A program made the position numbers and the translations under genes. Of a stretch of 64,000 bases of DNA, positions 1 through 64,000 are shown in pieces. Source of the stretch: an uncultured bacterium. Its GTDB lineage: Bacteria; Bdellovibrionota; JACOXK01; 2-02-FULL-40-11. The stretch's first letter is position 1, and each line of letters begins with the position of its first letter. The stretch covers positions 1,380 through 65,379 of the forward strand of contig CAYJMQ010000004.1 in NCBI GenBank assembly GCA_964371555.1. The letters run 5' to 3'. The notes beneath the pieces are model-generated. The model was not told the origin of the DNA. It searched no databases and saw nothing but the letters and a program-made list of their open reading frames with translations.

Positions 1-152
1 CCTGAAGAAGTTTTACCCGGTCAAAATCACGACATTTTTTGAAAAGATCCATATGTTGAAAGTTGACACCTTCAAAATGCCATATAATCGTCAGACATTA
101 CTCAAGCTTACACGATCTTGTCAATTTCTTTTTAAATTGTTAAGAACACCAG

Positions 153-608
153 ATGAATTTTAAGATGGGTTTTAAGACACTTGAATCGAATTCGGAGAGT
201 CATACAAAACAGGTCGCAGAAACTGTTGCAAAACTGCTACAGGGGGGGGATGTTATTGGGCTTCAGGGGGATCTTGGAGCGGGGAAAACAACATTTGTGC
301 AGGGGTTGGCTTCCGGACTTCATTTGAAAGAAGGGTATGTTGTGTCGAGTCCCACCTTCACATGGGTTCATGAATATCCGTGTGAAAAATTCATGCTCTA
401 TCATATTGACTTTTATCGTTTGGAAAACAGCTCAGACGCTTATTCGTTGGGGTTGGAACGGTGTTTTGATAAAAATTCAATTGTTGTTGTTGAATGGTTT
501 GAAAAGGCGAGGGATGTTTTGCCGGAGAATATTTTTGAAATTCATTTCCAATGGAAGGACTTTCAGAGTCGAACGATTGCGATCAGCAATGACTTAATCT
601 TTTTTTAA
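153..608 (+). CDS. tsaE: tRNA threonylcarbamoyladenosine (t6A) biosynthesis protein TsaE (YjeE-family P-loop ATPase)
   Basis: A 151-aa ORF. It has the Walker A motif GDLGAGKTTFVQG and the YjeE-typical SSPTF...VHEY / HIDFYRL motifs. Confidence 0.8.
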   Translation: MNFKMGFKTLESNSESHTKQVAETVAKLLQGGDVIGLQGDLGAGKTTFVQGLASGLHLKEGYVVSSPTFTWVHEYPCEKFMLYHIDFYRLENSSDAYSLGLERCFDKNSIVVVEWFEKARDVLPENIFEIHFQWKDFQSRTIAISNDLIFF

Positions 609-663
609 TCTTTTCCGAAAAGAATAATAAGAGTGGACAACGGTTGGGGACAAAGGGGGGGCT

Positions 664-987
664 ATGAGAACGGCAAAGAAGCGGTGTCAGGAAAAGAAAT
701 GCCGAAGCGAGGCAACTACCGCTCATTTCTGCAGGTTCCACTACATTGCGCGTTGGGGGGATCGACCGGAAAGACATGCTTTGAGGCGGGAAGAGAAGCT
801 CAATTATTATATTCGTGAGATCACAAGGCGCTATCCCGAAGAATATCTGGAAATTATCAAGCGGGACCTCTCATCAGAAGAAAGTTTCAAAAAATCACTG
901 CGCGAAATGAACATCAAATTTGACGAAGGTGAAACCGCAAGCGAATTTGAAAGACAAGAGATTCTAAAGAAAGTAAAAAGCCGCTAG
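664..987 (+). CDS. Hypothetical small basic protein with an N-terminal Cys/His cluster (possible zinc ribbon)
   Basis: A 107-aa ORF lying between tsaE and miaB on the same strand. It contains C-x4-C-x10-C-x2-H and a charged C-terminal half. I recognise no family. Confidence 0.35.
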   Translation: MRTAKKRCQEKKCRSEATTAHFCRFHYIARWGDRPERHALRREEKLNYYIREITRRYPEEYLEIIKRDLSSEESFKKSLREMNIKFDEGETASEFERQEILKKVKSR

Positions 988-1037
988 TCTCAATTATTGA
1001 CGGAGTCTCTTATTTCTAATATGAAAAAGAGATTCTT

Positions 1038-2333
1038 GTGAAATATTATCTTAAAACTTACGGCTGCCAGATGAATGTCTATGATTCCGACCGGATGACG
1101 CGGCTTCTTAAGCCGCTCAATTTTTCGCAGACGCAGGATGAGGGAGAGGCAGATCTGATTCTTTTTAATACCTGCACGGTCCGTGAAAAGGCAAAACATA
1201 AATTCCTGAGCGATTTGGGGCGATTGAAAATGCGCAAGCGTAAATGTGAGAATTTAATGATTGGTGTGGGAGGATGCGTTGCCCAGGAAGAGGGGGAGGG
1301 ACTTTTAAAACGTCTGCCGCATCTTGATTTTGTTTTTGGGGTTGATCAGCTCGATCAGCTTCCTGCTATTTTAAAGAGGGTGAGTCGCACACGCGAGCGT
1401 ATTGCGCTGACAGCCTGGGATACGGAGCCTAAATTTTCTCTGTCATATCTTCAACCGGCGAGAGGGCCCGTTTCCGCGTTGGTAACCATTATCAAAGGGT
1501 GCGATAAATTTTGCTCATTCTGTATTGTTCCATTCACGAGGGGACGGGAGAAGAGTCGGCATCCGGGAGAAATCGTGCAAGAGATTGAAGGGATGGTTTC
1601 AATGGGGACGCGCGAGGTGATGCTTCTCGGGCAGAATGTGAACTCATACTTATATGAAAAGCATGATTTCCCGGCGCTGCTTCGCATGGTTTCTCAAATT
1701 AAAAACTTAAAGCGCGTTCGTTTCACAAGCCCGCATCCATCCGATTTTTGCGACGGAATGATTGCCTGCTATGTCGATCTTAAAAATCTTTGCAGGCATC
1801 TCCACCTCCCTGTGCAGGCTGGAAATAATGAAATATTAAAAAGAATGCGACGGTGGTATACCGTTGAGCGCTACCGATCGCGCATTCAAAAATTACGGGA
1901 AGCTGTCCCCGGCATTGCCGTATCCACAGATATTATCGTTGGTTTTCCAGGAGAATCTGAAGAGGCATTTGAAGATACGCTGCGGCTCCTGAAAGATATT
2001 CGCTACGATTCTATTTTTTCTTTTGTCTATTCCCCCCGCACAGGAACCCAGGCGGGTGGGTATGAAGACGATGTGTCCCGGGAAGAAAAAGAAAGAAGAC
2101 TCCATCGCCTTCAAAAACTTCAGGACGAAATCTCTCTTGAAATCAACGAATCCAAAGTGGGAGAAACGGTTGAGGTTTTGGTTGAAAAAGAATCAGAAGA
2201 AGGACTTCAAGGCAGAACCGATACGAATAAAATTGTCCATTTTAGAGGGGATTCAAAACTTTCAGGGGAGTTTGTTTCGATCAAACTGACGAAGGCCTTT
2301 CCACACAGTTTAGCCGGCGAATTGGCCAGTTGA
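1038..2333 (+). CDS. miaB: tRNA-i6A37 methylthiotransferase MiaB (radical SAM)
   Basis: The N-terminus is MKYYLKTYGCQMNVYDSDRM. The radical-SAM motif CDKFCSFCIVP is present, as is a TRAM-like C-terminus. It is 431 aa. The start is probably GTG at 1038. Confidence 0.85.
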   Translation: MKYYLKTYGCQMNVYDSDRMTRLLKPLNFSQTQDEGEADLILFNTCTVREKAKHKFLSDLGRLKMRKRKCENLMIGVGGCVAQEEGEGLLKRLPHLDFVFGVDQLDQLPAILKRVSRTRERIALTAWDTEPKFSLSYLQPARGPVSALVTIIKGCDKFCSFCIVPFTRGREKSRHPGEIVQEIEGMVSMGTREVMLLGQNVNSYLYEKHDFPALLRMVSQIKNLKRVRFTSPHPSDFCDGMIACYVDLKNLCRHLHLPVQAGNNEILKRMRRWYTVERYRSRIQKLREAVPGIAVSTDIIVGFPGESEEAFEDTLRLLKDIRYDSIFSFVYSPRTGTQAGGYEDDVSREEKERRLHRLQKLQDEISLEINESKVGETVEVLVEKESEEGLQGRTDTNKIVHFRGDSKLSGEFVSIKLTKAFPHSLAGELAS

Positions 2334-2355
2334 CAAACCAAAAATTCAAGAGTAA

Positions 2356-3858
<1,503 letters not shown>

Positions 3859-5391
3859 ATGCGCCAACGAATTCTCATTCTCGATTTTGGTTCACAATAT
3901 ACACAACTGATTGCGCGCCGGATTCGTGAATGTAATATCTATTGCGAGATTCATCCCTATTCATTGAAATTAGAAGAGATTGTTTCATTCCGGCCAGCGG
4001 GGGTGGTTCTTTCGGGGGGACCTGCGTCGGTGTTGTCTCCAGATGCTTATTTGATTGATCCAAAAATCTTTGAGTTAAACATTCCGATCTTGGGGATTTG
4101 CTATGGAATGCAGCTTATAGTGAAAGCGCTCGGCGGAAAAGTGGTGAAAGCCGAAGCGCGGGAATATGGTCGTGCGACGATCGAGCTTTGCGCCTCATCT
4201 CAACTTTTCTCCGGCTTTAAAACGGGAGAAAAGCTGCGGGTGTGGATGAGCCACGGCGATCGGATTGAAGATCTGTCAAAAAACTTTATCTCTATCGCAA
4301 CCTCAGAAAATTCGAAGGTTGCCGCCTGTCAGGATGAGGCGAGAAAATTTTACGCGCTTCAATTTCATCCGGAAGTGGTTCATACGCCAGAGGGGAAAAG
4401 GATCCTTTCAAATTTTTTGTTCCTGATTTGTAATTTAAGCCCCTCCTGGACGATGCGATCGTTCATTGACTATTCCATTGAGGCGGTTCGAAAACAGGTG
4501 GGCGATCACCATGTTATTTTGGGGGTAAGCGGGGGGGTCGATTCATCGGTAACCGCCGCTCTTCTGAAACGAGCCATTCCCAATCAGCTCACATTGATTT
4601 TCATCAATAATGGATTTTTAAGGCTCAATGAGGAAAAAAAAGTTGTCGAATTTTTTCATGACTATGATCTTCGTTATGTTGATGCAAGCGAGCGATTTTT
4701 AACAGCGCTCAAAGGGGTTACCGATCCAGAAGAGAAAAGAAAAAAGATCGGTCATATCTTTATTGAAATCTTTGAAGAAGAGGCCAGAAAAATTCCCAAA
4801 GCAAAATTTCTGGGGCAGGGGACACTCTATCCGGATGTGATTGAATCACGATCATTTAAAGGCCCCTCTGCAACGATCAAAACGCATCATAATGTGGGGG
4901 GACTCCCGCCAAAGATGAATCTTGAACTGATTGAGCCTCTCCGTGAGCTCTTTAAAGATGAGGTGCGTCTTCTTGGAAAAGAACTTCAAATGCCGAATGA
5001 GTTGATTTTCAGACAACCATTTCCGGGGCCGGGGCTTGCGGTGCGGATTCTGGGTGAAGTGACGGTGGCCAGGCTTTCGGCTCTTCAGAAAGCGGATCAT
5101 ATTGTTGTTTCAGAGATTAAAGAAGCAGGGCTCTACCATAAAATCTGGCAGTCATTTGCCGTGCTCCTTCCCATAAAAACCGTCGGTGTCATGGGGGATG
5201 AGCGGACATACGAACATGTCATCGCGGTTCGCGCCGTCAAAAGCGAAGATGGCATGACCGCCGACTGGGTCGATCTCCCGCACGAACTTCTCGCCCGTAT
5301 TTCAAACCGCATCATTAATGAGGTCTCCGGCATCAATCGTGTTGTCTACGACATTTCTTCCAAGCCACCCAGCACGATTGAGTGGGAGTAA
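3859..5391 (+). CDS. guaA: GMP synthase (glutamine-hydrolysing)
   Basis: The N-terminal GATase is [24 protein letters not shown]. The PP-loop is [10 protein letters not shown]. The C-terminus is the dimerisation domain. It starts 1 nt after the guaB stop. Confidence 0.9.
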
Positions 5392-5440
5392 AAAAACCCT
5401 TTGCAATTCGATATTTTTTTGAATAACTTTTCTGCCTCAC

Positions 5441-5515
5441 AGGCGCGTAGCTCAGCGGTAGAGCACTACTTTGACGTAGTAGGGGTCGTGAGTTCAATCC
5501 TCACCGCGCCTACCA
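5441..5515 (+). tRNA. tRNA-Val (anticodon GAC), CCA encoded
   Basis: It folds by hand into a cloverleaf. Acceptor AGGCGCG pairs with CGCGCCT. The D-stem is GCTC/GAGC. The anticodon stem is CTACT/AGTAG with loop TTGACGT. The T-loop is GGTCGTGAGTTCAATCCTCAC. The terminal ACCA is present. Confidence 0.85.
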
Positions 5516-5640
5516 TTTCTTCGAAATGGTTCGTCTCCTGATTTATGACTCGGCGTCATTTTCGAAAATCGCTTGCAGAATCAGAACTGCTCATATATAT
5601 GTAATTTTATCTTTTGCCATGATGACCTTTTATATATTCC

Positions 5641-7548
5641 ATGAAAAAAATTGAGCTGACCTTTCCTGATGGATCGCATCAGGCCTTCCCATCCGGTGTT
5701 GTTGGCTTGGAAGTAGTCAAAAAGTTTCCATCTCTTGCCGCGATCGCGCTAAAAATTGATGATGCCGCAATTATCGATCTCATGACCCCTATTGAGAAGG
5801 ATTGCCATGTCCGGATTTTAACGCCCAAAGATCGCGACGCTTTGGAAGTTCTCCGTCACTCCACAGCCCACATTATGAGTGAAGCGGTTCAACAGATTTT
5901 CCCGGACGCAAAGGTAACCATAGGCCCCGCGACCGAACAGGGATTTTATTACGACTACGACTTTGAGCCGGGCTTCACCCCTGAAGATTTAAATAAAATT
6001 GAGAAGAAAATGTCAGAAATTATTGAATCCAAAAGCCCTTTTCAAAGAACGACAATCGATAAAAAAGAGGCGCTTAAAAAATTTCGTCTGATGAATGAGA
6101 ATTATAAAGTTGAAATTTTAAATCAAATTCCGGAAGAAAAGGTGAGCATCTATAAACATGGAAAGTGGGAGGATCTCTGTCGGGGGCCGCATCTTCCTCA
6201 CACAGGATGGGTAAAGGCTTTTAAACTCCTATCGATTGCCGGGGCCTATTGGCGCGGCAATGTCAAAAACAAAATGCTTCAGAGAATTTATGGAACCGCT
6301 TTTTTTTCAGAAAAAGAGCTGGGGGATTTTTTGCATCAGCTTGAAGAGGGGAAAAAAAGGGATCACAGAAAGCTTGCAAAAGAGCTCGATCTTTTGAGTT
6401 TTCACCCCGAATCGCCGGCAAGTCCCTTTTTTCATCCGAAAGGGGAGATGATCTATAGCGAACTTATCAGTTACTGGAAAGAGACGCATCTGGCACGGCA
6501 TTATGAGTTTGTAAAAACCCCCTTTATTTTGAGCTCTGAGCTCTGGCATCGAAGCGGCCATTATGAAAATTATAAGGAAAACATGTATTTCGTAAACATT
6601 GATGAACAGGAATATTCAGTCAAACCGATGAATTGCCCGGGGCATATTCTGATTTTTCAATCGCATAAACATTCGTACCGTGAATTTCCAATTCGTCTTG
6701 CCGAGATAGGGCAGGTCCACCGGCATGAACTCTCCGGTGTGGCCCACGGTCTCATGCGTGTGAGAACCTTCTCGATTGATGACGCGCATATCTTTTGTCG
6801 GGAGGATCAGATTGAAGGGGAGATCTCTTCTGTCGTCGAGCTGATTCTTACCATGTATAAAACGTTTGGTTTTCATGAATATAAAATGGAGCTCTCCACA
6901 CGCCCTGAAAAATCGATTGGGGGGGATGAGATGTGGGCAGCCGCTATTTCGGCGCTTGAAAACGCCCTGAAGAAAACAAAATTAGAGTATCAGATCAACC
7001 CCGGTGAAGGGGCATTCTATGGACCTAAAATCGATTTTCATGTGAAAGATATTCTTGGAAGAATGTGGCAGTGCGGCACGATTCAGCTTGATTTTTCGAT
7101 GCCAGAACGTTTCGATTTGACTTATACGGGGAGCGATGGGAAAGAACATCGTCCGGTGATGATCCATCGCGCCGTTTATGGTTCTCTTGAGCGTTTTTTG
7201 GGGATTCTCATCGAGCATTATGGCGGGGCTTTCCCCGTTTGGCTCTCCCCGGTTCAAGCGATTGTTATGAACGTAACCGATCATCAGCTCTCCTATGCCC
7301 AAAAAATTTATGAGGACTTGGGAAAGGGGGGGGGAATCCGCGCCGATTCGGATTTTAGAAATGAAAAACTCGGGTTTAAAATCCGGGAAGCGCAGCTTAA
7401 AAAAATTCCCTACATGGTCATCATCGGAGATCGGGAGATGGAGTCTCAAACGCTTTCTCTCAGAGAGAGGGGTGGAAAGACATCCGGAGGGGTTCCTTTA
7501 GAGGAGTTTCTCAAACGCATTAAAAACGAAGTCGAACAAAGGAGGTAA
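5641..7548 (+). CDS. thrS: Threonyl-tRNA synthetase
   Basis: A 635-aa ORF with an N-terminal TGS domain, then the editing domain, a class II core (motifs MNCPGH and FRLAEIGQVHRHE) and a C-terminal anticodon-binding domain. Confidence 0.9.
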   Translation: MKKIELTFPDGSHQAFPSGVVGLEVVKKFPSLAAIALKIDDAAIIDLMTPIEKDCHVRILTPKDRDALEVLRHSTAHIMSEAVQQIFPDAKVTIGPATEQGFYYDYDFEPGFTPEDLNKIEKKMSEIIESKSPFQRTTIDKKEALKKFRLMNENYKVEILNQIPEEKVSIYKHGKWEDLCRGPHLPHTGWVKAFKLLSIAGAYWRGNVKNKMLQRIYGTAFFSEKELGDFLHQLEEGKKRDHRKLAKELDLLSFHPESPASPFFHPKGEMIYSELISYWKETHLARHYEFVKTPFILSSELWHRSGHYENYKENMYFVNIDEQEYSVKPMNCPGHILIFQSHKHSYREFPIRLAEIGQVHRHELSGVAHGLMRVRTFSIDDAHIFCREDQIEGEISSVVELILTMYKTFGFHEYKMELSTRPEKSIGGDEMWAAAISALENALKKTKLEYQINPGEGAFYGPKIDFHVKDILGRMWQCGTIQLDFSMPERFDLTYTGSDGKEHRPVMIHRAVYGSLERFLGILIEHYGGAFPVWLSPVQAIVMNVTDHQLSYAQKIYEDLGKGGGIRADSDFRNEKLGFKIREAQLKKIPYMVIIGDREMESQTLSLRERGGKTSGGVPLEEFLKRIKNEVEQRR

Positions 7549-7552
7549 TACT

Positions 7553-8101
7553 ATTAAAGCGCCGCGTCGAAATCGGGGGATCTATGCCCCCAAGATAAGG
7601 GTTATTGGAGAAAAAGGGGAACAAATGGGGATTATGCCAGTTCAGCAGGCTTTGGATCTTGCGTATCAAAGTGGGCTTGATCTGGTTGAAATTGCCCCTC
7701 AGGCAAATCCGCCAGTATGTAAGATCATCGATTATGGCAAGTATCTCTATGAGATTAAAAAACAACAGCAGAAAGCCAAAAAGAAACAGGTGGTTATTAA
7801 GCTTCATGAAATTAAATTCGGTGTGCGCACCAATGATCATGATTTAGAGCATAAGCTTCGAAAGATCTGGGAATTTTTGGATGAGGGGGATCGTGTGAAG
7901 ACAACGGTTGTCTTTCGTGGCCGGGAGATGGAGCATAGAGATCTGGGCAAAATAATGCTTGACAAAATAGTTGGAAAACTTGAAGGTATCGGCACAATTG
8001 AGCAGATACCCAAATTAGAAGGAAAGACGCTTTTCATGGTGTTTGCCCCGGTAAAAGCAGCAAAAAAAGAGAAAAAACCCGATGAAATTAAAAACCAATA
8101 G
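7553..8101 (+). CDS. infC: Translation initiation factor IF-3, initiating at a non-canonical ATT (AUU) codon
   Basis: The ORF-track ATG at 7625 lacks the conserved IF-3 N-terminus. An in-frame ATT at 7553 restores IKAPRRNRGIYAPKIRVIGEKGEQMGIMPVQQAL... A GGAGG lies 7 nt upstream of it and overlaps the thrS stop. The AUU start of infC is a conserved autoregulatory feature. Confidence 0.75.
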   Translation: MKAPRRNRGIYAPKIRVIGEKGEQMGIMPVQQALDLAYQSGLDLVEIAPQANPPVCKIIDYGKYLYEIKKQQQKAKKKQVVIKLHEIKFGVRTNDHDLEHKLRKIWEFLDEGDRVKTTVVFRGREMEHRDLGKIMLDKIVGKLEGIGTIEQIPKLEGKTLFMVFAPVKAAKKEKKPDEIKNQ

Positions 8102-8279
8102 CGGCGCTGCGAAAAGGATGCGGTTTACCAAGAAGGGAAAAATTAAGCGAAGCAGAGCCAGACGCAGGCACCTTTTAACCGTAGGGAAGACAGAAAGTCG
8201 CAAACGGCATTTGAGAAAAGCGGCTTATGTGGAATCTTCTGAAGCCCATCGGATGCGAAGGCTGATGCCGTATGGGTAG
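8082..8279 (+). CDS. rpmI: 50S ribosomal protein L35
   Basis: A 65-aa highly basic ORF, MKLKTNSGAAKRMRFTKKGKIKR. It overlaps the infC 3' end by 20 nt. Confidence 0.85.
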   Translation: MKLKTNSGAAKRMRFTKKGKIKRSRARRRHLLTVGKTESRKRHLRKAAYVESSEAHRMRRLMPYG

Positions 8280-8281
8280 TC

Positions 8282-8314
8282 GCGAAACCATTTTCGAAGA
8301 AAAAATGGTTTCGC
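8282..8314 (+). promoter_or_regulatory. Intercistronic stem-loop with perfect 13-bp arms between rpmI and rplT
   Basis: GCGAAACCATTTT-cgaagaa-AAAATGGTTTCGC. It lies directly after the rpmI stop and 25 nt before the rplT ATG. Confidence 0.5.
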
Positions 8315-8338
8315 AATATATAAATGTAAGGATAAATT

Positions 8339-9758
<1,420 letters not shown>

Positions 9759-9759
9759 A

Positions 9760-11820
9760 ATGATCTTAAGTTCCGAATGGCTTTCAGAGTATTTTGCCCT
9801 TCCTAAAAATCTCGATCTTGTTTTTGAAAAGCTTACAGGTATCGGCCTTGAGGTCGAAAATATCCAAAAAAGGAAGCTCGATACGAAATCTCCGCATGTT
9901 ACATTTGAAATCAACGCGCCCCCGAACCGGTCCGATGTTTCAAGTTTTATCGGTGTCGCGCGTGAGCTTTCCGTTGTCTTCAACAAAGATATTCGACTGC
10001 CAAAAGTTCTCATCCCCAAAACAACAAAAAATGACTCGAAAGAAAATATTCAGAAAGAAATCAAGGTCTCTCTTAAAGATTCAAAAAAATGCCCCCGTTA
10101 TATGGGTCGGTTTATCGCGGATGTTAAAATTGGCCCTTCACCGGAGTGGCTCAGGCGCCGATTGGAATCTGTTGGCCAGCGGTCGATTAATAATATCGTC
10201 GATATCACAAATTATGTGATGCTCGAGTACGGTCAGCCTCTGCATGCGTTTGATGCCAGCCGCATTGCGGATCGAATCATTATTATACGATCCGCGATTC
10301 AAAATGAAAAAATAATGACTCTCGATGGCGAAGAGAGAATTTTAACATCGGACGATCTTGTGATTGCAGACAGCTCAGGCCCCATTGCTCTTGCCGGCAT
10401 CATGGGAGGCGCCCGGTCGGAAGTCTCTCAAGACACGAAAAATATTTTTCTGGAAAGCGCCTATTTTGATCCGGTAGCCATTCGAAAAACATCAAAGCGC
10501 CTCGGTTTAAGCTCCGAATCATCGAAGCGGTTCGAGCGGAATGTGGATATAAACGGGGTTAAGACCGCTCTCGATCGCGCGGCAGCGCTCTATTCTTCAA
10601 TAGCTCAGGGCCGGGCGCTTCGGGATCGTATAGATATTTTCCCAAAAAAAATTGCCCCTAAAAAAGTAACCTTAACATTTGAGCGCCTGAAGCAATATCT
10701 GGGATATGAACCCAACCCTTCGAAAGTGAAGCAAACATTAAAACAGCTCGGATTTTTGCCGAAGGCTCCGCTCACCTATGAAATCCCGACTCATCGTGTC
10801 GATATTTCGCGGGATGTCGATCTGATTGAAGAGATCGCGCGATTTGAAGGATACGAAAAAATCCCCTCGATCGAACCGATCGGTTCCGCCGCTCTTCAAC
10901 AGAAAATTGAAAAAAATCGTCTGTTGGAGAGAAAAATAAAAGAAACCCTCTCGTTTCTTGGCTTTACAGAAGTTATAAACTATAGCTTCTGTTCCCAAAA
11001 AGATCTTGAAAAAATTGGTTGGCGTGGCGGGGTGGTTAAAATTCAAAATCCGATAGGGGAGGAGATGGCTGTTCTTCGTCCGACCCTCTCGGCTTCGCTT
11101 CTTAAAATCCTCAAACTAAATATCGATCGCCAGATCCGGAATGTTCGGATTTTTGAGTTGCGATCGGTGTTTGATGAAAAACAAAGGGAAACGAAAATGC
11201 TTGCCGGGCTTTTGAGCGGCCCCCGTTATCCGCTTCATTGGAAACTCAAAGAGGAGGGGATCGATTATTTTGATTTAAAAGGGGTGGTGAGTCATTTTTT
11301 TGGGGCCTTGCGCCACAGGGTAAGTTTTCGTGAAGCTGCGAGTGGTCCCTATTTTCATCCCAGACTTTCAACAAAAATTTGGATCAGTGGAAAATGCTAT
11401 GGCGAAATGGGGAGCATTCACATCCCAACCCTCGATATGTATGATCTCAAACAAGAGGCCTACTTATTTGAAATCAATGTATCAGAGCTTGAAAAGAGCG
11501 GTTTTAGAAAAATTGTTTTTGAACCCCTTTCAAAGTTTCCGGCAGTTCTTCGCGATTTATCGATTTTGGTTCCACTCAAACGCGCTGTTTTATTTGACGA
11601 GCTTTATGAAACAATTGAAAAAGAAGGGGGGGGGCTTGTGACCCGCGTAGAACTCTTTGATATTTACAAAGGGGACTCCATACCTCCCGGAACTGAGAGC
11701 TATACCTTTGCCTTGACATATCAATCGAGCGGCGGAACGCTGAGAGATGAAGAAGTGAATCGTCGACATGAGCATATTTGTCTCAAGCTTTCAGAAAAAT
11801 ATGAAGCCAAAATCAGGTAA
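9760..11820 (+). CDS. pheT: Phenylalanyl-tRNA synthetase beta subunit (short form lacking the N-terminal OB-fold B2 domain)
   Basis: It starts 2 nt after the pheS stop. B1-like MILSSEWLSEYF...GLEVE is followed directly by TFEINAPPNRSDV...GVARE. The B3/B4, B5 and C-terminal FDX-like domains are present. It is 686 aa against about 795 in E. coli. Confidence 0.8.
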   Translation: MILSSEWLSEYFALPKNLDLVFEKLTGIGLEVENIQKRKLDTKSPHVTFEINAPPNRSDVSSFIGVARELSVVFNKDIRLPKVLIPKTTKNDSKENIQKEIKVSLKDSKKCPRYMGRFIADVKIGPSPEWLRRRLESVGQRSINNIVDITNYVMLEYGQPLHAFDASRIADRIIIIRSAIQNEKIMTLDGEERILTSDDLVIADSSGPIALAGIMGGARSEVSQDTKNIFLESAYFDPVAIRKTSKRLGLSSESSKRFERNVDINGVKTALDRAAALYSSIAQGRALRDRIDIFPKKIAPKKVTLTFERLKQYLGYEPNPSKVKQTLKQLGFLPKAPLTYEIPTHRVDISRDVDLIEEIARFEGYEKIPSIEPIGSAALQQKIEKNRLLERKIKETLSFLGFTEVINYSFCSQKDLEKIGWRGGVVKIQNPIGEEMAVLRPTLSASLLKILKLNIDRQIRNVRIFELRSVFDEKQRETKMLAGLLSGPRYPLHWKLKEEGIDYFDLKGVVSHFFGALRHRVSFREAASGPYFHPRLSTKIWISGKCYGEMGSIHIPTLDMYDLKQEAYLFEINVSELEKSGFRKIVFEPLSKFPAVLRDLSILVPLKRAVLFDELYETIEKEGGGLVTRVELFDIYKGDSIPPGTESYTFALTYQSSGGTLRDEEVNRRHEHICLKLSEKYEAKIR

Positions 11821-11917
11821 TTGTTTTAACAACTTAGCACTCTTTCGGATTGACATAAATATTTGCGTTTGTTATTCTTTTTATGCCAATTTGTGGTGGA
11901 AAACATAAGGGGGCCAC

Positions 11918-12202
11918 ATGACAAAAGCTGAACTTATTGCGCAGGTTTATGAAAGGGTTGGTTTTTCAAAAAAGGATTCATCGGAATTGGTCGAGCTGAT
12001 TTTTGAGATGATGAAGGCGGCGCTCACCAACGCTGAAAAGATTAAAATTTCTGGTTTCGGGAATTTTATTGTCCGTCAAAAGAGGTCACGCATGGGGAGA
12101 AATCCTCAAACAGGGGAGTCGATAGAGATCTCGGCACGAAAAGTTTTGGTCTTTCACCCGAGCCAGGTATTAAAAGCACAGCTGAATCCTCATCGAAAGT
12201 GA
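11918..12202 (+). CDS. ihfA: Integration host factor alpha subunit
   Basis: MTKAELIAQVYERVGFSKKDS...GFGNFIVRQKRSRMGRNPQTGESIEI. It sits in the classic position after pheST. Confidence 0.85.
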   Translation: MTKAELIAQVYERVGFSKKDSSELVELIFEMMKAALTNAEKIKISGFGNFIVRQKRSRMGRNPQTGESIEISARKVLVFHPSQVLKAQLNPHRK

Positions 12203-12208
12203 TTTGGA

Positions 12209-12577
12209 ATGAAAAAAGAATTTGTAATTCCGCCGATTCCGGATCGGCTCTATTTTAAGATTAGCGAAGTCAGTCAGATCACAGGGGTTCCAGCCTATGT
12301 TTTGCGATATTGGGAAACAGAGTTTGAAATTTTAAAGCCCCCAAAATCAAAGGCAAACCAGCGGGTTTATGAGAGAAAGCATATCGAAAATATTTTTGTG
12401 GTAAAAAAGCTTCTCTGGCATGAGCGCTACAGCATTGAGGGGGCCAAACAGAAGCTTATTGAATTAAAACGAAAGGGGCGCGAAGAAGTACTCGATCCTT
12501 CCAAAGTAACCGAAGCGCAAAAAATGCGCCGGATCAAGAACGAACTCAAAGACCTCATTCAATTCCTTCGCGCATAG
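12209..12577 (+). CDS. MerR-family transcriptional regulator
   Basis: The HTH is YFKISEVSQITGVPAYVLRYWETEF. It is 122 aa. The same ihfA / MerR-like / tRNA-Pro arrangement occurs in pseudomonads. Confidence 0.7.
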   Translation: MKKEFVIPPIPDRLYFKISEVSQITGVPAYVLRYWETEFEILKPPKSKANQRVYERKHIENIFVVKKLLWHERYSIEGAKQKLIELKRKGREEVLDPSKVTEAQKMRRIKNELKDLIQFLRA

Positions 12578-12585
12578 ACTTTTAA

Positions 12586-12661
12586 CGGGGTGTGGCTCAG
12601 CCTGGCCTAGAGCACTCGCTTGGGGTGCGAGAGATCGGTGGTTCAAATCCACTCACCCCGA
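12586..12661 (+). tRNA. tRNA-Pro (anticodon GGG), no encoded CCA
   Basis: It folds by hand. Acceptor CGGGGTG pairs with CACCCCG (C1-G72 is typical of bacterial tRNA-Pro). The D-stem is GCTC/GAGC. The anticodon stem is CTCGC/GCGAG with loop TTGGGGT. The T-arm is GGTGGTTCAAATCCACT. Confidence 0.8.
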
Positions 12662-12696
12662 TTGATTTAAATCGATTTAGTTTATAGAGTAAAACC

Positions 12697-13122
12697 ATGA
12701 GATTGTTCCTGATATGGGGTGTTATTTTATGGTTACCCATGAACGTGTTTGGTGATTCTTGTAAAGAATGGTTCAAAAAAGAAAAATTAAAACCAGGAAA
12801 AGATTGTCTTATGAAATGCGTTTCTACACCTGTCGAAATGGGAACATTTCATTGTACATCTACTTGTGAGGAATTATGTAAATCATCCTTATCAACTCAA
12901 GCCATACATAATTTACTATTATATCCAGGGTTAACGAAGAAGGAGAGAGCTTTAATAGCGGAAAAACCAATGGATTTAGCAAATAATCGAGCAGGCATTT
13001 TAGCAGCTGAAGAACTGGAAAAGAATCACAAAAGGACAAGCAAAGCTCTTGAGGAAAGGGCTTTAGAAGAGATGCGACATAATAGATTAATCGTTTTAGA
13101 CAAGAAAGGAATGCCAAAGTGA
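12697..13122 (+). CDS. Hypothetical secreted Cys-rich protein
   Basis: It has a signal peptide, MRLFLIWGVILWLPMNVFG. There is an N-terminal 8-Cys segment and then a charged helical tail. The region is extremely AT-rich. I recognise no family. Confidence 0.45.
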   Translation: MRLFLIWGVILWLPMNVFGDSCKEWFKKEKLKPGKDCLMKCVSTPVEMGTFHCTSTCEELCKSSLSTQAIHNLLLYPGLTKKERALIAEKPMDLANNRAGILAAEELEKNHKRTSKALEERALEEMRHNRLIVLDKKGMPK

Positions 13123-13535
13123 AAATTTTATTTAGAAAATTATTGGTAATCGGTTCAGTCTTTTTATTTATTTCAGCTACTCTCCTGTATGCTCAGCTTT
13201 TTCAGAAAGGGATATTCATGTCGGTTAAAGAGGCTGAGAAAAAGTGGGAGAGTAGATCATTTAATGCCGAAGCGTTTAAGAAAGGCAATATGTCTGTTCG
13301 GGCTTCTATGGCTGCCAGTATTATAAAAGAAAAATCTTTGCTTGGAAAAACAAACGTTGAAATTTGGAAGCTGTTGGGGAGACATGATGGATATTATTTT
13401 AGCGATTTGATCCCTACCTATATTATTGAAGATAATTCCATGCGGGGAGGCGACGTATGGCAGATCGTGTTTTTTTTGAATAGGGATGATCGGGTTAAAA
13501 CGATAACAATTCATAAAAATAGTTCTGAATATTAA
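13119..13535 (+). CDS. Hypothetical exported or membrane-anchored protein
   Basis: Its GTG start overlaps the upstream TGA (GTGA), which suggests translational coupling. There is an N-terminal hydrophobic segment. I recognise no family. Confidence 0.4.
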   Translation: MKILFRKLLVIGSVFLFISATLLYAQLFQKGIFMSVKEAEKKWESRSFNAEAFKKGNMSVRASMAASIIKEKSLLGKTNVEIWKLLGRHDGYYFSDLIPTYIIEDNSMRGGDVWQIVFFLNRDDRVKTITIHKNSSEY

Positions 13536-13553
13536 ATAAATGGAGGGCTTTTT

Positions 13554-14057
13554 GTGCCATTTACGCCATACCATTTTGGCCCTGGCTTATTAATTAAAGC
13601 TGTTTTTCGAAGAAAATTCAGTTTAGGAATTTTTATTTTGGCTCAAATTCTTATTGATTTTGAGGTTATCTGGAATCTATTAAAAGGAAATGATCGGCTT
13701 CATACTTTTTTCCATTCGTATATCGGCTCTTGTGTCGTTATTATAATTGTTGTTATTTTTGCTTACTTTATCAGCCATTTTTTAGATAAATATATTTATT
13801 TAAAAAATTTGTTTTCAAAGTTTATACCGTTAGATTCAAAACCATTTTTTTTCTCAGCCATCATTGGAGCGTGGTCGCATGTTTTTTTAGATAGTTTGAT
13901 GCATGCTGATATGACGCCATTGTATCCATTTTTTGCCAATAATTTTTTACTGAATCGAATATCATTATTGTCCTTGCATTTGGGCTGCGTATTTTCAGGA
14001 GGAATAGGCGCCGTGATATGGGGGGTAACTAAATTTAGAGAATATAAACAGTCGTAG
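13554..14057 (+). CDS. Hypothetical polytopic membrane protein (His-rich, possibly a membrane-bound metal-dependent hydrolase of the YdjM/DUF457 type)
   Basis: It has about 4 hydrophobic helices. Conserved-looking His and Asp residues occur at helix ends (YHFGPG, HSYIG, WSHVFLDSLMHAD). The family call is tentative. Confidence 0.35.
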   Translation: MPFTPYHFGPGLLIKAVFRRKFSLGIFILAQILIDFEVIWNLLKGNDRLHTFFHSYIGSCVVIIIVVIFAYFISHFLDKYIYLKNLFSKFIPLDSKPFFFSAIIGAWSHVFLDSLMHADMTPLYPFFANNFLLNRISLLSLHLGCVFSGGIGAVIWGVTKFREYKQS

Positions 14058-14112
14058 TCTCCATATTATTTGTTAACTGTCCACAAAAGGGAACTTGTCC
14101 CTTGCCAATACC

Positions 14113-14142
14113 GGTTCGCATACCGTACACCCGCCCCGATTG
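14113..14142 (+). repeat. Degenerate direct repeat of the tRNA-Pro 3' end (putative attR-like remnant)
   Basis: CCGGTTCGCATACCGTACACCCGCCCCGATTG was compared with the tRNA 3' half GGTTCAAATCCACTCACCCCGATTG. There is a 9-bp exact CCCCGATTG core plus flanking similarity. It lies at the point where the AT-rich block ends. Confidence 0.35.
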
Positions 14143-14260
14143 TGCCCAAAAAGAATCTCTCCCTAATACCCCAAAAAATGCCGGTCAATAAAATTAGCGA
14201 CTATCTTCCAGCTTGGGCCAATCATTGAAGCTTTCTGGAATTTTTGCTTCACATTCTGCG

Positions 14261-14920
14261 TTATCTAATCCGCTGAAGGATCCGTGCCCCTTCGTTCTCA
14301 TCGATGATCATAAATTTATTTTCTTTCGGCTCAAAGGCATAGACGTTTCCGGTACCGATATCAAACCACCATCCATGCAACCTGAGGGCACCTGTCGTCA
14401 GGCCATTGTCCACTTGGGGGTAGGTCTTTAGATTTTCTAGCTGACTCATCACATTTATCTGGGAAAGCTGGTCTTGAAGGCTTAACGAAGGGTCAAAGGC
14501 CTTTCCTTCTTCCAGTTGACGTCTTGCTTCATGGCCGTGCCGGATCCACTGTTTCAAATTCGGCGTAATTCCTTCTTTGCTCAAGAGAGATGCCATGCCA
14601 GCGCACCCAGAATGGCCGCAGATAATAATGTCCTTCACCTTCAGCATCTCCAACGCGATTTCAATTGCCGCAGCCTCAGACTCCCCATTCGGGTTTTCTT
14701 TGTCCGGATTGGCCGGGGGCACCAAGTTGCCCGGATTCCTGACAACGAAAAGGTCTCCCGGATCGGTGGATGCGAAGAGATTTGGAGCGACACGACTATC
14801 GGAGCAGGCGATCATGAGCGCGTCGGGGAACTGACCCAAGGCCAGATGCGCAAACTGTTCCCGGAGCCCCGGAAGGACGTTCTGGTGAAAATTGATGACC
14901 CCCTGTACTAACTTAATCAT
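14261..14920 (-). CDS. Beta-class carbonic anhydrase
   Basis: The zinc-ligand motifs are CSDSRV and HSGCAG. It is 219 aa and ends in MIKLVQGVI...-type CynT/Can architecture. Confidence 0.8.
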   Translation of the reverse strand: MIKLVQGVINFHQNVLPGLREQFAHLALGQFPDALMIACSDSRVAPNLFASTDPGDLFVVRNPGNLVPPANPDKENPNGESEAAAIEIALEMLKVKDIIICGHSGCAGMASLLSKEGITPNLKQWIRHGHEARRQLEEGKAFDPSLSLQDQLSQINVMSQLENLKTYPQVDNGLTTGALRLHGWWFDIGTGNVYAFEPKENKFMIIDENEGARILQRIR

Positions 14921-14975
14921 AATTTCTTAAATCCTTGTAGATGTCCCCTATAATAACGTTGCTCTCCTTTTTTAA

Positions 14976-15875
14976 TCAACCGAAGAGTTTTTTACGGGCG
15001 GCTTCGGAAATGGCAACGACTGCGGGATGTTTGAGTCTCCGCTCTACGGAGATGGCGTAGAACCGCTCTCGCACATCTTCCACCCGCCCGATGGCCTGAA
15101 CCTGATACTGTCTCTGAACTTCGGTCTCTATCACCGAGGGTACGGCAAAAATCCCGTTCCCCGTCTGTCCAAATACCTTCAGTAATGCGCTGTCCTCAAA
15201 CTCACCGACCACCCGGGGACGAATCCCTTTTGACATCAACCACTGATCGAGGGAACGTCGCTCGGTCGTATTTTCTGTTGGGAGCAAAAGAGGGGCTCCG
15301 TCTAAAGACTTTGGGAATCCTCGCCGATAAGCCGCTGCCAGACGTGGCGCCGCCATGAAAACCACGCCGCATTCCCCGAGAAGATGGTTAAACGCCCGGA
15401 TTCGAATTGTCGGTCCGACGGGGGCATCTGACAGAACGACATCGAGGTGATGCACCGCCAGTTCCGCCAGGAGCCGGTCTGGTTTGTCTTCGCGGCAGAC
15501 GATCTGAACCGGTTCGGAGAGGCGTAAAGCTGGTTCTAAAAGCCTGTAGGCCACCAGCTTCGGAACGACGTCGGCCACACCCACAAGGAGGCATAGAGGT
15601 CGAGAAGAGGGACCACCTTTCAAAACATCCTGAAGTTCCCGTCCCAGCGAGAAAATTTCATCGGCATAGCGAAAAACCACCCGACCGACGTCGGTCAAAA
15701 TCAGATTTCGTCCCGATCGCTGAAAGAGTTTTTCTCCCAACGATTCCTCAAGAGATCGGATCTGTCCGCTAATAGTCGGTTGGGCCAGACGAAGTTCCGA
15801 TGTCGCGCGGGCAATACTCCCTTCCTTCGCAACGGTCCAAAAATAAAGGAGATGGTGATAGTTAATCCAATTCAT
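14976..15875 (-). CDS. LysR-family transcriptional regulator, NhaR-like
   Basis: The N-terminal HTH INYHHLLYFWTVAKEGSIARA...TISGQIRSLEE closely resembles E. coli NhaR. A C-terminal substrate-binding domain is present. It was trimmed to M7 of the ORF-track frame. Confidence 0.7.
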   Translation of the reverse strand: MNWINYHHLLYFWTVAKEGSIARATSELRLAQPTISGQIRSLEESLGEKLFQRSGRNLILTDVGRVVFRYADEIFSLGRELQDVLKGGPSSRPLCLLVGVADVVPKLVAYRLLEPALRLSEPVQIVCREDKPDRLLAELAVHHLDVVLSDAPVGPTIRIRAFNHLLGECGVVFMAAPRLAAAYRRGFPKSLDGAPLLLPTENTTERRSLDQWLMSKGIRPRVVGEFEDSALLKVFGQTGNGIFAVPSVIETEVQRQYQVQAIGRVEDVRERFYAISVERRLKHPAVVAISEAARKKLFG

Positions 15876-15982
15876 CCACCTATTCGGATACATCGGATAA
15901 ACAAATGAATCAATTCAAAACTATCTATTAGTCAATTTTGGGTTCATATCCTAAAAACGTCGGTCTTGGTTGGAAGAAAGAA

Positions 15983-16861
15983 ATGACTAAGCCACTTATG
16001 GAATCCGATATCCCCTATTTGCCGCTCCTCTTTCACGGCAAGGTCCGGGACATTTATGACTTGGGAGAAGAGTTACTCCTTGTAGCAACCGACAGGCTCT
16101 CAGCCTTTGACGTTGTCTTTCCGACTCCGATCCCTGGCAAGGGGGAGATCCTGACTCAACTGAGCTACTTCTGGTTTCAGAAGATGAAGGAGATCATCCC
16201 CAACCACGTGTCCGAGCGACCTGTCGATGAGATCTTCAAGACGAAAGAGGATGTCGTCCTCTATGGTAAGCGCTCCATGCGCGTCAAAAAGACAACGCCG
16301 TTAGCCATCGAGGCCATCATACGCGGCTACCTTTCGGGCTCAGGCTGGAGCGATTATCAAAAAAACGGTGCCGTCTGCGGGATCAAGCTTCCGAATGATA
16401 TGAAGGAGTCCGAAAAAATCCCAGAACCCATTTTTACACCGGCCACAAAAGCTCCCCAAGGACAACATGACGAAAATGTTTCATTTGAGGTGGCCTGCAA
16501 GATCGTCGGTCGTGAGACGGCGGAAAAAGTCCGCCATGTGAGTCTGCGTATTTATAAGGAAGGATTGGCCCATGCGAATAGCCGTGGGCTTCTCTTGGCC
16601 GACACGAAGTTTGAGTTTGGTATCCTGAACGGGGAACTGATCCTCATCGATGAGGTCCTCACGCCGGATTCGTCCCGCTTTTGGCCGAAGAACCAATATC
16701 AGGTGGGGATATCGCCCCCGAGTTTCGACAAACAATTTGTGAGGGATTACCTCACGAAAATTGGCTGGAACAAGAAGCCACCAGCGCCGGAATTGCCGCC
16801 GAACATCGTTGAACAGACTGCCGCCCGTTATCGGGAGGCCTTGGAGCGCCTGACGAAATGA
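15983..16861 (+). CDS. purC: Phosphoribosylaminoimidazole-succinocarboxamide synthase (long form)
   Basis: Motifs GKVRDIYD, LLLVATDRLSAFDVV and LADTKFEFG are present. It is about 292 aa from the ATG at 15983. The ORF-track start at 15938 is also possible. Confidence 0.8.
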   Translation: MTKPLMESDIPYLPLLFHGKVRDIYDLGEELLLVATDRLSAFDVVFPTPIPGKGEILTQLSYFWFQKMKEIIPNHVSERPVDEIFKTKEDVVLYGKRSMRVKKTTPLAIEAIIRGYLSGSGWSDYQKNGAVCGIKLPNDMKESEKIPEPIFTPATKAPQGQHDENVSFEVACKIVGRETAEKVRHVSLRIYKEGLAHANSRGLLLADTKFEFGILNGELILIDEVLTPDSSRFWPKNQYQVGISPPSFDKQFVRDYLTKIGWNKKPPAPELPPNIVEQTAARYREALERLTK

Positions 16862-16902
16862 CCAAGAGGAGCGGGAAATAAAAATGATGCTGGGGGTTCT
16901 CA

Positions 16903-17310
16903 CTAGATCTTCCCCTTTAGCCTAGCAAGCCATTGTGGAGGGAAAACAAAATAAAGAACCAGTATCAGCACACCGAATGCCAAGTAGGCGGTCTTAAACA
17001 CCCACGGCTCAAAATTATAATAAAGAAGCCTGCTCACCCAGTAGCTGATGAATGAGCCACCATAACCCTGCTTTCCGGCCATCAAACGGAGCTTCTCCTC
17101 CCAAGTCGTCCATGGACAAGCAATACCCAATAAAGTTTGCCCCATCATTATGCCAACTAAAAGAAGATGAATATTACGAAACCATGAATTCAGCACAAAC
17201 GACCACCTAAAAACCTTACCCATAAGAACAAGAGGAACTGGCACGATAATACAAAGAACATACAGAAAATGAATGACCAAAAGAAGATCAGCTAAGAACA
17301 GAAGTAACAT
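16903..17310 (-). CDS. Hypothetical small membrane protein (DUF2784-like)
   Basis: A 135-aa ORF with 4 predicted TM helices. An ACPWTTWE motif is typical of DUF2784 as I recall it. Confidence 0.4.
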   Translation of the reverse strand: MLLLFLADLLLVIHFLYVLCIIVPVPLVLMGKVFRWSFVLNSWFRNIHLLLVGIMMGQTLLGIACPWTTWEEKLRLMAGKQGYGGSFISYWVSRLLYYNFEPWVFKTAYLAFGVLILVLYFVFPPQWLARLKGKI

Positions 17311-17513
17311 GATTTCAGAATAGTATTTGCATCGGTTAGAATGCCTAAATTTTCACTTCCACCGGTGGCAGTACTGGATGTACGAGCTGTCAACTTCGGA
17401 TTCACTGAGAGCAACACTATTTCCAGAGACTTCATAACCAAAGAAAGGGAGAATCAAGTGAACAGCTCTCAAACTAGCATTTTTCAAAGAATCAATTCTA
17501 AAAAATTAAACCC

Positions 17514-18257
17514 TTATCTCCGAACTGGCTCTATATAATTTCGAAAGAGAATTCCTACCTTTTGCAGCGCAACCTCCATTGCAAATCGAATCATAAAGTT
17601 GGGGAGAACGCTTGAAATGTTTTCTGTTTCCATCTCACCCTGGAAAATGGCAAGTAATGAATCTTCTTTTTCTCTGTTTCTGGAAACACGATGCCCCATC
17701 TGAGTGGAAACCAGTGTGGGTCTTATTTTTTGAACCGTCATCGTTCCCCTAAATCCAACAAATCGCTCATTTTCAAATTTTAATCCAAGAGAATTCGCGG
17801 GGACAACTTGAAAATTGATAATCGTGCGGTCAATCAGTTTTTCCTCATGGATTTTCATAAGGCTCTCCACTTCATAATCGATCAATGCTGTTTTTAATGC
17901 TGATTTTATATGAATGTAGGTTCCCCCCGTCTTTATCTTTTTTAACGAGGAGGCCTTGATATATTTGGGCGCGATCTTCTCCAAAGATTCGTAATCAGTC
18001 ATAAATTTCGTAACCTGTTCCAGAGAAACATGGTGAAGTATTCCCCCGGCTTTGACAGAAAGCATGCGTAAATTTTCTTTTTCAGGATGCGTAAGGGTAT
18101 TTACAACACTGATGATCTCGCGATTCATCATCCTCTTTTGGATTTCTGCCCGATGATAAAAATCAATGGCGGGTTTTAAATCGAGGGGGCAAAAAAGAAT
18201 AAGGACAAGGCAACAAAAGAAAACAGTTCCCCACCATTTTCCATTGGCCGTTTTCAT
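17514..18257 (-). CDS. Hypothetical secreted protein
   Basis: It has an N-terminal signal or anchor, WWGTVFFCCLVLILFCPL. It is 247 aa. It is the last gene of the LMF-like operon and follows the EF-hand lipoprotein after a 93-bp gap. I recognise no family. Confidence 0.4.
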   Translation of the reverse strand: MKTANGKWWGTVFFCCLVLILFCPLDLKPAIDFYHRAEIQKRMMNREIISVVNTLTHPEKENLRMLSVKAGGILHHVSLEQVTKFMTDYESLEKIAPKYIKASSLKKIKTGGTYIHIKSALKTALIDYEVESLMKIHEEKLIDRTIINFQVVPANSLGLKFENERFVGFRGTMTVQKIRPTLVSTQMGHRVSRNREKEDSLLAIFQGEMETENISSVLPNFMIRFAMEVALQKVGILFRNYIEPVRR

Positions 18258-18350
18258 TATGATCTACTAGAACCTTACATTTCAAGTGTAGCAGATGTTG
18301 ACAAAACATTGCAAGAAGTCGCTGGCGCCCATTTCCTTAAGGACATGGGC

Positions 18351-20696
18351 TTACGGCTGTTTCAAATATCCCCTCATGACATGCGCGAGGAGACTCGCGA
18401 CTTTAAGGCGGTCAGACCCGATTTTTGAAGATGAAAAGAGAAGATCGGCGCTGAATTCCGGGAGTTTTCCAAATGAGAGAGAATATTCAAAAACACGTCT
18501 GTAGATTACTTTTTTATCTATAAACGGCATCAAAAAATTATTGAGTAAAATAGATAAGAACTTTCCAATGGCGCCAAAGACCGGAATTTTTCCTGCGGCG
18601 CCCGGCTGACTGTTATATTCATCAACTAATTTTTCAATGATCGGTTCAAAGTGTCTATACATCAATCGGATCTCACTTTTGTTTAGAGTTCCATCCTGAT
18701 CATTGTCAAAACGCAGAAAAAGATGTTCGATCGTTCGCACAATCATAAAGATTGCTGACAGCTCTTTCACAGAAATAATTTGAGGGTGATTCCTTCCAAT
18801 AAGCTGAACGATCGTTTCAATGTATTGAATGATGTCCTTTTCTGACATCACCTTCATGGCCACTGGAAAATACCACCGAAGCGTTGGAACCTTTTTAAGC
18901 GATTCCACAAGATTTTCTCTGAGCAAGCCGATCTCTTTTGAGTTTGGGAACTGATGGTGGAAGGGGATGACCTCATGATCCCAATAAAACCAGGTTACAG
19001 CCCGATTGTTTTCAAGAATAAAGCTCGTCGCTTCGATAATTTCATAACGATCGAGAGTGTTGTCGCCATTGCTGTTATAGAGCATCTGATCTGAAAGGAG
19101 CATAAGAATTTTTCCAAGTGTCTTGGTGTCCAAATCAAGCGGATTGGTCCAAATTCTTCGATGGGGGGTCAGATTCTCTTTTTTATCCCCTTCGGTGAGC
19201 ATGTCGAGTCCTTTCACAAGCCTCTGGAGGGTCGCCAGAAATGATGTGAGCTCTATATCTCCAATTTCAGCAGGGGAGCCGGGATCAAGCGGAACCATGG
19301 AGAGCTTTCCATCGCGGTTTTTATCATAGGCTGAAATGATGCGATCGATCGGCACAAACGCTGTCTGCGTGAGTGTAAAGGAATGCTTTCGAATGACCTC
19401 GGTTTTCTGAAAGGGGGTTGTCCAAAGATAGAGCGTCTTTGTGAAATCAGAAATCATCAGCTTAAATTTTTTCCTGATCTCCGGGGAGAGATTTCCGTCA
19501 TGAGCCTTAATCCATGCCGCTATTTCTTCTTTTTTGATTTCATAAATTTCCCCTGAAAAAGAAAAAAGGGAAGAGGCCTTTCCATAAATATCGATACTTT
19601 CATCAAAAATTTTAAGAAGCTCTTTAATTTCATCGCGACCCAAAACTTGAGGATTTCCCCCAAATAATTGCATTTTAAACTCAAAGACCGCGGTCACAAA
19701 TTCGCGAGCCTTTCCACCGATATGCGCGTGAAGAAGCTCAAGGAGTGTAATTAACTCCTCACGTTTTATTTCTGAAAGATTTTTATCAAAAAATGCCTTT
19801 AGCAATACCTGCAAAAGATATTGATAGGCATGAAGGAAACTAAGAGAGTCTTTGGATGTCCAGATCTCTTTCTCCAGATGCTGGTTGATTTGAGTGACCA
19901 GATGGTAGACCGATTCCAGATATGTTAAGAATTCTGGCATCTCACGGGCGACAACATTCTCTTCGCTCTCTCCAAAAAGCATACGATTGGCGAGATAGCC
20001 AGCCCGAATGTAGTGCGATCCGATCTCGTCTTCGAGCCCTTCCCAAAGCTGATATTGTCTGAGAAGGAGCTCTTTTGGAGTATCATGATCGATCAGACCG
20101 TGATTATTTTCAAACATCGCGCGGATCAGATCGATGTAACCGCTAAAGAGTCTTTTCCTCAGTTCCCAGTAGAGATCTTCTTTTTTATGGGTCTCTCTGT
20201 ATGAAAAAGAGAGCTTCGAAAGCCGGCTGATTTTTTGAGAGCCCCTCCTGACCCTTTTTATAACCTCTTCAATTTCAGAAAAACGGATTGAGTCCCCTCG
20301 TTCACCCAAAAGAAGATTACGCGCCGAAAAGAGGCGGTCGACCCAGATCTGAAGTTCCTCAGGATCACCGAGAATTTTTGAGTTGAGTAGTGTTTCTATT
20401 TCCCTTCTCGTGAGCTCCCCTTTTTTGCGTGGTTCAATTTGTTCATCGGCCTCATGGAGTATGGAGAGCAGACATTCTGTCGTTTGGCTAATTTCATTTT
20501 CACCCAGGGTTCCCATTTCAAAATGATTTTTAATTTTATCAAGATCGATTTGGCAGGAACCGTCGCTGAGGGCCGGATCATTTGTGAGGTCGAGCCGCTC
20601 TTTATTTGATCTGGGCGAAGGGGCTTTTTCTCCAACCCAGCCGCAGCCAGTTATCCACACAAACACAAGACTTAAAAGAAGATATTTAAAAAACAT
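18351..20696 (-). CDS. Large lipoprotein with EF-hand calcium-binding loops
   Basis: A 781-aa ORF. The lipobox is LVFVWITGC. There is a canonical EF-hand loop DNDQDGTLNKSE plus the further DxNxDG-like loops DKNRDGKLS and NGDNTLDRYE. It is mostly helical. It overlaps the upstream OMP gene by 11 nt. Confidence 0.5.
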   Translation of the reverse strand: MFFKYLLLSLVFVWITGCGWVGEKAPSPRSNKERLDLTNDPALSDGSCQIDLDKIKNHFEMGTLGENEISQTTECLLSILHEADEQIEPRKKGELTRREIETLLNSKILGDPEELQIWVDRLFSARNLLLGERGDSIRFSEIEEVIKRVRRGSQKISRLSKLSFSYRETHKKEDLYWELRKRLFSGYIDLIRAMFENNHGLIDHDTPKELLLRQYQLWEGLEDEIGSHYIRAGYLANRMLFGESEENVVAREMPEFLTYLESVYHLVTQINQHLEKEIWTSKDSLSFLHAYQYLLQVLLKAFFDKNLSEIKREELITLLELLHAHIGGKAREFVTAVFEFKMQLFGGNPQVLGRDEIKELLKIFDESIDIYGKASSLFSFSGEIYEIKKEEIAAWIKAHDGNLSPEIRKKFKLMISDFTKTLYLWTTPFQKTEVIRKHSFTLTQTAFVPIDRIISAYDKNRDGKLSMVPLDPGSPAEIGDIELTSFLATLQRLVKGLDMLTEGDKKENLTPHRRIWTNPLDLDTKTLGKILMLLSDQMLYNSNGDNTLDRYEIIEATSFILENNRAVTWFYWDHEVIPFHHQFPNSKEIGLLRENLVESLKKVPTLRWYFPVAMKVMSEKDIIQYIETIVQLIGRNHPQIISVKELSAIFMIVRTIEHLFLRFDNDQDGTLNKSEIRLMYRHFEPIIEKLVDEYNSQPGAAGKIPVFGAIGKFLSILLNNFLMPFIDKKVIYRRVFEYSLSFGKLPEFSADLLFSSSKIGSDRLKVASLLAHVMRGYLKQP

Positions 20697-22062
20697 AACT
20701 CCCCTTCATCCAGATCCGATCATTGGCGCGAAACATCCCCCAATAGGTCTGCTCTTCGCCGGAGATGACATCAAAACCGATACCAAATTTCATCTGTGTA
20801 AAAGGTCCCAGAGCGACTTCCCCCCGCAGCTGCCTCTGTCTCATAGAAAGATCTGTTTCACAAGAAAGGGAAAATTGAGAAGCAGCCGATGGCCGTAGAG
20901 CTATTTTTGAAAACAACGTTTGTTCGGGGTGGCTGGGGAGAGGGGAGGGGGGGATCGCGGCATCCCTCAAATTTTTCGTAAATAGGGCGGCCACAGTCCA
21001 CTCAGGGAGCCAGCGACGGTTTGTTTTCATCTGAACCCCTGTCATATTTTTTAATGCCGATTCGCGATCGACATAAACCCCATCGTAAAAAAAATCGATA
21101 TCCCAAAAGATTTTGCTCTGGATGATGTTCACCCCAGACTGGAAACCGATCATCTGCTCCCGAATAAATTCGGGATAAAGATGAACCATCGCCTCTAATA
21201 ATGACTCATCTTTAATATGAAGTTTAGCGTTATGACGAAGAGTCGGCTCAGGATTGAGATAAGCGGCCCCCAGAGCGGCAAAACGGATCCGTTCTGTCTG
21301 TAAAGAAATCCGCAGCCATCCCCCTTGATTCAATACGACATTTTTGGCTGATGGGAGATGAAGCGAATAATCGATAGGAATCACCGCATCCCCCACTTTT
21401 ATTTCTTCAAAAAGAGGGGGGAGCCAGCGGGAAACAGAACTGAGATGCTCATCTGAAGTTTTTTCAAACCGAATCCCCCCCCTGTTTGGAATAAACAGCG
21501 GTGAAAAGAAAAGTTCAATTTGGAAGATGGGGCGCTGATAGGAACCAAGAATTCCAACGATTCCATCGGTGATGTTCGTTAATGGATCAATCACAAATTT
21601 TGGAAACATTTTTTGAAGCGGCCCCCCGCACATTGTATCGATATCCCGCTTTGCCCAGTCTGGAAGGATTCTTCCAATTCGCAGGTTTAAATTTTTTGAA
21701 TTTAAGCCTGCAAATATTTCTCGAACATCAAACCAGTCTGATGTCTGCTGCGGAATGACCCCCCAGAGATCTACGGAGAGTCCATACTGAAACCATGCCG
21801 GTCTTTTCTTCGATTTGTGCGATAAATTCAGATGATACCTCGACTCCAGTTGATTATTGAGGTGTATGGATGAATAGGCAAGCGCCATCGCCTCCGCCTC
21901 GAGAGTCTGTGAATAAATCGTACCCCCGATACCAATGACACCCAAGATATAAAGAAGAAGAGAAAGAAAGAATACCGTTCGAGACAACACCCTTATCACG
22001 AACGGAGTTGTAGCACAGTCCTTTGCCCTATCCAATAAAAAGTAATTTAATTCCCCGTCCAC
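20686..22062 (-). CDS. Putative outer-membrane beta-barrel protein
   Basis: A 458-aa ORF. It has an internal signal-like segment VFFLSLLLYILGVIGIGGTIYSQTLEAEA, so the true start is probably downstream of the ORF-track M. Amphipathic beta patterning runs throughout. The C-terminus ...WMKGSYVF ends in Phe. It abuts the upstream gene. Confidence 0.45.
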   Translation of the reverse strand: MDGELNYFLLDRAKDCATTPFVIRVLSRTVFFLSLLLYILGVIGIGGTIYSQTLEAEAMALAYSSIHLNNQLESRYHLNLSHKSKKRPAWFQYGLSVDLWGVIPQQTSDWFDVREIFAGLNSKNLNLRIGRILPDWAKRDIDTMCGGPLQKMFPKFVIDPLTNITDGIVGILGSYQRPIFQIELFFSPLFIPNRGGIRFEKTSDEHLSSVSRWLPPLFEEIKVGDAVIPIDYSLHLPSAKNVVLNQGGWLRISLQTERIRFAALGAAYLNPEPTLRHNAKLHIKDESLLEAMVHLYPEFIREQMIGFQSGVNIIQSKIFWDIDFFYDGVYVDRESALKNMTGVQMKTNRRWLPEWTVAALFTKNLRDAAIPPSPLPSHPEQTLFSKIALRPSAASQFSLSCETDLSMRQRQLRGEVALGPFTQMKFGIGFDVISGEEQTYWGMFRANDRIWMKGSYVF

Positions 22063-24012
22063 TCATGAAGGTCGATCAGGTTTCTTATCAATTACAACGG
22101 GTGTGACGGGGAGGGTTGCTTTCAAGGTACGCCTCCACCAGGCGCGGGTATTCTTTTTGGTCTTTAGATCGGTAAAATGATATTCGTAGAATTGGATGCG
22201 TAAATATTTGGGTGGTTTTCCCTCAAAGGGATTTTTTTCAAGAAGGGAGATGACATCGGGAGTCCCTTGATAAAGACGCATGAGGAAGTTTTGAAACCAA
22301 AACGACTGCTGAAAATTTTGAAGCGGCAAAAACCACATCTGCCAGTCAAGGCGCGGCTGGTGCGGGGCCACAAAAGAAGGCCGGCGTTTGATGTCCCCCG
22401 GTTTGTATTTAAATTCATAAGCGAGCCAGTTTTTATTGTCATAGCTCCCTTCAAGAACGATTTCATTTCGTTCTGTCGTCATCACGGCAAAAAGCCCATA
22501 GCTATTCACAAGATGGAAGGTCTGCGCGACAGCAATCATTTTTTTAAGCGGGGAGGGAATACGCCTTGAAAAATGCGCAATCATGAAGGTACTTGAAACA
22601 ATCAGAACAAAAAGGGCGATGACCGCAATCAAAGATTGTCTACGGAGAGAGGCCGGAATTTTTTTCGGCTCTCTTTGAGAAAACCACCGTTTAAAACAGG
22701 TGTCGTCCAAAAGCAAAAAAGAAAGGGCGATCGTAAGCCAGTTGAAATAGGTGTAGTTACCCGTGAGGATGATTATCATCTGGAAAATCACAAGCCCGGC
22801 AAAACCGAAAAATTTGAGCCTTCTTGGAAAAAAGATCAAAAACGGGAGAAACAATTCGGACGCGAACATAAAACCACAGGAGACTTTGTCAAACCATTCG
22901 GGGAGCTGATGAACATACCAGGCGATCGGGGTGGGGAGCGGCTGCGTCTCATAGTGATAGTTCAGCGCTGTGAACGAATGCCATGTCGGATCGGCGCTGG
23001 TCAGCTTTACAACCCCTGAACTAAAGACGAGCCTGAAAAGAAGCCAACGGAGAAGAAAATGAATCAGATGCGATGGAATCACAAACTGTTTCCAGCGGGA
23101 TCTGATTTGAGAATGAAATAAGAAAATGGAAAGAAAGCCTGTTTCCAAGAGCAGGGCATCCCACTGAAACCGCATGAATTCGCCGCCCGCTATCGTTAAA
23201 GAAAGATAAAACACCCAGAGAAGCCATAGGGAAATTGTCGGCGCAAATCCTAAAAAGAGAATGATCGATAGAATAACGCCCCCCATCGATAGAAAGTCGA
23301 GAAAGAAGTTGGTCGGGCTAAGCCACGCAAGTGTTGGAAACCAAAAGTAGGCCGAGGATCCCACGTGGGTTTTGATCGCTTTTAAGAGAAGTTCAACAGG
23401 AAGTATCCCATCTGCGCCGATGAGCCCCCGGATCTGAATCCAGAGCGAGAAAAAAGCAATTCCATAGATGATGGCAAGGGCTTTGACAAACAGCCAGCTT
23501 GAAAAAAGATAGGTCGGCGGCTCAACTGTTTTTCCCCAAAAGAGCGTCGTTAATTTTGAAAAAAGCGGTCGATGGTTTGCAATGAACCGGTAAATCGATT
23601 CCGTTACAAACGAAGCCCCCGGAATATTTTTATAACACCAAAACATCCATTTTCTTCCACGGGCATAAGAGAGCGATTTAAAGACGGCCGCGGCTCCGCT
23701 ATAAATGGTTCCATCCGTTTCGACAAACTGCACGGAAGATTTGAACTGGTCTTTCGTAATTTTTGTAAATTGAGCCAAAACGTCCTGAAACGGCGCGTAT
23801 GCGACCGCATCGCCTGTCATCTTTTTCCAACGCTCAATCCAGAGGCGGCAAAATCCGCACTGACCATCGTAGATCATCCACGGGCACGGGTGGGTTCGCA
23901 TACCGGTTTCAAGTCTAATAAAAACGATCGCAAAAGACCAGATTTCTGTGAGATAGGGAGGGAATATGGATATAAACAAAGAATATGCCCTCGCAACAGA
24001 GCGGGCGGGCAT
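22063..24012 (-). CDS. Fusion protein: N-terminal DUF393/DCC-family thiol-disulfide oxidoreductase domain plus lipase maturation factor (LMF1)-like polytopic membrane domain
   Basis: The CPWMIYDGQCGFCRLWIERW motif is the DCC1-like Cys pair. It is followed by more than 8 TM helices and a C-terminal soluble region, the architecture of bacterial LMF homologues. The likely start is MRTHPC at 23904. Confidence 0.5.
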   Translation of the reverse strand: MPARSVARAYSLFISIFPPYLTEIWSFAIVFIRLETGMRTHPCPWMIYDGQCGFCRLWIERWKKMTGDAVAYAPFQDVLAQFTKITKDQFKSSVQFVETDGTIYSGAAAVFKSLSYARGRKWMFWCYKNIPGASFVTESIYRFIANHRPLFSKLTTLFWGKTVEPPTYLFSSWLFVKALAIIYGIAFFSLWIQIRGLIGADGILPVELLLKAIKTHVGSSAYFWFPTLAWLSPTNFFLDFLSMGGVILSIILFLGFAPTISLWLLWVFYLSLTIAGGEFMRFQWDALLLETGFLSIFLFHSQIRSRWKQFVIPSHLIHFLLRWLLFRLVFSSGVVKLTSADPTWHSFTALNYHYETQPLPTPIAWYVHQLPEWFDKVSCGFMFASELFLPFLIFFPRRLKFFGFAGLVIFQMIIILTGNYTYFNWLTIALSFLLLDDTCFKRWFSQREPKKIPASLRRQSLIAVIALFVLIVSSTFMIAHFSRRIPSPLKKMIAVAQTFHLVNSYGLFAVMTTERNEIVLEGSYDNKNWLAYEFKYKPGDIKRRPSFVAPHQPRLDWQMWFLPLQNFQQSFWFQNFLMRLYQGTPDVISLLEKNPFEGKPPKYLRIQFYEYHFTDLKTKKNTRAWWRRTLKATLPVTPVVIDKKPDRPS

Positions 24013-24952
24013 AATGGACCTTCAATTCAACTGTTTTAAAATCAAGGGTCTGGACACCCGCGATTTTTTGAACCGCATGCTCACAAACAATATTAAGGAT
24101 CTCAAAACAGGCTTTGGCTCTTACAATTGCCTTTGCGATAAAAAGGGGAAAATGCTCGCGGACCTTTATTGCTATTGCGCGCCAGATTGCGAACTAATTG
24201 AGTGCGATAAAAAATTGACAAACAAAGTCAGAGACATTTTAAAACGTCATCTTGTCATCGAAGATGTTCAAATAGAGGAACCTTTGTCCTGGAATGGGGT
24301 AGGGGTGGTGGGACCCGAAGCTCAAAACCTTCTTAATAAAATCCTCGATTCAAAAATTCCAACTGAAGAACTTCAATTTGTGGAAATGATCTACAAGAAA
24401 CATTCTCTTTTGATTATCCGCAAAAAATGCTGGGGTTTGGACGGATTTGAAATCTGGGGGGATGGGGAGGCGCTTTCTGATCTGAAAAACGAATGCGGGG
24501 TGCGCCCATGGCCAGAGCCCATTTCGCCCATTTCTGAAGAAATCCAGGAGATCCTCCGGATTGAGTCGAAAACCCCTTTGTATGGGGTTGATATGACCGA
24601 AGAGACAATTCCTCAGGAAGCGGATTTGTATCATGCCCTCCATTTCAATAAGGGGTGTTACATAGGACAAGAGACAATAGCGCGGCTGGAGCACAGGGGG
24701 CATGTGAATAAAAAACTGGTTCTTCTCAAACTAAGCGGTGACCGCTTACCTATTGCAGGCATAAAAATTTTAACAAAGGAAGGGGAAGACGCGGGATATA
24801 TTACAAGTTCCTGTGATTCTCCAAAATACAACTCCGTCATTGCCCTGGCATATATCCGCTATTCTTATCTTTATAGTATCCCGGCATTAAAGGAATTTAA
24901 TGTTGGGACAAAAGGGGGGGCGGGGAGGGATCAGACTGCAATTTTGCTGTGA
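23966..24952 (+). CDS. ygfZ: Folate-binding Fe-S cluster repair / tRNA-modification protein YgfZ (GcvT-like)
   Basis: The GcvT-like fold has the YgfZ signature KGCYIGQE (HFNKGCYIGQETIARLEHRG). It is 328 aa. Confidence 0.7.
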   Translation: MDINKEYALATERAGIMDLQFNCFKIKGLDTRDFLNRMLTNNIKDLKTGFGSYNCLCDKKGKMLADLYCYCAPDCELIECDKKLTNKVRDILKRHLVIEDVQIEEPLSWNGVGVVGPEAQNLLNKILDSKIPTEELQFVEMIYKKHSLLIIRKKCWGLDGFEIWGDGEALSDLKNECGVRPWPEPISPISEEIQEILRIESKTPLYGVDMTEETIPQEADLYHALHFNKGCYIGQETIARLEHRGHVNKKLVLLKLSGDRLPIAGIKILTKEGEDAGYITSSCDSPKYNSVIALAYIRYSYLYSIPALKEFNVGTKGGAGRDQTAILL

Positions 24953-24962
24953 GAAGAGGGGA

Positions 24963-25337
24963 CTAAACGCTAAACGAACTCCCGCACCCGCAACTCCCCG
25001 TGGCATTGGGGTTTTTGATAACAAAACCGGCTCCTGTCAGCCCCATATTGTAATCGATCGTAGATCCGAGGAGAAGCTCGGCGCTTTGGGGATCAACCAA
25101 AAGTGTCGCCCCCCCGCATTCTACGATATTGTCGTTTGCTCTTTTATCGTCGAATTTAAATCCATACGTATACCCCGGACAGCCCCCCCCTTGAACATAG
25201 GCTCTGAGATATTTCCCCTTCGCCTCCGGGAGCTTCTCTGAGAGCTCCTTAATTTTATGAACCGCTTCATCGGTCAGCGCAACAATCGGGGTCCCTTTCG
25301 GGATATCGGGTGAAAACATCTTAAATTTCGAATCCAT
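24963..25337 (-). CDS. A-type iron-sulfur carrier protein (IscA/ErpA/HesB family)
   Basis: A 124-aa ORF. The conserved Cys triad is GGGCPGY ... SCGCGSSF. It is convergent with ygfZ. Confidence 0.8.
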   Translation of the reverse strand: MDSKFKMFSPDIPKGTPIVALTDEAVHKIKELSEKLPEAKGKYLRAYVQGGGCPGYTYGFKFDDKRANDNIVECGGATLLVDPQSAELLLGSTIDYNMGLTGAGFVIKNPNATGSCGCGSSFSV

Positions 25338-25653
25338 ATAAATAACCCTCTTTTAATGATTTTTTAATTTTCTAAGCCCATCTTAGCCACTGCAAACAAA
25401 AAAAGCAACACTGCGCTTTTTCCATCTGCTCTGTAATCATTATACTACACTCGATTGTTTCATTGCCACTGTCGCCAGGGAATATCAGATACCTCTTTGG
25501 ACTTTAGATAAGATCTTCAAACGAGCACAACCGATCATAGGCTTCGAGCTATTTGAATAGTCTCAATGAAGCCTAATACTTTACATAATAACCCTTATCT
25601 GACGTTGTAGACTGCCGGGGGGAAATGGAAGGGGGGCACTCTCTCCCCTTCTC

Positions 25654-26784
25654 CTATTGCGCTTCTGGCAAGAGGTAGAACGGATCTATGGCATGTAATG
25701 AAGCCAATCTCGTAAAAAGATAGAGACGCTCATTGGCAAAAGCAGGCTGTGCAAACATGCCGGAATCTGTCGTATACCGCCAGATCGGCTCTCCATTGTC
25801 AGTCGCAATTGAATAGACATAACTGCTCGGCGTTCCAAAGATAAGCTGATCTTCAATCAGAAGAAAATCGGTCGTCGCCCCTTCCTTAAAACGAAATCTC
25901 CAGAGCTCTTCACCGTCATCCTGATCCAATGCAATCACATCTTCGTGCGTTGAAAGGTAGATGCGGGAAGTATCGTTCGCCAGCGCGGTAGCGCTCGAAA
26001 ACTTTCTTTTCCATCGAATTTCCCCATCTATACTGCTTAAGGCGTAGACAAAACCATCTGATGTCGCCACAAAAATCCTTCTTTCTGAAACAATCGGTGT
26101 AACATCGATATCTACAAATTTATCCCCTTCTGTCAGTTTTTTGAACCAGACAACAGCGCCATTAAATGCATTCAGGACGGCAATGCTCCCATCTGAAAAT
26201 CCCGCATAAATTTTACCATCTTGAAAGACAGGCGAGGATGTCCCCCTCACCGATATTTTTTGGCTGTATCCTTTATTGTAGTACCAAAGCCATTTCCCCG
26301 TATCTGACTTTAACGCGTAGAGCCCGTTTTTGACGGTTAAAAAATAGACAATTCCCCCTTTAATGAGGGGACGCGAAAGAATTTCAGTTTCTGTGTCATA
26401 ACTCCAGATCGTTTGCCCGGATTTGGCGTCAATACAGTAAAAATGTCCATCATTCGCGCCAAAGTAAATTTTTCCATCAAAATATTGAGGGTTCGACTCC
26501 ACCCCCCCCTCGATGAATTTCTTCCAGATAATTTTTCCTGATTTTCTGGACAACGCAAAAAAGCGGTTGCGCACAGAGCCCTGATAAATCGTATCCCCTA
26601 TAATGAGCGGGGATGAGCGTTCTTCAGGTTTATTCAATCTCCCGGTAAGATCAGAGGCGGTAAAAAGACGCGCGATGAAATGCTGCTTGGGAATCCGGCC
26701 CGATTCATTTTTGGGGAATCGCTCAAGCGAATGGCTGCAGCCAAAAGCGGTGAAAAAAATCAGCAGTACTAAAATATATTTCAT
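25654..26784 (-). CDS. bamB: Outer-membrane protein assembly factor BamB (PQQ-like beta-propeller lipoprotein)
   Basis: The lipobox is FTAFGCS. Repeated GxIYxG...DGxLYALDxxTGxxxW blades are present. yfgM-bamB synteny is conserved. Confidence 0.75.
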   Translation of the reverse strand: MKYILVLLIFFTAFGCSHSLERFPKNESGRIPKQHFIARLFTASDLTGRLNKPEERSSPLIIGDTIYQGSVRNRFFALSRKSGKIIWKKFIEGGVESNPQYFDGKIYFGANDGHFYCIDAKSGQTIWSYDTETEILSRPLIKGGIVYFLTVKNGLYALKSDTGKWLWYYNKGYSQKISVRGTSSPVFQDGKIYAGFSDGSIAVLNAFNGAVVWFKKLTEGDKFVDIDVTPIVSERRIFVATSDGFVYALSSIDGEIRWKRKFSSATALANDTSRIYLSTHEDVIALDQDDGEELWRFRFKEGATTDFLLIEDQLIFGTPSSYVYSIATDNGEPIWRYTTDSGMFAQPAFANERLYLFTRLASLHAIDPFYLLPEAQ

Positions 26785-27464
26785 TCAGAGCGGACCAATC
26801 GGGCGTACGCGCGGGCCTTGTCGGCATAGCTGGTATCCGGAAATTCATCGGCTACACGCAGATATGTCTCTTTTGCCTCCGAAAAACGAGCTAGTTTTTC
26901 ATAACAACGGCCGACTCCAAAGTAGGCGGATGAGAGCCAAAAAGCATTTGGGCGCGCCCCAAATGTCCAGAGAAGAATTCGCGTTTTTTTAATATCGGTA
27001 ATTTCCCTGAAATAAGAAATTGCCTTTTCGCACTCCCCTGCCATCTCATGCATATAGCCCAGATTGTAATATGCCAGCAATCTATAAAAACGATCCTTGC
27101 TCAACCTTAACGCGGATTCATAAGAGTGAATCGCTTCCTTCCATTTCTTCTCCCCCGCATTTAACTCACCCAGTTTAAAATATGCGAGGAGCGCCCCCTT
27201 CGATTTTGGATATTTCCGGGACATCTCTTCGAAAACTTTTGTGTCTGGTTTTAGCTCAGCGGTATAAAATGCCGAAAGCGAGACATCTTCTCTTGACTTT
27301 TTCCACTGATCGATGGCAATTCCGGCAGCAACCAGTCCCAAAAATAACAGACAGACACTCATAACAACCTTGATATTCTCCTGTCCCCATTGATATCCTT
27401 TTCTGAGAGAGGCAAGAACAATATCCGGTCGTTTTAAAAGCTTTCTACTAAATTCATCTGACAT
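26781..27464 (-). CDS. Membrane-anchored TPR protein, YfgM-like
   Basis: A 227-aa ORF with an N-terminal TM anchor (VVMSVCLLFLGLVAAGIAI), then TPR repeats. It overlaps the bamB start by 4 nt, as with yfgM-bamB in E. coli. Confidence 0.6.
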   Translation of the reverse strand: MSDEFSRKLLKRPDIVLASLRKGYQWGQENIKVVMSVCLLFLGLVAAGIAIDQWKKSREDVSLSAFYTAELKPDTKVFEEMSRKYPKSKGALLAYFKLGELNAGEKKWKEAIHSYESALRLSKDRFYRLLAYYNLGYMHEMAGECEKAISYFREITDIKKTRILLWTFGARPNAFWLSSAYFGVGRCYEKLARFSEAKETYLRVADEFPDTSYADKARAYARLVRSE

Positions 27465-27535
27465 ATCAATACGTTAGTCTTATAGAAAAGTTTTCTTTTA
27501 TTGTCAATTGATTCTTACTCTGCTATGATAAAAAT

Positions 27536-28219
27536 ATGAAAAAATCCAAAGCGGTTTGGATTTTTTTTGCTATTTGTATTTCCTTCTTTTCGCCGTCTGC
27601 TTTGGGTCAGGCGCCGGATCTCTTCGAAGACGCTTCCGCCTATGGCTACGATTTAAAACAAGAATCTGAGGATGAGCTTTTTTTCTACGAGTCCCGTTTC
27701 GTCGATATCGGACTGCATGTCGGGGGGCGAAGTTTCACCGGGGGGCTGGGAACCCTTTTTGGAACCGGATTGAGCGTCGGTGGTTTTATAGCCTATTTTT
27801 TTACGCGAAGTTTTGCGATCGAATTTACAATCAATAACAGCTGGCATCAATTTCTGATTGACGGAATAAAGGGAACCGCGATGCTTCTTGACATTCTGGG
27901 GCGGGGAAAGTTCTATTTCACTTCAGACGAGTTTTCGCGCGCGCTGACATTCGCCAATCCTTATATCTTTGTTGGCGGCGGGCAATTCATTCGGACAAAA
28001 TCGCGAAGCGATGTTCCGGCCCAGACAACTGACGAGGGCCCTGGCATTGAATTTGGGGGAGGCTTTGAAATTCCACTCAAAGAACGACAGCTTTATCTGG
28101 GAGTAAAACCCTCTTACCAGCTTATCTTCTTTCAGGATGAGGGCAATCGCACCAATCGCGGCACGCAGCTTAACGGGGATACGATTAGCTTTGTCATGAA
28201 TCTTACCTATAGTTTTTAA
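27536..28219 (+). CDS. Small outer-membrane beta-barrel protein (OmpA/OmpW-like fold)
   Basis: It has a signal peptide ending in ALGQAPD. Alternating hydrophobic beta strands are present. The C-terminus ...NLTYSF ends in Phe. It is inverted relative to the flanking rnc-der / yfgM-bamB genes. Confidence 0.5.
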   Translation: MKKSKAVWIFFAICISFFSPSALGQAPDLFEDASAYGYDLKQESEDELFFYESRFVDIGLHVGGRSFTGGLGTLFGTGLSVGGFIAYFFTRSFAIEFTINNSWHQFLIDGIKGTAMLLDILGRGKFYFTSDEFSRALTFANPYIFVGGGQFIRTKSRSDVPAQTTDEGPGIEFGGGFEIPLKERQLYLGVKPSYQLIFFQDEGNRTNRGTQLNGDTISFVMNLTYSF

Positions 28220-28227
28220 ATGTAACT

Positions 28228-28300
28228 GTGTGGGGAGATATGTTCCCTTCGCGCGCTGGCAGCGTAGCTGAGGCACGCTCCGGGAAATATCTCCCCACAC
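28228..28300. terminator. Long imperfect palindrome between convergent genes (bidirectional terminator or REP-like element)
   Basis: GTGTGGGGAGATATgTTCCC ... GGGAAaTATCTCCCCACAC. The arms are about 19 bp around a 34-nt GC-rich loop. It sits between the stop of the + strand OMP gene and the stop of der. Confidence 0.5.
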
Positions 28301-28306
28301 TTTCTT

Positions 28307-29629
28307 TCAAACCTTCCTGTATACAAACCTAATGGGAATGCCCCACAGATCATAAGTTTCCCGTATCCTGTTTTTCAAATACCGATCATACTGGGGCTCC
28401 ATATCAGCCTCAGTCATCTTTACTTCAAACACCGGCGGGGCGTGATCCTTCTGAACGATATCAAAGAATTTTATGAATTTCCGTCCCCTACTCTTCTTAA
28501 TGGAAATCCCTCTGCTCAAAGTCCACTGACTGAAGCGCTCCTTCAGCTCTTCCCGATCAATCACTTTTTCATAAGAAGATTTAACGGCTGTCAGGAGCTC
28601 ATAAATTTTTGAGATATTTCTCGATTCTTTCGCAGAAATAAATAGAACCGGAAGTTTATGAAACGCATTAAATTTTTGCGCCAAAAGTCTTTCCCAAAAG
28701 GTATTGCTTTTTTTTTCGTCCGGAAGCAGATCCCACTTGTTAATCAGAAGAACAATCGCCACCCCTCGTCTCCATGCAAGATCTGCGATTTTTAAATCCT
28801 GATCGCCGGGGCCCTCTATGGCATCTATGACAAGAAGAAGAATGTCTGCGCGATTGAGCGATTCAAGCGCTTTCTTTACAGACAGGGATTCTATTTTTTC
28901 ATGAATTTTTTTCTTTTTTCTTAACCCGGCCGTATCGATAAAAAGAAAGTTCTGTCCATTTACTTCAATCATCGAATCAATGGCATCGCGTGTCGTTCCG
29001 GAAATCGGACTTACAATGACACGCTCTTCAGACAAAAGCTGATTCATCAGTGTCGATTTTCCGACATTGGGGCGGCCCATAATCGCCGCCCGGATCATAT
29101 ACGATTCGGGCGGCTTATTTTGCTGAGTGAGCGTGAATGTCTCGTCACAACGTTTGAGCAGATGTTTAAGACCTTCCCCTCTTTCTGCCGCAATCTTTTC
29201 AAAAACTCTCCCAAAAAAACGATAAAATTCGCCTTCAGATTTTTTGAAGTAGTGGGTATCTATTTTGTTTACAATCGGGACTATCGGCTTATTCTGCTTG
29301 CGGACTTTCTCAAGCAATTCATAATCAAGCTTTGTGATTTCCGACTGACCATCACATACAAAAAGAAATCCATCCGCTCTGTTGAGCAGTTGTTCATATT
29401 GTTTCAAAATGCTTTGCCTAAGCTCGGATTTTTCCAATTCAAACCCGCTGGTATCGACAATTTTAAATGTGCAATCGCGCCAATAGACGCTCTCTATCTG
29501 GTAGTCTCGCGTCACACCGCTTTCTTTGGCGACAATCGCTTTATTCTTGCACGCTAATTTATTAAAGAGTGTCGATTTGCCGACATTCGGCCGGCCGACA
29601 ATGGCAATCATAAAAATATTGGCTGTCAT
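28307..29629 (-). CDS. der: Ribosome-biogenesis GTPase Der (EngA)
   Basis: It has two tandem GTPase domains, each with GRPNVGKSTL and DTAG motifs, and a KH-like C-terminus. The start was trimmed to MTANIFMIAIVGRPNVGKS so that it does not overlap rnc. Confidence 0.85.
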   Translation of the reverse strand: MTANIFMIAIVGRPNVGKSTLFNKLACKNKAIVAKESGVTRDYQIESVYWRDCTFKIVDTSGFELEKSELRQSILKQYEQLLNRADGFLFVCDGQSEITKLDYELLEKVRKQNKPIVPIVNKIDTHYFKKSEGEFYRFFGRVFEKIAAERGEGLKHLLKRCDETFTLTQQNKPPESYMIRAAIMGRPNVGKSTLMNQLLSEERVIVSPISGTTRDAIDSMIEVNGQNFLFIDTAGLRKKKKIHEKIESLSVKKALESLNRADILLLVIDAIEGPGDQDLKIADLAWRRGVAIVLLINKWDLLPDEKKSNTFWERLLAQKFNAFHKLPVLFISAKESRNISKIYELLTAVKSSYEKVIDREELKERFSQWTLSRGISIKKSRGRKFIKFFDIVQKDHAPPVFEVKMTEADMEPQYDRYLKNRIRETYDLWGIPIRFVYRKV

Positions 29630-29633
29630 CTGG

Positions 29634-30347
29634 TTAAAACCGGTCTTCTTCTTTGAGAACCTGGAGCGCGAATCTGGCGGCATCCTGTTCTGCTTCTTTT
29701 TTGCTTTTGCCAGAACCCAATGCCAGAAGTCGCCCTTTGATGCTGACCTCTACGCGAAAAGTCTTATTGTGGTCGGGACCGGTCTCCTCCTTTACCTGAT
29801 AGCGGGGAACTTTTTTATAACGATTTTGCATTTCTTCCTGAAGCCTTGTTTTATAGTCATGATCAAAACCTGTTTTTTTTGCCTGCGCAATCAATGGAAG
29901 AAATTGATCCTGAACAACGGCATAAACCTTTTCATATCCTCCATCCATATAAATAGCGGCCAAAACCGCCTCGTATGTATTCGCTAAAATCGAATTCTTT
30001 GTCCTCCCCTTCGTCTGCTCTTCCCCTTTCCCAAGGTAGATCAGTTTTCCAAGTTCAAGCTGGGAGGCGACCGTTGCAAGTTGGGTCTCATTCACAATCG
30101 AGGCGCGGAGCCGGGAGAGTTCCCCTTCCGCAGCTTCCGGGAAATGCTCCATCAGAAGATCGCTCACAACCAGTTCCAAAACCGCGTCACCCAGAAACTC
30201 AAGCCGCTCATTGTGTTTGAGTTTTGAAGCCAGATTTTCGTACGAATAAGATTTATGAATCAGCGATTCTGTAAGTAGATTCTGGTCTTTAAACTGATAT
30301 CCCAGGGTTTTTTCCAATCTTTCAAAAAGAGGACTTTTTCTCTGCAT
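29634..30347 (-). CDS. rnc: Ribonuclease III
   Basis: The signature is ERLEFLGDAVLEL. A C-terminal dsRBD is present. It is 237 aa. Confidence 0.9.
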   Translation of the reverse strand: MQRKSPLFERLEKTLGYQFKDQNLLTESLIHKSYSYENLASKLKHNERLEFLGDAVLELVVSDLLMEHFPEAAEGELSRLRASIVNETQLATVASQLELGKLIYLGKGEEQTKGRTKNSILANTYEAVLAAIYMDGGYEKVYAVVQDQFLPLIAQAKKTGFDHDYKTRLQEEMQNRYKKVPRYQVKEETGPDHNKTFRVEVSIKGRLLALGSGKSKKEAEQDAARFALQVLKEEDRF

Positions 30348-30391
30348 ACGGAAGCCATACTACACAATGCCTATATTTCGGTCAATGTACC

Positions 30392-30733
30392 CTACTGCGC
30401 TCCCAAAAACTCAAAAACAGGGGGCCAGAGGAGCGTGGTTGCAATCCCTGTCCCGATCAAAAAAAGAATCAGAACAACTGTCATGTTCCATTCCCGATTC
30501 TTAAGAATCCTTCCCAAAATAAGCCAACTTAAAAGCCAGACGACGAGCATCAACGTCTCTTTTCCTGAATATGGGCCGATCCCTTCCGCCCCCGGTATCC
30601 AAATTTTACCCACCTTATGGACAACTGTTTTAAAATTCGAAGAGATTTCTGTTCCGAGATTAACCACCGCCAATGTCAAAAAACCAAGCATTGCTGATAG
30701 AACAGCTGCCTGCGCGGCCCCCTGTTTGTTCAC
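30392..30733 (-). CDS. Hypothetical small membrane protein
   Basis: A 113-aa ORF with 3 hydrophobic helices. I recognise no family. Confidence 0.35.
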   Translation of the reverse strand: MNKQGAAQAAVLSAMLGFLTLAVVNLGTEISSNFKTVVHKVGKIWIPGAEGIGPYSGKETLMLVVWLLSWLILGRILKNREWNMTVVLILFLIGTGIATTLLWPPVFEFLGAQ

Positions 30734-30747
30734 AATTTCCTCCCCTT

Positions 30748-31317
30748 TTAAACGGATTTAAGTTTTGTTATTGCAGCCCCCAGACCAAACGCGATTAAAA
30801 AATAAAAAAAGCCAAGCATCAGTAAAAGCGATACGGTCATTCTCAGGGACCGGTTTTCTTTTAAACGATCTCCGCTGATCCAAATAATATAAGTGGCAGA
30901 AACCAAAAGAGGGAGCGTAAAGAGGGCTGTAAATTCTTTAAACTCAAAGAAAATCTTGTGGATCTCCGGGGTCGTTTTCAAAAAATAAGATCGAGGTCCC
31001 TCTTGAGATCGATAGGGAATATAGATCCAGTTGCCAAACAGAATGGTAAAAAAACAGATGATTGAATTGATGAGACTCCCTATCTCAAGCTCTTTGATAT
31101 TGATTTCAGCCCCCATCCAAAGACGAAATGCCTGATAAAGCCCAATGGTGGTCGTCACCATGAAAATCCCTGCAAATAGCCCATGAAATGCGCTGCGAAT
31201 CGCATATTCGCTGCCGCCCAGCAGTTGCGAGGCGGGCGCAGTTATCAGCAAAATTGAAACTGCGATAGCAGCCATGAACATCACAACATAGGCAATCAAC
31301 ACCCCATTTGTTTTCAT
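30748..31317 (-). CDS. Hypothetical polytopic membrane protein
   Basis: A 189-aa ORF with about 5 TM helices. It is tightly linked to the downstream small membrane ORF. Confidence 0.4.
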   Translation of the reverse strand: MKTNGVLIAYVVMFMAAIAVSILLITAPASQLLGGSEYAIRSAFHGLFAGIFMVTTTIGLYQAFRLWMGAEINIKELEIGSLINSIICFFTILFGNWIYIPYRSQEGPRSYFLKTTPEIHKIFFEFKEFTALFTLPLLVSATYIIWISGDRLKENRSLRMTVSLLLMLGFFYFLIAFGLGAAITKLKSV

Positions 31318-31369
31318 CTCATCCCCCTAAAGTATCAGCGTAATGAAATTGGCGAAAAAAATCTACTCC

Positions 31370-32680
31370 TTAGAAATTGTATTGCGCGCGAAGGAGGACG
31401 AGAGACTCGTAGTCTTCTGATTCACTCCCCACGGGAACCTGTTCATCCAGATCTGTAAACTCATAATTGAGCATCAATCGGGTATGTTTGTTTGGCCACC
31501 AATTGAGCGCTGCGGTGGCAGCCTTGGCGCTGTTTGAACCTGTGAGGAAACCCGCCTGAAATGGAGCTTCATTGACTAAAAACTGTTCAACACGAACCAC
31601 AATTTCCCATGCCCCACTCCCCTCCTCTTTCCAGGAAAACTTCTTATTGGGCACGATCCAGCGATCCTTCGGTTTTCTCTCCCCGGTCAAAAGATAGCTG
31701 ATTGAGAGATACCAAGCATCTGTCTTGACATCTTCTTTCCGTCCAGACCGATCAACGTTATCAAATCTTGCGCTCACATATTCCGACTTAATATCCCCCG
31801 GCCCAAAAATCCATTGCAGCTCAGCCCCATATCTTCGTCTCTGATCTGCATGACGTGTTGCAGCGCCGTAAGTTGCAAAACGATTCCCACCGACGGTTGA
31901 GAAACCGGTGGCGGCAAGATCTTCTCTCGATCGACCGATTGTAAAAGAGCCCCCAATATAAAACTCTTTCCACGTTTCATTTCCAGATCTCTTAAAAGGG
32001 GCAAAAATCAAACGGGTTGCTCCATCAAAGGCGTCGTTATTGTCCTCAAGGGTTCTGGAACGTCCGTTAAATGCCCCGACAGCATATTCCAATAGCCCCT
32101 GGAATGGATTTCCAAAGATCATAAAGCCGATATCTTCCGCAGCTTCAATATTTTGAACGCCGATACTCTTTTCAATAAGATCGGTCCAGAGAGAAGAATA
32201 TTGACTTTCAAGACTAAAGGGGACTTTAAACTGACCAAGCCTCATTCTGAAATCAGAGAAATATTTGTATTGCAGCCACGCCTCCTGAAGGTTTGCCGAT
32301 GCCCCCGCAAACTGAGGGAAGAGACGATATTCAAAGTGATCTTCAAGAATACCCCGGATATCGAGCCTGGCACGACGGTTTCGAAACCGCGTATTCCCTT
32401 CATTCCCATGATTAAAGACATTGAGATCCCCCTGATACCACCCCCCGATTTTCAATGTGTCGTCTTTCCCCTTGAGATAGAATCCGTCGTCATAGATCGT
32501 TCGAAGCGATTCTTCGGTGTCCCCATTTGCTCTTTCATAAAGCCGGAATTCTTCAATCGTCTCCCAGATAATCTTTTTCAAAGACTCCTGATCGTCTGGC
32601 ATTTTTGATTCCTCGGAATAACTGGCAGACAAAGAAATAAAAAAAAAGAGGCCTGTGATAACCTGAAATAGTTTTTTCAT
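31370..32680 (-). CDS. Outer-membrane beta-barrel porin-like protein (possibly phosphate-selective porin O/P family)
   Basis: It has a signal peptide. It is 436 aa. The C-terminus ...LLRAQYNF ends in Phe. The size and strand pattern resemble OprO/P. The family call is tentative. Confidence 0.4.
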   Translation of the reverse strand: MKKLFQVITGLFFFISLSASYSEESKMPDDQESLKKIIWETIEEFRLYERANGDTEESLRTIYDDGFYLKGKDDTLKIGGWYQGDLNVFNHGNEGNTRFRNRRARLDIRGILEDHFEYRLFPQFAGASANLQEAWLQYKYFSDFRMRLGQFKVPFSLESQYSSLWTDLIEKSIGVQNIEAAEDIGFMIFGNPFQGLLEYAVGAFNGRSRTLEDNNDAFDGATRLIFAPFKRSGNETWKEFYIGGSFTIGRSREDLAATGFSTVGGNRFATYGAATRHADQRRRYGAELQWIFGPGDIKSEYVSARFDNVDRSGRKEDVKTDAWYLSISYLLTGERKPKDRWIVPNKKFSWKEEGSGAWEIVVRVEQFLVNEAPFQAGFLTGSNSAKAATAALNWWPNKHTRLMLNYEFTDLDEQVPVGSESEDYESLVLLRAQYNF

Positions 32681-34014
32681 AAAGCAACCAATTTTTCACC
32701 TTCACGCGCAGAGGGAATCAGAAAAATTTCCTCATTCAGGGATTTCCTTATGGAGGGTTTATCTGACAAAAGTTTGCCCGTGCCAATGACTATCGATACA
32801 TAATTTCGACTTAATGCCTTCACTTCTTTCTCTTCTATGCCATCCCCTGGGCCATCCCCTGGGTTTTTTTCTACAAGAGCAGACAGTTTTTTCCCAACTT
32901 GATTTTCCAAAAAGGCGATATGGCGCCGCTGACTCATCTCTCGAAGCCTCTCTGCCCGCCTTCCAATTTCTGATCTCTTCACCTGCTCAGGGAATCTTAC
33001 AGCCGAAGTCCCCTCTCGGCTGGAGTATGGAAACACGTGGAGCTTGCTCCAGGGGATAGACTCGAGGAAATGACAGCTGTTGTGAAATCTCTCTTCAGTT
33101 TCATACGGAAAACCGCAGATCAGATCGATACCAATAAAAACATCTTTAAAATCGTTCGAAATTTTTCTGATCAGCTTTTCATAATAAGAAACCGAATAAT
33201 TTCTTTTCATCTTCTCCAAAATGAAGTCATCACCCGACTGAAGCGGCAGATGAAAATGGGGACAAAAGATGACGGAATCTCTAAGAACAGATAGCAGTTC
33301 ATCACTCACATCTTCCGGCTCGAGCGAGCTGATCCGGAGTCGAAGAAGCTTTGTTTCATTTTCAATTCGTCGGACCAACGCCGCCAGAGTAACTTTGGGC
33401 GAAAGATCGGCTCCGTAAGAACCTAAAGAGACCCCCGTCAGAACCACCTCTTTGACATCGGCATCGATAAGCGTTCGAATCTGGTCGATAACTCGATCTG
33501 GCGCAAGACTCCTGCTCTTCCCCCTTGCATAAGGAATCACACAAAAGGTGCAGAAATCGTTGCAGCCATCCTGAATCTTTAGAAAAAAACGGGTGCGTTC
33601 AGCCGGTTTTTGAACGGGAGAATGCTGAAATTCGATATTTTTAAACGCATTTTGGACCCAAAGCTTTGGTTGAATCAAAAATCGATGTTCATTTAAAATT
33701 TCGGGGATCTTGTGTTTCAGGGTATTCCCAACGATAAAATCGATCCCTTCCATCTTTGCCCATTCCTGAAATCTCGTCTGGGCAGAACATCCGGTGATGA
33801 CAATGGCGGCATTCGGATTTTTCTTTTTAAAACGTCGAATCGCCTGTTTTGCTTCCTGATCCGCTTTTTCAGTCACCGTGCAGCTATTGACAATATAAAT
33901 ATCGGCAACGTCATCCGTAGAGACAGATTCAAATTCAGAGAGGCTCGATTTGAGCATTTCACTATCTGAATAATTCACCTTGCAGCCAAATGTCTCAACC
34001 GCAACCCGCTTCAA
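32677..34014 (-). CDS. Radical-SAM methylthiotransferase of the MiaB/RimO/MtaB family (MtaB-like)
   Basis: MKRVAVETFGCKVNYSDSE is the UPF0004 domain. The radical-SAM cluster is CNDFCTFCVIP. It is 445 aa with a short C-terminus. It overlaps the mnmA stop by 4 nt. Confidence 0.7.
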   Translation of the reverse strand: MKRVAVETFGCKVNYSDSEMLKSSLSEFESVSTDDVADIYIVNSCTVTEKADQEAKQAIRRFKKKNPNAAIVITGCSAQTRFQEWAKMEGIDFIVGNTLKHKIPEILNEHRFLIQPKLWVQNAFKNIEFQHSPVQKPAERTRFFLKIQDGCNDFCTFCVIPYARGKSRSLAPDRVIDQIRTLIDADVKEVVLTGVSLGSYGADLSPKVTLAALVRRIENETKLLRLRISSLEPEDVSDELLSVLRDSVIFCPHFHLPLQSGDDFILEKMKRNYSVSYYEKLIRKISNDFKDVFIGIDLICGFPYETEERFHNSCHFLESIPWSKLHVFPYSSREGTSAVRFPEQVKRSEIGRRAERLREMSQRRHIAFLENQVGKKLSALVEKNPGDGPGDGIEEKEVKALSRNYVSIVIGTGKLLSDKPSIRKSLNEEIFLIPSAREGEKLVAL

Positions 34015-35117
34015 CGGATCCCCCTTTCGATAAATCCCCCCCCCAACAGACGCTCCTTCTCATAAAAAACCACAGCCTGTCCCGGGGTGACGGCCCGCTG
34101 GGGAGTTAAAAATGTCAGCTGAATTTGAGAAGGAGACTCATTATAGGAAGCATCCAATTCAGCCTCAATCTCGAAAACACTGTGTCGAATGCGGGTTGTT
34201 ACCTCATTTGATTTCGGCATGGAAAGCCAATTTATCTGTTTTGCGATGAGACCACGAAATTGCAAATCCTTTCTCTCACCTACCGTTACTGTATTTGTTC
34301 TTGAATCAATATCGATCACATAGAGTGGTTCTTTGGGGGATGGTCCAAAAGCTCCAATTCCCTTCCTCTGCCCCACCGTAAATCGGAATGCCCCGTCATG
34401 TTCGCCCAAAATTTCCCCTTTTTGATCAACAATGGAGCCAGAATATTTGCCGGCACCGCCATTTAGTTTTCCTTCAATGAAAGAGGCATAATTGTTATTC
34501 GGGATAAAACAGATCTCCATACTTTCGGGCTTATCCGCATTGGGGAGATTTGCCCGTTTTGCGATATCGCGCACTTCAGATTTGGTCAGTCCCCCCAATG
34601 GAAAAAGGAGATAGGAGAGCTCTTTTTTGGGCAAACCAAAAAGAAAATAGCTCTGATCTTTTTTGCGATCTTTGGCTTTTAACACCTCGTACTCTGAAGT
34701 TTCACGATTATGATGAATGCGCGCGTAATGCCCTGTTGCCAAATAGTCGGCCTTGAGCTCTTTTGCCTTCATCAGGAGATTTTTGAATTTTACCTCTTCA
34801 TTGCATTTCACACAGGGATTCGGTGTGCGCGCGTTAAGATATTCGCCAACAAAATAGTCGACCACTTTTTCTTTGAAAACTTTTTCAAAGTTTAAAACAT
34901 AATAAGGGATATCTAAAATCTGTGACACACGGCGGGCTTGATCGACCTCTTTCAAAGAGCAGCAGCTGTCGAAGCGATCATCCGAGTCAGAGTGGTCATA
35001 AAGCTGCATTGAAACCCCGATGACTTCGTATCCATCTTCTTTAAGAATCGCAGCCGCTGTCGACGAATCGACCCCGCCTGAGAGCGCCACAACCACTCTT
35101 TTTTTCTTTACTGACAT
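34011..35117 (-). CDS. mnmA: tRNA-specific 2-thiouridylase MnmA
   Basis: The PP-loop is VVVALSGGVDSS. Catalytic-Cys regions are present. The ORF-track start overlaps iscS by 55 nt. The internal MSVKKKRVVVAL at 35117 is the likely start. Confidence 0.85.
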   Translation of the reverse strand: MSVKKKRVVVALSGGVDSSTAAAILKEDGYEVIGVSMQLYDHSDSDDRFDSCCSLKEVDQARRVSQILDIPYYVLNFEKVFKEKVVDYFVGEYLNARTPNPCVKCNEEVKFKNLLMKAKELKADYLATGHYARIHHNRETSEYEVLKAKDRKKDQSYFLFGLPKKELSYLLFPLGGLTKSEVRDIAKRANLPNADKPESMEICFIPNNNYASFIEGKLNGGAGKYSGSIVDQKGEILGEHDGAFRFTVGQRKGIGAFGPSPKEPLYVIDIDSRTNTVTVGERKDLQFRGLIAKQINWLSMPKSNEVTTRIRHSVFEIEAELDASYNESPSQIQLTFLTPQRAVTPGQAVVFYEKERLLGGGFIERGIR

Positions 35118-36265
35118 GCCCTGTTCATCCTTCGAAGGTCTGAGACAATTTCGGGCAGACACCGAATGACTGTTTCAATATCCTCCTCTTTTGTTTGATA
35201 CCCCAGACTAAAACGAACAGAGCTAAGGGCCAATTCCTCCGAAACCCCCATTGCCAAAAGCACATGTGAAGGATCAAGCAATCCGCTCGAGCAGGCGGAG
35301 CCAGATGAGGCGGCAATCCCCTGAAGATCGAGATTGAGAAGCAGCCCCTCCCCATCGAGTCCGTCAAAGCTTACATTCAATGTGTTTGGAACACGCGCCG
35401 CCCCCAAACCATTGACATAAGCCCCTGATATGCAGCTCACTATCCCCTCCTCCAGGGCATTCCTCAATTTTTCTATTCGCTTCATATCGAAAAAATTTTC
35501 CTCTTCAATCTGCTGGCAGGCAGCGCCGAATCCAACGATAGCTGGAACATTCTCTGTCCCCCCCCGTCTTTTTCTCTCCTGATTTCCACCATGAATCAAT
35601 GCATCAAGCTTCATCCCGCCCCGAATAATAAGCGCTCCCGCCCCTTTTGGACCATAGATCTTATGGCTTGAGAGAGAGACAAGATCAGCAGGAATCTCAT
35701 CAAAGTAAAAGGGCATTTTCCCGGCAAGCTGCACAGCGTCGGTATGAAATACAATCTGCCGCTCTTTTAAAAGAGCGGCAATTTTCTTTATCGGCATGAT
35801 CGCCCCGGTCTCATTATTTGCAGCCTGAACAGAAACAAGAATCGTATCTTTGCGAATGGCGTTTTTAAGTTCATCCAAATTGATTTCACCCCTGGCATTG
35901 ACAGAAAGATAAGTCACCTCTGCTCCGTATGTTTTCAAATAGTGAAGACACTCCAGAATCGATTTGTGTTCCACTTTTGTCGAAATAATATGACGCCCTT
36001 TCTTCTGAAATTTAAAATAAACCCCTTTTAGCGCCAGATTATTCGCTTCTGTGCCGCCACTCACAAAAATAACTTCTTGAGGATCAACGTGAAAAAGGCT
36101 GGCGACTTTTTCACGTGAAATCATCACCCCCTCTTTTGCCTCGCGCCCCGCCCAATGAATACTCGATGGATTTCCATAAGATGCTTTCAGATACGGAACC
36201 ATCGCTTCATAGACGGCGGGTTTCAGCGGGGTTGTTGCGTTGTAATCGAGATAGATTCGTGACAT
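35108..36265 (-). CDS. iscS: Cysteine desulfurase (IscS/NifS class)
   Basis: MSRIYLDYNATTP. The PLP-Lys region is SLSSHKIYGPKG. The active-site region is SSGSACSSG. It is 385 aa. Confidence 0.85.
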   Translation of the reverse strand: MSRIYLDYNATTPLKPAVYEAMVPYLKASYGNPSSIHWAGREAKEGVMISREKVASLFHVDPQEVIFVSGGTEANNLALKGVYFKFQKKGRHIISTKVEHKSILECLHYLKTYGAEVTYLSVNARGEINLDELKNAIRKDTILVSVQAANNETGAIMPIKKIAALLKERQIVFHTDAVQLAGKMPFYFDEIPADLVSLSSHKIYGPKGAGALIIRGGMKLDALIHGGNQERKRRGGTENVPAIVGFGAACQQIEEENFFDMKRIEKLRNALEEGIVSCISGAYVNGLGAARVPNTLNVSFDGLDGEGLLLNLDLQGIAASSGSACSSGLLDPSHVLLAMGVSEELALSSVRFSLGYQTKEEDIETVIRCLPEIVSDLRRMNRACQ

Positions 36266-36357
36266 CTGCTTTTCTCCGGGACGTGTCCCTTCGGGATCAA
36301 ATTGTACGAAGTAACATTTCTTCCCGCGTCAGTCAACGGAGAGGGAACAATGACCTC

Positions 36358-37599
36358 TTAAAACGAATAACGAGCTTCCAAAATAGTGCTGTTTTTTCCA
36401 TCCAGATGTTCCGGATGTAGAAGTCCTTCCAAGGTGAAACGCATATTCGGACTCGGTTGGGCAACGAAACTAATGACATAACGACTAAAATCTTGAAAAT
36501 CGCTTTCATGGTAATTAAATTCTTCGTAACGAAAGACAGGAGTCAACCATGCCCAAAAAAACTGATTATAAAGAAGCTCGATGGCAAAACTGTTTGTATT
36601 GAGCTTTCTTCCAAGTGCGTCCATGTTGCCATCTCTGCCTGCCTGGAAAAGCCCGCTCAATTCAAACGAGTGGTATTCAACACCTATATCTCCCCCCACG
36701 CGAAAAAAACTGTTTCTAAAAGCGGCATTATCGGTCGTATAGTTCGACCTCCCAAAATAACCGAAGCCCCCCGCACGTAACCCCTCGCTCATATCCCCTT
36801 CCCCATTAAAATGCATGCCGACCGGCTTCCAAAGAAGCCTCGCATAGTAATCTTTTTGTGATCCGATGTCATTCAAATTGCCACTGCCATTGACCACCGC
36901 GGCCGAATAAGAAAGCCGATCCGCTACAATACCGTTGAGCTCTGCGCCAAGCTGGCTATTTCTCATTCTGAATGCTGAGGGAGAAAGATTGGGACCAGCC
37001 GTTACAACGCGTGTGTCGCTATAAAGATAGTTTCTCAGCATTAATCTTCTGTGAGCAGAAAAGGCATTGGTGGCTGGTTCAAAATAACCGAGCTGAAGAT
37101 TGAATGCGTTTTTGGGCAAGCGCGCGCCGAAAAGATCATAAATCCCCAAAAACATTCGCGAAAAAGGGGTGCCGGGAAAGGTACCTTCATCAATGGCTGT
37201 AAAATCTGCCCAAAATGAAAAGGTTTCTCCCAGACTATCACCATAAAAAAATTCGAGTTCATGAAGCTCAAACGTAAAACGACTGTCCTCCACTCTTTGT
37301 GCCCTCAGATGTCCCACTCCGCCCGCGGGGAAAATAGCAGCGACCTTAGACGGCCACTCCCCCCCCAAAGGAATCTGCTTGATCTTTGCCATCTCCTCAT
37401 CCCCTTTTGGAAATCGATAGCCATGAAGACGAAATGACTCGCCATAAGCATTAAGTTTGGGATAAGCGGTGTGACAAAGATTACAGCTTGTTCCATATTT
37501 TCGCGCAAAATAAGGCATTCCAAATGATAAGGACGGCAACAATATGAGACCGACAACAAAGATTGTGGTACGCATTTTTCTCCCCCTTTTGTAGTTCAT
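36358..37599 (-). CDS. Outer-membrane beta-barrel protein with an N-terminal CxxCH haem-binding motif
   Basis: It has a signal peptide. The mature N-terminus carries SCNLCHTAYPKLN (C-x-x-C-H). The rest has amphipathic beta-strand patterning. The C-terminus ...ILEARYSF ends in Phe. Confidence 0.45.
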   Translation of the reverse strand: MNYKRGRKMRTTIFVVGLILLPSLSFGMPYFARKYGTSCNLCHTAYPKLNAYGESFRLHGYRFPKGDEEMAKIKQIPLGGEWPSKVAAIFPAGGVGHLRAQRVEDSRFTFELHELEFFYGDSLGETFSFWADFTAIDEGTFPGTPFSRMFLGIYDLFGARLPKNAFNLQLGYFEPATNAFSAHRRLMLRNYLYSDTRVVTAGPNLSPSAFRMRNSQLGAELNGIVADRLSYSAAVVNGSGNLNDIGSQKDYYARLLWKPVGMHFNGEGDMSEGLRAGGFGYFGRSNYTTDNAAFRNSFFRVGGDIGVEYHSFELSGLFQAGRDGNMDALGRKLNTNSFAIELLYNQFFWAWLTPVFRYEEFNYHESDFQDFSRYVISFVAQPSPNMRFTLEGLLHPEHLDGKNSTILEARYSF

Positions 37600-37627
37600 T
37601 TTAAAATAGTTTTTTGTCTAAGAATTC

Positions 37628-38902
37628 TCATCGTCCGACCATTGCCAGAATATCTGCTCGAGCAAGATGATAATTCTTTCGTAGTTCCGAATATCTTTTC
37701 TTATATTCGATATATTTTTGCGTTGCGCTAAGAACATCTGGAGAGTTTTTAACACCTCTCTTATATTCGCCCAGTGTTCGATCGAAATAAAGTTTCCCTA
37801 ACTTCAAGTTTTTCTCCCCAATATGAACAAGCTCGTGAATGACTTTTAATTCTGATTTCATTGCCTCAAAACGAGCTTCTAATTCTTTTTGACGTTGAAG
37901 AGAAAGACTCTCAAATGCCATGGCTTGAAGACCTGCGGCAGCGCCTTCTGCTTTAGATTGAAAACCATCAAAAATATCAAGAGTTACTTTAATCCCGCCA
38001 ACAGTTTCATATCGAGCATTCCGTGTGGCTGCTTCTCGTTCTCTCTGCGTATACAAAAAATACCCCGCATAACCATCAATACTGGGAGTCCACCAACGAT
38101 AAAATTGTTTTTTTTGAAATTCAAAAGCTTCTTGATTTGCTTTTAATTGTAAAATTTCTCGATGAGAATTAATTAAATCCGCCTTTAAAGCCAAAAGGCC
38201 CTCATCGTGCTGATGTGGAGCGGCATCAATAGTTTCAAGATTTGTCTCTGGAGACAATCCCAATACAGCGTTTAACTCACGTTGAAAATTAGAAGACATC
38301 AATTCAGCCTGTCTCAAGTCTTGTTCAAGTTGAATTTTATTGATTTCAAACTCAATTCTGTCTGTAAGGGTTGCTAAGCCTGCTTGAATACGTTTTTCAG
38401 AAGCTCCTTTATTTTTTTCATTAAGATCTAGCGCTTCTTTAAAAATGTTTTGTGTCTCTTTTTGGAAAACTAAATTCCAATAAATTCCTCTTGCCTTCGT
38501 TAATTCCTCAAAATATATTTTTTGCTGTTCCTGCTGAGAAGCATTCAACTGTTTTTCTCGGACAGATCCTTCTAATGAATCCCGCCCCCCTTTAAAAAGA
38601 TTTATTTTTGTCTCAATTCCTCCAAAGGGTTGTTGCCTGGTGTCGCCAAATTCCCCGGATTTGAATGATTCCCCTCCAACTGAAACACCTAACGTAGGAA
38701 GATAAGACCGCAAAAGATACCCTGTGCGAGCTTCTCCCGATTGAACTGAAAAAGTGGCTCCCTGAACACTTTTATTTTTTTCTTTTACAAGGCTTGGTAA
38801 ATCTTCAAAGTTAATTTTAAGAGCGGTGGTTCCCGTTCCTCTTGAAGGAACCACCGCAATTGTTAAAATAATAATTTTAATAAATGATTTTTTATTCAAC
38901 AT
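37628..38902 (-). CDS. Outer-membrane efflux factor (TolC/CzcC family)
   Basis: It has a signal peptide. It is 424 aa with a duplicated helical/beta architecture. It is the last gene of the RND operon. Confidence 0.65.
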   Translation of the reverse strand: MLNKKSFIKIIILTIAVVPSRGTGTTALKINFEDLPSLVKEKNKSVQGATFSVQSGEARTGYLLRSYLPTLGVSVGGESFKSGEFGDTRQQPFGGIETKINLFKGGRDSLEGSVREKQLNASQQEQQKIYFEELTKARGIYWNLVFQKETQNIFKEALDLNEKNKGASEKRIQAGLATLTDRIEFEINKIQLEQDLRQAELMSSNFQRELNAVLGLSPETNLETIDAAPHQHDEGLLALKADLINSHREILQLKANQEAFEFQKKQFYRWWTPSIDGYAGYFLYTQREREAATRNARYETVGGIKVTLDIFDGFQSKAEGAAAGLQAMAFESLSLQRQKELEARFEAMKSELKVIHELVHIGEKNLKLGKLYFDRTLGEYKRGVKNSPDVLSATQKYIEYKKRYSELRKNYHLARADILAMVGR

Positions 38903-38906
38903 ATTT

Positions 38907-39323
38907 TTAATTTTGAGGAGGCTCTACCTGAAAAGTAACTGTCTCCTTTTTGCCTTTATAATCTACGATAAGTTCTAAGAGATATCTATGGGTACCTTTG
39001 ATTTGAGGTTTTGCTTCAAAGTGATCGTTGACAATATCTAATTTAATCGTTTGTTTTTTCTTTTTTGGTATCTGCACGGCTGCCACAATAGAAATATCTT
39101 TAAGAGATATAGGAGAGAGTTTATGGGTTAAAGGGTAGAGCTTTATCCCGGATGAATCATTCACAAGCTCGATATAAAGCAGGGTTACCCCTTTCACTGT
39201 TCCTCCATGAGGAGCTTGAATGGCGCCAGGGAGAACATCGTGTCCTTCATGTGCTTGAACAAAATCCCAGGACGTTATTAATCCCAGGATGAAAAAAGTT
39301 AAAATAAGATATCGATATTTCAT
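38907..39323 (-). CDS. Small periplasmic His-containing protein (candidate metal-binding accessory protein)
   Basis: A 138-aa ORF with a signal peptide. The mature protein begins HEGHDVLPGAIQAPHGG. It is wedged between the RND pump and the OMF. It overlaps the pump stop by 4 nt. It resembles neither an MFP nor CusF by eye. Confidence 0.4.
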   Translation of the reverse strand: MKYRYLILTFFILGLITSWDFVQAHEGHDVLPGAIQAPHGGTVKGVTLLYIELVNDSSGIKLYPLTHKLSPISLKDISIVAAVQIPKKKKQTIKLDIVNDHFEAKPQIKGTHRYLLELIVDYKGKKETVTFQVEPPQN

Positions 39324-42300
39324 GTGTCATGACCTCCTTCGATAACAGGTTTTTGATAAGTTGCAGCTCTTTCAGCCGATTTTCTTCCAAAATGGAAGAA
39401 GACTGTTGGGGTTACAATCATATCCAAAAGAGTGGAGCTAAAAAGTCCCCCCACAATAACAACAGCAACCGGGTGCAAAATTTCTTTACCAGCTTGTCCT
39501 TTAGCCAGAACAAAAGGAATAAGCGCTAACATGGCTGTCAATGCTGTCATTAAGACAGGGACAAGTCGTTCAAGAGAACCTCGAATGACCATCTGTCTAG
39601 AAAAATTTTCACCTTCATGTTTCATGAGATGAAGATAATGAGAAATCATCATAATGCCATTTCGGCTGGCAATGCCGCAAAGCGTAATAAAGGCTACCAA
39701 TGTTGCTACGGACAAAATGCGAGAAGAAAGAAAAATAGCAATAAGGCTCCCAATTAAAGCCATGGGAATATTAAGCATAATTTGGATGGCAATAAAGCTG
39801 GATTTGAAATGTCCATACAAAACCAGAAATATACCTAAGAGAGAAAGGATGCCCAAAAAAGTAATGAGTTTTGAAGCTTTTTGCTGACTTTCAAATTGAC
39901 CTCCAAAATTAATAAAATAACCATCAGGTAATTTTATATTTTTGCTGATTTTAGATTTTATATCTTGAATTAAACTATCTAAGTCTCGACCGGATGCGTT
40001 GGCTTGAACCACGATTCTTCTTTGAACGTTTTCTCGATTGATAATATTTGGGCCTGTCGATTCATATACATCAGCTACCTCTTCCAAAGTTACCCGTGTA
40101 CCATCGGGCATAATTTTTATAAGTGTTTTTTTCATAAGTTCAATGTTAGAACGGGAACTGTCATCAAATCTCATAAATACATTAAAAAATCTTTGGTTCT
40201 CCAAAGTATAGGCTACAATTTCACCATGTAATGCCATCTCAAGCATCGATGCAAGACTACCCAGAACAATGCCATATTTGGCTGCTTCTTCTCTTAATAA
40301 CTGAATTTTTACTTGAGGGATGAGCACCTGTTGCTCTATTTGCAGGTCAACCAATCCCCGGGTACCTTCAATGGCCTTGTGAATTTCAGCTGCCTTGTTT
40401 CTTAATGTCGTTAGATCTGTTCCGAAAATCTTAATCGCAATTTGAGCACGAACCCCTGACAGCAAATGATCTAATCTGTGGGATATTGGCTGGCCAATAT
40501 TTACATAAATGCCAGAAATGGTGGTTAATTTTTCTCGAATGTCATTTAAAACAGCTTCTCGAGATCGATGAGATTTGGCCTTAAAATCGACATCGATTTC
40601 AGAATAATGGACACCTTCAGCATGTTCATCCATTTCTGCGCGTCCTGTTCTCCTGGCAACTGATTTCACCTCAGAAACACTTAAAATAAGTTGTTCAGCC
40701 TGGGTACCAATTTTATTACTTTCTTCAAGAGAAATACCCGGATTTGCTAAGACAGTAATGGTAGCTGTGCCTTCGTTGAATTTAGGCAAAAATTCTTTTC
40801 CCATAAATAAAATTAATGTCAATGAGGCAAGAAAGAGTATGCCTAACCCACCCATCACAATTTTGGGATGGTCTAGCCCCCAATTGAGAAATTTTTCATC
40901 CCAATATTTTAAAAAGCGCACAAACCATCCTTCATCTCGCTCCATGAGTTTGCCTTTGGTTAAAAGATAGGAACAAAGAGCAGGGGTTAGGGTTAAAGAT
41001 ACGATGAGAGAAGCTACTAAAGAAACACTATAAGCAATTCCTAATGGAATAAAAAGCCTTCCTTCTATTCCACTTAAATAAAAGAGAGGAAGAAAAACAA
41101 GAACAACAATAATGGTCGCAAAAACAATAGAGTTTCTTACTTCGGAAGAAGCATTATAAATAACTTCTAAAACGGGCAAAGGTTTTCCCAGTTTTTTATT
41201 TTCTCTAAGCCTGCGAAAAATATTTTCTACATCCACAATAGCATCATCTACCAATTCACCGATCGCAACAGCTAATCCGCCTAATGTCATCGTGTTTACC
41301 GTAATGCCAAAAAGTTTCATCACAATGGCAGTTATGACAAAAGAGAGAGGAATGGCTGTGAGGGTAATCATTGTTGTCCGAAAATTAAGTAAGAAAATAA
41401 AAAGTACGATGATGACAAGAATAGCGCCATCCCGCAGTGCTTCTTCGACATTATGAATGGCAGCTTCAATAAAGTGGGATTGCTTAAATAAGTCCTTTTC
41501 TAATTTAACATCGCTTGAAAATCCTTTTGCAATTTCATCGAGCGCTTTATCAATACGCTTTGTGAGCTCTACCGTATTTGCTCCAGGTTGTTTTTGAATA
41601 CTCAATATAACAGCCGGTTTGGCATTGACACTTCCATCTCCTCTTTTAATTTGAGCGCCAATTTTAACTTGAGCGACATCTTGAACAAGTTTTGGAACAC
41701 CAAAATGCAGCCCCACCACTGAATTAAGAATATCTTCTTCTGAACGAACCATTCCAATATTTCTTATTAGAAATTCTTTCTTCTCCTGATCAATAAATCC
41801 ACCGGTTGTATTTTGACTTAAATGGGTCAGCGAGTGTTCAATGTCTTCCAGGGTTAATTGAAAATTTTGAATTTTTTCCGCAGAAAGTAAAATTTGATAT
41901 TGCCGCACACCTCCTCCGATAGCAATCACTTGTGCAACACCGGGAATACTTAGAAGCCTTGGACGAATCACCCAATCTGCCAATGTTCTAAGTTCGAGAG
42001 GAGAAATTTCTCCTTTTTCAGAAATTAAACCAAGAAGCTGTATTTCCCCCATAATGGAAGCAATGGGCCCCATTACCGGGATTGCATTCTTTGGTAATTT
42101 TTCTTTTGCAAGTTGAAGTTTTTCAGATACAAGTTGTCTATTTCTATAAATATCCGTTCCCCAGTCAAACTCGACATAAACAACAGAAAGACCAATCCCG
42201 GAAGAAGAACGCACACGTTGAACACCTGGCAATCCATTTAAAACCGTTTCAAGTTGAAGAGTAACCAAAGTCTCTACTTCTTCAGGAGCCATCCCTGGCG

Positions 42301-42457
42301 CTTCAGTTAAAATAGTTACTGTGGGGCGATTTAAATCAGGGAATACATCTACAGGCAGATGCATCAGTACATAGGTGCCGTAAACCAGCAAAAAAGCTGC
42401 GCTAGAGACAACAAAAAGTCGATTGGTCAAAGAAAAACGAATAATTTTATTAAGCAT
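39320..42457 (-). CDS. Heavy-metal efflux RND transporter (CusA/CzcA family)
   Basis: A 1045-aa ORF with 12 TM helices and two large periplasmic loops. The N-terminus MLNKIIRFSLTNRLFVVSSAAFLLVYGTYVLMHLPVDVFPDLNRPTV aligns with CusA/CzcA. Confidence 0.8.
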   Translation of the reverse strand: MLNKIIRFSLTNRLFVVSSAAFLLVYGTYVLMHLPVDVFPDLNRPTVTILTEAPGMAPEEVETLVTLQLETVLNGLPGVQRVRSSSGIGLSVVYVEFDWGTDIYRNRQLVSEKLQLAKEKLPKNAIPVMGPIASIMGEIQLLGLISEKGEISPLELRTLADWVIRPRLLSIPGVAQVIAIGGGVRQYQILLSAEKIQNFQLTLEDIEHSLTHLSQNTTGGFIDQEKKEFLIRNIGMVRSEEDILNSVVGLHFGVPKLVQDVAQVKIGAQIKRGDGSVNAKPAVILSIQKQPGANTVELTKRIDKALDEIAKGFSSDVKLEKDLFKQSHFIEAAIHNVEEALRDGAILVIIVLFIFLLNFRTTMITLTAIPLSFVITAIVMKLFGITVNTMTLGGLAVAIGELVDDAIVDVENIFRRLRENKKLGKPLPVLEVIYNASSEVRNSIVFATIIVVLVFLPLFYLSGIEGRLFIPLGIAYSVSLVASLIVSLTLTPALCSYLLTKGKLMERDEGWFVRFLKYWDEKFLNWGLDHPKIVMGGLGILFLASLTLILFMGKEFLPKFNEGTATITVLANPGISLEESNKIGTQAEQLILSVSEVKSVARRTGRAEMDEHAEGVHYSEIDVDFKAKSHRSREAVLNDIREKLTTISGIYVNIGQPISHRLDHLLSGVRAQIAIKIFGTDLTTLRNKAAEIHKAIEGTRGLVDLQIEQQVLIPQVKIQLLREEAAKYGIVLGSLASMLEMALHGEIVAYTLENQRFFNVFMRFDDSSRSNIELMKKTLIKIMPDGTRVTLEEVADVYESTGPNIINRENVQRRIVVQANASGRDLDSLIQDIKSKISKNIKLPDGYFINFGGQFESQQKASKLITFLGILSLLGIFLVLYGHFKSSFIAIQIMLNIPMALIGSLIAIFLSSRILSVATLVAFITLCGIASRNGIMMISHYLHLMKHEGENFSRQMVIRGSLERLVPVLMTALTAMLALIPFVLAKGQAGKEILHPVAVVIVGGLFSSTLLDMIVTPTVFFHFGRKSAERAATYQKPVIEGGHDT

Positions 42458-42477
42458 TTTCTTGTATTTTAAATCTC

Positions 42478-42870
42478 TTATTCGAGACGGCTCGAAACCA
42501 ACCGTATAAGCTCGTCAATTTTTTCTTCGATTTTAACCTTATTATTTTCTTTCATGGTCATTCGTACACAACTTCGAATATGTTGTTTTAAAATGGCCAT
42601 TTCAATAAACTTAAGTCCCGCTGCGACGGCTTTAAATTGAATTAGGATATCGACACAATATCTCCGTTCTAAAATCATGTTTTCGATACCGCTCATCTGC
42701 CCTTTGACTTTGCTCAAGCGTGAAAGAAGTGATGTGTAATCAGGATGGTTTTTAGATGGGTCAGTGGGCACAGTTGCATCCTGGCAATGTTTACACTTTT
42801 TATGCGAATCACCTCCTAAAATTACATTTTCCATATATAGAATTCTCCTTTCTCTCTTTCTTATTGACAT
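42478..42870 (-). CDS. CsoR/RcnR/FrmR-family metal-sensing transcriptional repressor with an N-terminal Cys/His-rich extension
   Basis: The core is KVKGQMSGIENMILERRYCVDILIQFKAVAAGLKFIEMAILKQHIRSCV, which is the DUF156 signature with the conserved Cys and His ligands. The extension is HKKCKHCQD. The likely start is MENV at 42834. Confidence 0.75.
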   Translation of the reverse strand: MSIRKRERRILYMENVILGGDSHKKCKHCQDATVPTDPSKNHPDYTSLLSRLSKVKGQMSGIENMILERRYCVDILIQFKAVAAGLKFIEMAILKQHIRSCVRMTMKENNKVKIEEKIDELIRLVSSRLE

Positions 42871-42896
42871 ATACCCTATGGGGGGTATATGTCAAT
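42865..42896. promoter_or_regulatory. Palindromic operator embedded in divergent sigma70-like promoters
   Basis: TTGACATATACCC-TATGGG-GGGTATATGTCAA. The 13-bp arms are perfect. The ATACCC...GGGGTAT core resembles the B. subtilis CsoR operator. TTGACA -35 boxes lie on both strands, each about 16-17 nt from a TATATG -10-like hexamer. Confidence 0.55.
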
Positions 42897-43055
42897 AAAA
42901 CAATAAGAAATGAAGAGAGAGATCATGAAAAAATCAAAGGGGATTATATTTTACGTATTTGCCACACTCCCTCAGAGTTTTATGCTATGGAAACAGGTCA
43001 GGTGTTATGTTATGGCCCTGACGGTGGAATTTGACTTTTTGGAAGGGGGATATTT

Positions 43056-43733
43056 ATGATACGACATATTTTTTTAGGAACCTGGATCATAGGTTCATTG
43101 CTTATACTAGGGTGCCAAGATGAAGATCAATCGTTTAAAGAGTTACAAAAAAAGACTGGAAAATTTGGTATGGAAGGCGAGTTTGAAGCAGAAAATGAAA
43201 GGGCCATTAAAATGGAAGAGGATCTTTCCAGAAGACATCATTTTTATCAGTCCTTAAAAGGAACGTATGAAGGAACTCTTCAAGAAGAAGGCGGAAGTTT
43301 TAATTTAAGAATTACTTTTGCTCCTAGTCTTCCACCATATCCGAAAGATCCTAGTCGCATTAGAACTATTGAGGAAATAACATCAGATCTTACAAATTTG
43401 TATTTTAATGTACAAGTCATTCAATGGAGTCCTCAAAATCCTCTAACTTCTGTAGGATGTCGGGTAGAAGGGGTCAGACCAGATATGATTACAGGAGAAG
43501 TTTTTATCTCTTCAGAAATTTGTCCCAATTTTTATGCTCTTCTTTTATCTGATGCCACCTCTCAAGATAGCATAGGAACATTAAACAATAATCAAGAGAA
43601 AGAACTTGCAACAAGCCTTGCTCAAGCCATTATTGAAGGTCAACTCACAACGGTTTCTCAAATTCAAGGTCAAGTACGTCCTACGACAAATGCTGCTATT
43701 TATGAGTTTATCGCAAAAAGGGTTGAGATGTGA
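43056..43733 (+). CDS. Hypothetical lipoprotein
   Basis: The lipobox is LLILGCQ. It is 225 aa. It is the first gene of the divergent operon. I recognise no family. Confidence 0.45.
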   Translation: MIRHIFLGTWIIGSLLILGCQDEDQSFKELQKKTGKFGMEGEFEAENERAIKMEEDLSRRHHFYQSLKGTYEGTLQEEGGSFNLRITFAPSLPPYPKDPSRIRTIEEITSDLTNLYFNVQVIQWSPQNPLTSVGCRVEGVRPDMITGEVFISSEICPNFYALLLSDATSQDSIGTLNNNQEKELATSLAQAIIEGQLTTVSQIQGQVRPTTNAAIYEFIAKRVEM

Positions 43734-45004
43734 AGAATATCCTTAATGCTTTTTTTATTTTCTTCTTTTCTTTATTTTCTTTGGAATCTTTGGCTTCATC
43801 TGACTCTTTAACTATCTCTCTTGAAGAGATTACTCAAAAAATAAGTACAGAAAATTATCTGGTTTTAGAAAATGCCCAGCGTGTTTATCAGGCAAAAGAA
43901 GCCATCGAAGTTTCGAGAGGAAATCTTCTTCCTCATCTTAACTTTTGGAAAGTAGCTGCAATCACTTTTGAACCGATGGCAGCTATTGGCATGGTTGAAG
44001 ATATAGCTCCCTTTTTGGTACCTGCAAATTGGTTTAGAGTTAAAGAACAAGAGATACTTTATTTGGCTACTCAAGAATCTTATCGAGCTCTCTGGGCCAA
44101 TGAATTGATGACTGGTCGAAATCTCTATTTTAAAATTTTGTTTGATGAAATTCTTTTGGAAAAAATTCAGGAAAATAAAAATCTAATTAATCAAATTTTG
44201 AATATTTCAAAAATGCGAGAGAAATTAGGCGGACAAAGGCAAACTATTTCTCAAGATATTGAGGTAAGAGTTTTAGCCCTCCAGGAAGATATTCGATCTT
44301 TAGAAGTTTTAATCAATGAGGAACTTAATTCTCTTTCTTATTTGATGGGACATGCAAGTGAGGTGGAAATTAAACCACAACCCATTGATCTTCCCGAATT
44401 TGAAAATTTTGAACCGTTGAATTACACAGATTTTGAATTTAGAGTGCTAGATACAGCTCCTGAATTGAGACAGATGGAATATTTAGTGAAGGTAGCTGAC
44501 TTGGTTAAAAAAGAAGAAGAGTTTTCATTTTTAGGGGGATCGAATTTAAGTCGAGGCGTTGCAGGAGGAGTTTTTGATGGACTTCCAATGGGTGTAGGAG
44601 GGCTTGGATTTGGGCTTGCCCCTGCAATTCGTGTGGCTAAGGCGCAAAAAGAAATTTTAAAAATTCAAAAAAGAGGAATCGAAGAGGTTCTTAAAAGGCA
44701 ACTTAAAAATTTAGTCAATAATTATAATTTAGACTTAGAAAATCATGTGAATTTAAAAAGACGCTCAGAGCTTACAAAAAATATTTTAGACAACCTCTTT
44801 AGAAGATTAACCTTGGGAGAAGAAATAGAAGTTTTAGATCTTGTGGAAGCTTCAAGAAATTATATTCAAGCATCCAGTTCCTTTTTTGCCATCAATTATC
44901 GTTTTTTAGCCAATGAAGATAAGCTTTCACGTCTTATTTTTCATGGAGACTATGATAAAAAGCCAGCCGGTTTAGAAGAAGTAGAAAAGAGAAGCAAAGA
45001 ATAA
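43730..45004 (+). CDS. Outer-membrane efflux protein-like (TolC-family) protein
   Basis: It has a signal peptide. It is 424 aa. The N-terminal LTISLEEITQKISTENYLVLENAQRV is the OMF helix signature, and the repeat halves are duplicated. It overlaps the upstream stop by 4 nt. Confidence 0.5.
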   Translation: MKNILNAFFIFFFSLFSLESLASSDSLTISLEEITQKISTENYLVLENAQRVYQAKEAIEVSRGNLLPHLNFWKVAAITFEPMAAIGMVEDIAPFLVPANWFRVKEQEILYLATQESYRALWANELMTGRNLYFKILFDEILLEKIQENKNLINQILNISKMREKLGGQRQTISQDIEVRVLALQEDIRSLEVLINEELNSLSYLMGHASEVEIKPQPIDLPEFENFEPLNYTDFEFRVLDTAPELRQMEYLVKVADLVKKEEEFSFLGGSNLSRGVAGGVFDGLPMGVGGLGFGLAPAIRVAKAQKEILKIQKRGIEEVLKRQLKNLVNNYNLDLENHVNLKRRSELTKNILDNLFRRLTLGEEIEVLDLVEASRNYIQASSSFFAINYRFLANEDKLSRLIFHGDYDKKPAGLEEVEKRSKE

Positions 45005-45472
45005 ATGAAAAAAATTTTAAAACTCAGTTTTTTATTTTTAATTTTTACAGGATGTAACGAAGAGGAGGAAATTCAAAAATGGATTGATAAGGTAGATAAT
45101 CTCCGATCAAAAGTAGAACAAGAATTACCTATTACTCCCTATCAAGATTCTCAACATCAGGCTTTTAAAGAATACTTTTCCGAACTTAATCAAATGATAT
45201 TAAAATTAGGGGATGATGAAGAACTCATAAAGCCATTTAATGGGGTTGTTTCAAAAAGTGATTTGGTCGTTTTATGTCCGAAAATCTTTTTGTCTAAAGA
45301 AAATTGGATGCTTCTCATGGGAAGATGTCAAAAAAATCGTTTCTTTTTATGTGCTGAAGAAGTTCGTTCTTATCCTACCATCGTCTCTCGGCTCAGAGAA
45401 CACTTAGGTACGGAACAACAAAAAAGATTTGACGAAGTATCAGCATGTCGGGAAATATCAGAAGTTCAATAG
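45005..45472 (+). CDS. Hypothetical lipoprotein
   Basis: The lipobox is LIFTGCN. It is 155 aa. It starts 1 nt after the upstream stop. Confidence 0.45.
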   Translation: MKKILKLSFLFLIFTGCNEEEEIQKWIDKVDNLRSKVEQELPITPYQDSQHQAFKEYFSELNQMILKLGDDEELIKPFNGVVSKSDLVVLCPKIFLSKENWMLLMGRCQKNRFFLCAEEVRSYPTIVSRLREHLGTEQQKRFDEVSACREISEVQ

Positions 45473-45494
45473 ATGTGAAATATCACATGTTACA

Positions 45495-45857
45495 TTACAT
45501 TTTAATAGTGGCTCCTTTTACACCTTCCAACGTAGAAGCCTCTACCTCGATTGATCCACCAAATGTCCAACGTTTAAAAAGTATACACCATCGCCCTTGA
45601 AAATCAGTCAGTGTTGTATAATAAGATTCATCATGTTTTACAGTTACCAATAGCGGCTTTTTACCTTCCGGATGAGTAGCTGTTCCACAAGCTTCTAGAG
45701 CACCATTCCCCCTAATGTTCGTGAGAGAGGTTATTTTTAAATCTATCTCTTTTGCAAAAGCCCCTTTTATATTTATAAGGCCTAAAACAATTGCAACACA
45801 AAATCCAATATTTATTACCATTTTCTTCATTTTCATCCTCCATTGGGTAATATGCAA
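45495..45857 (-). CDS. Hypothetical small secreted protein
   Basis: It has a signal peptide (MKKMVINIGFCVAIVLGLINIKGAFA). It is about 110 aa mature and has 2 Cys. I recognise no family. Confidence 0.4.
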   Translation of the reverse strand: MHITQWRMKMKKMVINIGFCVAIVLGLINIKGAFAKEIDLKITSLTNIRGNGALEACGTATHPEGKKPLLVTVKHDESYYTTLTDFQGRWCILFKRWTFGGSIEVEASTLEGVKGATIKM

Positions 45858-45978
45858 AATTTCCGCGATTAAGTCCAGTCAACTTCCATGTAGTTTTTTG
45901 CGATGAGTGATTTTTAAATGACACAACTCCTATTTTTTGCTTGTCATGAGAACAGCGCTTTTCTATACTCCGCTTGAG

Positions 45979-46494
45979 ATGGATTCAATACGGGAGAAAA
46001 TCCGGGATATTCCTGACTTTCCCAAAAAGGGGGTTATTTTTAAAGATATTACCCCTCTTCTGAATGACGCGAAGATATTCAAAAAAGTAATCAGCATCTT
46101 TCTTGAATGCTACCAAAATGAAAAAATTGATAAGGTGGTGGCGATTGAATCGCGTGGATTTATTTTTGGTTCGGTTTTGGCCTATGAGCTCAACGCGGGT
46201 CTTTGCGTGGTTCGAAAAATGGGAAAACTCCCATATAAGACAATCAAGAAATCGTACGACTTGGAATATGGAACAGACCACCTTGAAATTCACGAAGACT
46301 CCATTAAAGCGGGGGAACGGGTCTTGATTGTCGATGATCTTCTGGCAACCGGCGGAACTGCGGAGGCGGTCATTCATCTCGTAAAAGAGCTTGGCGGAAC
46401 GGTTGCGGGTCTTGCCTTCCTGATTGAGCTGCGGTTTCTCAAAGGGAGAGAGAAACTCAAAGGCTACGATATCTATACGATGATTCAGTATTAA
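45979..46494 (+). CDS. apt: Adenine phosphoribosyltransferase
   Basis: DFPKKGVIFKDITPLL ... VVAIESRGFIFG ... VLIVDDLLATGGTAEA is the PRPP-binding motif. The ORF-track start at 45937 is also possible. Confidence 0.85.
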   Translation: MDSIREKIRDIPDFPKKGVIFKDITPLLNDAKIFKKVISIFLECYQNEKIDKVVAIESRGFIFGSVLAYELNAGLCVVRKMGKLPYKTIKKSYDLEYGTDHLEIHEDSIKAGERVLIVDDLLATGGTAEAVIHLVKELGGTVAGLAFLIELRFLKGREKLKGYDIYTMIQY

Positions 46495-47453
46495 TCGTCA
46501 AAAGGGATATCAAGAGGTTCCATCAAAGGGGACGGCGCCAGATCCTTTATTTGAAAACATTCAAAAACAGGGAGTGAGCAGTCAGCATAGGGAGCCACAC
46601 GAAAATCTGCTACCTTGAAACATGCATAAGTGTAGGCCTCTTCGAGAGAAACAATTCCGCTGCCATCAAAGTCTGCTTCTGGAATCAGCGGACCTTCTGG
46701 ATAGCTCCCATTTAAAGCGGAAAAAAAATGATAGGTGAAAACCCCAAAATCGTAGGCTTCGCACTTCTGTGCCTCAGTATCAGTATAACGTTCCCCGTTC
46801 TTAAAAGGAGCCCAATAGCTTTTTTTGCTCTCATCAGCCGAAGCAAAAAAAAGATACTCGCGGCCATTATTGTCCAAGATTTCTCTACCAAAAACTTCTA
46901 TAAAAGAACCGCTATAACAAGCCTCTATAAAAAGGGTGATCTCCTGCGACCCGTGAAAGTTTTTCTTAAGCCACTCTTTCAATTCGACGCTTTCAATATC
47001 TTTATTTTCCCCGATGATTGATTCCAGACAAAGCCTGCTCTTTAACCCATGCATGGTAAAGTAGAGAAAAATTTGCGCGTTATGGTTTTTAACTTTTTCT
47101 CCAAGCTCTTTAAAGGCATCAGCGACATTGTTAAATGTCGTCCCCCATTTCACATCCCATCTTCCATCCCCGTCTAAATCAGGGAGCGTGTTTTTCAAGC
47201 CGCCATCTTTCCAGGCCAAAGAAACCAAGGGGCTTACCACAATGATATTTTCTTTTGGCACCCCCCTTTTTATCAGAGTCAAATAAACAAGTTTCAAATT
47301 GTTGGTTGTCCAGGGCTCTTTTGATCCTTGAACCAGAATCGCATACGTCTGATCCCCCCCCTCCAAAGTTCTCTCATCTTCGGGATTTGGCCAACAGAGA
47401 GAAGGAAAAAAAATGGGAAAAAGCATCAAAAATAAGAGTCCTCTCATAAACAA
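46491..47453 (-). CDS. Secreted caspase-like cysteine peptidase, C13 (legumain/GPI-transamidase)-like
   Basis: It has a signal peptide. The His-Gly dyad is in FTMHGLKSRL and the catalytic Cys is in IEACYSGSF, matching the C13 H-G ... A-C-x-S-G arrangement. It is 320 aa. Confidence 0.5.
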   Translation of the reverse strand: MFMRGLLFLMLFPIFFPSLCWPNPEDERTLEGGDQTYAILVQGSKEPWTTNNLKLVYLTLIKRGVPKENIIVVSPLVSLAWKDGGLKNTLPDLDGDGRWDVKWGTTFNNVADAFKELGEKVKNHNAQIFLYFTMHGLKSRLCLESIIGENKDIESVELKEWLKKNFHGSQEITLFIEACYSGSFIEVFGREILDNNGREYLFFASADESKKSYWAPFKNGERYTDTEAQKCEAYDFGVFTYHFFSALNGSYPEGPLIPEADFDGSGIVSLEEAYTYACFKVADFRVAPYADCSLPVFECFQIKDLAPSPLMEPLDIPFDD

Positions 47454-47608
47454 TCTCCTAGTATATGCTTCTGCAACAGACGTGCCACAATATAACTTTT
47501 CTACTTTAAAAAATTATGATGTTATTTCATAAGGTTAAAAAGTTCCCGACTTAAAGTGTTGGCCGTCATCCGGCAAAAAATGACATTTTTTGTCGCGCGG
47601 CAGCCGAC

Positions 47609-48238
47609 TTATGGCAAATAATTGATCGGATTTTGCGGCTCTTCGAAGCGGCGGATTTCGAAATGGAGATGGGGGCCGGTGGAGCGGCCGGTGGAGCCGA
47701 TGCGCGCAATCGCCTGCCCTCTTTGGACCCTCATCCCTTTTGTGACGAGAAGTTTTGAGGCGTGCGCGTAAACAGTCGAAATACCGTGCCCATGGTAAAT
47801 AATGACAACATTCCCATAACCAGGATCCTCTCCACTGTGAATGACTTTCCCTGAACGAACCGCCTTGATTTTTGAACCGAAAGGGGCCAGGATATCGATG
47901 CCGTTGTGGAATGTCCCCCACCTTCTCCCATATTCAGAAGAAACAACCCCTCTGACAGGCCAGATAAAGAGATGGCTTTTCCGCTCCCCCCTAAAAGATT
48001 CTCCATACGATGCTTTGAGCGGTCCACGGGGTTCCGACAGATTTATCTGTGGTTCATTTGGAGAAACAGCGATTTTTTCAAGGGAAGGGTTAAGCCCGGC
48101 AAGCCTCTCTAAGTCGATCTGATACCGGTGGCAAATACGCGGAACCGTCTCCCCCTTTTCGACTGTATGTTTATTCTGCGGATTTTCAAAATGCGCACAG
48201 CCAACGCAAACCAAAAGCGCTAAATAAAAATATTTCAT
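47609..48238 (-). CDS. LysM domain plus M23-family metalloendopeptidase (NlpD/LytM-like)
   Basis: LysM is EKGETVPRICHRYQIDLERLAGLNP. The M23 motifs are HNGIDI, YGNVVIIYHGHG and GPHLHFEIR. Confidence 0.8.
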   Translation of the reverse strand: MKYFYLALLVCVGCAHFENPQNKHTVEKGETVPRICHRYQIDLERLAGLNPSLEKIAVSPNEPQINLSEPRGPLKASYGESFRGERKSHLFIWPVRGVVSSEYGRRWGTFHNGIDILAPFGSKIKAVRSGKVIHSGEDPGYGNVVIIYHGHGISTVYAHASKLLVTKGMRVQRGQAIARIGSTGRSTGPHLHFEIRRFEEPQNPINYLP

Positions 48239-48268
48239 TTCAATTTACTTATCGGACTAATCGAGATG

Positions 48269-48859
48269 TTAATTTAAAAATACGTTGACAAGATAAAAAC
48301 CTAAAATAAGCAAAGCAAAAAAGAGCAGGGTCAGGAGATTAAAATATCTATCAATAAATTCTTTAATGGATTCGCCAAAAAAATAGATGAGCAGCCCCAC
48401 CAAAAAAAACCGCGCCGAACGGCTGAGAAGAGAGGCTATGACAAATACGCCAAAATGGATCGAAAAGGCCCCTGAAGCGATTGTGAAGAGCTTATAAGGA
48501 ATCGGCGTAAAACCTGCAACCGCGATGGCCCAGGCATCGTATTTTTGAAAAAGAATTTTGACATGCTCATATTGCGCCTCAAGTCCATAAAAATTAAGAA
48601 TCGGCCAGCCAATGAGCGACATAAGATAAACGCCGATGGCATACCCCGCCATTCCCCCCAAAACAGAGGCGACAGATGAAACAGACGCATAAAAAAATGA
48701 GCGTTTCGGTCGTGAAATTGAAAGGGCGATCTGCAGCACATCCGGGGGGACCGGGAAAAAAGACGACTCGGCAAATGAAATTCCAAAAAGCGCGGGTGTT
48801 CCATAGGGGGTATGCGCCCAGTGGAGAACCCAATTATAAAGAGTTTTGAGTAGTTTCAT
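48269..48859 (-). CDS. DedA/YqaA-family (SNARE-associated domain) membrane protein
   Basis: A 196-aa ORF with 4-5 TM helices. It has the YqaA-like N-terminus ...GISFAESSFFPVPPDVL. Confidence 0.55.
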   Translation of the reverse strand: MKLLKTLYNWVLHWAHTPYGTPALFGISFAESSFFPVPPDVLQIALSISRPKRSFFYASVSSVASVLGGMAGYAIGVYLMSLIGWPILNFYGLEAQYEHVKILFQKYDAWAIAVAGFTPIPYKLFTIASGAFSIHFGVFVIASLLSRSARFFLVGLLIYFFGESIKEFIDRYFNLLTLLFFALLILGFYLVNVFLN

Positions 48860-49619
48860 GCAGCGTTTTCAAATTCCATTTTTTTAGGCGGCGGATTGTT
48901 TCATGATGGGTTGCATCAATATGGAGAGGGGTTACAGAAACATAGCGCTCATTAATGGCCTTGCAGTCGGTGTCCCCTTTTTGGTCATAGCCAAGATATT
49001 TCCCCCCCAGCCAATAGTAATTTCTCCCTCTCGGATCTTTTTGTTCCATGATCCGGTCGCTATAATATCGGAAACCGGTTCTGACGACACGAATTCCTTT
49101 AATATCCCGAAGCGGCAGCTCCGGGACATTGACATTTAAAAGAACCTGCTCAGGGAGCCCTGTTTTCAAAACCTGTTTTGCAATCTGATACGCATATTCC
49201 GCGGCAGGGCCAAAATCGATATCGTTATCAAGACCTTCATGGACCAGGGAAATGGCGATCGCGGGAACTTTCAAAAAAGTTGCCTCCCGGGCAACCGCAA
49301 CGGTTCCCGAATAGTGTGTGTCACTGCCGAGATTGGCCCCCCGGTTAATCCCTGAAACCACAAGATCGGGCTTTGATCGAAGAAGCTTTTTAATCCCGAT
49401 ATAGGCGCAATCGGCCGGGGTTCCATTGATAGAATAAAAACCGGAATGGATCGATTCAACCCGGATCGGTTTATGAAGCGTGAGCGAGTGCCCCGTCGTC
49501 GACCGCTCCTGAGAAGGAGCAATGACCGTCACTTTTCCAAGTCGTTTCAGGCTTTCAGCAAGAACCTGAAGTCCCGGCGCTAAAATCCCATCATCATTCG
49601 AAATAAGTATGGAAGGCAT
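48834..49619 (-). CDS. surE: 5'/3'-nucleotidase SurE
   Basis: MPSILISNDDGILAPGLQVLAESL ... VVSGINRGANLG. Confidence 0.85.
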   Translation of the reverse strand: MPSILISNDDGILAPGLQVLAESLKRLGKVTVIAPSQERSTTGHSLTLHKPIRVESIHSGFYSINGTPADCAYIGIKKLLRSKPDLVVSGINRGANLGSDTHYSGTVAVAREATFLKVPAIAISLVHEGLDNDIDFGPAAEYAYQIAKQVLKTGLPEQVLLNVNVPELPLRDIKGIRVVRTGFRYYSDRIMEQKDPRGRNYYWLGGKYLGYDQKGDTDCKAINERYVSVTPLHIDATHHETIRRLKKWNLKTLHETTQNSL

Positions 49620-49752
49620 CGAGACTATTTCGTAGGAAGCTTTGGCGGTGTTGTGCCAAACTTTTTTATTTTCTTTTTTCTTTTTTTCCCAAGCTTCGTT
49701 TTTTTGCGAAGCCTTCGAATCTCAGTCATGCGTGTATTTGAGACCATATAAT

Positions 49753-50724
49753 CTATCCTTTCAAATTGAGTGTCCGGACGAACGCATCTAATGCCTGCTC
49801 AGTTGTGTAATGATAACTGAACCCAATTTCCTTTTTCAACTTCGAATTTTCAATCAGCCACGGATAACGAATAAAGTCAAGCAGCCCTGCCGGCGCCTCT
49901 GTAAGAGACTTGCATCGAATCCTCCATGCCGCTTCTGTCAACGGATAGATGACAGCGGGCGGGAGTCCCAAAAGGCGTCGCCTGAATTTTTGGGCAGCGA
50001 GGCTCAGCCTAACCACGCCATCCGGCGCCGCATTGTATGCCCCTCTTCTCCCCTGAAGCACAAAATGATAAAAAATTTCCGCAATGTCATCTTCATGAAC
50101 AAACTGCATCTGTGGATCATATCCACGCACCGAAAAAACAACTCTTTTTTGCATATAACGCGCAATAAAATTTTTCACATGCGGCCCCATCACAATACAG
50201 GGACGAAAAACAATCACATCGCACTCGGGGTGTTTGCTCTGATATTCGCTGCAAAGGCGCTCCATAAGAACCTTATCTCTGGCGTATGGGTAATCCTCAT
50301 TGCCTCTCAGGGGATCTTCTTCTTTTAGAAACTGAGGATTTGCCGCATGAGCGCCATAGGCCGTGCCAGAACTTGCCATGAGGATTCTCTTGACCCCTGT
50401 TTTCTCACATGCCTCAAAAACATTTCTTGTCCCGCCGACATTGACACGATACATCAGATCTTCGTCATGAACCGGATCGACGATAAAAGCGAGATGAACA
50501 ACCACATCGACTTCATGAATCTTAAAAATCTGATCGAGCTTCTGATTGATATCCATACGGTACGTCTCTACCTTTTGAAATTTTCCGGATGGAATCTTTT
50601 GGTCGATCGAGACGATCTTTGAAATTGAATCTTGAGATTCAAGAAGATGAAGAAGGCGGGTTCCGATATATCCGGCCGCCCCGGTCACCGCAACGACGTG
50701 TGATCCGTCTTTAAAGCCCGTCAT
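49753..50724 (-). CDS. NAD-dependent epimerase/dehydratase family protein
   Basis: The Rossmann motif is VAVTGAAGYIGTRL. A YxxxK-type SDR-extended fold is present. It is about 323 aa. Confidence 0.7.
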   Translation of the reverse strand: MTGFKDGSHVVAVTGAAGYIGTRLLHLLESQDSISKIVSIDQKIPSGKFQKVETYRMDINQKLDQIFKIHEVDVVVHLAFIVDPVHDEDLMYRVNVGGTRNVFEACEKTGVKRILMASSGTAYGAHAANPQFLKEEDPLRGNEDYPYARDKVLMERLCSEYQSKHPECDVIVFRPCIVMGPHVKNFIARYMQKRVVFSVRGYDPQMQFVHEDDIAEIFYHFVLQGRRGAYNAAPDGVVRLSLAAQKFRRRLLGLPPAVIYPLTEAAWRIRCKSLTEAPAGLLDFIRYPWLIENSKLKKEIGFSYHYTTEQALDAFVRTLNLKG

Positions 50725-50829
50725 TCCACCCACCATTCAACATTGACAGGCACTCTCCAAAAAAAGGGGGAGGTTGTCAAGCTGGAGTTATTTGACACCT
50801 GAAAAACTTTTACCTATGATTGGTTTGGC

Positions 50830-51042
50830 ATGGCAATTCAAAACATATCAGAAGAAACAAAATATTTTTTGCAAAAACTCCTTGAAACGGGCGAGAAGTG
50901 GCTTGCTGAGGAAATTAAAAAGATTTATGACTCATCAACCGATGAGAAAGATTTCCTTGAAGAAACGAATCTCTACCTCACCCGCCTTGAAATCAAGATT
51001 AAAACCTTAAAAGAGGAATGCGAAAAGCTTACCGCTCTTTAA
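50830..51042 (+). CDS. Hypothetical small acidic coiled-coil protein
   Basis: A 70-aa ORF that is entirely helical and charged. It fills an otherwise empty intergenic gap. Confidence 0.3.
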   Translation: MAIQNISEETKYFLQKLLETGEKWLAEEIKKIYDSSTDEKDFLEETNLYLTRLEIKIKTLKEECEKLTAL

Positions 51043-51475
51043 GATGCTCCATTGCGGAACCGGCGGGCGCTCTCTCCGGACTAAAAACAGACCGCTCATG
51101 CGCGGCATTTTTTTGCGCCGCTTTTTCGGGGCATTCTTCTTTGCAGCGATAAAAATCGCTCCATGCGGCCCCCCGGTCAACCTCGCTTAAACTCTCCTGA
51201 ATGAGTCTGTCTTTTTCCTGTTGGCACGATTTATAGCAATCCTGTTCGTCTCTCACAAGCTGCGATTCCGTTGAAACATCAAATGGCAGGACCTGATTGA
51301 CCGTATTGTCTAAAACAACCGCCGTCCCTTGAGCCACGGGGGTTAAGGGATTGACTTTTTTAACCTCTTCGGCTGTCGACTCGTCCCGTTTTGTCTGTGA
51401 AAACCCATTGCTCCCAATCAATGAAATAATCGCTGTCAGACAGACGACGAGCAGATAAAAACCATTGGACTTCAT
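51029..51475 (-). CDS. Hypothetical secreted Cys-containing protein
   Basis: The signal peptide is MKSNGFYLLVVCLTAIISLIGSNGFS. There are 4 Cys (CYKSCQQ ... YRCKEECPEK). Confidence 0.4.
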   Translation of the reverse strand: MKSNGFYLLVVCLTAIISLIGSNGFSQTKRDESTAEEVKKVNPLTPVAQGTAVVLDNTVNQVLPFDVSTESQLVRDEQDCYKSCQQEKDRLIQESLSEVDRGAAWSDFYRCKEECPEKAAQKNAAHERSVFSPERAPAGSAMEHLKER

Positions 51476-51650
51476 ATATTTAATTGTATCCAAAAAATTC
51501 AATTCGTCTAGTAGCGCAGTTCGACACCTGGCTAACAAAAATTGTCATCAATTTTATTCTAAAGCTCTACAAATCTGACTAAGTTATTGAAATGACTCAT
51601 AGCTGATTTTGGCACGCGACTTGCTCTAAGTTTTAAGTAGAGAGGTTATT

Positions 51651-52448
51651 ATGAAAAAAACATCCCTTTTACTCATAACGTTAATGGTTTTATCGGCCTG
51701 TGGAACCGAATCGCGAAAGTCTGAACCGGCTGCGAACCAGACCCCCCCCACTCAGGGACCTGATGTTCAGGCTGAAAACCGTCCTGTCCCCACCCCTCCT
51801 GAAAAGGGGATGCCCAATCTCCTGATCGATCAGGAGATTGAGAACCTGACCGCCCAATATGCCGGGGCCGAGATTGTTCTTAAGATCAAAACAGTTAAAG
51901 ATAGAATTTCTGTTTATTATGGAGATGAGGTTTTAAAAATTGACCGAGAAAAATCATCCTACTTTGTAAGAATTATCGCGCTAACTCAGGCAGAGCCGAA
52001 ACTCATCATCGACCGATTCTATGAAAATGGCGAGCATCTCTCAAAAGAGATCACACTGAAAAAGACCGCATCGGAGGCAGATGAAGTCGTCTATGAATCG
52101 AACGATGATTTGAATGAAAAAGTAGAGGAGAGAGACGGGTATCTCGTGAAAGTAAGGACGGCCCCAAGCTGCCGTGTCAGTTATAAAGATGGCAAATGGT
52201 CTGTCAGATATCGAGAAATAGAATCAAAGACACTCACCAAAATCGATAAGAATAGAAAGTCATTGGCATTGGCAAACGAACTCTTTGGTAAAGTGCTTGC
52301 ACTTAACGAGGTCAAAGAGGCGCTTCCAGAAGATACAGAGCCGAAAGATATCCATAAGATAAAACTCTACTTCTCGGTTTACGCTAAAGGAATGGCTGAG
52401 AAGCCAGATCAACAGCCAGATCAACAGATAGACAAACAGCCAGAGTAA
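51651..52448 (+). CDS. Hypothetical lipoprotein
   Basis: The lipobox is LMVLSACG. The C-terminus is Pro/Gln-rich (QQPDQQIDKQPE). It is 265 aa. Confidence 0.45.
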   Translation: MKKTSLLLITLMVLSACGTESRKSEPAANQTPPTQGPDVQAENRPVPTPPEKGMPNLLIDQEIENLTAQYAGAEIVLKIKTVKDRISVYYGDEVLKIDREKSSYFVRIIALTQAEPKLIIDRFYENGEHLSKEITLKKTASEADEVVYESNDDLNEKVEERDGYLVKVRTAPSCRVSYKDGKWSVRYREIESKTLTKIDKNRKSLALANELFGKVLALNEVKEALPEDTEPKDIHKIKLYFSVYAKGMAEKPDQQPDQQIDKQPE

Positions 52449-52506
52449 AACCCGTATAAGCTTCAATTTTCCAAAAAGCTTCCGATAAGGGGAGTAAGGA
52501 GGCCAG

Positions 52507-54918
52507 ATGCCAAAGGTAAAGGGAACCCATAAGTTTTCGATACCACAGCAGATGCCGGTTCTTCCGATATTAAGCGTTGTCGTTTTCCCCTTCGCCATTG
52601 TCCAGCTCCTCGTCCGGCGCGATCGAAACGTCAATCTGCTTCGCTCGCTGAAAGGCGCTAACCAGATCATCGCTCTTGTAGCCCCCAAAAGCTTCGAAAA
52701 CGCGGAACCGGGGTCGAAAGATCTGCATGAATACGGCGTTGCCGCAAAAATTGTAAGCAAGGAAGAGATCGGCGAAGACACATTCCAAATTGCGCTTCAG
52801 GGGCTCTGCCGGATCAGAGTTAAAAAATATACACAGGAAAACCCATACCTCGTCGCGGAAATCACAGAGGTTGTTGAGAAAGAATCGGAAGATCTTGAAA
52901 CAAAGGTTCTCATGGAAAATCTCATTGAGCTGTTTAACCGCTTCGTTTCAGAAAACCCGCGCTACAGTTCAGAGATCGTAAGAATTGTTGAAATGAATCT
53001 CGACGAAGGCCCCAGTGTCATCACAGATCTGATCGCCTCTTATATCAATTTTAAAATGGAAGAAAAGCAGCATATTTTGGAAACGCTCGATGTGAAGCTC
53101 CGGATGCGCAAACTCATCGAGTACCTCGGCAAAGAAATCGATTTTTTGAAAGTCGAGGGAGAAATTCAATCGAAGGCCAGACAGGAGATGGAAAAGTCGC
53201 AGCGCGAATATTTTCTGAGACGGCAGCTGGATGAAATTAAAAAAGAATTGGGTGAAGATGACCAGGCCAACACAGATCTTCTTGAACTCAAAGAAAAACT
53301 CAAAAAGAAAAAATTTCCCAAAGAAACGATGGAAGTCATCAAAAAAGAGCTCTCGCGTCTCGAGCGCCTGAGCACGGTCGCAGCAGACTATCATGTAATC
53401 CGGACATATCTCGATTGGCTGATCGAGCTTCCGTGGGAACACGCGACGGAGGATATGTTAAACATTCATCAGGCAAAAAAGATTTTGGATGAAGATCATT
53501 ACGGCCTGGAGAAGGTCAAAGAAAGAATTCTTGAATATCTGGCGGTTTTAAAGCTCAAAAAAGATCTCAAAGGCCCGATTCTCTGCTTTGTCGGACCTCC
53601 GGGCGTCGGAAAAACATCGCTTGGGCAATCGATCGCAAGGGCAATGAACCGAAAATTTATGCGCATTTCTCTGGGCGGCGTCAAAGATGAAGCTGAAATC
53701 CGGGGCCACCGAAGGACCTATGTCGGCGCCCTCCCCGGCCGGATCATTCAGGGGATCAAAAAAGCGGGAACCAGCAATCCCCTCTTTATGATCGATGAAA
53801 TTGACAAAATCAGCGGCGAGCGCGGAGATCCTTCATCTGCGTTGCTCGAAGTCCTCGATCCAGCTCAAAACAACACTTTTAAAGATAACTATATTGAAAT
53901 CCCCTTCGATCTTAGCCAGGTCATGTTTATTACCACTGCAAACCTTCTCGATCCGATTCCTGAACCGCTCAAGGATCGGATGGAGGTCATAAAACTCTCC
54001 GGGTATACTCTGGAAGAAAAAGTGATCATTGCCAACGACCATATCATTCCACGACAGATTAAGGAGCATGGCTTAACCCGGGAAAAAATTCATTTTACAG
54101 ATGAGGCTGTCAAACTCATTGTTAAAGGCTATACGCGTGAAGCGGGTGTGAGAAATCTTGAGCGGGAACTCAGCCATGTCTGCAGAAAAGTGGCAAAAGA
54201 AATTGCCGAAGGATCCCATGAAAATTTCATTATCAAGGCCAACAACCTAAACAAATATCTCGGTCCCAAAAAGATGTTTGAAGATGAAGCCCTGCAAATA
54301 AGCGAGATCGGGATTGCGCAGGGACTCGCATGGAATGAGGCTGGCGGAGCGCTGCTCCATATCGAAACAACGAAAATCCCATATTCAGAGGGGGTCAAAT
54401 TCACCGGCCAGCTTGGGGATGTTATGAAAGAATCGGTTCAGGCAGCCATGAGTTATGTCCAGAGCAACTCAGAGGCGCTTGGAATCGATCCCAAAGAATT
54501 TAAAAACTATATGATTCATGTCCACTTCCCTGCCGCGTCCATCCCCAAAGACGGGCCCTCGGCGGGGGCAGCGATTGCCACAGCGATTGCGTCGCTTATG
54601 AGTCAACGCGCGGTCAATAAAGATGTCGCAATGACCGGAGAAATCTCATTGCGAGGGCATGTTCTGCCTGTGGGGGGGATTAAAGAAAAAGTTCTTGCAG
54701 CCTATCGGGCCGGGATAAAGACGGTTATTCTCCCTTCCAAGAATAAAAACGATCTTCTCGATATTCCGAATGAGGTTAAAAGAAAAATTACGTTTGAACT
54801 TGTAGAAACGATGGATGAGGTATTCAAGGTTGCCTTGCTTTCAGCGAAGGGGGAGACAGAAGAAGAGCAGGAAGCGAAAAAAAAAGTGGTCGCCAATGAG
54901 CGAAGCCGTGCAAGGTAA
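52507..54918 (+). CDS. lon: ATP-dependent Lon protease
   Basis: An 803-aa ORF with the LON N-domain, an AAA+ module (GPPGVGKTS) and a protease domain (DGPSAGAAIATAIAS with catalytic Ser, and K). Confidence 0.9.
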   Translation: MPKVKGTHKFSIPQQMPVLPILSVVVFPFAIVQLLVRRDRNVNLLRSLKGANQIIALVAPKSFENAEPGSKDLHEYGVAAKIVSKEEIGEDTFQIALQGLCRIRVKKYTQENPYLVAEITEVVEKESEDLETKVLMENLIELFNRFVSENPRYSSEIVRIVEMNLDEGPSVITDLIASYINFKMEEKQHILETLDVKLRMRKLIEYLGKEIDFLKVEGEIQSKARQEMEKSQREYFLRRQLDEIKKELGEDDQANTDLLELKEKLKKKKFPKETMEVIKKELSRLERLSTVAADYHVIRTYLDWLIELPWEHATEDMLNIHQAKKILDEDHYGLEKVKERILEYLAVLKLKKDLKGPILCFVGPPGVGKTSLGQSIARAMNRKFMRISLGGVKDEAEIRGHRRTYVGALPGRIIQGIKKAGTSNPLFMIDEIDKISGERGDPSSALLEVLDPAQNNTFKDNYIEIPFDLSQVMFITTANLLDPIPEPLKDRMEVIKLSGYTLEEKVIIANDHIIPRQIKEHGLTREKIHFTDEAVKLIVKGYTREAGVRNLERELSHVCRKVAKEIAEGSHENFIIKANNLNKYLGPKKMFEDEALQISEIGIAQGLAWNEAGGALLHIETTKIPYSEGVKFTGQLGDVMKESVQAAMSYVQSNSEALGIDPKEFKNYMIHVHFPAASIPKDGPSAGAAIATAIASLMSQRAVNKDVAMTGEISLRGHVLPVGGIKEKVLAAYRAGIKTVILPSKNKNDLLDIPNEVKRKITFELVETMDEVFKVALLSAKGETEEEQEAKKKVVANERSRAR

Positions 54919-54956
54919 ATATTTGAGTTTACGAAATGAGTTGTGATAAAATTAAC

Positions 54957-55010
54957 AAATCAGCTGGAAAGAGCCGCCGCTCGCAGAGCCGCCGCTCGCA
55001 GAGCTGATTT
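54957..55010 (+). repeat. Inverted repeat (AAATCAGCT/AGCTGATTT) enclosing a tandem 15-bp direct repeat (GAGCCGCCGCTCGCA x2) downstream of lon
   Basis: This was seen directly in the sequence. It is probably the lon terminator with an unusually structured loop. Confidence 0.45.
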
Positions 55011-55025
55011 ATCGGAGGATACACT

Positions 55026-55634
55026 ATGATGCCTGAATGGTTTATAAAAGGGGGGCCGGTGATGTGGCCGATTCTCATCTGTTCGATTGTGGCTCTGGCC
55101 ATTTTTCTTGAGAGAATTTTATCGCTGAGACGCCATAAAGTTATTCCAAAAGATCTTGCCGATACGGTTGATGAACTCGTGGGCCAAAAAAAATTTTCAG
55201 AAGCCCACACTTTGTGTAAACAAAATAAATCATCCTTTTCCAAGATTGTTCTGACAGCCTTGAGACATGAAGGAAAACAGAGAGACCTCATTAAGGAAAA
55301 TGTCGAAGAGAGTGGAAAAAAAGAATCGCTTCAACTTGGGAAAAATATTCACGCATTGGCCACCATTGCCCACATTTCCCCATTGTTAGGGCTCCTTGGA
55401 ACCGTGCTCGGCATGCTTCAAGTCTTTGCTGTAATCACAGAAAAGGGGGTTGGAAATGCCCAGTCGCTCGCGGGGGGGATCTCCCAAGCGCTCATTACAA
55501 CCGTTGCCGGCCTGATCGTTGCCATTCCAACGGTAGTTGCCTATCGCTATCTGGGCGCCAGGGTAAAGACATTTGTTGCAGAAATTGAAGAGTACTCATT
55601 GAAAATAGTTGATGAGCTTACAGGGGATTCTTAA
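55026..55634 (+). CDS. MotA/TolQ/ExbB-family proton channel
   Basis: A 202-aa ORF with 3 TM helices. MMPEWFIKGGPVMWPILICSIVALAIFLERILSLRR is typical ExbB/TolQ. Confidence 0.8.
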   Translation: MMPEWFIKGGPVMWPILICSIVALAIFLERILSLRRHKVIPKDLADTVDELVGQKKFSEAHTLCKQNKSSFSKIVLTALRHEGKQRDLIKENVEESGKKESLQLGKNIHALATIAHISPLLGLLGTVLGMLQVFAVITEKGVGNAQSLAGGISQALITTVAGLIVAIPTVVAYRYLGARVKTFVAEIEEYSLKIVDELTGDS

Positions 55635-55637
55635 ATC

Positions 55638-56063
55638 ATGAATTTTTCACAAAATGACCAGGAAAAAGACGATGTAACCATCGAACTGACTTCCCTTATT
55701 GATGTTATCTTCATGTTGGTCCTTTTTTTTCTGATCACAACCACCTTTGCGTCAGCGCCTGGTTTTAAGGTTGATCTCCCCAAGTCATCCGCGAGCGATA
55801 TCACGCGTGACCGGAAGGATCTTACGATTTCAATCGCCCAGGACCGATCTATCGCAATTAATCAAAAATATGTGACAGACGATGAACTCAAAGACCGCCT
55901 CTATGAAGAGGCCCAGCTTAATCCAGCCACCCTTGTTATCATTCAGGCCGATCAGAGTGTTTCGCACGGCAAAGTGGTTCAGGTGATGGACCTCGCCAAA
56001 CAAGCCGGACTCAATCATCTCGCCATTGCGACCGAACCGAAAGACGGCGATGCCCCAAATTGA
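55638..56063 (+). CDS. ExbD/TolR-family protein
   Basis: A 141-aa ORF with a single N-terminal TM helix (IDVIFMLVLFFLITTTF) and a periplasmic domain. Confidence 0.8.
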   Translation: MNFSQNDQEKDDVTIELTSLIDVIFMLVLFFLITTTFASAPGFKVDLPKSSASDITRDRKDLTISIAQDRSIAINQKYVTDDELKDRLYEEAQLNPATLVIIQADQSVSHGKVVQVMDLAKQAGLNHLAIATEPKDGDAPN

Positions 56064-56415
56064 GCCCCATTTAAAAAAAAAAATTCGTTGGGTGATCTTC
56101 GGTTTTGTCATTTTTACCCTTTTTTTCACGGCCTTTGGAGATCGCGGGCTTCTTAAAATTTTTCGCCTCAAAAAAGAGTTCAAGAGACTCGAAGCTTCTC
56201 TCAAAAATCTTGAGAACCAAAATACCGATATCTCTAAAAACATTGAAAAAATGAAAAAAGAGAGGGCATTTCAGGAGAGATCGGCTCGTGAAACCCTTGG
56301 ACTGGTGCAGGATGATGACATTGTTTATGAGTTTCAGGATGAGTTGAGGGCTAAAACTTCAGCTCAAAAGAGCGATGCCGCGGTAAATGAAATAGCCGCT
56401 GAGAATAAAAAATAA
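56050..56415 (+). CDS. Septum formation initiator (FtsB/DivIC-like) coiled-coil membrane protein
   Basis: It has one TM helix followed by the leucine-zipper-like coiled coil LKKEFKRLEASLKNLENQNTDISKNIEKMKK. Confidence 0.5.
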   Translation: MPQIEPHLKKKIRWVIFGFVIFTLFFTAFGDRGLLKIFRLKKEFKRLEASLKNLENQNTDISKNIEKMKKERAFQERSARETLGLVQDDDIVYEFQDELRAKTSAQKSDAAVNEIAAENKK

Positions 56416-57051
56416 AACCGCCGTCCCCTTCTCAATGACAATGAGCCATCTCCCAGATTTTGGAAAGACTGCAAGGAGTCCGGTAAAAATCCCAAGTCCG
56501 ACAAATAAAAGCCCCATCCCCAGCGCAAAACAAAACATCATGAGCGCCCCGTAAACAAGACTCTGACGTGTCGCGATAAAGGTTAAAATCGCCCCCAGAA
56601 GCGGGACAGTGCAAGGGGCCACAATAAAACCCGAGGTAATCCCCATTACAAACGCGTCTCCCCTCCCCCCCCCAAGGTTGGAAAGGGCTTTGGGGACCGG
56701 TATGCGAATCCATTCCATCTGTATCAGACCGAAGAAAAACAAGATTCCGCCGACCGTAAAAAAAACAGACGGGGTCATCGTAATCTTTCCAAAAACCTTT
56801 CCGGTAAGAGCGGCAAAAACCCCAAGCGCCGTGTATGTCATCGCCATTCCGATCACATAAATCAGCGACAGCCAGACTGCGTGCAGATGAGATTTCGCCC
56901 TGCTGCTGATAAACGTTACCGTAATCGGTATGACAGGATAAACACAGGGGGTTAGACTCGCCAAAATTCCTGAAACGAAGGCCAAAACAAACGCCCCAAA
57001 AAACCCAAGAGACGATCCTTCAGACAATGCCTGAGAAAATAAATCGGTCAT
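56359..57051 (-). CDS. ccdA: Cytochrome c-type biogenesis / thiol:disulfide electron-transfer membrane protein CcdA (DsbD transmembrane domain)
   Basis: A 230-aa ORF with 6 TM helices and the conserved Cys in LTPCVYPVIP. Confidence 0.7.
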   Translation of the reverse strand: MTDLFSQALSEGSSLGFFGAFVLAFVSGILASLTPCVYPVIPITVTFISSRAKSHLHAVWLSLIYVIGMAMTYTALGVFAALTGKVFGKITMTPSVFFTVGGILFFFGLIQMEWIRIPVPKALSNLGGGRGDAFVMGITSGFIVAPCTVPLLGAILTFIATRQSLVYGALMMFCFALGMGLLFVGLGIFTGLLAVFPKSGRWLIVIEKGTAVLFFILSGYFIYRGIALLS

Positions 57052-57054
57052 TTT

Positions 57055-58464
57055 TTAATCATCGGTATATTTTTTTATTTGAATTCCGATTTTATCTGAA
57101 AGCTCATTCAAACGCGCTTTCAGGTTTTTGGCGGTGCAGACAATCGTTATTTGAAGATCATCGGGCTTGCTCAACATCTGAATGGCCTCACGTGCCTGAT
57201 CGAGCGTTACTTTTCGAATACGATCCTGATAGGTATCCAGATAATCGGAAGGCAACCCCATCAGTTCAATTGCCACCCACTGTCCAATGCGCTTCCTGGC
57301 GGTGTCGATTTTAAAAGAAAATTCGTTGATGAGATTGCTTTTGGATCGCTCAAATTCGTCTTTTGTCACCCCTTTTTTTACATAATCTTTATAGAGAGAA
57401 AGGACGAGTTTCAACGTCTCAATCGTATCTTTCTCGGCCGGGAAGACCCACATCGCAAATTCGCCAGGCGCTTTTCCAGGACTAAACCAGCTATATGCCC
57501 CATAGCTCCACCCCCGCTTCACGCGCACCTCCTGCATGAGAGTAGAGGTAAATCCGCCGCCAAAAGCATTGTTGGCCACCATCAGCGGAAAAAATTGGGG
57601 ATGATGAATGTCTATTCCGTAATGCCCGATAATAATTTGTGTCTGGGTCCGGGCTGGTTTATCAATGAGCAGAATCTTTTTCCCTTTCCACGATTTTAAC
57701 TTTGGATAACTGAATGCCGCTAGCTGGCCTGCCGTCATCTCTTTAAAATGATGAGATAGTTTCTGAGAGATCTTTTGTGAATCAATGTCGCCGGCCGCGG
57801 CAAAGAAAAAATTGTTGCGCACGAAATAGGTTTTGTAGTGGGAAACAATTTTTTCACGGGTCATTTTTTTAACCGTTGACTCGCGACCTTCGGAATGAAA
57901 GGCATACGGATGGTCCTCAAATAATGCCCTCTTGAAGAAATACTTCACGACGGACTGGTCGTTTTCACGCATCTCCCTCAAATCTGCGATCGTCTCCCGT
58001 TTTTCTTTTTCAAACTCTTTGGCGTCAAATTTGGGATGCAAAATGACATCTGAAAAAATCTCAAGAAATTTGTCGAGATTGCGTGTGAGGGTCTGCCCAA
58101 ACACCTGAACCCCCTCCGCGCCGACTGACACATCGATATCCGCGCCAAGCTGATCCAATTCATCACGAAGCCGCTCACGGCTCCGCGTCAGTGTCCCCCG
58201 AAGAAGCATATTGCCGACAAGGGAGGTCAGTCCTTCCAGTTCAGGCGGATCCCACACATAACCATATCTGCCTACCGCGTAAATGGTGGCGACCGGAAGG
58301 CTTTTATCTTCAGAGATAATGAGTTTTTGTCCCGTTGAAAGCTGTGTCATGTTAACCGATGCCAGGCACCTCTTTGTTGAAAACCCTGAATCCCACCACC
58401 CCAACCACAAAGAAACGCTAAAAAAAACCAAAAAAAGCTTACTATATTTGAAATTGAGTTTCAT
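57055..58464 (-). CDS. M16-family (pitrilysin-like) zinc peptidase, second subunit or paralogue
   Basis: It has a signal peptide after MKLNFKYSKLFLVFF and the M16 domain architecture. It appears to lack an intact HxxEH inverted zinc motif, so it may be the non-catalytic partner. Confidence 0.6.
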   Translation of the reverse strand: MKLNFKYSKLFLVFFSVSLWLGWWDSGFSTKRCLASVNMTQLSTGQKLIISEDKSLPVATIYAVGRYGYVWDPPELEGLTSLVGNMLLRGTLTRSRERLRDELDQLGADIDVSVGAEGVQVFGQTLTRNLDKFLEIFSDVILHPKFDAKEFEKEKRETIADLREMRENDQSVVKYFFKRALFEDHPYAFHSEGRESTVKKMTREKIVSHYKTYFVRNNFFFAAAGDIDSQKISQKLSHHFKEMTAGQLAAFSYPKLKSWKGKKILLIDKPARTQTQIIIGHYGIDIHHPQFFPLMVANNAFGGGFTSTLMQEVRVKRGWSYGAYSWFSPGKAPGEFAMWVFPAEKDTIETLKLVLSLYKDYVKKGVTKDEFERSKSNLINEFSFKIDTARKRIGQWVAIELMGLPSDYLDTYQDRIRKVTLDQAREAIQMLSKPDDLQITIVCTAKNLKARLNELSDKIGIQIKKYTDD

Positions 58465-58468
58465 TATT

Positions 58469-59932
58469 TTATTTTGGTGATTTTTTACGCCGCCTTTCTT
58501 TCTTTTTAACCTTCTTTGCCGCTCCCGTCTTTGACAAAGATGGGGCCAAAGATAGGGGCACTGCGGCCACAACGGTACGATTATCGGCTGCCAGATAGTT
58601 CTTCGCAACCTTCTGAATATCGGCCGTTGTTACAGCCTGATAACCGTCCAGCAAATGAAGCGCCGTTTTGTAATCGCCGGAAATAATATGATAATGCCCC
58701 AGCGCCCGCGCTTTTCCGTTCACACTTTCGAGCCCCCGGTAATAGTCCATCTCAAAACGGTTTTTGGCCCGATCCAACTCTTTTTGGTGAACCCCCTCTT
58801 TTTGAATCTTTCCAATTTCTTTAAAAATCCGTTCATCCGCCTTTTTAACCGAATGCCCTTTTCGCATGGAGGTTGCGATTTGAAAGAGCGCCGGATCTTT
58901 AAAGTGCGGGAGCGCTGCAGAAATCTGTGTTGCAATCTCTTCATCGATTACCATCCTTTTATATAAGCGGGAACCCTCCCCGTTAAAAAGGATTTCCGCC
59001 AGAAGTTCCAACGCCGGAGTATCGCGATGTTTATAATCTGTCGCATGGTAGGCGTAGATCGCTTTTTCAGTATCGATATCATCCCGCTCTAAAACTGCGC
59101 GCCTCGGGGACCGCTGCGGCGGCTCTTCAGGAATTTCCAGTTCCCGGATTTCGGAAGATGGAATCGATCCATAATATTTTTCAATCCAGCCAAGAACTTT
59201 CTCCTGATTAAAATTTCCAACAACAATGATGGTCGCGTTGTTTGGCGCATAATAGGTCTTATAAAAATAGATACAATCTTCAAGGCTCAGTTTTGAAATA
59301 TCTTCCATCCAGCCAATGGTCGGCTGTCCGTAAGGATGAATCTCGTAAGCCAGCGAGTCGAGCTTTTCATTCATCGCACCGTCAATGTCATTATCAACAC
59401 GGAATCTTCGTTCATTCTGAATGACCCCCCGCTCCGACTCAATCTGTTTTTCATTTAAAATCATATTGCTCATGCGATCGGCCTCCAGCCGGATGACAAG
59501 CTCCATTTTTTCGGGATCGCTCGGCAACACCTCATGATAATAGGTCCAGTCAACCCAGGTTGCGGCATTGGTAATTGCCCCATTGGCCTCCATGATACGA
59601 TCAAATTCCCCTTCTTTGAGGTTTTTGGTCTCTTTAAAGAGAAGATGCTCAAAAAAATGCGCAATCCCCGTCTTCCCTTTTTTTTCATGTCTGGAACCGA
59701 CATTGAACCAGGTATGATACGCAAATACGGGAACTTTTTTATCAATGGCAAGAATGATATCGAGTCCATTGCGAAGTTTGTGGCGCGTGATTTCAACGTC
59801 CCCCCATGCCTCTGTCTTCTCAATCATATATTTCCTCTCTTTTTTTATTTTTCTGACAGCTGCAAAAACAGCCGTAAGAAAAATCAGGAAAATAAACAAC
59901 CATGCTGTCCAATGCTTGCGAAGAGATTCCAT
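58469..59932 (-). CDS. M16-family zinc peptidase (catalytic, HxxEH)
   Basis: GIAHFFEHLLFK is the inverted zinc-binding motif. It is 487 aa. It lies immediately upstream of its paralogue. Confidence 0.7.
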   Translation of the reverse strand: MESLRKHWTAWLFIFLIFLTAVFAAVRKIKKERKYMIEKTEAWGDVEITRHKLRNGLDIILAIDKKVPVFAYHTWFNVGSRHEKKGKTGIAHFFEHLLFKETKNLKEGEFDRIMEANGAITNAATWVDWTYYHEVLPSDPEKMELVIRLEADRMSNMILNEKQIESERGVIQNERRFRVDNDIDGAMNEKLDSLAYEIHPYGQPTIGWMEDISKLSLEDCIYFYKTYYAPNNATIIVVGNFNQEKVLGWIEKYYGSIPSSEIRELEIPEEPPQRSPRRAVLERDDIDTEKAIYAYHATDYKHRDTPALELLAEILFNGEGSRLYKRMVIDEEIATQISAALPHFKDPALFQIATSMRKGHSVKKADERIFKEIGKIQKEGVHQKELDRAKNRFEMDYYRGLESVNGKARALGHYHIISGDYKTALHLLDGYQAVTTADIQKVAKNYLAADNRTVVAAVPLSLAPSLSKTGAAKKVKKKERRRKKSPK

Positions 59933-59942
59933 TATGTCATTA

Positions 59943-60680
59943 TTAAAAATCTTCGATTAAATTGACCGACTGTCCGTTTAACGACCGGATGTGGATCAGA
60001 AACCGCCTCGATTCTTTCATGTCTGCCTGAATATTGGATGATAGATCCACAGCATGCGTAAATGGGACAGGCGCCTCGGAGTCTGGGACCCCTGACCACC
60101 TTCTTTCGTCGACCCTTGCAATAGGCAAAACATCGATCACATTATTGAGAGGTCGGCTTACAATCACATGATCGATCTGCATCATCCTATTGGGAAAGAT
60201 TCCCATTAATTCCAAAACATACGGATTTTTTGAAACCAGTTCGGCTTTTTTGACAGGGGCATACAGATGGTCATCGGTTTTATCGTTTTTGGCCTCTTTC
60301 ACAGGAAGGAGCGCCGAAGGCAAAACTTCATCAGCCACAAAGACGCCATAATTTTGCGCCTTTAAAATGCCAATATCGATGACCTTTTCATAGGGGACCA
60401 TCATCTGAAAACAGTGCCCGTCATAATAATAAGCCTGCTGCACAATTTGAATTCTTTCGCCTGTCACAGATACTTTTGAAGGACCTGATTTATAACAGGT
60501 ATTTGGAAAGATTCCTTCAATAACTATCTGAATGTTATCGTTATCATCGAACCCCCCCGGAGCATAGACAGTGGAAACCGGCGCTTCGACCAAAGTAGGG
60601 CGATTGCCGTCTGTTCCAAAAAGAGACGAGCTCAAAAATAAGAAAGTAAAAAATATATAAAAGTAAACCCTGTAAATCAT
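59943..60680 (-). CDS. Hypothetical secreted protein
   Basis: The signal peptide is MIYRVYFYIFFTFLFLSSSLFG. It is about 245 aa. I recognise no family. Confidence 0.4.
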   Translation of the reverse strand: MIYRVYFYIFFTFLFLSSSLFGTDGNRPTLVEAPVSTVYAPGGFDDNDNIQIVIEGIFPNTCYKSGPSKVSVTGERIQIVQQAYYYDGHCFQMMVPYEKVIDIGILKAQNYGVFVADEVLPSALLPVKEAKNDKTDDHLYAPVKKAELVSKNPYVLELMGIFPNRMMQIDHVIVSRPLNNVIDVLPIARVDERRWSGVPDSEAPVPFTHAVDLSSNIQADMKESRRFLIHIRSLNGQSVNLIEDF

Positions 60681-60893
60681 CTTTTTCTCCTTTAGTCGCA
60701 AGTCCATTTCCTGCGGCATGATATCACTTTCCCTTTTTTGCCGATTTTCTCTGTTCGCGTTTCAGTTCCGCCCTTCTCTTCTCCCGCGCCTTCTTTTTCG
60801 CGCGGTGTTTTCTCTGAATCATTTTTCGTGTTCGCTTTGAATCGTCTCTTCCCATATCCCCTCCCATCCATTTCAGGCTATTGATTCCTTAAC

Positions 60894-61424
60894 TTAAAAT
60901 TGACTGGAAAAACAATTTATAATTTCTTGAATGATTTTTACCGTCGGTTTTTCATCAACTTCAATCACCCACTGCGACTCATTATAATAATCAACGCGTT
61001 GAGACAAGAGAAATCTGATGTCTTCATCCGATTTTCCAGGCGATTTTCCAGGAAGAATCGGATGTCTTCTCTGAACAATGGTTTCCCACGATGCCTTAAG
61101 ATAAATCCATTTTCCAGACTGTTTTAAAAGAGAGCGGTTTTTTTCTGAAATAACGGTCCCTCCGCCGGTCGCAAGAACATAACAGGCTGGCTTGGGTCTC
61201 TTCACAAATCCCTCTAAACATTGCGTTTCCAATAACCGAAAATACGATTCCTTGTTCTCTTCAAATAATTTTGTGATGGATATGCGATATGCCTCTTCAA
61301 TCATCTCATCGAGATCAAAGCAGGGGATCTCGCATTGTCTGGCAATAGCTTTAGCCAGCGTCGACTTTCCTGCGCCAGGCGGACCGACCAAAATAAGAGG
61401 AATTTTAAAATTTATGACCGTCAT
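60894..61424 (-). CDS. aroK: Shikimate kinase
   Basis: The P-loop is LILVGPPGAGKSTLAKAIA. The shikimate-binding region is GGGTV. It is 176 aa. Confidence 0.7.
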   Translation of the reverse strand: MTVINFKIPLILVGPPGAGKSTLAKAIARQCEIPCFDLDEMIEEAYRISITKLFEENKESYFRLLETQCLEGFVKRPKPACYVLATGGGTVISEKNRSLLKQSGKWIYLKASWETIVQRRHPILPGKSPGKSDEDIRFLLSQRVDYYNESQWVIEVDEKPTVKIIQEIINCFSSQF

Positions 61425-61487
61425 CTCTGCGGGCTGCAGCCCTGCGGGCGGCGGCCCTTTTGCGAAGGGTAAATCTTTCGCAAAAAA

Positions 61488-63821
61488 TCAGTAAAAGCGC
61501 AAGGCTTTTACCGGAGCCAATCCCTGGGGTCTTGTGTAATGAACCATAAGTTGCACCGCGGAGCCATCCGGCGAAGTATTGAGCAACGAAAACCTCACCC
61601 CCATTTTGGGCACAACGACTGAATTGTATGGCTGTTCTGCGCGATAATACGTATTTGAATCGTCAAAAATAGGATTGGCCTGAGTCCCCCCCAGGAAAAT
61701 TTTCCCCATCCCGCCAAGATCATATTTCTGGGAGGCTTCGAAGCCAAATCCCGCGTCATGAAGCTGGAAGCGCGTGGAAAATGCTTCCTTTTCATTCACC
61801 CATTCAACCTCCGGACGCGCATCGACAACCAAAAGACCCCCTTCACCCGGATGCTGTCCCACTTGATTATCACCGAGATTTCTTGATGCATTCCGGTACC
61901 ACAAAACGAGCCCAGGCTGATACGCGTACCGATGAACGAACGGAGGCAGAATGAAGTAATAAATCGAATTCAGCGCCTGGTCGAATCCGTAAGGTGTTCT
62001 CCACTCAAGCATATAGCTATGGGGATATTCCCGACGGACTTGGCCATTCTCAAGCCGCACAAAACCGCTGCGGCTCCACGGGTGAGAGTCCGATTCTTCA
62101 AAGTTCTCACGGAACCCAATGGCATCGATCGTCAGATCATCGATTGCAAATCCCTTCCCCCCTTCTGCCGGATCGGTCACATATCGAAAACGAAGGCGCC
62201 GCTTCATTCCGACATAAGGAGTCAGATCAAACTCCGCATCGACCCATTCCCCTTGGGTTGTCCCCGTAATCCCGTACCCGATATTGGCCCCATTCGGATT
62301 CTCTTCAGTTGTAATATTGCCGGGAATCGGAGCCAATTTTCCTTCGTCGTTTTCAATTTCGACATAGGCATAGTCGTAAGCCAACTCAATGTCATAATTG
62401 GCCTTGAACCTGAGAACCGCTTTTTCAGCGCCTGAAAGATCAATCTCTGTGGCTAACGCATGAACGCTGTCATGGCCCACATCGCTATATTCATAAAAGT
62501 TTCCTTCGGCAGGCTCAAAAACTTTAAAAACCTTCATCTGTTGAGGAAGATCGATTTTTAAGGCCTGCGCTTTGTGCCCATGAAACTCAGCCCGATCGAG
62601 CAGCGCAAATTTATGAACATCCGCATGATCGAGAGAAACCTCGTCATAATCGAGCCATCCCAGTTCCATTTTTTCATAGGCGCTAAAGTGTGTGGGAGTC
62701 GTGCCAAGCGGACGGTCGGCCAACGATGCCCAACTCCCGGCTGACATGATCGACCAGAATCCCACGGATGACTCACTTTTATTTCTGGGTCTCGTGTCAT
62801 AAAGATCTGGAAGTCCCAAATCATGACCAAACTCATGTGAGAAAACACCGGGCGCGCCATTCTCCGGCATCATCGTGTAATCGAGAAGCCAAATATCGTT
62901 TACCGGATCGACCTGAATCCCGCCGCGCTGCGCAAATCTGGAAGGCCCTTTGATCAGCGGCATGCCCGGAGGTTGAAAATTCGCACGCCCCCTGTGAGAC
63001 CAAATGGCATCATCCCCCTGGGCGCCCCCCTTCGCCTCCTGCCCCACCCCCGCATGGACGATCATCACGTGGTCGACATATCCATCCGGTTCATCAAAAT
63101 CCCCATCCTGATCCCAATCATATCGATCGACGAGATCATATTGCGACCAGTCGACAGCGCCGGCCGTAGAGGGGATAAGATCGTCGATAATTCTCCACAC
63201 AGGACCATTCGCATTATCTATATTGTGTTCTTCTCCGTCTTTTCCATAATAAACCTCGGGATATGGCACGGAAAACCAGCCATAAACATCCCCCTCGACG
63301 GTATATCTTCCGGAAGAATTTTCGAGGTAAAAATTGGCCATCGTATGGGCGCCGACTGTCCGGTCAAAAAGCATTTTTTGATAATGTTCGGCAGAAAAGT
63401 CTTTGACCCAAAACGTCGCGTTATCATACGCCATCGGCTCTGCAATCTGATTGTGTTTGGGGCCGACCCCTTCCGCGTCAGAAAACTCAACCAAAAGCGT
63501 GAGAATTTTACTTGTCGTCCTTAATTCGTACGGAACCGTTTCGCTGTTTGGAACAAACGGGAACGGATCTCCATGTTTAAAATCAAAAATACTGAAAGAC
63601 CCCTTTCCGGTCCCCCCACCGCCAAAAGAAGAGAAATCAGCTGTCAAGTCTTTGAGACGCTCAATCGAATAGTCGTGTAATTTTTTTTCGCCAGGCGACT
63701 GAATCACACAGCCATATTGTTTAAATTCGGCAAAGACCGGAAGAGAATTAAGAAAAGAGAAAAAGAGAAAAAGAGAAAAAACCTTTTTCATCCCATCTTT
63801 CATTATCGATACCTCCTGCAA
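61488..63821 (-). CDS. Secreted M6-family (immune inhibitor A / PrtV-like) zinc metalloprotease
   Basis: It has a signal peptide (MKKVFSLFLFFSFLNSLPVFA). The HEFGHDLGLPDLYD motif is the HExxH...D motif characteristic of the M6 family. It is 777 aa. Confidence 0.65.
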   Translation of the reverse strand: MQEVSIMKDGMKKVFSLFLFFSFLNSLPVFAEFKQYGCVIQSPGEKKLHDYSIERLKDLTADFSSFGGGGTGKGSFSIFDFKHGDPFPFVPNSETVPYELRTTSKILTLLVEFSDAEGVGPKHNQIAEPMAYDNATFWVKDFSAEHYQKMLFDRTVGAHTMANFYLENSSGRYTVEGDVYGWFSVPYPEVYYGKDGEEHNIDNANGPVWRIIDDLIPSTAGAVDWSQYDLVDRYDWDQDGDFDEPDGYVDHVMIVHAGVGQEAKGGAQGDDAIWSHRGRANFQPPGMPLIKGPSRFAQRGGIQVDPVNDIWLLDYTMMPENGAPGVFSHEFGHDLGLPDLYDTRPRNKSESSVGFWSIMSAGSWASLADRPLGTTPTHFSAYEKMELGWLDYDEVSLDHADVHKFALLDRAEFHGHKAQALKIDLPQQMKVFKVFEPAEGNFYEYSDVGHDSVHALATEIDLSGAEKAVLRFKANYDIELAYDYAYVEIENDEGKLAPIPGNITTEENPNGANIGYGITGTTQGEWVDAEFDLTPYVGMKRRLRFRYVTDPAEGGKGFAIDDLTIDAIGFRENFEESDSHPWSRSGFVRLENGQVRREYPHSYMLEWRTPYGFDQALNSIYYFILPPFVHRYAYQPGLVLWYRNASRNLGDNQVGQHPGEGGLLVVDARPEVEWVNEKEAFSTRFQLHDAGFGFEASQKYDLGGMGKIFLGGTQANPIFDDSNTYYRAEQPYNSVVVPKMGVRFSLLNTSPDGSAVQLMVHYTRPQGLAPVKALRFY

Positions 63822-64000
63822 AACCTTTTATATTTGCTGGTTACAAACGAGGACATCTACAACACACTGTAACTTAAGCGGAACTGTAAAATTTAAAAAA
63901 GAGCTTGTCAATTAAATAGTTTTTGCTGAAAAAGTCATGCTGAGGGACGAAGTCCCGAAGCATCTCCGCTGGGATTCTTCGCGCTTTGCGCTCAGACACT

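Follow-up and report, generated by a model that had tools for sequence, protein, structure and literature searches.

A long palindrome lies between two divergently oriented sets of genes in an uncultivated Bdellovibrionota lineage, and it raises the question of whether one operator could control both of them. The window, which is the whole stretch of 64,000 nucleotides that was analyzed, has a gene for a CsoR-type repressor at the head of the leftward set and a short ORF at the head of the rightward set (Table 1). An earlier note on this DNA had proposed that a single operator gates both operons, and comparison with homologous loci and published operators supports that proposal. We consider it probable (about 0.8) that the palindrome is a combined promoter-operator module through which the CsoR-type repressor shuts both divergent units.

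Table 1. Features of the divergent locus, with positions in the window
Feature	Position	Strand	Remarks
TolC-like outer-membrane factor (OMF), 424 aa	37628..38902	-	PF02321, 1.6e-29; last gene of the low-GC operon
Secreted protein p138, 138 aa	38907..39323	-	Invariant AHEGHD..PG..APHGG motif
CusA/CzcA-family heavy-metal RND pump, 1045 aa	39320..42457	-	TIGR00914, 814 bits vs 701 cut-off
csoR-family repressor gene, 118 aa, MENV start	42478..42834	-	PF02583; identical to NCBI protein P0001
Ribosome-binding site AAAGGAG	42845..42851	-	Last base 10 nt before the MENV ATG; direct reading
38-bp palindrome	42861..42898		Perfect 16-nt arms around asymmetric center TATGGG (42877-42882)
TTGACA, inferred -35 of rightward promoter	42864..42869	+	Direct reading; mirrored hexamer tracks divergent genes across loci
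TATATG, -10-like hexamer of csoR-operon promoter	42868..42873	-	Contains the spurious ORF-track ATG (42870-42868)
CsoR-type box TACCCTATGGGGGGTA	42872..42887		TAC-N10-GTA with C/G tracts; inferred repressor binding site
TATATG, -10-like hexamer of rightward promoter	42886..42891	+	16 nt from its -35; overlaps GTA of the box
TTGACA, inferred -35 of csoR-operon promoter	42890..42895	-	Direct reading; similar hexamer in 34/50 homologous loci
44-codon ORF (MKKSK...)	42925..43059	+	First ORF of the + strand unit; TGA overlaps next ATG (ATGA)
Lipoprotein lip225, 225 aa	43056..43733	+	No family match; conserved beside csoR in L005, L013, L029
OMF-like (TolC-like) protein OMF2, 424 aa	43730..45004	+	PF02321, 1.3e-5, 25.6 bits vs 22 cut-off
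Lipoprotein lip155, 155 aa	45005..45472	+	Last gene of the unit; no family match; conserved in L005, L013, L029

The palindrome, its promoter elements and the repressor start

The palindrome is real and statistically exceptional. Its left arm TTATTGACATATACCC (42861-42876) and right arm GGGTATATGTCAATAA (42883-42898) are exact reverse complements of 16 nt each, and a looser inverted repeat at the same place has 31-nt arms with 81% complementarity. No other perfect inverted repeat with closely spaced arms in the 64-kb window is as long. When the window was shuffled 100 times with its dinucleotides preserved, repeats with arms of at least 13 nt and a spacer of at most 10 nt were expected 0.02 times per shuffle, and 16-nt arms were found in none. 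The earlier note had described a shorter form, TTGACATATACCC-TATGGG-GGGTATATGTCAA, at 42865-42896. That sequence is present and its 13-nt arms are exact reverse complements, but direct reading places it at 42864-42895, one nucleotide lower, and the full length of the perfect arms had been understated. The 32-mer as a whole is not strictly its own reverse complement, as had been claimed, because the 6-nt center is not palindromic.

Each half of the palindrome carries elements of a candidate promoter. A TTGACA hexamer had been placed about 16 to 17 nt from a TATATG hexamer in each half, and the spacing is exactly 16 nt on both strands. The TATATG hexamers are weak -10 boxes. They do not have the conserved final T, and a generic sigma-70 scan called neither of the proposed promoters. 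The final T is missing from both hexamers because the symmetry of the site makes each -10 overlap the opposite -35 by 2 nt.

The repressor starts at the ATG of MENV (42834-42832, minus strand). The start in the ORF track is an ATG inside the left arm of the palindrome, within the -10-like hexamer, just as had been noticed when the downstream start was preferred. The MENV start is the one used in the NCBI annotation (P0001). It also agrees with L002, a locus from another metagenome whose repressor homologue is 69% identical: there a 5-nt indel between the operator and the ATG shifts the frame, so that a different open frame runs through the palindrome, and conservation of the protein starts at M-[E/K]-N.

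The repressor and its box in homologous loci

Profile matches place the repressor at the level of the CsoR/RcnR family only. The match to PF02583 scores 78 bits against a cut-off of 22.8 (E = 7e-22) and covers profile positions 3-77 of 78. The NCBIfam RicR model (NF052430) gives 51 bits against a cut-off of 175, and the scores for FrmR and RcnR likewise fall far short of the model cut-offs. Among proteins of solved structure, the closest relatives are the CsoR proteins of Geobacillus (4m1p, 9e-14) and S. lividans (4adz, 3e-10), followed by InrS (5fmn, 1.4e-9) and M. tuberculosis CsoR (2hh7, 8e-8). Among 1.84 billion representative proteins, HMMER identified 2965 matches of the family, none with more than 50% identity, so the repressor clade is sparsely sampled. 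A word-index homology search with the repressor returned only two proteins.

The residues expected to bind metal are conserved. C60, H85 and C89 align to C36, H61 and C65 of the M. tuberculosis protein, which gives the x-C-H-C ligand set, and they are at least 90% conserved in clade alignment A3. Tyr and Glu are second-shell residues of Cu(I) CsoRs, and here Y59 (in the sequence RRYC) and E104 correspond in the alignment to Y35 and E81 of the M. tuberculosis protein, with E104 not being conserved across the wider clade. The N-terminus of the repressor has an H-x2-C-K-H-C motif. Ahead of helix 1 the members of the clade share an HPD(H/Y) motif, and many of them have a CxxC-type N-terminal extension. 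The conserved N-terminal His was considered as a mark of InrS-like nickel sensors and rejected, since the copper sensor CsoR of S. lividans also has a His aligned with this residue (H30 of the repressor).

The box at the center of the palindrome resembles published CsoR operators. The earlier note had pointed to a CsoR-like core, and this core, ATATACCCTATGGGGGGTATAT, resembles the Streptomyces consensus ATATACCCCTNAGGGGTATAT (PMC3902906) and the boxes of Bradyrhizobium liaoningense, TATACCCnnnnnGGGTATA, and C. glutamicum, ATACCCCnnnGGGGTAT (PMC5057107). In dozens of genomes this box is also the top inverted repeat in front of the homologous repressor gene. The wider site, ATATACCC-TAT-GGGGGGTATAT at 42868-42891, consists of TA-rich inverted repeats with TAC/GTA dyads and C/G tracts. 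Sites in S. lividans, S. aureus, L. monocytogenes and B. subtilis follow a common TAC-N9-GTA rule (PMC3902906), whereas the box in the window has N10 spacing. The longer spacing appears to be a variant of the clade and not a defect, because N10 is also found in 13 of 50 homologous loci with a box (for example L004-L008, L015, L017, L018 and L034). No second box was found in the 64-kb window; searches with N6 and N5 cores and up to two mismatches gave only chance-level matches, which delimit no regulon.

Homologous loci support 42872-42887 as the conserved predicted operator of a CsoR-type repressor. A genome scan with a 22-sequence repressor alignment yielded 80 loci, mostly from metagenome-assembled genomes of Bdellovibrionota, Oligoflexia or Bacteriovoracaceae, with some from Desulfobacterales and other groups. 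When the region upstream of each homologue was searched in an unbiased way for its best inverted repeat, palindromes of the ATACCC..GGGTAT type came up in most of them. Of 82 loci, 50 have a TAC-C..G-GTA box of 15 or 16 nt at most 200 nt upstream of their csoR homologue, again mostly in Bdellovibrionota. In L002 the sequence TTATTGACATATACCCCCCGGGGGGCATATGTCAATAA occupies the equivalent place, and the 38-bp block differs only in the center and at one base of an arm. By contrast, indels are present in the intergenic DNA around it.

The promoter elements are conserved along with the box. A TTGACA-like hexamer, matching at five or more of six positions, lies 1-5 nt upstream of the box on the csoR side in 34 of the 50 loci. 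Because its offset from the box varies, it more likely belongs to the promoter than to the sequence recognized by the repressor. The hexamer that starts at the TA of the box GTA reads TATA[G/T]T across the family, 15-18 nt from the -35.

Eleven of the 50 loci have TTGACA in mirrored form beyond the box, and this hexamer tracks divergent genes. In nine of these 11 loci a divergent ORF of 80 codons or more begins within 80 nt, compared with 13 of the 39 without the mirrored hexamer (Fisher p = 0.006), and this is the outcome predicted by the two-way promoter model. The two loci with a mirrored hexamer but no such ORF are L065 and the window itself, where the first ORF is the 44-codon remnant. 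The mirrored -35 is not universal, as it is absent from L055 and L061, the closest divergent RND arrangements, in which the box lies between csoR and a divergent RND operon. In the window, elements for both directions overlap one box at the sequence level.

The two units, their proposed control and the likely effector metal

The leftward operon encodes a predicted efflux pump. The best solved relatives of the RND pump are CusA (3e-143) and ZneA (5e-137). The Met triad of CusA is replaced by T/Y/H, which lie within the strictly conserved motifs DEHAEGVHY and SHRLDH, and no gene for a membrane-fusion protein adjoins the pump gene in the window. In the more distant loci L013, L018 and L029, genes for an OMF, an HMBD-bearing CusB-like fusion protein and an RND pump are found downstream of csoR. 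The arrangement of RND pump, small p138-type protein and OMF accompanies csoR on the same strand in L003 and divergently in L055 and L061.

The small protein p138 is probably a periplasmic metal-binding partner. It has no Pfam or NCBIfam match, and a sequence search of the PDB was also empty. Its family has 30 sequences with the invariant motif given in Table 1. The AF2 model (pLDDT 83) has its best PDB fold match in the H. pylori copper-resistance protein CrdA (structures 9ll2 and 9ll4, apo and Ag-bound), with E = 2e-3, a TM score of 0.5-0.64 and 13-16% identity. This modeled likeness is weak but biologically coherent.

The rightward unit consists of a remnant ORF and three genes for predicted envelope proteins. 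The first gene divergent from csoR in L002, L005, L013 and L018 is for a secreted protein rich in Cys, which matches NosL weakly (22.6 bits, below the cut-off of 24). The 44-codon ORF seems to be what is left of such a NosL-like gene, of which only the ribosome-binding site and the first five codons would survive in the window. The trio of lip225, OMF2 and lip155 accompanies csoR in L005, L013 and L029, where the OMF-like homologues are 51-59% identical. The AF2 model of lip225 (pLDDT 88) has a long helix and a beta-barrel; a fold search of the PDB gave nothing significant, the best matches being lipocalin-like barrels with TM scores of at most 0.4.

The genes on both sides may have a common origin. 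The 8.2-kb block at 37628-45857 has 36.7% GC, compared with 45.1% elsewhere in the window, and this lower GC suggests that the whole unit was acquired as one piece. A bolder reading, which we regard as doubtful, is that the islet is a mobile low-GC unit of Bdellovibrionota in which the palindrome is the single control point of two envelope systems that form a new metal-handling machinery. A pump without fusion protein or Met triad, together with the CrdA-like protein, would then be coupled to the lipoprotein/OMF-like/lipoprotein trio, and the mirror-symmetric promoter would force the two units to fire in a mutually exclusive manner.

The arrangement of the elements suggests how a shared promoter-operator could work. 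Two mirror-image promoters of the sigma-70 type, each TTGACA-16 nt-TATATG, would overlap fully and point in opposite directions, with predicted transcription starts near 42898 (plus strand) and 42861 (minus strand), about 37 bp apart. The single CsoR-type box would fill both spacers and overlap both -10 hexamers. We infer that the metal-free repressor, encoded by the first leftward gene, binds this box and occludes RNA polymerase in both directions. Leftward transcription of csoR and the genes for the RND pump, the CrdA-like protein and the TolC-like OMF would be shut off, and so would rightward transcription of the remnant ORF and the trio. Metal bound at Cys60, His85 and Cys89 would cause release of the DNA, and both units would be de-repressed. 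The earlier note had allowed for binding by a single dimer, and this part of its model does not agree with the CsoR proteins that have been studied, which are tetramers that bind two per operator; S. lividans CsoR places two tetramers on each operator (PMC3902906), and the same stoichiometry may apply here.

Two explanations that do not involve CsoR control are both very improbable. The palindrome might be the operator of a different, unlinked regulator of the TetR or XRE type, with its likeness to a CsoR box being coincidental. A metagenome scan for TTGACA-N2-4-TACCC-N6-GGGTA-N2-4-TGTCAA found six loci, and the outer pattern alone is not specific to CsoR, because five of the six lie beside TetR-like or phage-repressor-like genes. 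Those five do not have the G/C tracts, however, and the only match that has them (L085) adjoins a homologue of the OMF-like gene. The box with C/G tracts co-occurs with csoR homologues in 50 loci from many lineages, and the 8-kb island has no further regulator gene. Even less credible is a role of the palindrome as an RNA hairpin acting as a terminator, attenuator or processing site. As RNA it would form a 17-bp stem with a dG of -25 kcal/mol (z = -7 relative to shuffles), but it lies between two divergent start codons where no upstream gene reads into the stem, neither arm is followed by a run of T, and transcripts from the predicted promoters would start outside the stem. Rfam gave no family near its gathering score and only sub-threshold matches to miRNA-like hairpins. 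In relatives the arm sequence itself is conserved and there are no compensatory changes.

With CsoR control as the preferred reading, the effector metal is most likely Cu(I), which we rate as somewhat better than an even chance from the sequence features of the repressor and its neighbors. In favor of copper are the C-H-C ligands of the repressor and its Tyr/Glu second shell, together with its best solved relatives and the copper-flavored neighboring genes. The alternative keeps the operator and promoter layout but makes Ni(II)/Co(II), Zn(II) or some other divalent metal the signal for the repressor and the substrate of the pump. InrS has C-H-C ligands and an N-terminal His, and it binds the consensus CsoR/CstR inverted repeat (PMC3320959); this nickel sensor is the third-best solved relative of the repressor. 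The HPD(H/Y) motif and the Cys/His-rich N-terminal extension of the clade would fit such a sensor, as would the His/Asp/Glu-rich motifs that replace the Met triad in the pump and the closeness of its ZneA score to that of CusA. CsoR of B. liaoningense also responds to Zn and Cd (PMC5057107). Against this, InrS has Pro where the repressor has Tyr before the first Cys, the repressor has Glu at the position of M. tuberculosis E81, and its top solved matches are copper CsoRs. The CrdA-like fold of p138 and the NosL-like gene in relatives also point to copper. The fourth transmembrane helix of the pump reads AIG..VDD..EN and does not have the Asp of the DFG motif, which marks divalent-cation pumps in Nies-type signatures. 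A metal other than copper is unlikely to be the effector.

Comparison with known regulatory systems

The divergent CsoR-box layout is already known by experiment in other bacteria, and the window is a clean but ordinary example of it, with no consequence for current views of CsoR action. Several aspects are mildly new. These are the box variant with N10 spacing, the arrangement of two promoters in a perfect palindrome, which is conserved in several Bdellovibrionota, and the cargo, which combines an RND pump lacking a fusion protein and a CrdA-like protein with an uncharacterized lipoprotein/OMF-like trio. For this uncultivated lineage of Bdellovibrionota, the analysis yields a cis-regulatory annotation with good support and corrects the start codon of the repressor. 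It also indicates that N10 CsoR-type boxes and the TTGACA/box/TATAnn promoter design are widespread in Bdellovibrionota. The trio and the fusion-less pump are tied to metal stress, probably that of copper, which gives a handle for their study.

Among copper efflux systems, crdAB-czcBA of H. pylori has a similar operon layout, in which a small periplasmic copper-resistance protein is encoded with an RND pump and an OMF. The H. pylori operon differs in having a membrane-fusion protein and in being under two-component control instead of CsoR control.

Two nickel-responsive systems place a related operator within a promoter. InrS-nrsD of Synechocystis has a C-H-C CsoR-like protein and an inverted repeat over a -10 box that controls metal efflux (PMC3320959). 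InrS differs in sensing Ni(II), in having no Tyr before its first Cys, and in acting on a unidirectional promoter internal to an operon. In the nreAXY system of Mesorhizobium, the operator of NreA lies between the -35 and -10 elements, so that a CsoR/RcnR-family dyad is found in the spacer of a promoter for the repressor and efflux genes, as proposed for the window (PMC12724321). Its nickel-responsive box is a type 1 site of the TATCC..GGATA form, and its promoter works in one direction (PMC12724321).

The site in the window shares sequence features with Type 2 operators, such as those of S. lividans, B. subtilis, S. aureus and L. monocytogenes, which have AT-rich TA repeats with TAC/GTA dyads and C/G tracts and lie upstream of csoR, where they are autoregulatory (PMC3902906). 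Unlike these, it has N10 instead of N9 spacing, belongs to Bdellovibrionota rather than to a Gram-positive organism, and is associated with envelope efflux genes instead of copZA. In the csoR-cueA divergon of B. liaoningense, repression of a bidirectional promoter by CsoR through one box has been shown experimentally (PMC5057107). Both loci have csoR divergent from a target, overlapping promoters, which in the window are predicted ones, a single box in the overlap and a C-H-C repressor (PMC5057107). The target in B. liaoningense is a P-type ATPase, whereas in the window a csoR-led RND operon faces a lipoprotein/OMF-like unit. The -10 elements overlap each other in B. liaoningense, while in the window each -10 overlaps the opposite -35 within the 38-bp palindrome, and the box is 1 bp longer.

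A low-GC block with both operons

Both divergent operons and the palindrome lie within an 8.2-kb block with a GC content of 36.7%, compared to 45.1% for the background. This difference, together with the containment of the whole system, makes it probable that the block is a metal-resistance islet gained by horizontal transfer.

Locations of features in the window and at two comparison loci
Feature	Location	Strand	Remarks
Low-GC block	37628-45857
Heavy-metal RND operon	37628-42457	-
RND pump	39320-42457	-	residues 398-412, 568, 618 and 664 of note
Repressor	42478-42834	-
44-codon ORF	42925-43059	+
Lipoprotein (225 aa), OMF-like protein (424 aa), lipoprotein (155 aa)	43056-45472	+
Perfect inverted repeat	8282-8314		13-nt arms, 7-nt loop
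Perfect palindrome	51815-51840		26 nt
Tandem CsoR-type boxes	L039, about 4830-4930
Tandem CsoR-type boxes	L049, about 4867-4950

Repressor and RND operon

The N-terminal extension of the repressor has an H-x2-C-K-H-C motif (residues 11-17), which may be a second metal site. The motif is kept in the 69% homologue, and CxxC-like motifs recur at this position throughout the repressor clade.

The heavy-metal RND operon lacks a gene for a membrane-fusion protein. The order of its genes is RND pump, 138-aa secreted protein, and TolC-like outer-membrane factor (OMF), and this trio is also present in the homologous loci L003, L055, and L061. The 138-aa family has no Pfam assignment, and the motif AHEGHD..PG..APHGG is invariant within it. 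Its structural model is confident, and the top fold match is the copper-resistance protein CrdA of H. pylori (E = 2e-3).

The pump may belong to a distinct HME-RND subgroup with another substrate or coordination chemistry, judging from its residues. T, Y, and H at positions 568, 618, and 664 replace the methionine triad of CusA (M573/M623/M672). They sit in the motifs DEHAEGVHY and SHRLDH, which are identical across four orthologues. TM4 (AIGELVDDAIVDVEN) is more acidic than that of CusA.

Plus-strand unit

The 44-codon ORF at the head of this unit looks like a deletion remnant of a NosL-like gene. It shares a ribosome-binding site and the first five codons (MKKSK) with a NosL-like secreted protein of about 150 aa, whose gene comes first on the divergent side in L002, L005, L013, and L018. 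The ORF's TGA stop and the ATG start of the following gene overlap as ATGA, an arrangement that may keep translation of the two coupled. The lipoprotein/OMF-like/lipoprotein module that follows is conserved (loci listed: L005, L013, L029, and L085) and accompanies genes of the csoR family in several MAGs of Bdellovibrionota. In its structural model, the 225-aa lipoprotein consists of a long helix and a beta-barrel, and nothing in the PDB matches it significantly.

Palindromes in the window and elsewhere

Two other perfect repeats were seen in the window. One (GCGAAACCATTTT ... AAAATGGTTTCGC), a possible terminator or leader hairpin, precedes by about 25 nt an ORF that begins MPRVKRG and looks like ribosomal protein L20. 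The other (CAATCTCCTGATCGATCAGGAGATTG) is within a long plus-strand ORF.

On the metagenome contigs L083, L084, and L086-L088, palindromes of the form TTGACA-N2-4-TACCC-N6-GGGTA-N2-4-TGTCAA, without the C/G tracts, adjoin TetR-like or phage-repressor-like genes, so the outer pattern by itself does not identify a CsoR site. L039 and L049 each carry a tandem pair of CsoR-type boxes, spaced about 50-70 nt, upstream of their csoR homologue; the window has a single box.

Follow-up and report, generated by a model that had tools for sequence, protein, structure and literature searches.

We describe a gene cassette in which a predicted TolC-like outer-membrane protein is encoded between two lipoproteins that appear to represent new families, and which shares a CsoR-type promoter-operator with the adjoining operon for an HME-RND efflux pump. 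The same three families, identically ordered and coupled, were identified in about 25 loci, an arrangement that is far beyond chance, and an HME-RND operon lies within 10 kb of the triad in 22 of the 23 non-redundant informative loci. We think it reasonably probable that the triad is a copper-derepressed accessory exit-duct cassette of HME-RND efflux islands in the Bdellovibrionota.

Organization of the gene island

The cassette is located in a low-GC island within the window, by which we mean the whole 64-kb stretch of DNA that was analysed. The features of the island are as follows.

37600..45900, no strand: low-GC island, GC 0.31-0.40 versus 0.44-0.50 in the flanks
37628..38902, minus strand: canonical OMF of the RND operon, non-lipidated, matching PF02321 (OEP) at 1.6e-29
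38907..39323, minus strand: secreted His-bearing protein of 138 aa (AHEGHD...), no Pfam match, conserved in class-B loci
39320..42457, minus strand: HME-RND pump of the CusA/CzcA family, matching TIGR00914 at 814 bits (cut-off 701)
42478..42870, minus strand: csoR, predicted Cu(I)-type CsoR/RcnR repressor, matching PF02583 at 8.6e-22
42865..42896, no strand: CsoR box in a putative bidirectional promoter-operator between csoR and the triad
43056..43733, plus strand: lipo225, ORF with Shine-Dalgarno sequence GGAAGGGGG, lipoprotein with lipobox Cys20
43730..45004, plus strand: TolC-like, predicted divergent non-lipidated OMF paralogue of 424 aa with a GTG start and a signal peptide
45005..45472, plus strand: lipo155, small lipoprotein, all-helical in its model, with lipobox Cys17 and four conserved Cys

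The island holds exactly two divergent operons and one orphan ORF, an eight-ORF block flanked by housekeeping genes, with an mnmA-like gene and a class-V aminotransferase gene on one side and apt on the other. The initial annotation had described three tightly coupled ORFs of 225, 424 and 155 aa, two of them with lipoboxes, and both statements were borne out: the coordinates are exact and the lipoboxes are present in the outer two proteins. The junctions were read directly, and show that the TGA stop of lipo225 (43731-43733) overlaps the GTG start of the TolC-like gene in a 4-nt GTGA, and that the TAA stop of the latter (45002-45004) abuts the ATG of lipo155. The three ORFs are translationally coupled and form one unit.

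The neighboring RND protein has CusA structures as its best match in the PDB (3.4e-143), and an alignment counted by hand places T/Y/H at the positions of the CusA Met573/623/672 triad. The 138-aa protein occupies the position expected for the adaptor (MFP) gene. A comparison by hhalign with MFPs gave an E-value of 0.5, and we rejected the idea that it is an MFP remnant. No MFP gene was detected in the 64-kb window when a profile of the MFPs from related loci was searched against all ORFs of at least 70 aa.

A CsoR-type operator between the two operons

The real start of csoR is probably Met13 at 42834, with an AGGAG motif 10 nt upstream. As read from the sequence, C72, H97 and C101 of the repressor are spaced C-x25-H-x4-C, which we take to be the spacing of the Cu(I) ligands in CsoR; the metal specificity is a prediction here. 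Between csoR and the triad lies a palindrome with arms TTGACATATACCC and GGGTATATGTCAA, perfect 13-nt repeats separated by a 6-nt spacer, for which we estimate a chance expectation of about 0.01 in 64 kb. The CsoR box, ATATACCC-TAT-GGGGGGTATAT, is flanked by two inward-facing TTGACA hexamers, as in back-to-back promoters, and it matches the experimentally defined, footprint-validated box TATACCCCTACCGGGTATA of a bidirectional promoter (PMC5057107). The suggestion that the triad shares a palindromic control region with the metal-efflux operon was thus upheld, with the palindrome now assigned to a CsoR box.

The box and its flanking TTGACA sequences were also found directly upstream of the triad in two related loci, giving three independent cases with the window; csoR is divergent in one of them (L032) and heads the triad operon in the other (L026). 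A relaxed regular expression for the box gave 4 matches versus 4.4 expected from shuffled sequences and was not enriched, and the argument therefore rests on the extended architecture and the position of the box, not on counts. Some 155 nt separate the operator from the start of the triad downstream, and another promoter-like site, at 42959-42986, could escape the control of CsoR. Against Rfam, the operon and its 5' region yielded only sub-threshold chance matches, to the palindrome.

The three proteins of the cassette

The middle ORF had been noted for its OMF-like features, and profile comparisons indicate that it is indeed a distant, full-length homologue of the OMFs (TolC family, TC 1.B.17). 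The N-terminus, MKNILNAFFIFFFSLFSLESLA/SS, reads as a cleavable Sec signal peptide without a Cys. The Pfam profile PF02321 (OEP) matches in two stretches at 25.6 bits, above the cut-off of 22, and is matched by 22 of 35 members of the TolC-like family, while TIGR01844 aligns in register with residues 100-261. In a global hhalign comparison, the TolC-like profile was collinear with the canonical OMFs over 379 columns (1-421 against 4-424) with a probability of 86% and an E-value of 6e-7; this result was obtained with an alignment of 16 canonical OMFs, which replaced an earlier version of 3 sequences that gave a weak match (E 0.008). Moreover, a jackhmmer search seeded with the canonical OMF of the window recruits the TolC-like family. 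Searches against all PDB chains, with the single sequence or a 35-sequence profile, gave no match even at an E-value of 10, a result that is uninformative because the canonical OMF of the window finds nothing there either. There are more than 400 homologues of the TolC-like protein, and the organism names on the listed matches are all Bdellovibrionota or carry the older label "Deltaproteobacteria." The first putative barrel hairpin is unusually hydrophobic, contains Pro and is highly conserved, which is atypical for the lipid-exposed barrel of an OMF.

The first lipoprotein, lipo225, has the lipobox ...LLILG-C20, of which the Cys is invariant in all 25 homologues compared, and its family comprises 289 clusters at 50% identity among 1.84 billion representatives. 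The AF2 model (pLDDT 88) predicts a long N-terminal helix (residues 23-67) followed by an eight-stranded beta-barrel, in which two Cys are invariant (C135 and C156). The coiled coil varies in length among the homologues, the conserved charged residues of the family cluster on this stalk, and tandem versions with two or three domains exist. No Pfam or NCBIfam profile matches lipo225, and a Foldseek search of the model against the PDB gave no significant match, only weak, calycin-like ones (AttH, FABP, lipocalins, nitrobindin and GID4, with E-values of 0.009 or worse and TM scores of 0.2-0.4). We consider lipo225 to be a new family with a modeled fold that can be assigned no further than a calycin-like barrel with a coiled-coil stalk.

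The second lipoprotein, lipo155, has the lipobox ...LIFTG-C17, with the Cys retained in 10 of 11 homologues, and is modeled as a helical bundle with four conserved Cys (C91, C108, C116 and C148; AF2 pLDDT 87). Here, too, Pfam and NCBIfam gave no match and Foldseek found nothing in the PDB with an E-value below 0.17, and we regard lipo155 as a new family whose predicted fold can be assigned no further than a helical bundle. In one lineage, represented by protein P0106 at locus L013, a TolC-like segment (residues 39-448) is followed by a C-terminal lipo155 domain (455-583). The lipo155 copy in this fusion lacks both a signal peptide and a lipobox, and the fusion is therefore not a frameshift artefact. 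From it we infer that the TolC-like protein and lipo155 very probably bind each other. Besides the fused copy, the lipo155 at L003, which is Cys-less, also has no lipid anchor.

More generally, Pfam and NCBIfam provided nothing usable for the two lipoproteins or for the small 138- and 145-aa proteins of the pump operons; mostly there was no match, and what remained was at chance level, far below the curated cut-offs. Neither lipoprotein family conserves a His, Met or CxxC motif in the homologue alignments, which leaves the proposed role of the operon in metal sequestration without support, and a metallochaperone was rejected as the leading role of the lipoproteins on the same grounds. The conserved Cys occur in even numbers in both families, and the pairs look like disulfides. 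We also rejected the idea that lipo225 and lipo155 are disguised adaptors of the MFP/HlyD type, as neither has an MFP match in Pfam or NCBIfam, and this idea loses further ground from the occurrence of the triad beside pumps with full MFPs. No adaptor proteins and no YbjP or Tai3 entries were found among the 50 Foldseek matches listed for each model (PDB copy to April 2026), and Pfam gave no match to DUF3828, the Tai3-like fold of YbjP, for either lipoprotein.

Conservation of the cassette in related loci

The related loci include titled records that are, without exception, from the Bdellovibrionota, and they confirm that homologous triads recur beside RND operons, as the initial annotation had proposed should be checked. 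The triad directly follows the RND gene on the same strand in 10 of the 22 pump-linked loci, and is located on the strand of the pump, directly after the RND gene or after the OMF gene of the pump, in 14. In the closest relatives of the window (L016, L021, L022 and L024), where the RND proteins are 63-70% identical to that of the window, the order is RND-small138-OMF-lipo225-TolClike-lipo155 on one strand. The window thus represents a rearranged six-gene cluster that has been split around csoR, and elsewhere the triad usually forms the 3' end of the RND operon.

The absence of an inner-membrane transporter partner, which had been noted for the triad, is accordingly not upheld in that form. The plus-strand operon does not contain an ABC, RND or MFS gene, but about 600 bp away an RND gene starts on the opposite strand, and this adjoining CusA/CzcA-type gene is the conserved genomic partner. 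In a weaker form the claim stands, since at L026/27 an operon of csoR-lipo225-TolClike-lipo155 has no RND, ABC or MFS gene within -8/+10 kb. Hence, the cassette can be encoded on its own.

The pumps beside the triad fall into three classes. In class C (L001, L008, L010, L013 and L032) the pump has a complete MFP and the triad is unchanged in size. In class B, to which the window belongs, a His-bearing protein of 138-170 aa that is unrelated to MFPs takes the place of the adaptor. Class-A loci have only a small protein of 145-230 aa instead of the full MFP; it aligns weakly with the N-terminal strand and the C-terminal membrane-proximal domain of MFPs (E 0.002 and 0.038), and the suggestion that the 145-aa form, which has no Pfam match, is a membrane-proximal remnant of an MFP is a weak lead. 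Across the three classes the triad is about 50% identical, whereas the identity of the adjacent RND protein varies from 29% to 70%. A mirror-tree comparison of RND and triad identities gave a moderate correlation (r about 0.5) and no evidence of tight co-evolution. Copper-context genes in the relatives encode P-type ATPases, YHS, NosL-like and YtkA proteins, and a mobile context with AbiE, TraG or recombinase genes is frequent.

Proposed role and alternative explanations

In the explanation that we favor, the TolC-like protein would form a trimeric channel, and lipo155 would bind to its periplasmic lateral or equatorial surface, where the C-termini of OMFs lie. The lipid-anchored lipo225 could run its coiled-coil stalk alongside this channel, with the barrel domain displayed as a second partner dedicated to it. 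Binding of Cu(I) would release CsoR, such that the pump operon (the RND protein, the 138-aa protein and the canonical OMF) and the duct complex are made together, and the duct complex may then provide metal from the adjoining pump with an extra or alternative exit that is stabilised by lipoproteins. We infer that both lipoproteins play a structural part beside the channel, in principle like YbjP with the TolC of E. coli, and do not act as metal chaperones; the partnership of lipo225 is a prediction. The conservation of the triad at about 50% identity beside variable RND proteins, together with the locus that has csoR only (L026), argues against a specific fit to one pump. It also speaks against an accessory duct that each pump operon already has a canonical OMF, and a second duct is not obviously needed.

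A rather unlikely alternative is that the TolC-like protein and the lipoproteins constitute a copper module of the outer membrane or the periplasm that does not dock to the neighboring RND pump. Such a module could let copper or a copper-ligand complex out or keep it out, or it could safeguard the biogenesis of the outer membrane and of lipoproteins during copper stress. In that case, the triad and the pumps would be neighbors only because they have a regulon and an island in common, in line with the csoR-triad operon at L026/27, the equal conservation of the triad beside three very different classes of pumps that have their own OMFs, and the weak resemblance of the lipo225 barrel to calycin-type ligand-binding barrels. 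However, 22 of 23 loci are adjacent to a pump and in 14 the triad is on the strand of the pump, the genome with L026 may encode a pump elsewhere, and no conserved metal-binding motif was found in the lipoprotein families. Moreover, known OMFs stay closed until an energised inner-membrane complex engages them.

We attach a smaller probability to the possibility that the lipoproteins, the TolC-like protein, or both bridge the RND protein to the outer-membrane channel in a tripartite pump without an MFP. The window and other class-B loci lack a recognisable MFP-like gene and carry only the His-bearing protein, the small protein of class A aligns with just two parts of MFPs, there are two OMF paralogues per cluster, and in lipo225 a coiled coil, which varies in length, is combined with a barrel and a lipid anchor. 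Yet, the triad is also present, unchanged in size and about 50% identical, beside the class-C pumps with a complete MFP, lipo225 resembles adaptors neither in Pfam nor among the 50 Foldseek matches listed, and the assignment of the class-A protein as a remnant is weak. We find it very improbable that the OMF-like protein translocates or scaffolds the two lipoproteins in surface-lipoprotein export, or has some unrelated envelope function, with the link to copper due to incidental hitch-hiking on the island. Slam-type systems, which are encoded beside their lipoprotein cargo, offer an analogy in idea, and this reading is favored by the placement of an outer-membrane protein gene between two lipoprotein genes, the eight-stranded barrel of lipo225 and the common mobile contexts (AbiE, TraG or recombinase genes). 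But the fusion places lipo155 at the C-terminus of the OMF, which is periplasmic in known OMFs, three independent loci have the CsoR box right at the promoter of the triad, linkage to a pump is near-universal, and some copies of lipo155 (L003, L013) have no lipid anchor.

On the common view, a tripartite efflux pump requires a transporter, an adaptor and an OMF, and nothing else. We give only a low probability to the claim that Bdellovibrionota have a new metal-efflux assembly, in which a second TolC-like channel, held by two dedicated lipoproteins of new folds, is joined to or supplements an HME-RND pump that has no conventional adaptor; the pump would then operate independently of an adaptor, or else copper would induce a TolC-like complex that functions with no inner-membrane transporter of its own. 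Our findings define a phylum-wide, operon-conserved cassette of an OMF paralogue and two dedicated lipoproteins, one of which is found fused to the OMF paralogue. Its sequence points to direct control by a copper sensor, and it is attached to pumps in which an adaptor often cannot be recognised. The two envelope protein families, lipo225 and lipo155, are thereby defined and assigned a copper context. If the physical model is true, the known repertoire of OMF accessory proteins would be enlarged, and the cassette would offer a tractable case for the anchoring, assembly or coupling of OMFs without a standard adaptor.

Comparison with known systems

No description of the triad was found in the literature searched, and with no Pfam or NCBIfam match for the lipoproteins and no significant structural match in the PDB, the initial impression that it corresponds to no described system was sustained. 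There is a general resemblance to CusCFBA/CzcCBA (HME-RND, TC 2.A.6.1; OMF, TC 1.B.17), which likewise combine an RND protein of the CusA/CzcA family with an OMF in a metal-regulated cluster, the middle protein of the triad being an OMF homologue. Unlike these systems, the window has no CusB/CzcB adaptor, the Met triad of CusA is replaced by T/Y/H, a very divergent second OMF paralogue and two novel lipoproteins have been added, and regulation is by CsoR in place of CusRS or CzcRS. In the N-terminally lipidated CusC, OprM and CmeC, a lipid anchor in the inner leaflet likewise accompanies the OMF. However, the anchor is on the OMF itself in these proteins, whereas the TolC-like protein lacks a lipobox and would depend on lipid supplied in trans; in the fused (L013) and Cys-less (L003) forms of lipo155 this anchor is absent.

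Blc and the N-terminal domain of NlpE/CutF are lipid-anchored, small antiparallel beta-barrels of the calycin type, and NlpE has been linked to copper tolerance. As a small, lipid-anchored antiparallel barrel of the envelope, lipo225 may be compared to them as a lead only, since there is no sequence match, neither NlpE nor Blc was among the 50 Foldseek matches listed for its model, and lipo225 has a long coiled-coil stalk and no CXXC motif.

To our knowledge, the work on YbjP was the first to show a lipoprotein partner for a non-lipidated OMF. YbjP binds to the periplasmic lateral surface of E. coli TolC in a 3:3 complex and is dispensable for basic efflux in E. coli (10.1101/2025.03.19.644130; PMC13095208). 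The triad is similar in that a non-lipidated OMF has a dedicated small lipoprotein as its putative binding partner, but the fold of YbjP is that of DUF3828 and its gene is located away from tolC, whereas the triad has two operon-coupled partners of unrelated folds, one of which is fused to the OMF in one lineage.

The csoR-copZA regulon of B. subtilis consists of CsoR-controlled genes for a P-type ATPase and a chaperone. In the csoR-cueA divergon of Bradyrhizobium liaoningense (PMC5057107), a CsoR box (TATACCC...GGGTATA) overlaps a bidirectional promoter and is served by a Cu(I)-responsive repressor of the C-H-C type, much like the arrangement predicted for the window. Unlike in both csoR-cueA and csoR-copZA, however, the CsoR box of the window would control not a P-type ATPase or a chaperone, but an RND operon together with an outer-membrane cassette.

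Gene order and coupling of the triad

The lipoprotein, TolC-like and lipoprotein genes constitute a conserved, uncharacterised, CsoR-controlled outer-membrane cassette, consisting of a divergent outer-membrane factor (OMF) and two novel lipoproteins, which belongs to the heavy-metal RND efflux islands of the Bdellovibrionota. No description of this triad was found in the literature searched. The three ORFs of the initial annotation are present at exactly the coordinates assigned to them:

43056-43733, + strand: lipo225, lipoprotein of 225 aa, strong Shine-Dalgarno sequence
43730-45004, + strand: TolC-like protein of 424 aa, GTG start, plain signal peptide
45005-45472, + strand: lipo155, lipoprotein of 155 aa, ATG start, lipobox

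Their tight coupling was likewise borne out, in that lipo225 and the TolC-like gene share 4 nt where the stop of the one meets the GTG start of the other, and the stop of the TolC-like gene abuts the lipo155 ATG. The two lipoboxes are located in the flanking proteins, and their cysteine is invariant or near-invariant among the homologues. Gene order and coupling are constant across about 25 loci, a repetition indicating that the occurrence of the triad is real and non-random.

Association with heavy-metal efflux pumps

Related loci were collected by three routes (family proteins, a scan of one genome per species and a metagenome scan) and annotated with profiles built during the analysis. All loci with an organism in the record title are labeled Bdellovibrionota, the older "Deltaproteobacteria" or plain "bacterium". 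Homologous triads recur beside RND loci in these genomes, with a CusA/CzcA-type RND operon located at most 10 kb from the triad in 22 of the 23 non-redundant loci with enough flank. Three architectures were distinguished:

Class A, one strand: OMF, His-rich protein of 145-230 aa, RND, triad
Class B, one strand: RND, His-bearing protein of 138-170 aa, OMF, triad
Class C: OMF, full periplasmic adaptor (MFP), RND; triad divergent or adjacent

The RND protein in the window is 63-70% identical to the class-B pumps and the minus-strand operon has the order csoR, RND, 138-aa protein and OMF. The window therefore has the six genes of a class-B cluster, divided into two operons that diverge around csoR. 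The initial description of the triad as having no inner-membrane transporter is thus not apt, since the transporter is its neighbor.

The two operons form a low-GC island (37600-45900; 0.31-0.40 versus 0.44-0.50 in the flanks), which is bordered by the housekeeping genes mnmA and aminotransferase genes on one side and apt on the other. No tRNA or integrase gene was seen at its edges, and AbiE, TraG or recombinase genes occur close to related loci. The island also contains a secreted 120-aa ORF (45495-45857, - strand) that converges with the triad, has no Pfam match and lacks a counterpart at the related loci. Just beyond the island is a gene (46491-47453, - strand) for a secreted protein of 320 aa that has a peptidase C13 (legumain-like) domain.

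The TolC-like proteins are 47-54% identical to that of the window whether the adjoining RND protein is 70%, 33% or 29% identical, suggesting that the triad behaves as a cassette. Its neighbors at various loci include P-type ATPase, YHS-domain, NosL-like and YtkA genes, and copper is the constant theme. Variants were also observed. In L018 (9971-12751), lipo225 comes after the RND gene, and in place of the TolC-like and lipo155 genes are other ORFs beside a csoR, among them one of 205 aa that by eye resembles a cation-diffusion-facilitator membrane protein; the cassette is partial or decayed here. The RND gene of L025, on one metagenome scaffold, is divided into two ORFs of 645 and 392 aa (2498-5617), possibly by a frameshift or as a pseudogene, and is intact in the near-identical L024 copy. 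An ornithine-cyclodeaminase-family gene comes after the triad in the class-B loci L022-L025 (9745-11684), followed in L022 and L023 by an EamA-type exporter and then a P-type ATPase, neighbors that could point to a link with a small, metallophore-like molecule.

Probable regulation by CsoR

The intergenic palindrome noted earlier lies at 42865-42896 and has perfect 13-nt arms (TTGACA-TAT-ATACCC-TAT-GGGGGGTAT-ATG-TCAA). In Bradyrhizobium, a CsoR box that was defined by experiment, TATACCCCTACCGGGTATA, overlaps the bidirectional promoter of the csoR-cueA divergon (PMC5057107), and the palindrome matches this box. We interpret the palindrome as a CsoR box whose arms also hold two opposed -35 hexamers, and TATATG-type -10 elements lie within it. 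Two other loci have the same construction of box and promoter: L032, immediately before the triad and again with a divergent csoR, and L026, immediately before a triad operon that opens with csoR. Because the box recurs in this position and matches a defined CsoR box, the putative co-regulation of triad and pump is well supported by the comparative evidence.

The ATG that opens the longest csoR ORF lies within the operator palindrome. In this stretch (42834-42870), translation is more likely to start at Met13 (42834), with AGGAG 10 nt upstream and a product of 118 aa; the CsoR box would then belong to the promoter and not to the coding sequence. Cys72, His97 and Cys101 of the CsoR protein are spaced like the Cu(I) ligands. 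A 92-aa ORF on the + strand that crosses the intergenic region (42756-43034) is probably spurious, and a second promoter-like site at 42959-42986 could add CsoR-independent expression. In class C, the triad consistently has as its neighbor a gene for a protein of 135-149 aa that contains HNH-associated repeats (PF18780; L001 8777-9199, L010, L013 and L017); in L001 and L010 this gene lies between the triad and the pump operon. The protein may be a local DNA-binding regulator in place of CsoR.

A remote OMF and two new lipoprotein families

The middle protein, described earlier as OMF-like, is indeed an OMF homolog, though remote. It scored 25.6 bits against Pfam OEP (gathering score 22 bits), a profile matched by 22 of 35 relatives (best 5e-8), and the TIGR01844 alignment is in register. 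A jackhmmer search seeded with the canonical OMF of the window recruited the whole family, and a global profile-profile alignment with 16 canonical OMFs from related loci was collinear over the full length (probability 86%, E 6e-7). Neither the TolC-like protein nor the canonical OMF has a detectable sequence relative among solved structures. From these alignments we infer a channel architecture; the segment that would form the first barrel hairpin is conserved, contains proline and has an unusually hydrophobic composition.

Both lipoproteins represent new families, with no meaningful match in Pfam or NCBIfam. That of lipo225 is narrow, comprising 289 clusters at 50% identity in a set of 1.84 billion representatives. 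Its AF2 model (pLDDT 88) predicts a 45-residue helix, lengthened in relatives by Ala/Glu/Lys-rich coiled-coil repeats, and then an 8-stranded barrel, with two invariant cysteines; Foldseek gave only weak, calycin-type matches. Tandem forms with two barrels and, in one case, three (561 aa) were also observed (P0155-P0158, P0169, P0226, P0229, P0267; L017 463-1725; L021 7091-8305). Lipo155 is modeled as an all-helical bundle (pLDDT 87) for which no structural match was found, and four cysteines are conserved in the family. His/Met-type metal ligands are conserved in neither family.

Possible function of the cassette

L013 (10689-12449) encodes an in-frame fusion of the TolC-like protein with a lipo155 domain that has lost its signal peptide and lipobox (P0106, 583-586 aa). 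A frameshift of the usual 4-nt overlap was rejected, since the loss of signal peptide and lipobox identifies a true gene fusion. This points to binding of lipo155 at the periplasmic, C-terminal (equatorial) region of the TolC-like protein. Together with the L003 copy, in which the lipobox cysteine is also missing, it further argues that lipo155 has a function beyond its lipid anchor. A stoichiometric complex would fit both the tandem lipo225 forms and the conservation of translational coupling.

As the most likely mechanism, we consider it reasonably probable that the triad forms an accessory exit-duct complex, which would be stabilised by its lipoproteins and induced together with the pump. 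That it instead makes up for a missing adaptor is improbable. There is no MFP gene anywhere in the 64-kb window, including the pump operon (37628-42457, - strand; RND, 138-aa protein and OMF), the 138-aa protein is unrelated to MFPs, and the small class-A protein aligns weakly, only with two membrane-proximal MFP segments and without Pfam support; the RND protein also lacks the methionine triad. These features raise the possibility of such compensation, but class-C pumps with full MFPs carry the same triad, which is why we rank this explanation low.

A pump-independent copper module is somewhat easier to imagine, but still unlikely. The contig pair L026/L027 (7633-10426) contains csoR, lipo225, TolC-like and lipo155 genes as a stand-alone operon, and the same CsoR box lies ahead of it. 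RND, ABC and MFS genes are absent within -8/+10 kb, and beside the operon is a divergent one for a 128-aa protein, DUF2231, NosL-like and YtkA proteins. An unrelated role in the envelope or in lipoprotein export seems very improbable.

Compared with known systems, the CusA-like RND protein (39320-42457) has T, Y and H in place of Met573, Met623 and Met672, so that all three methionines of the Cu(I) site in CusA are missing, and its TM4 is AIGELVDDAIVDVEN. Because of these replacements, the substrate may not be handled as in CusA, despite the CsoR control. Although the fold of YbjP, a DUF3828 lipoprotein, was found in neither lipo225 nor lipo155, the 3:3 TolC-YbjP complex (10.1101/2025.03.19.644130; PMC13095208) is the closest precedent for an OMF with a lipoprotein partner.
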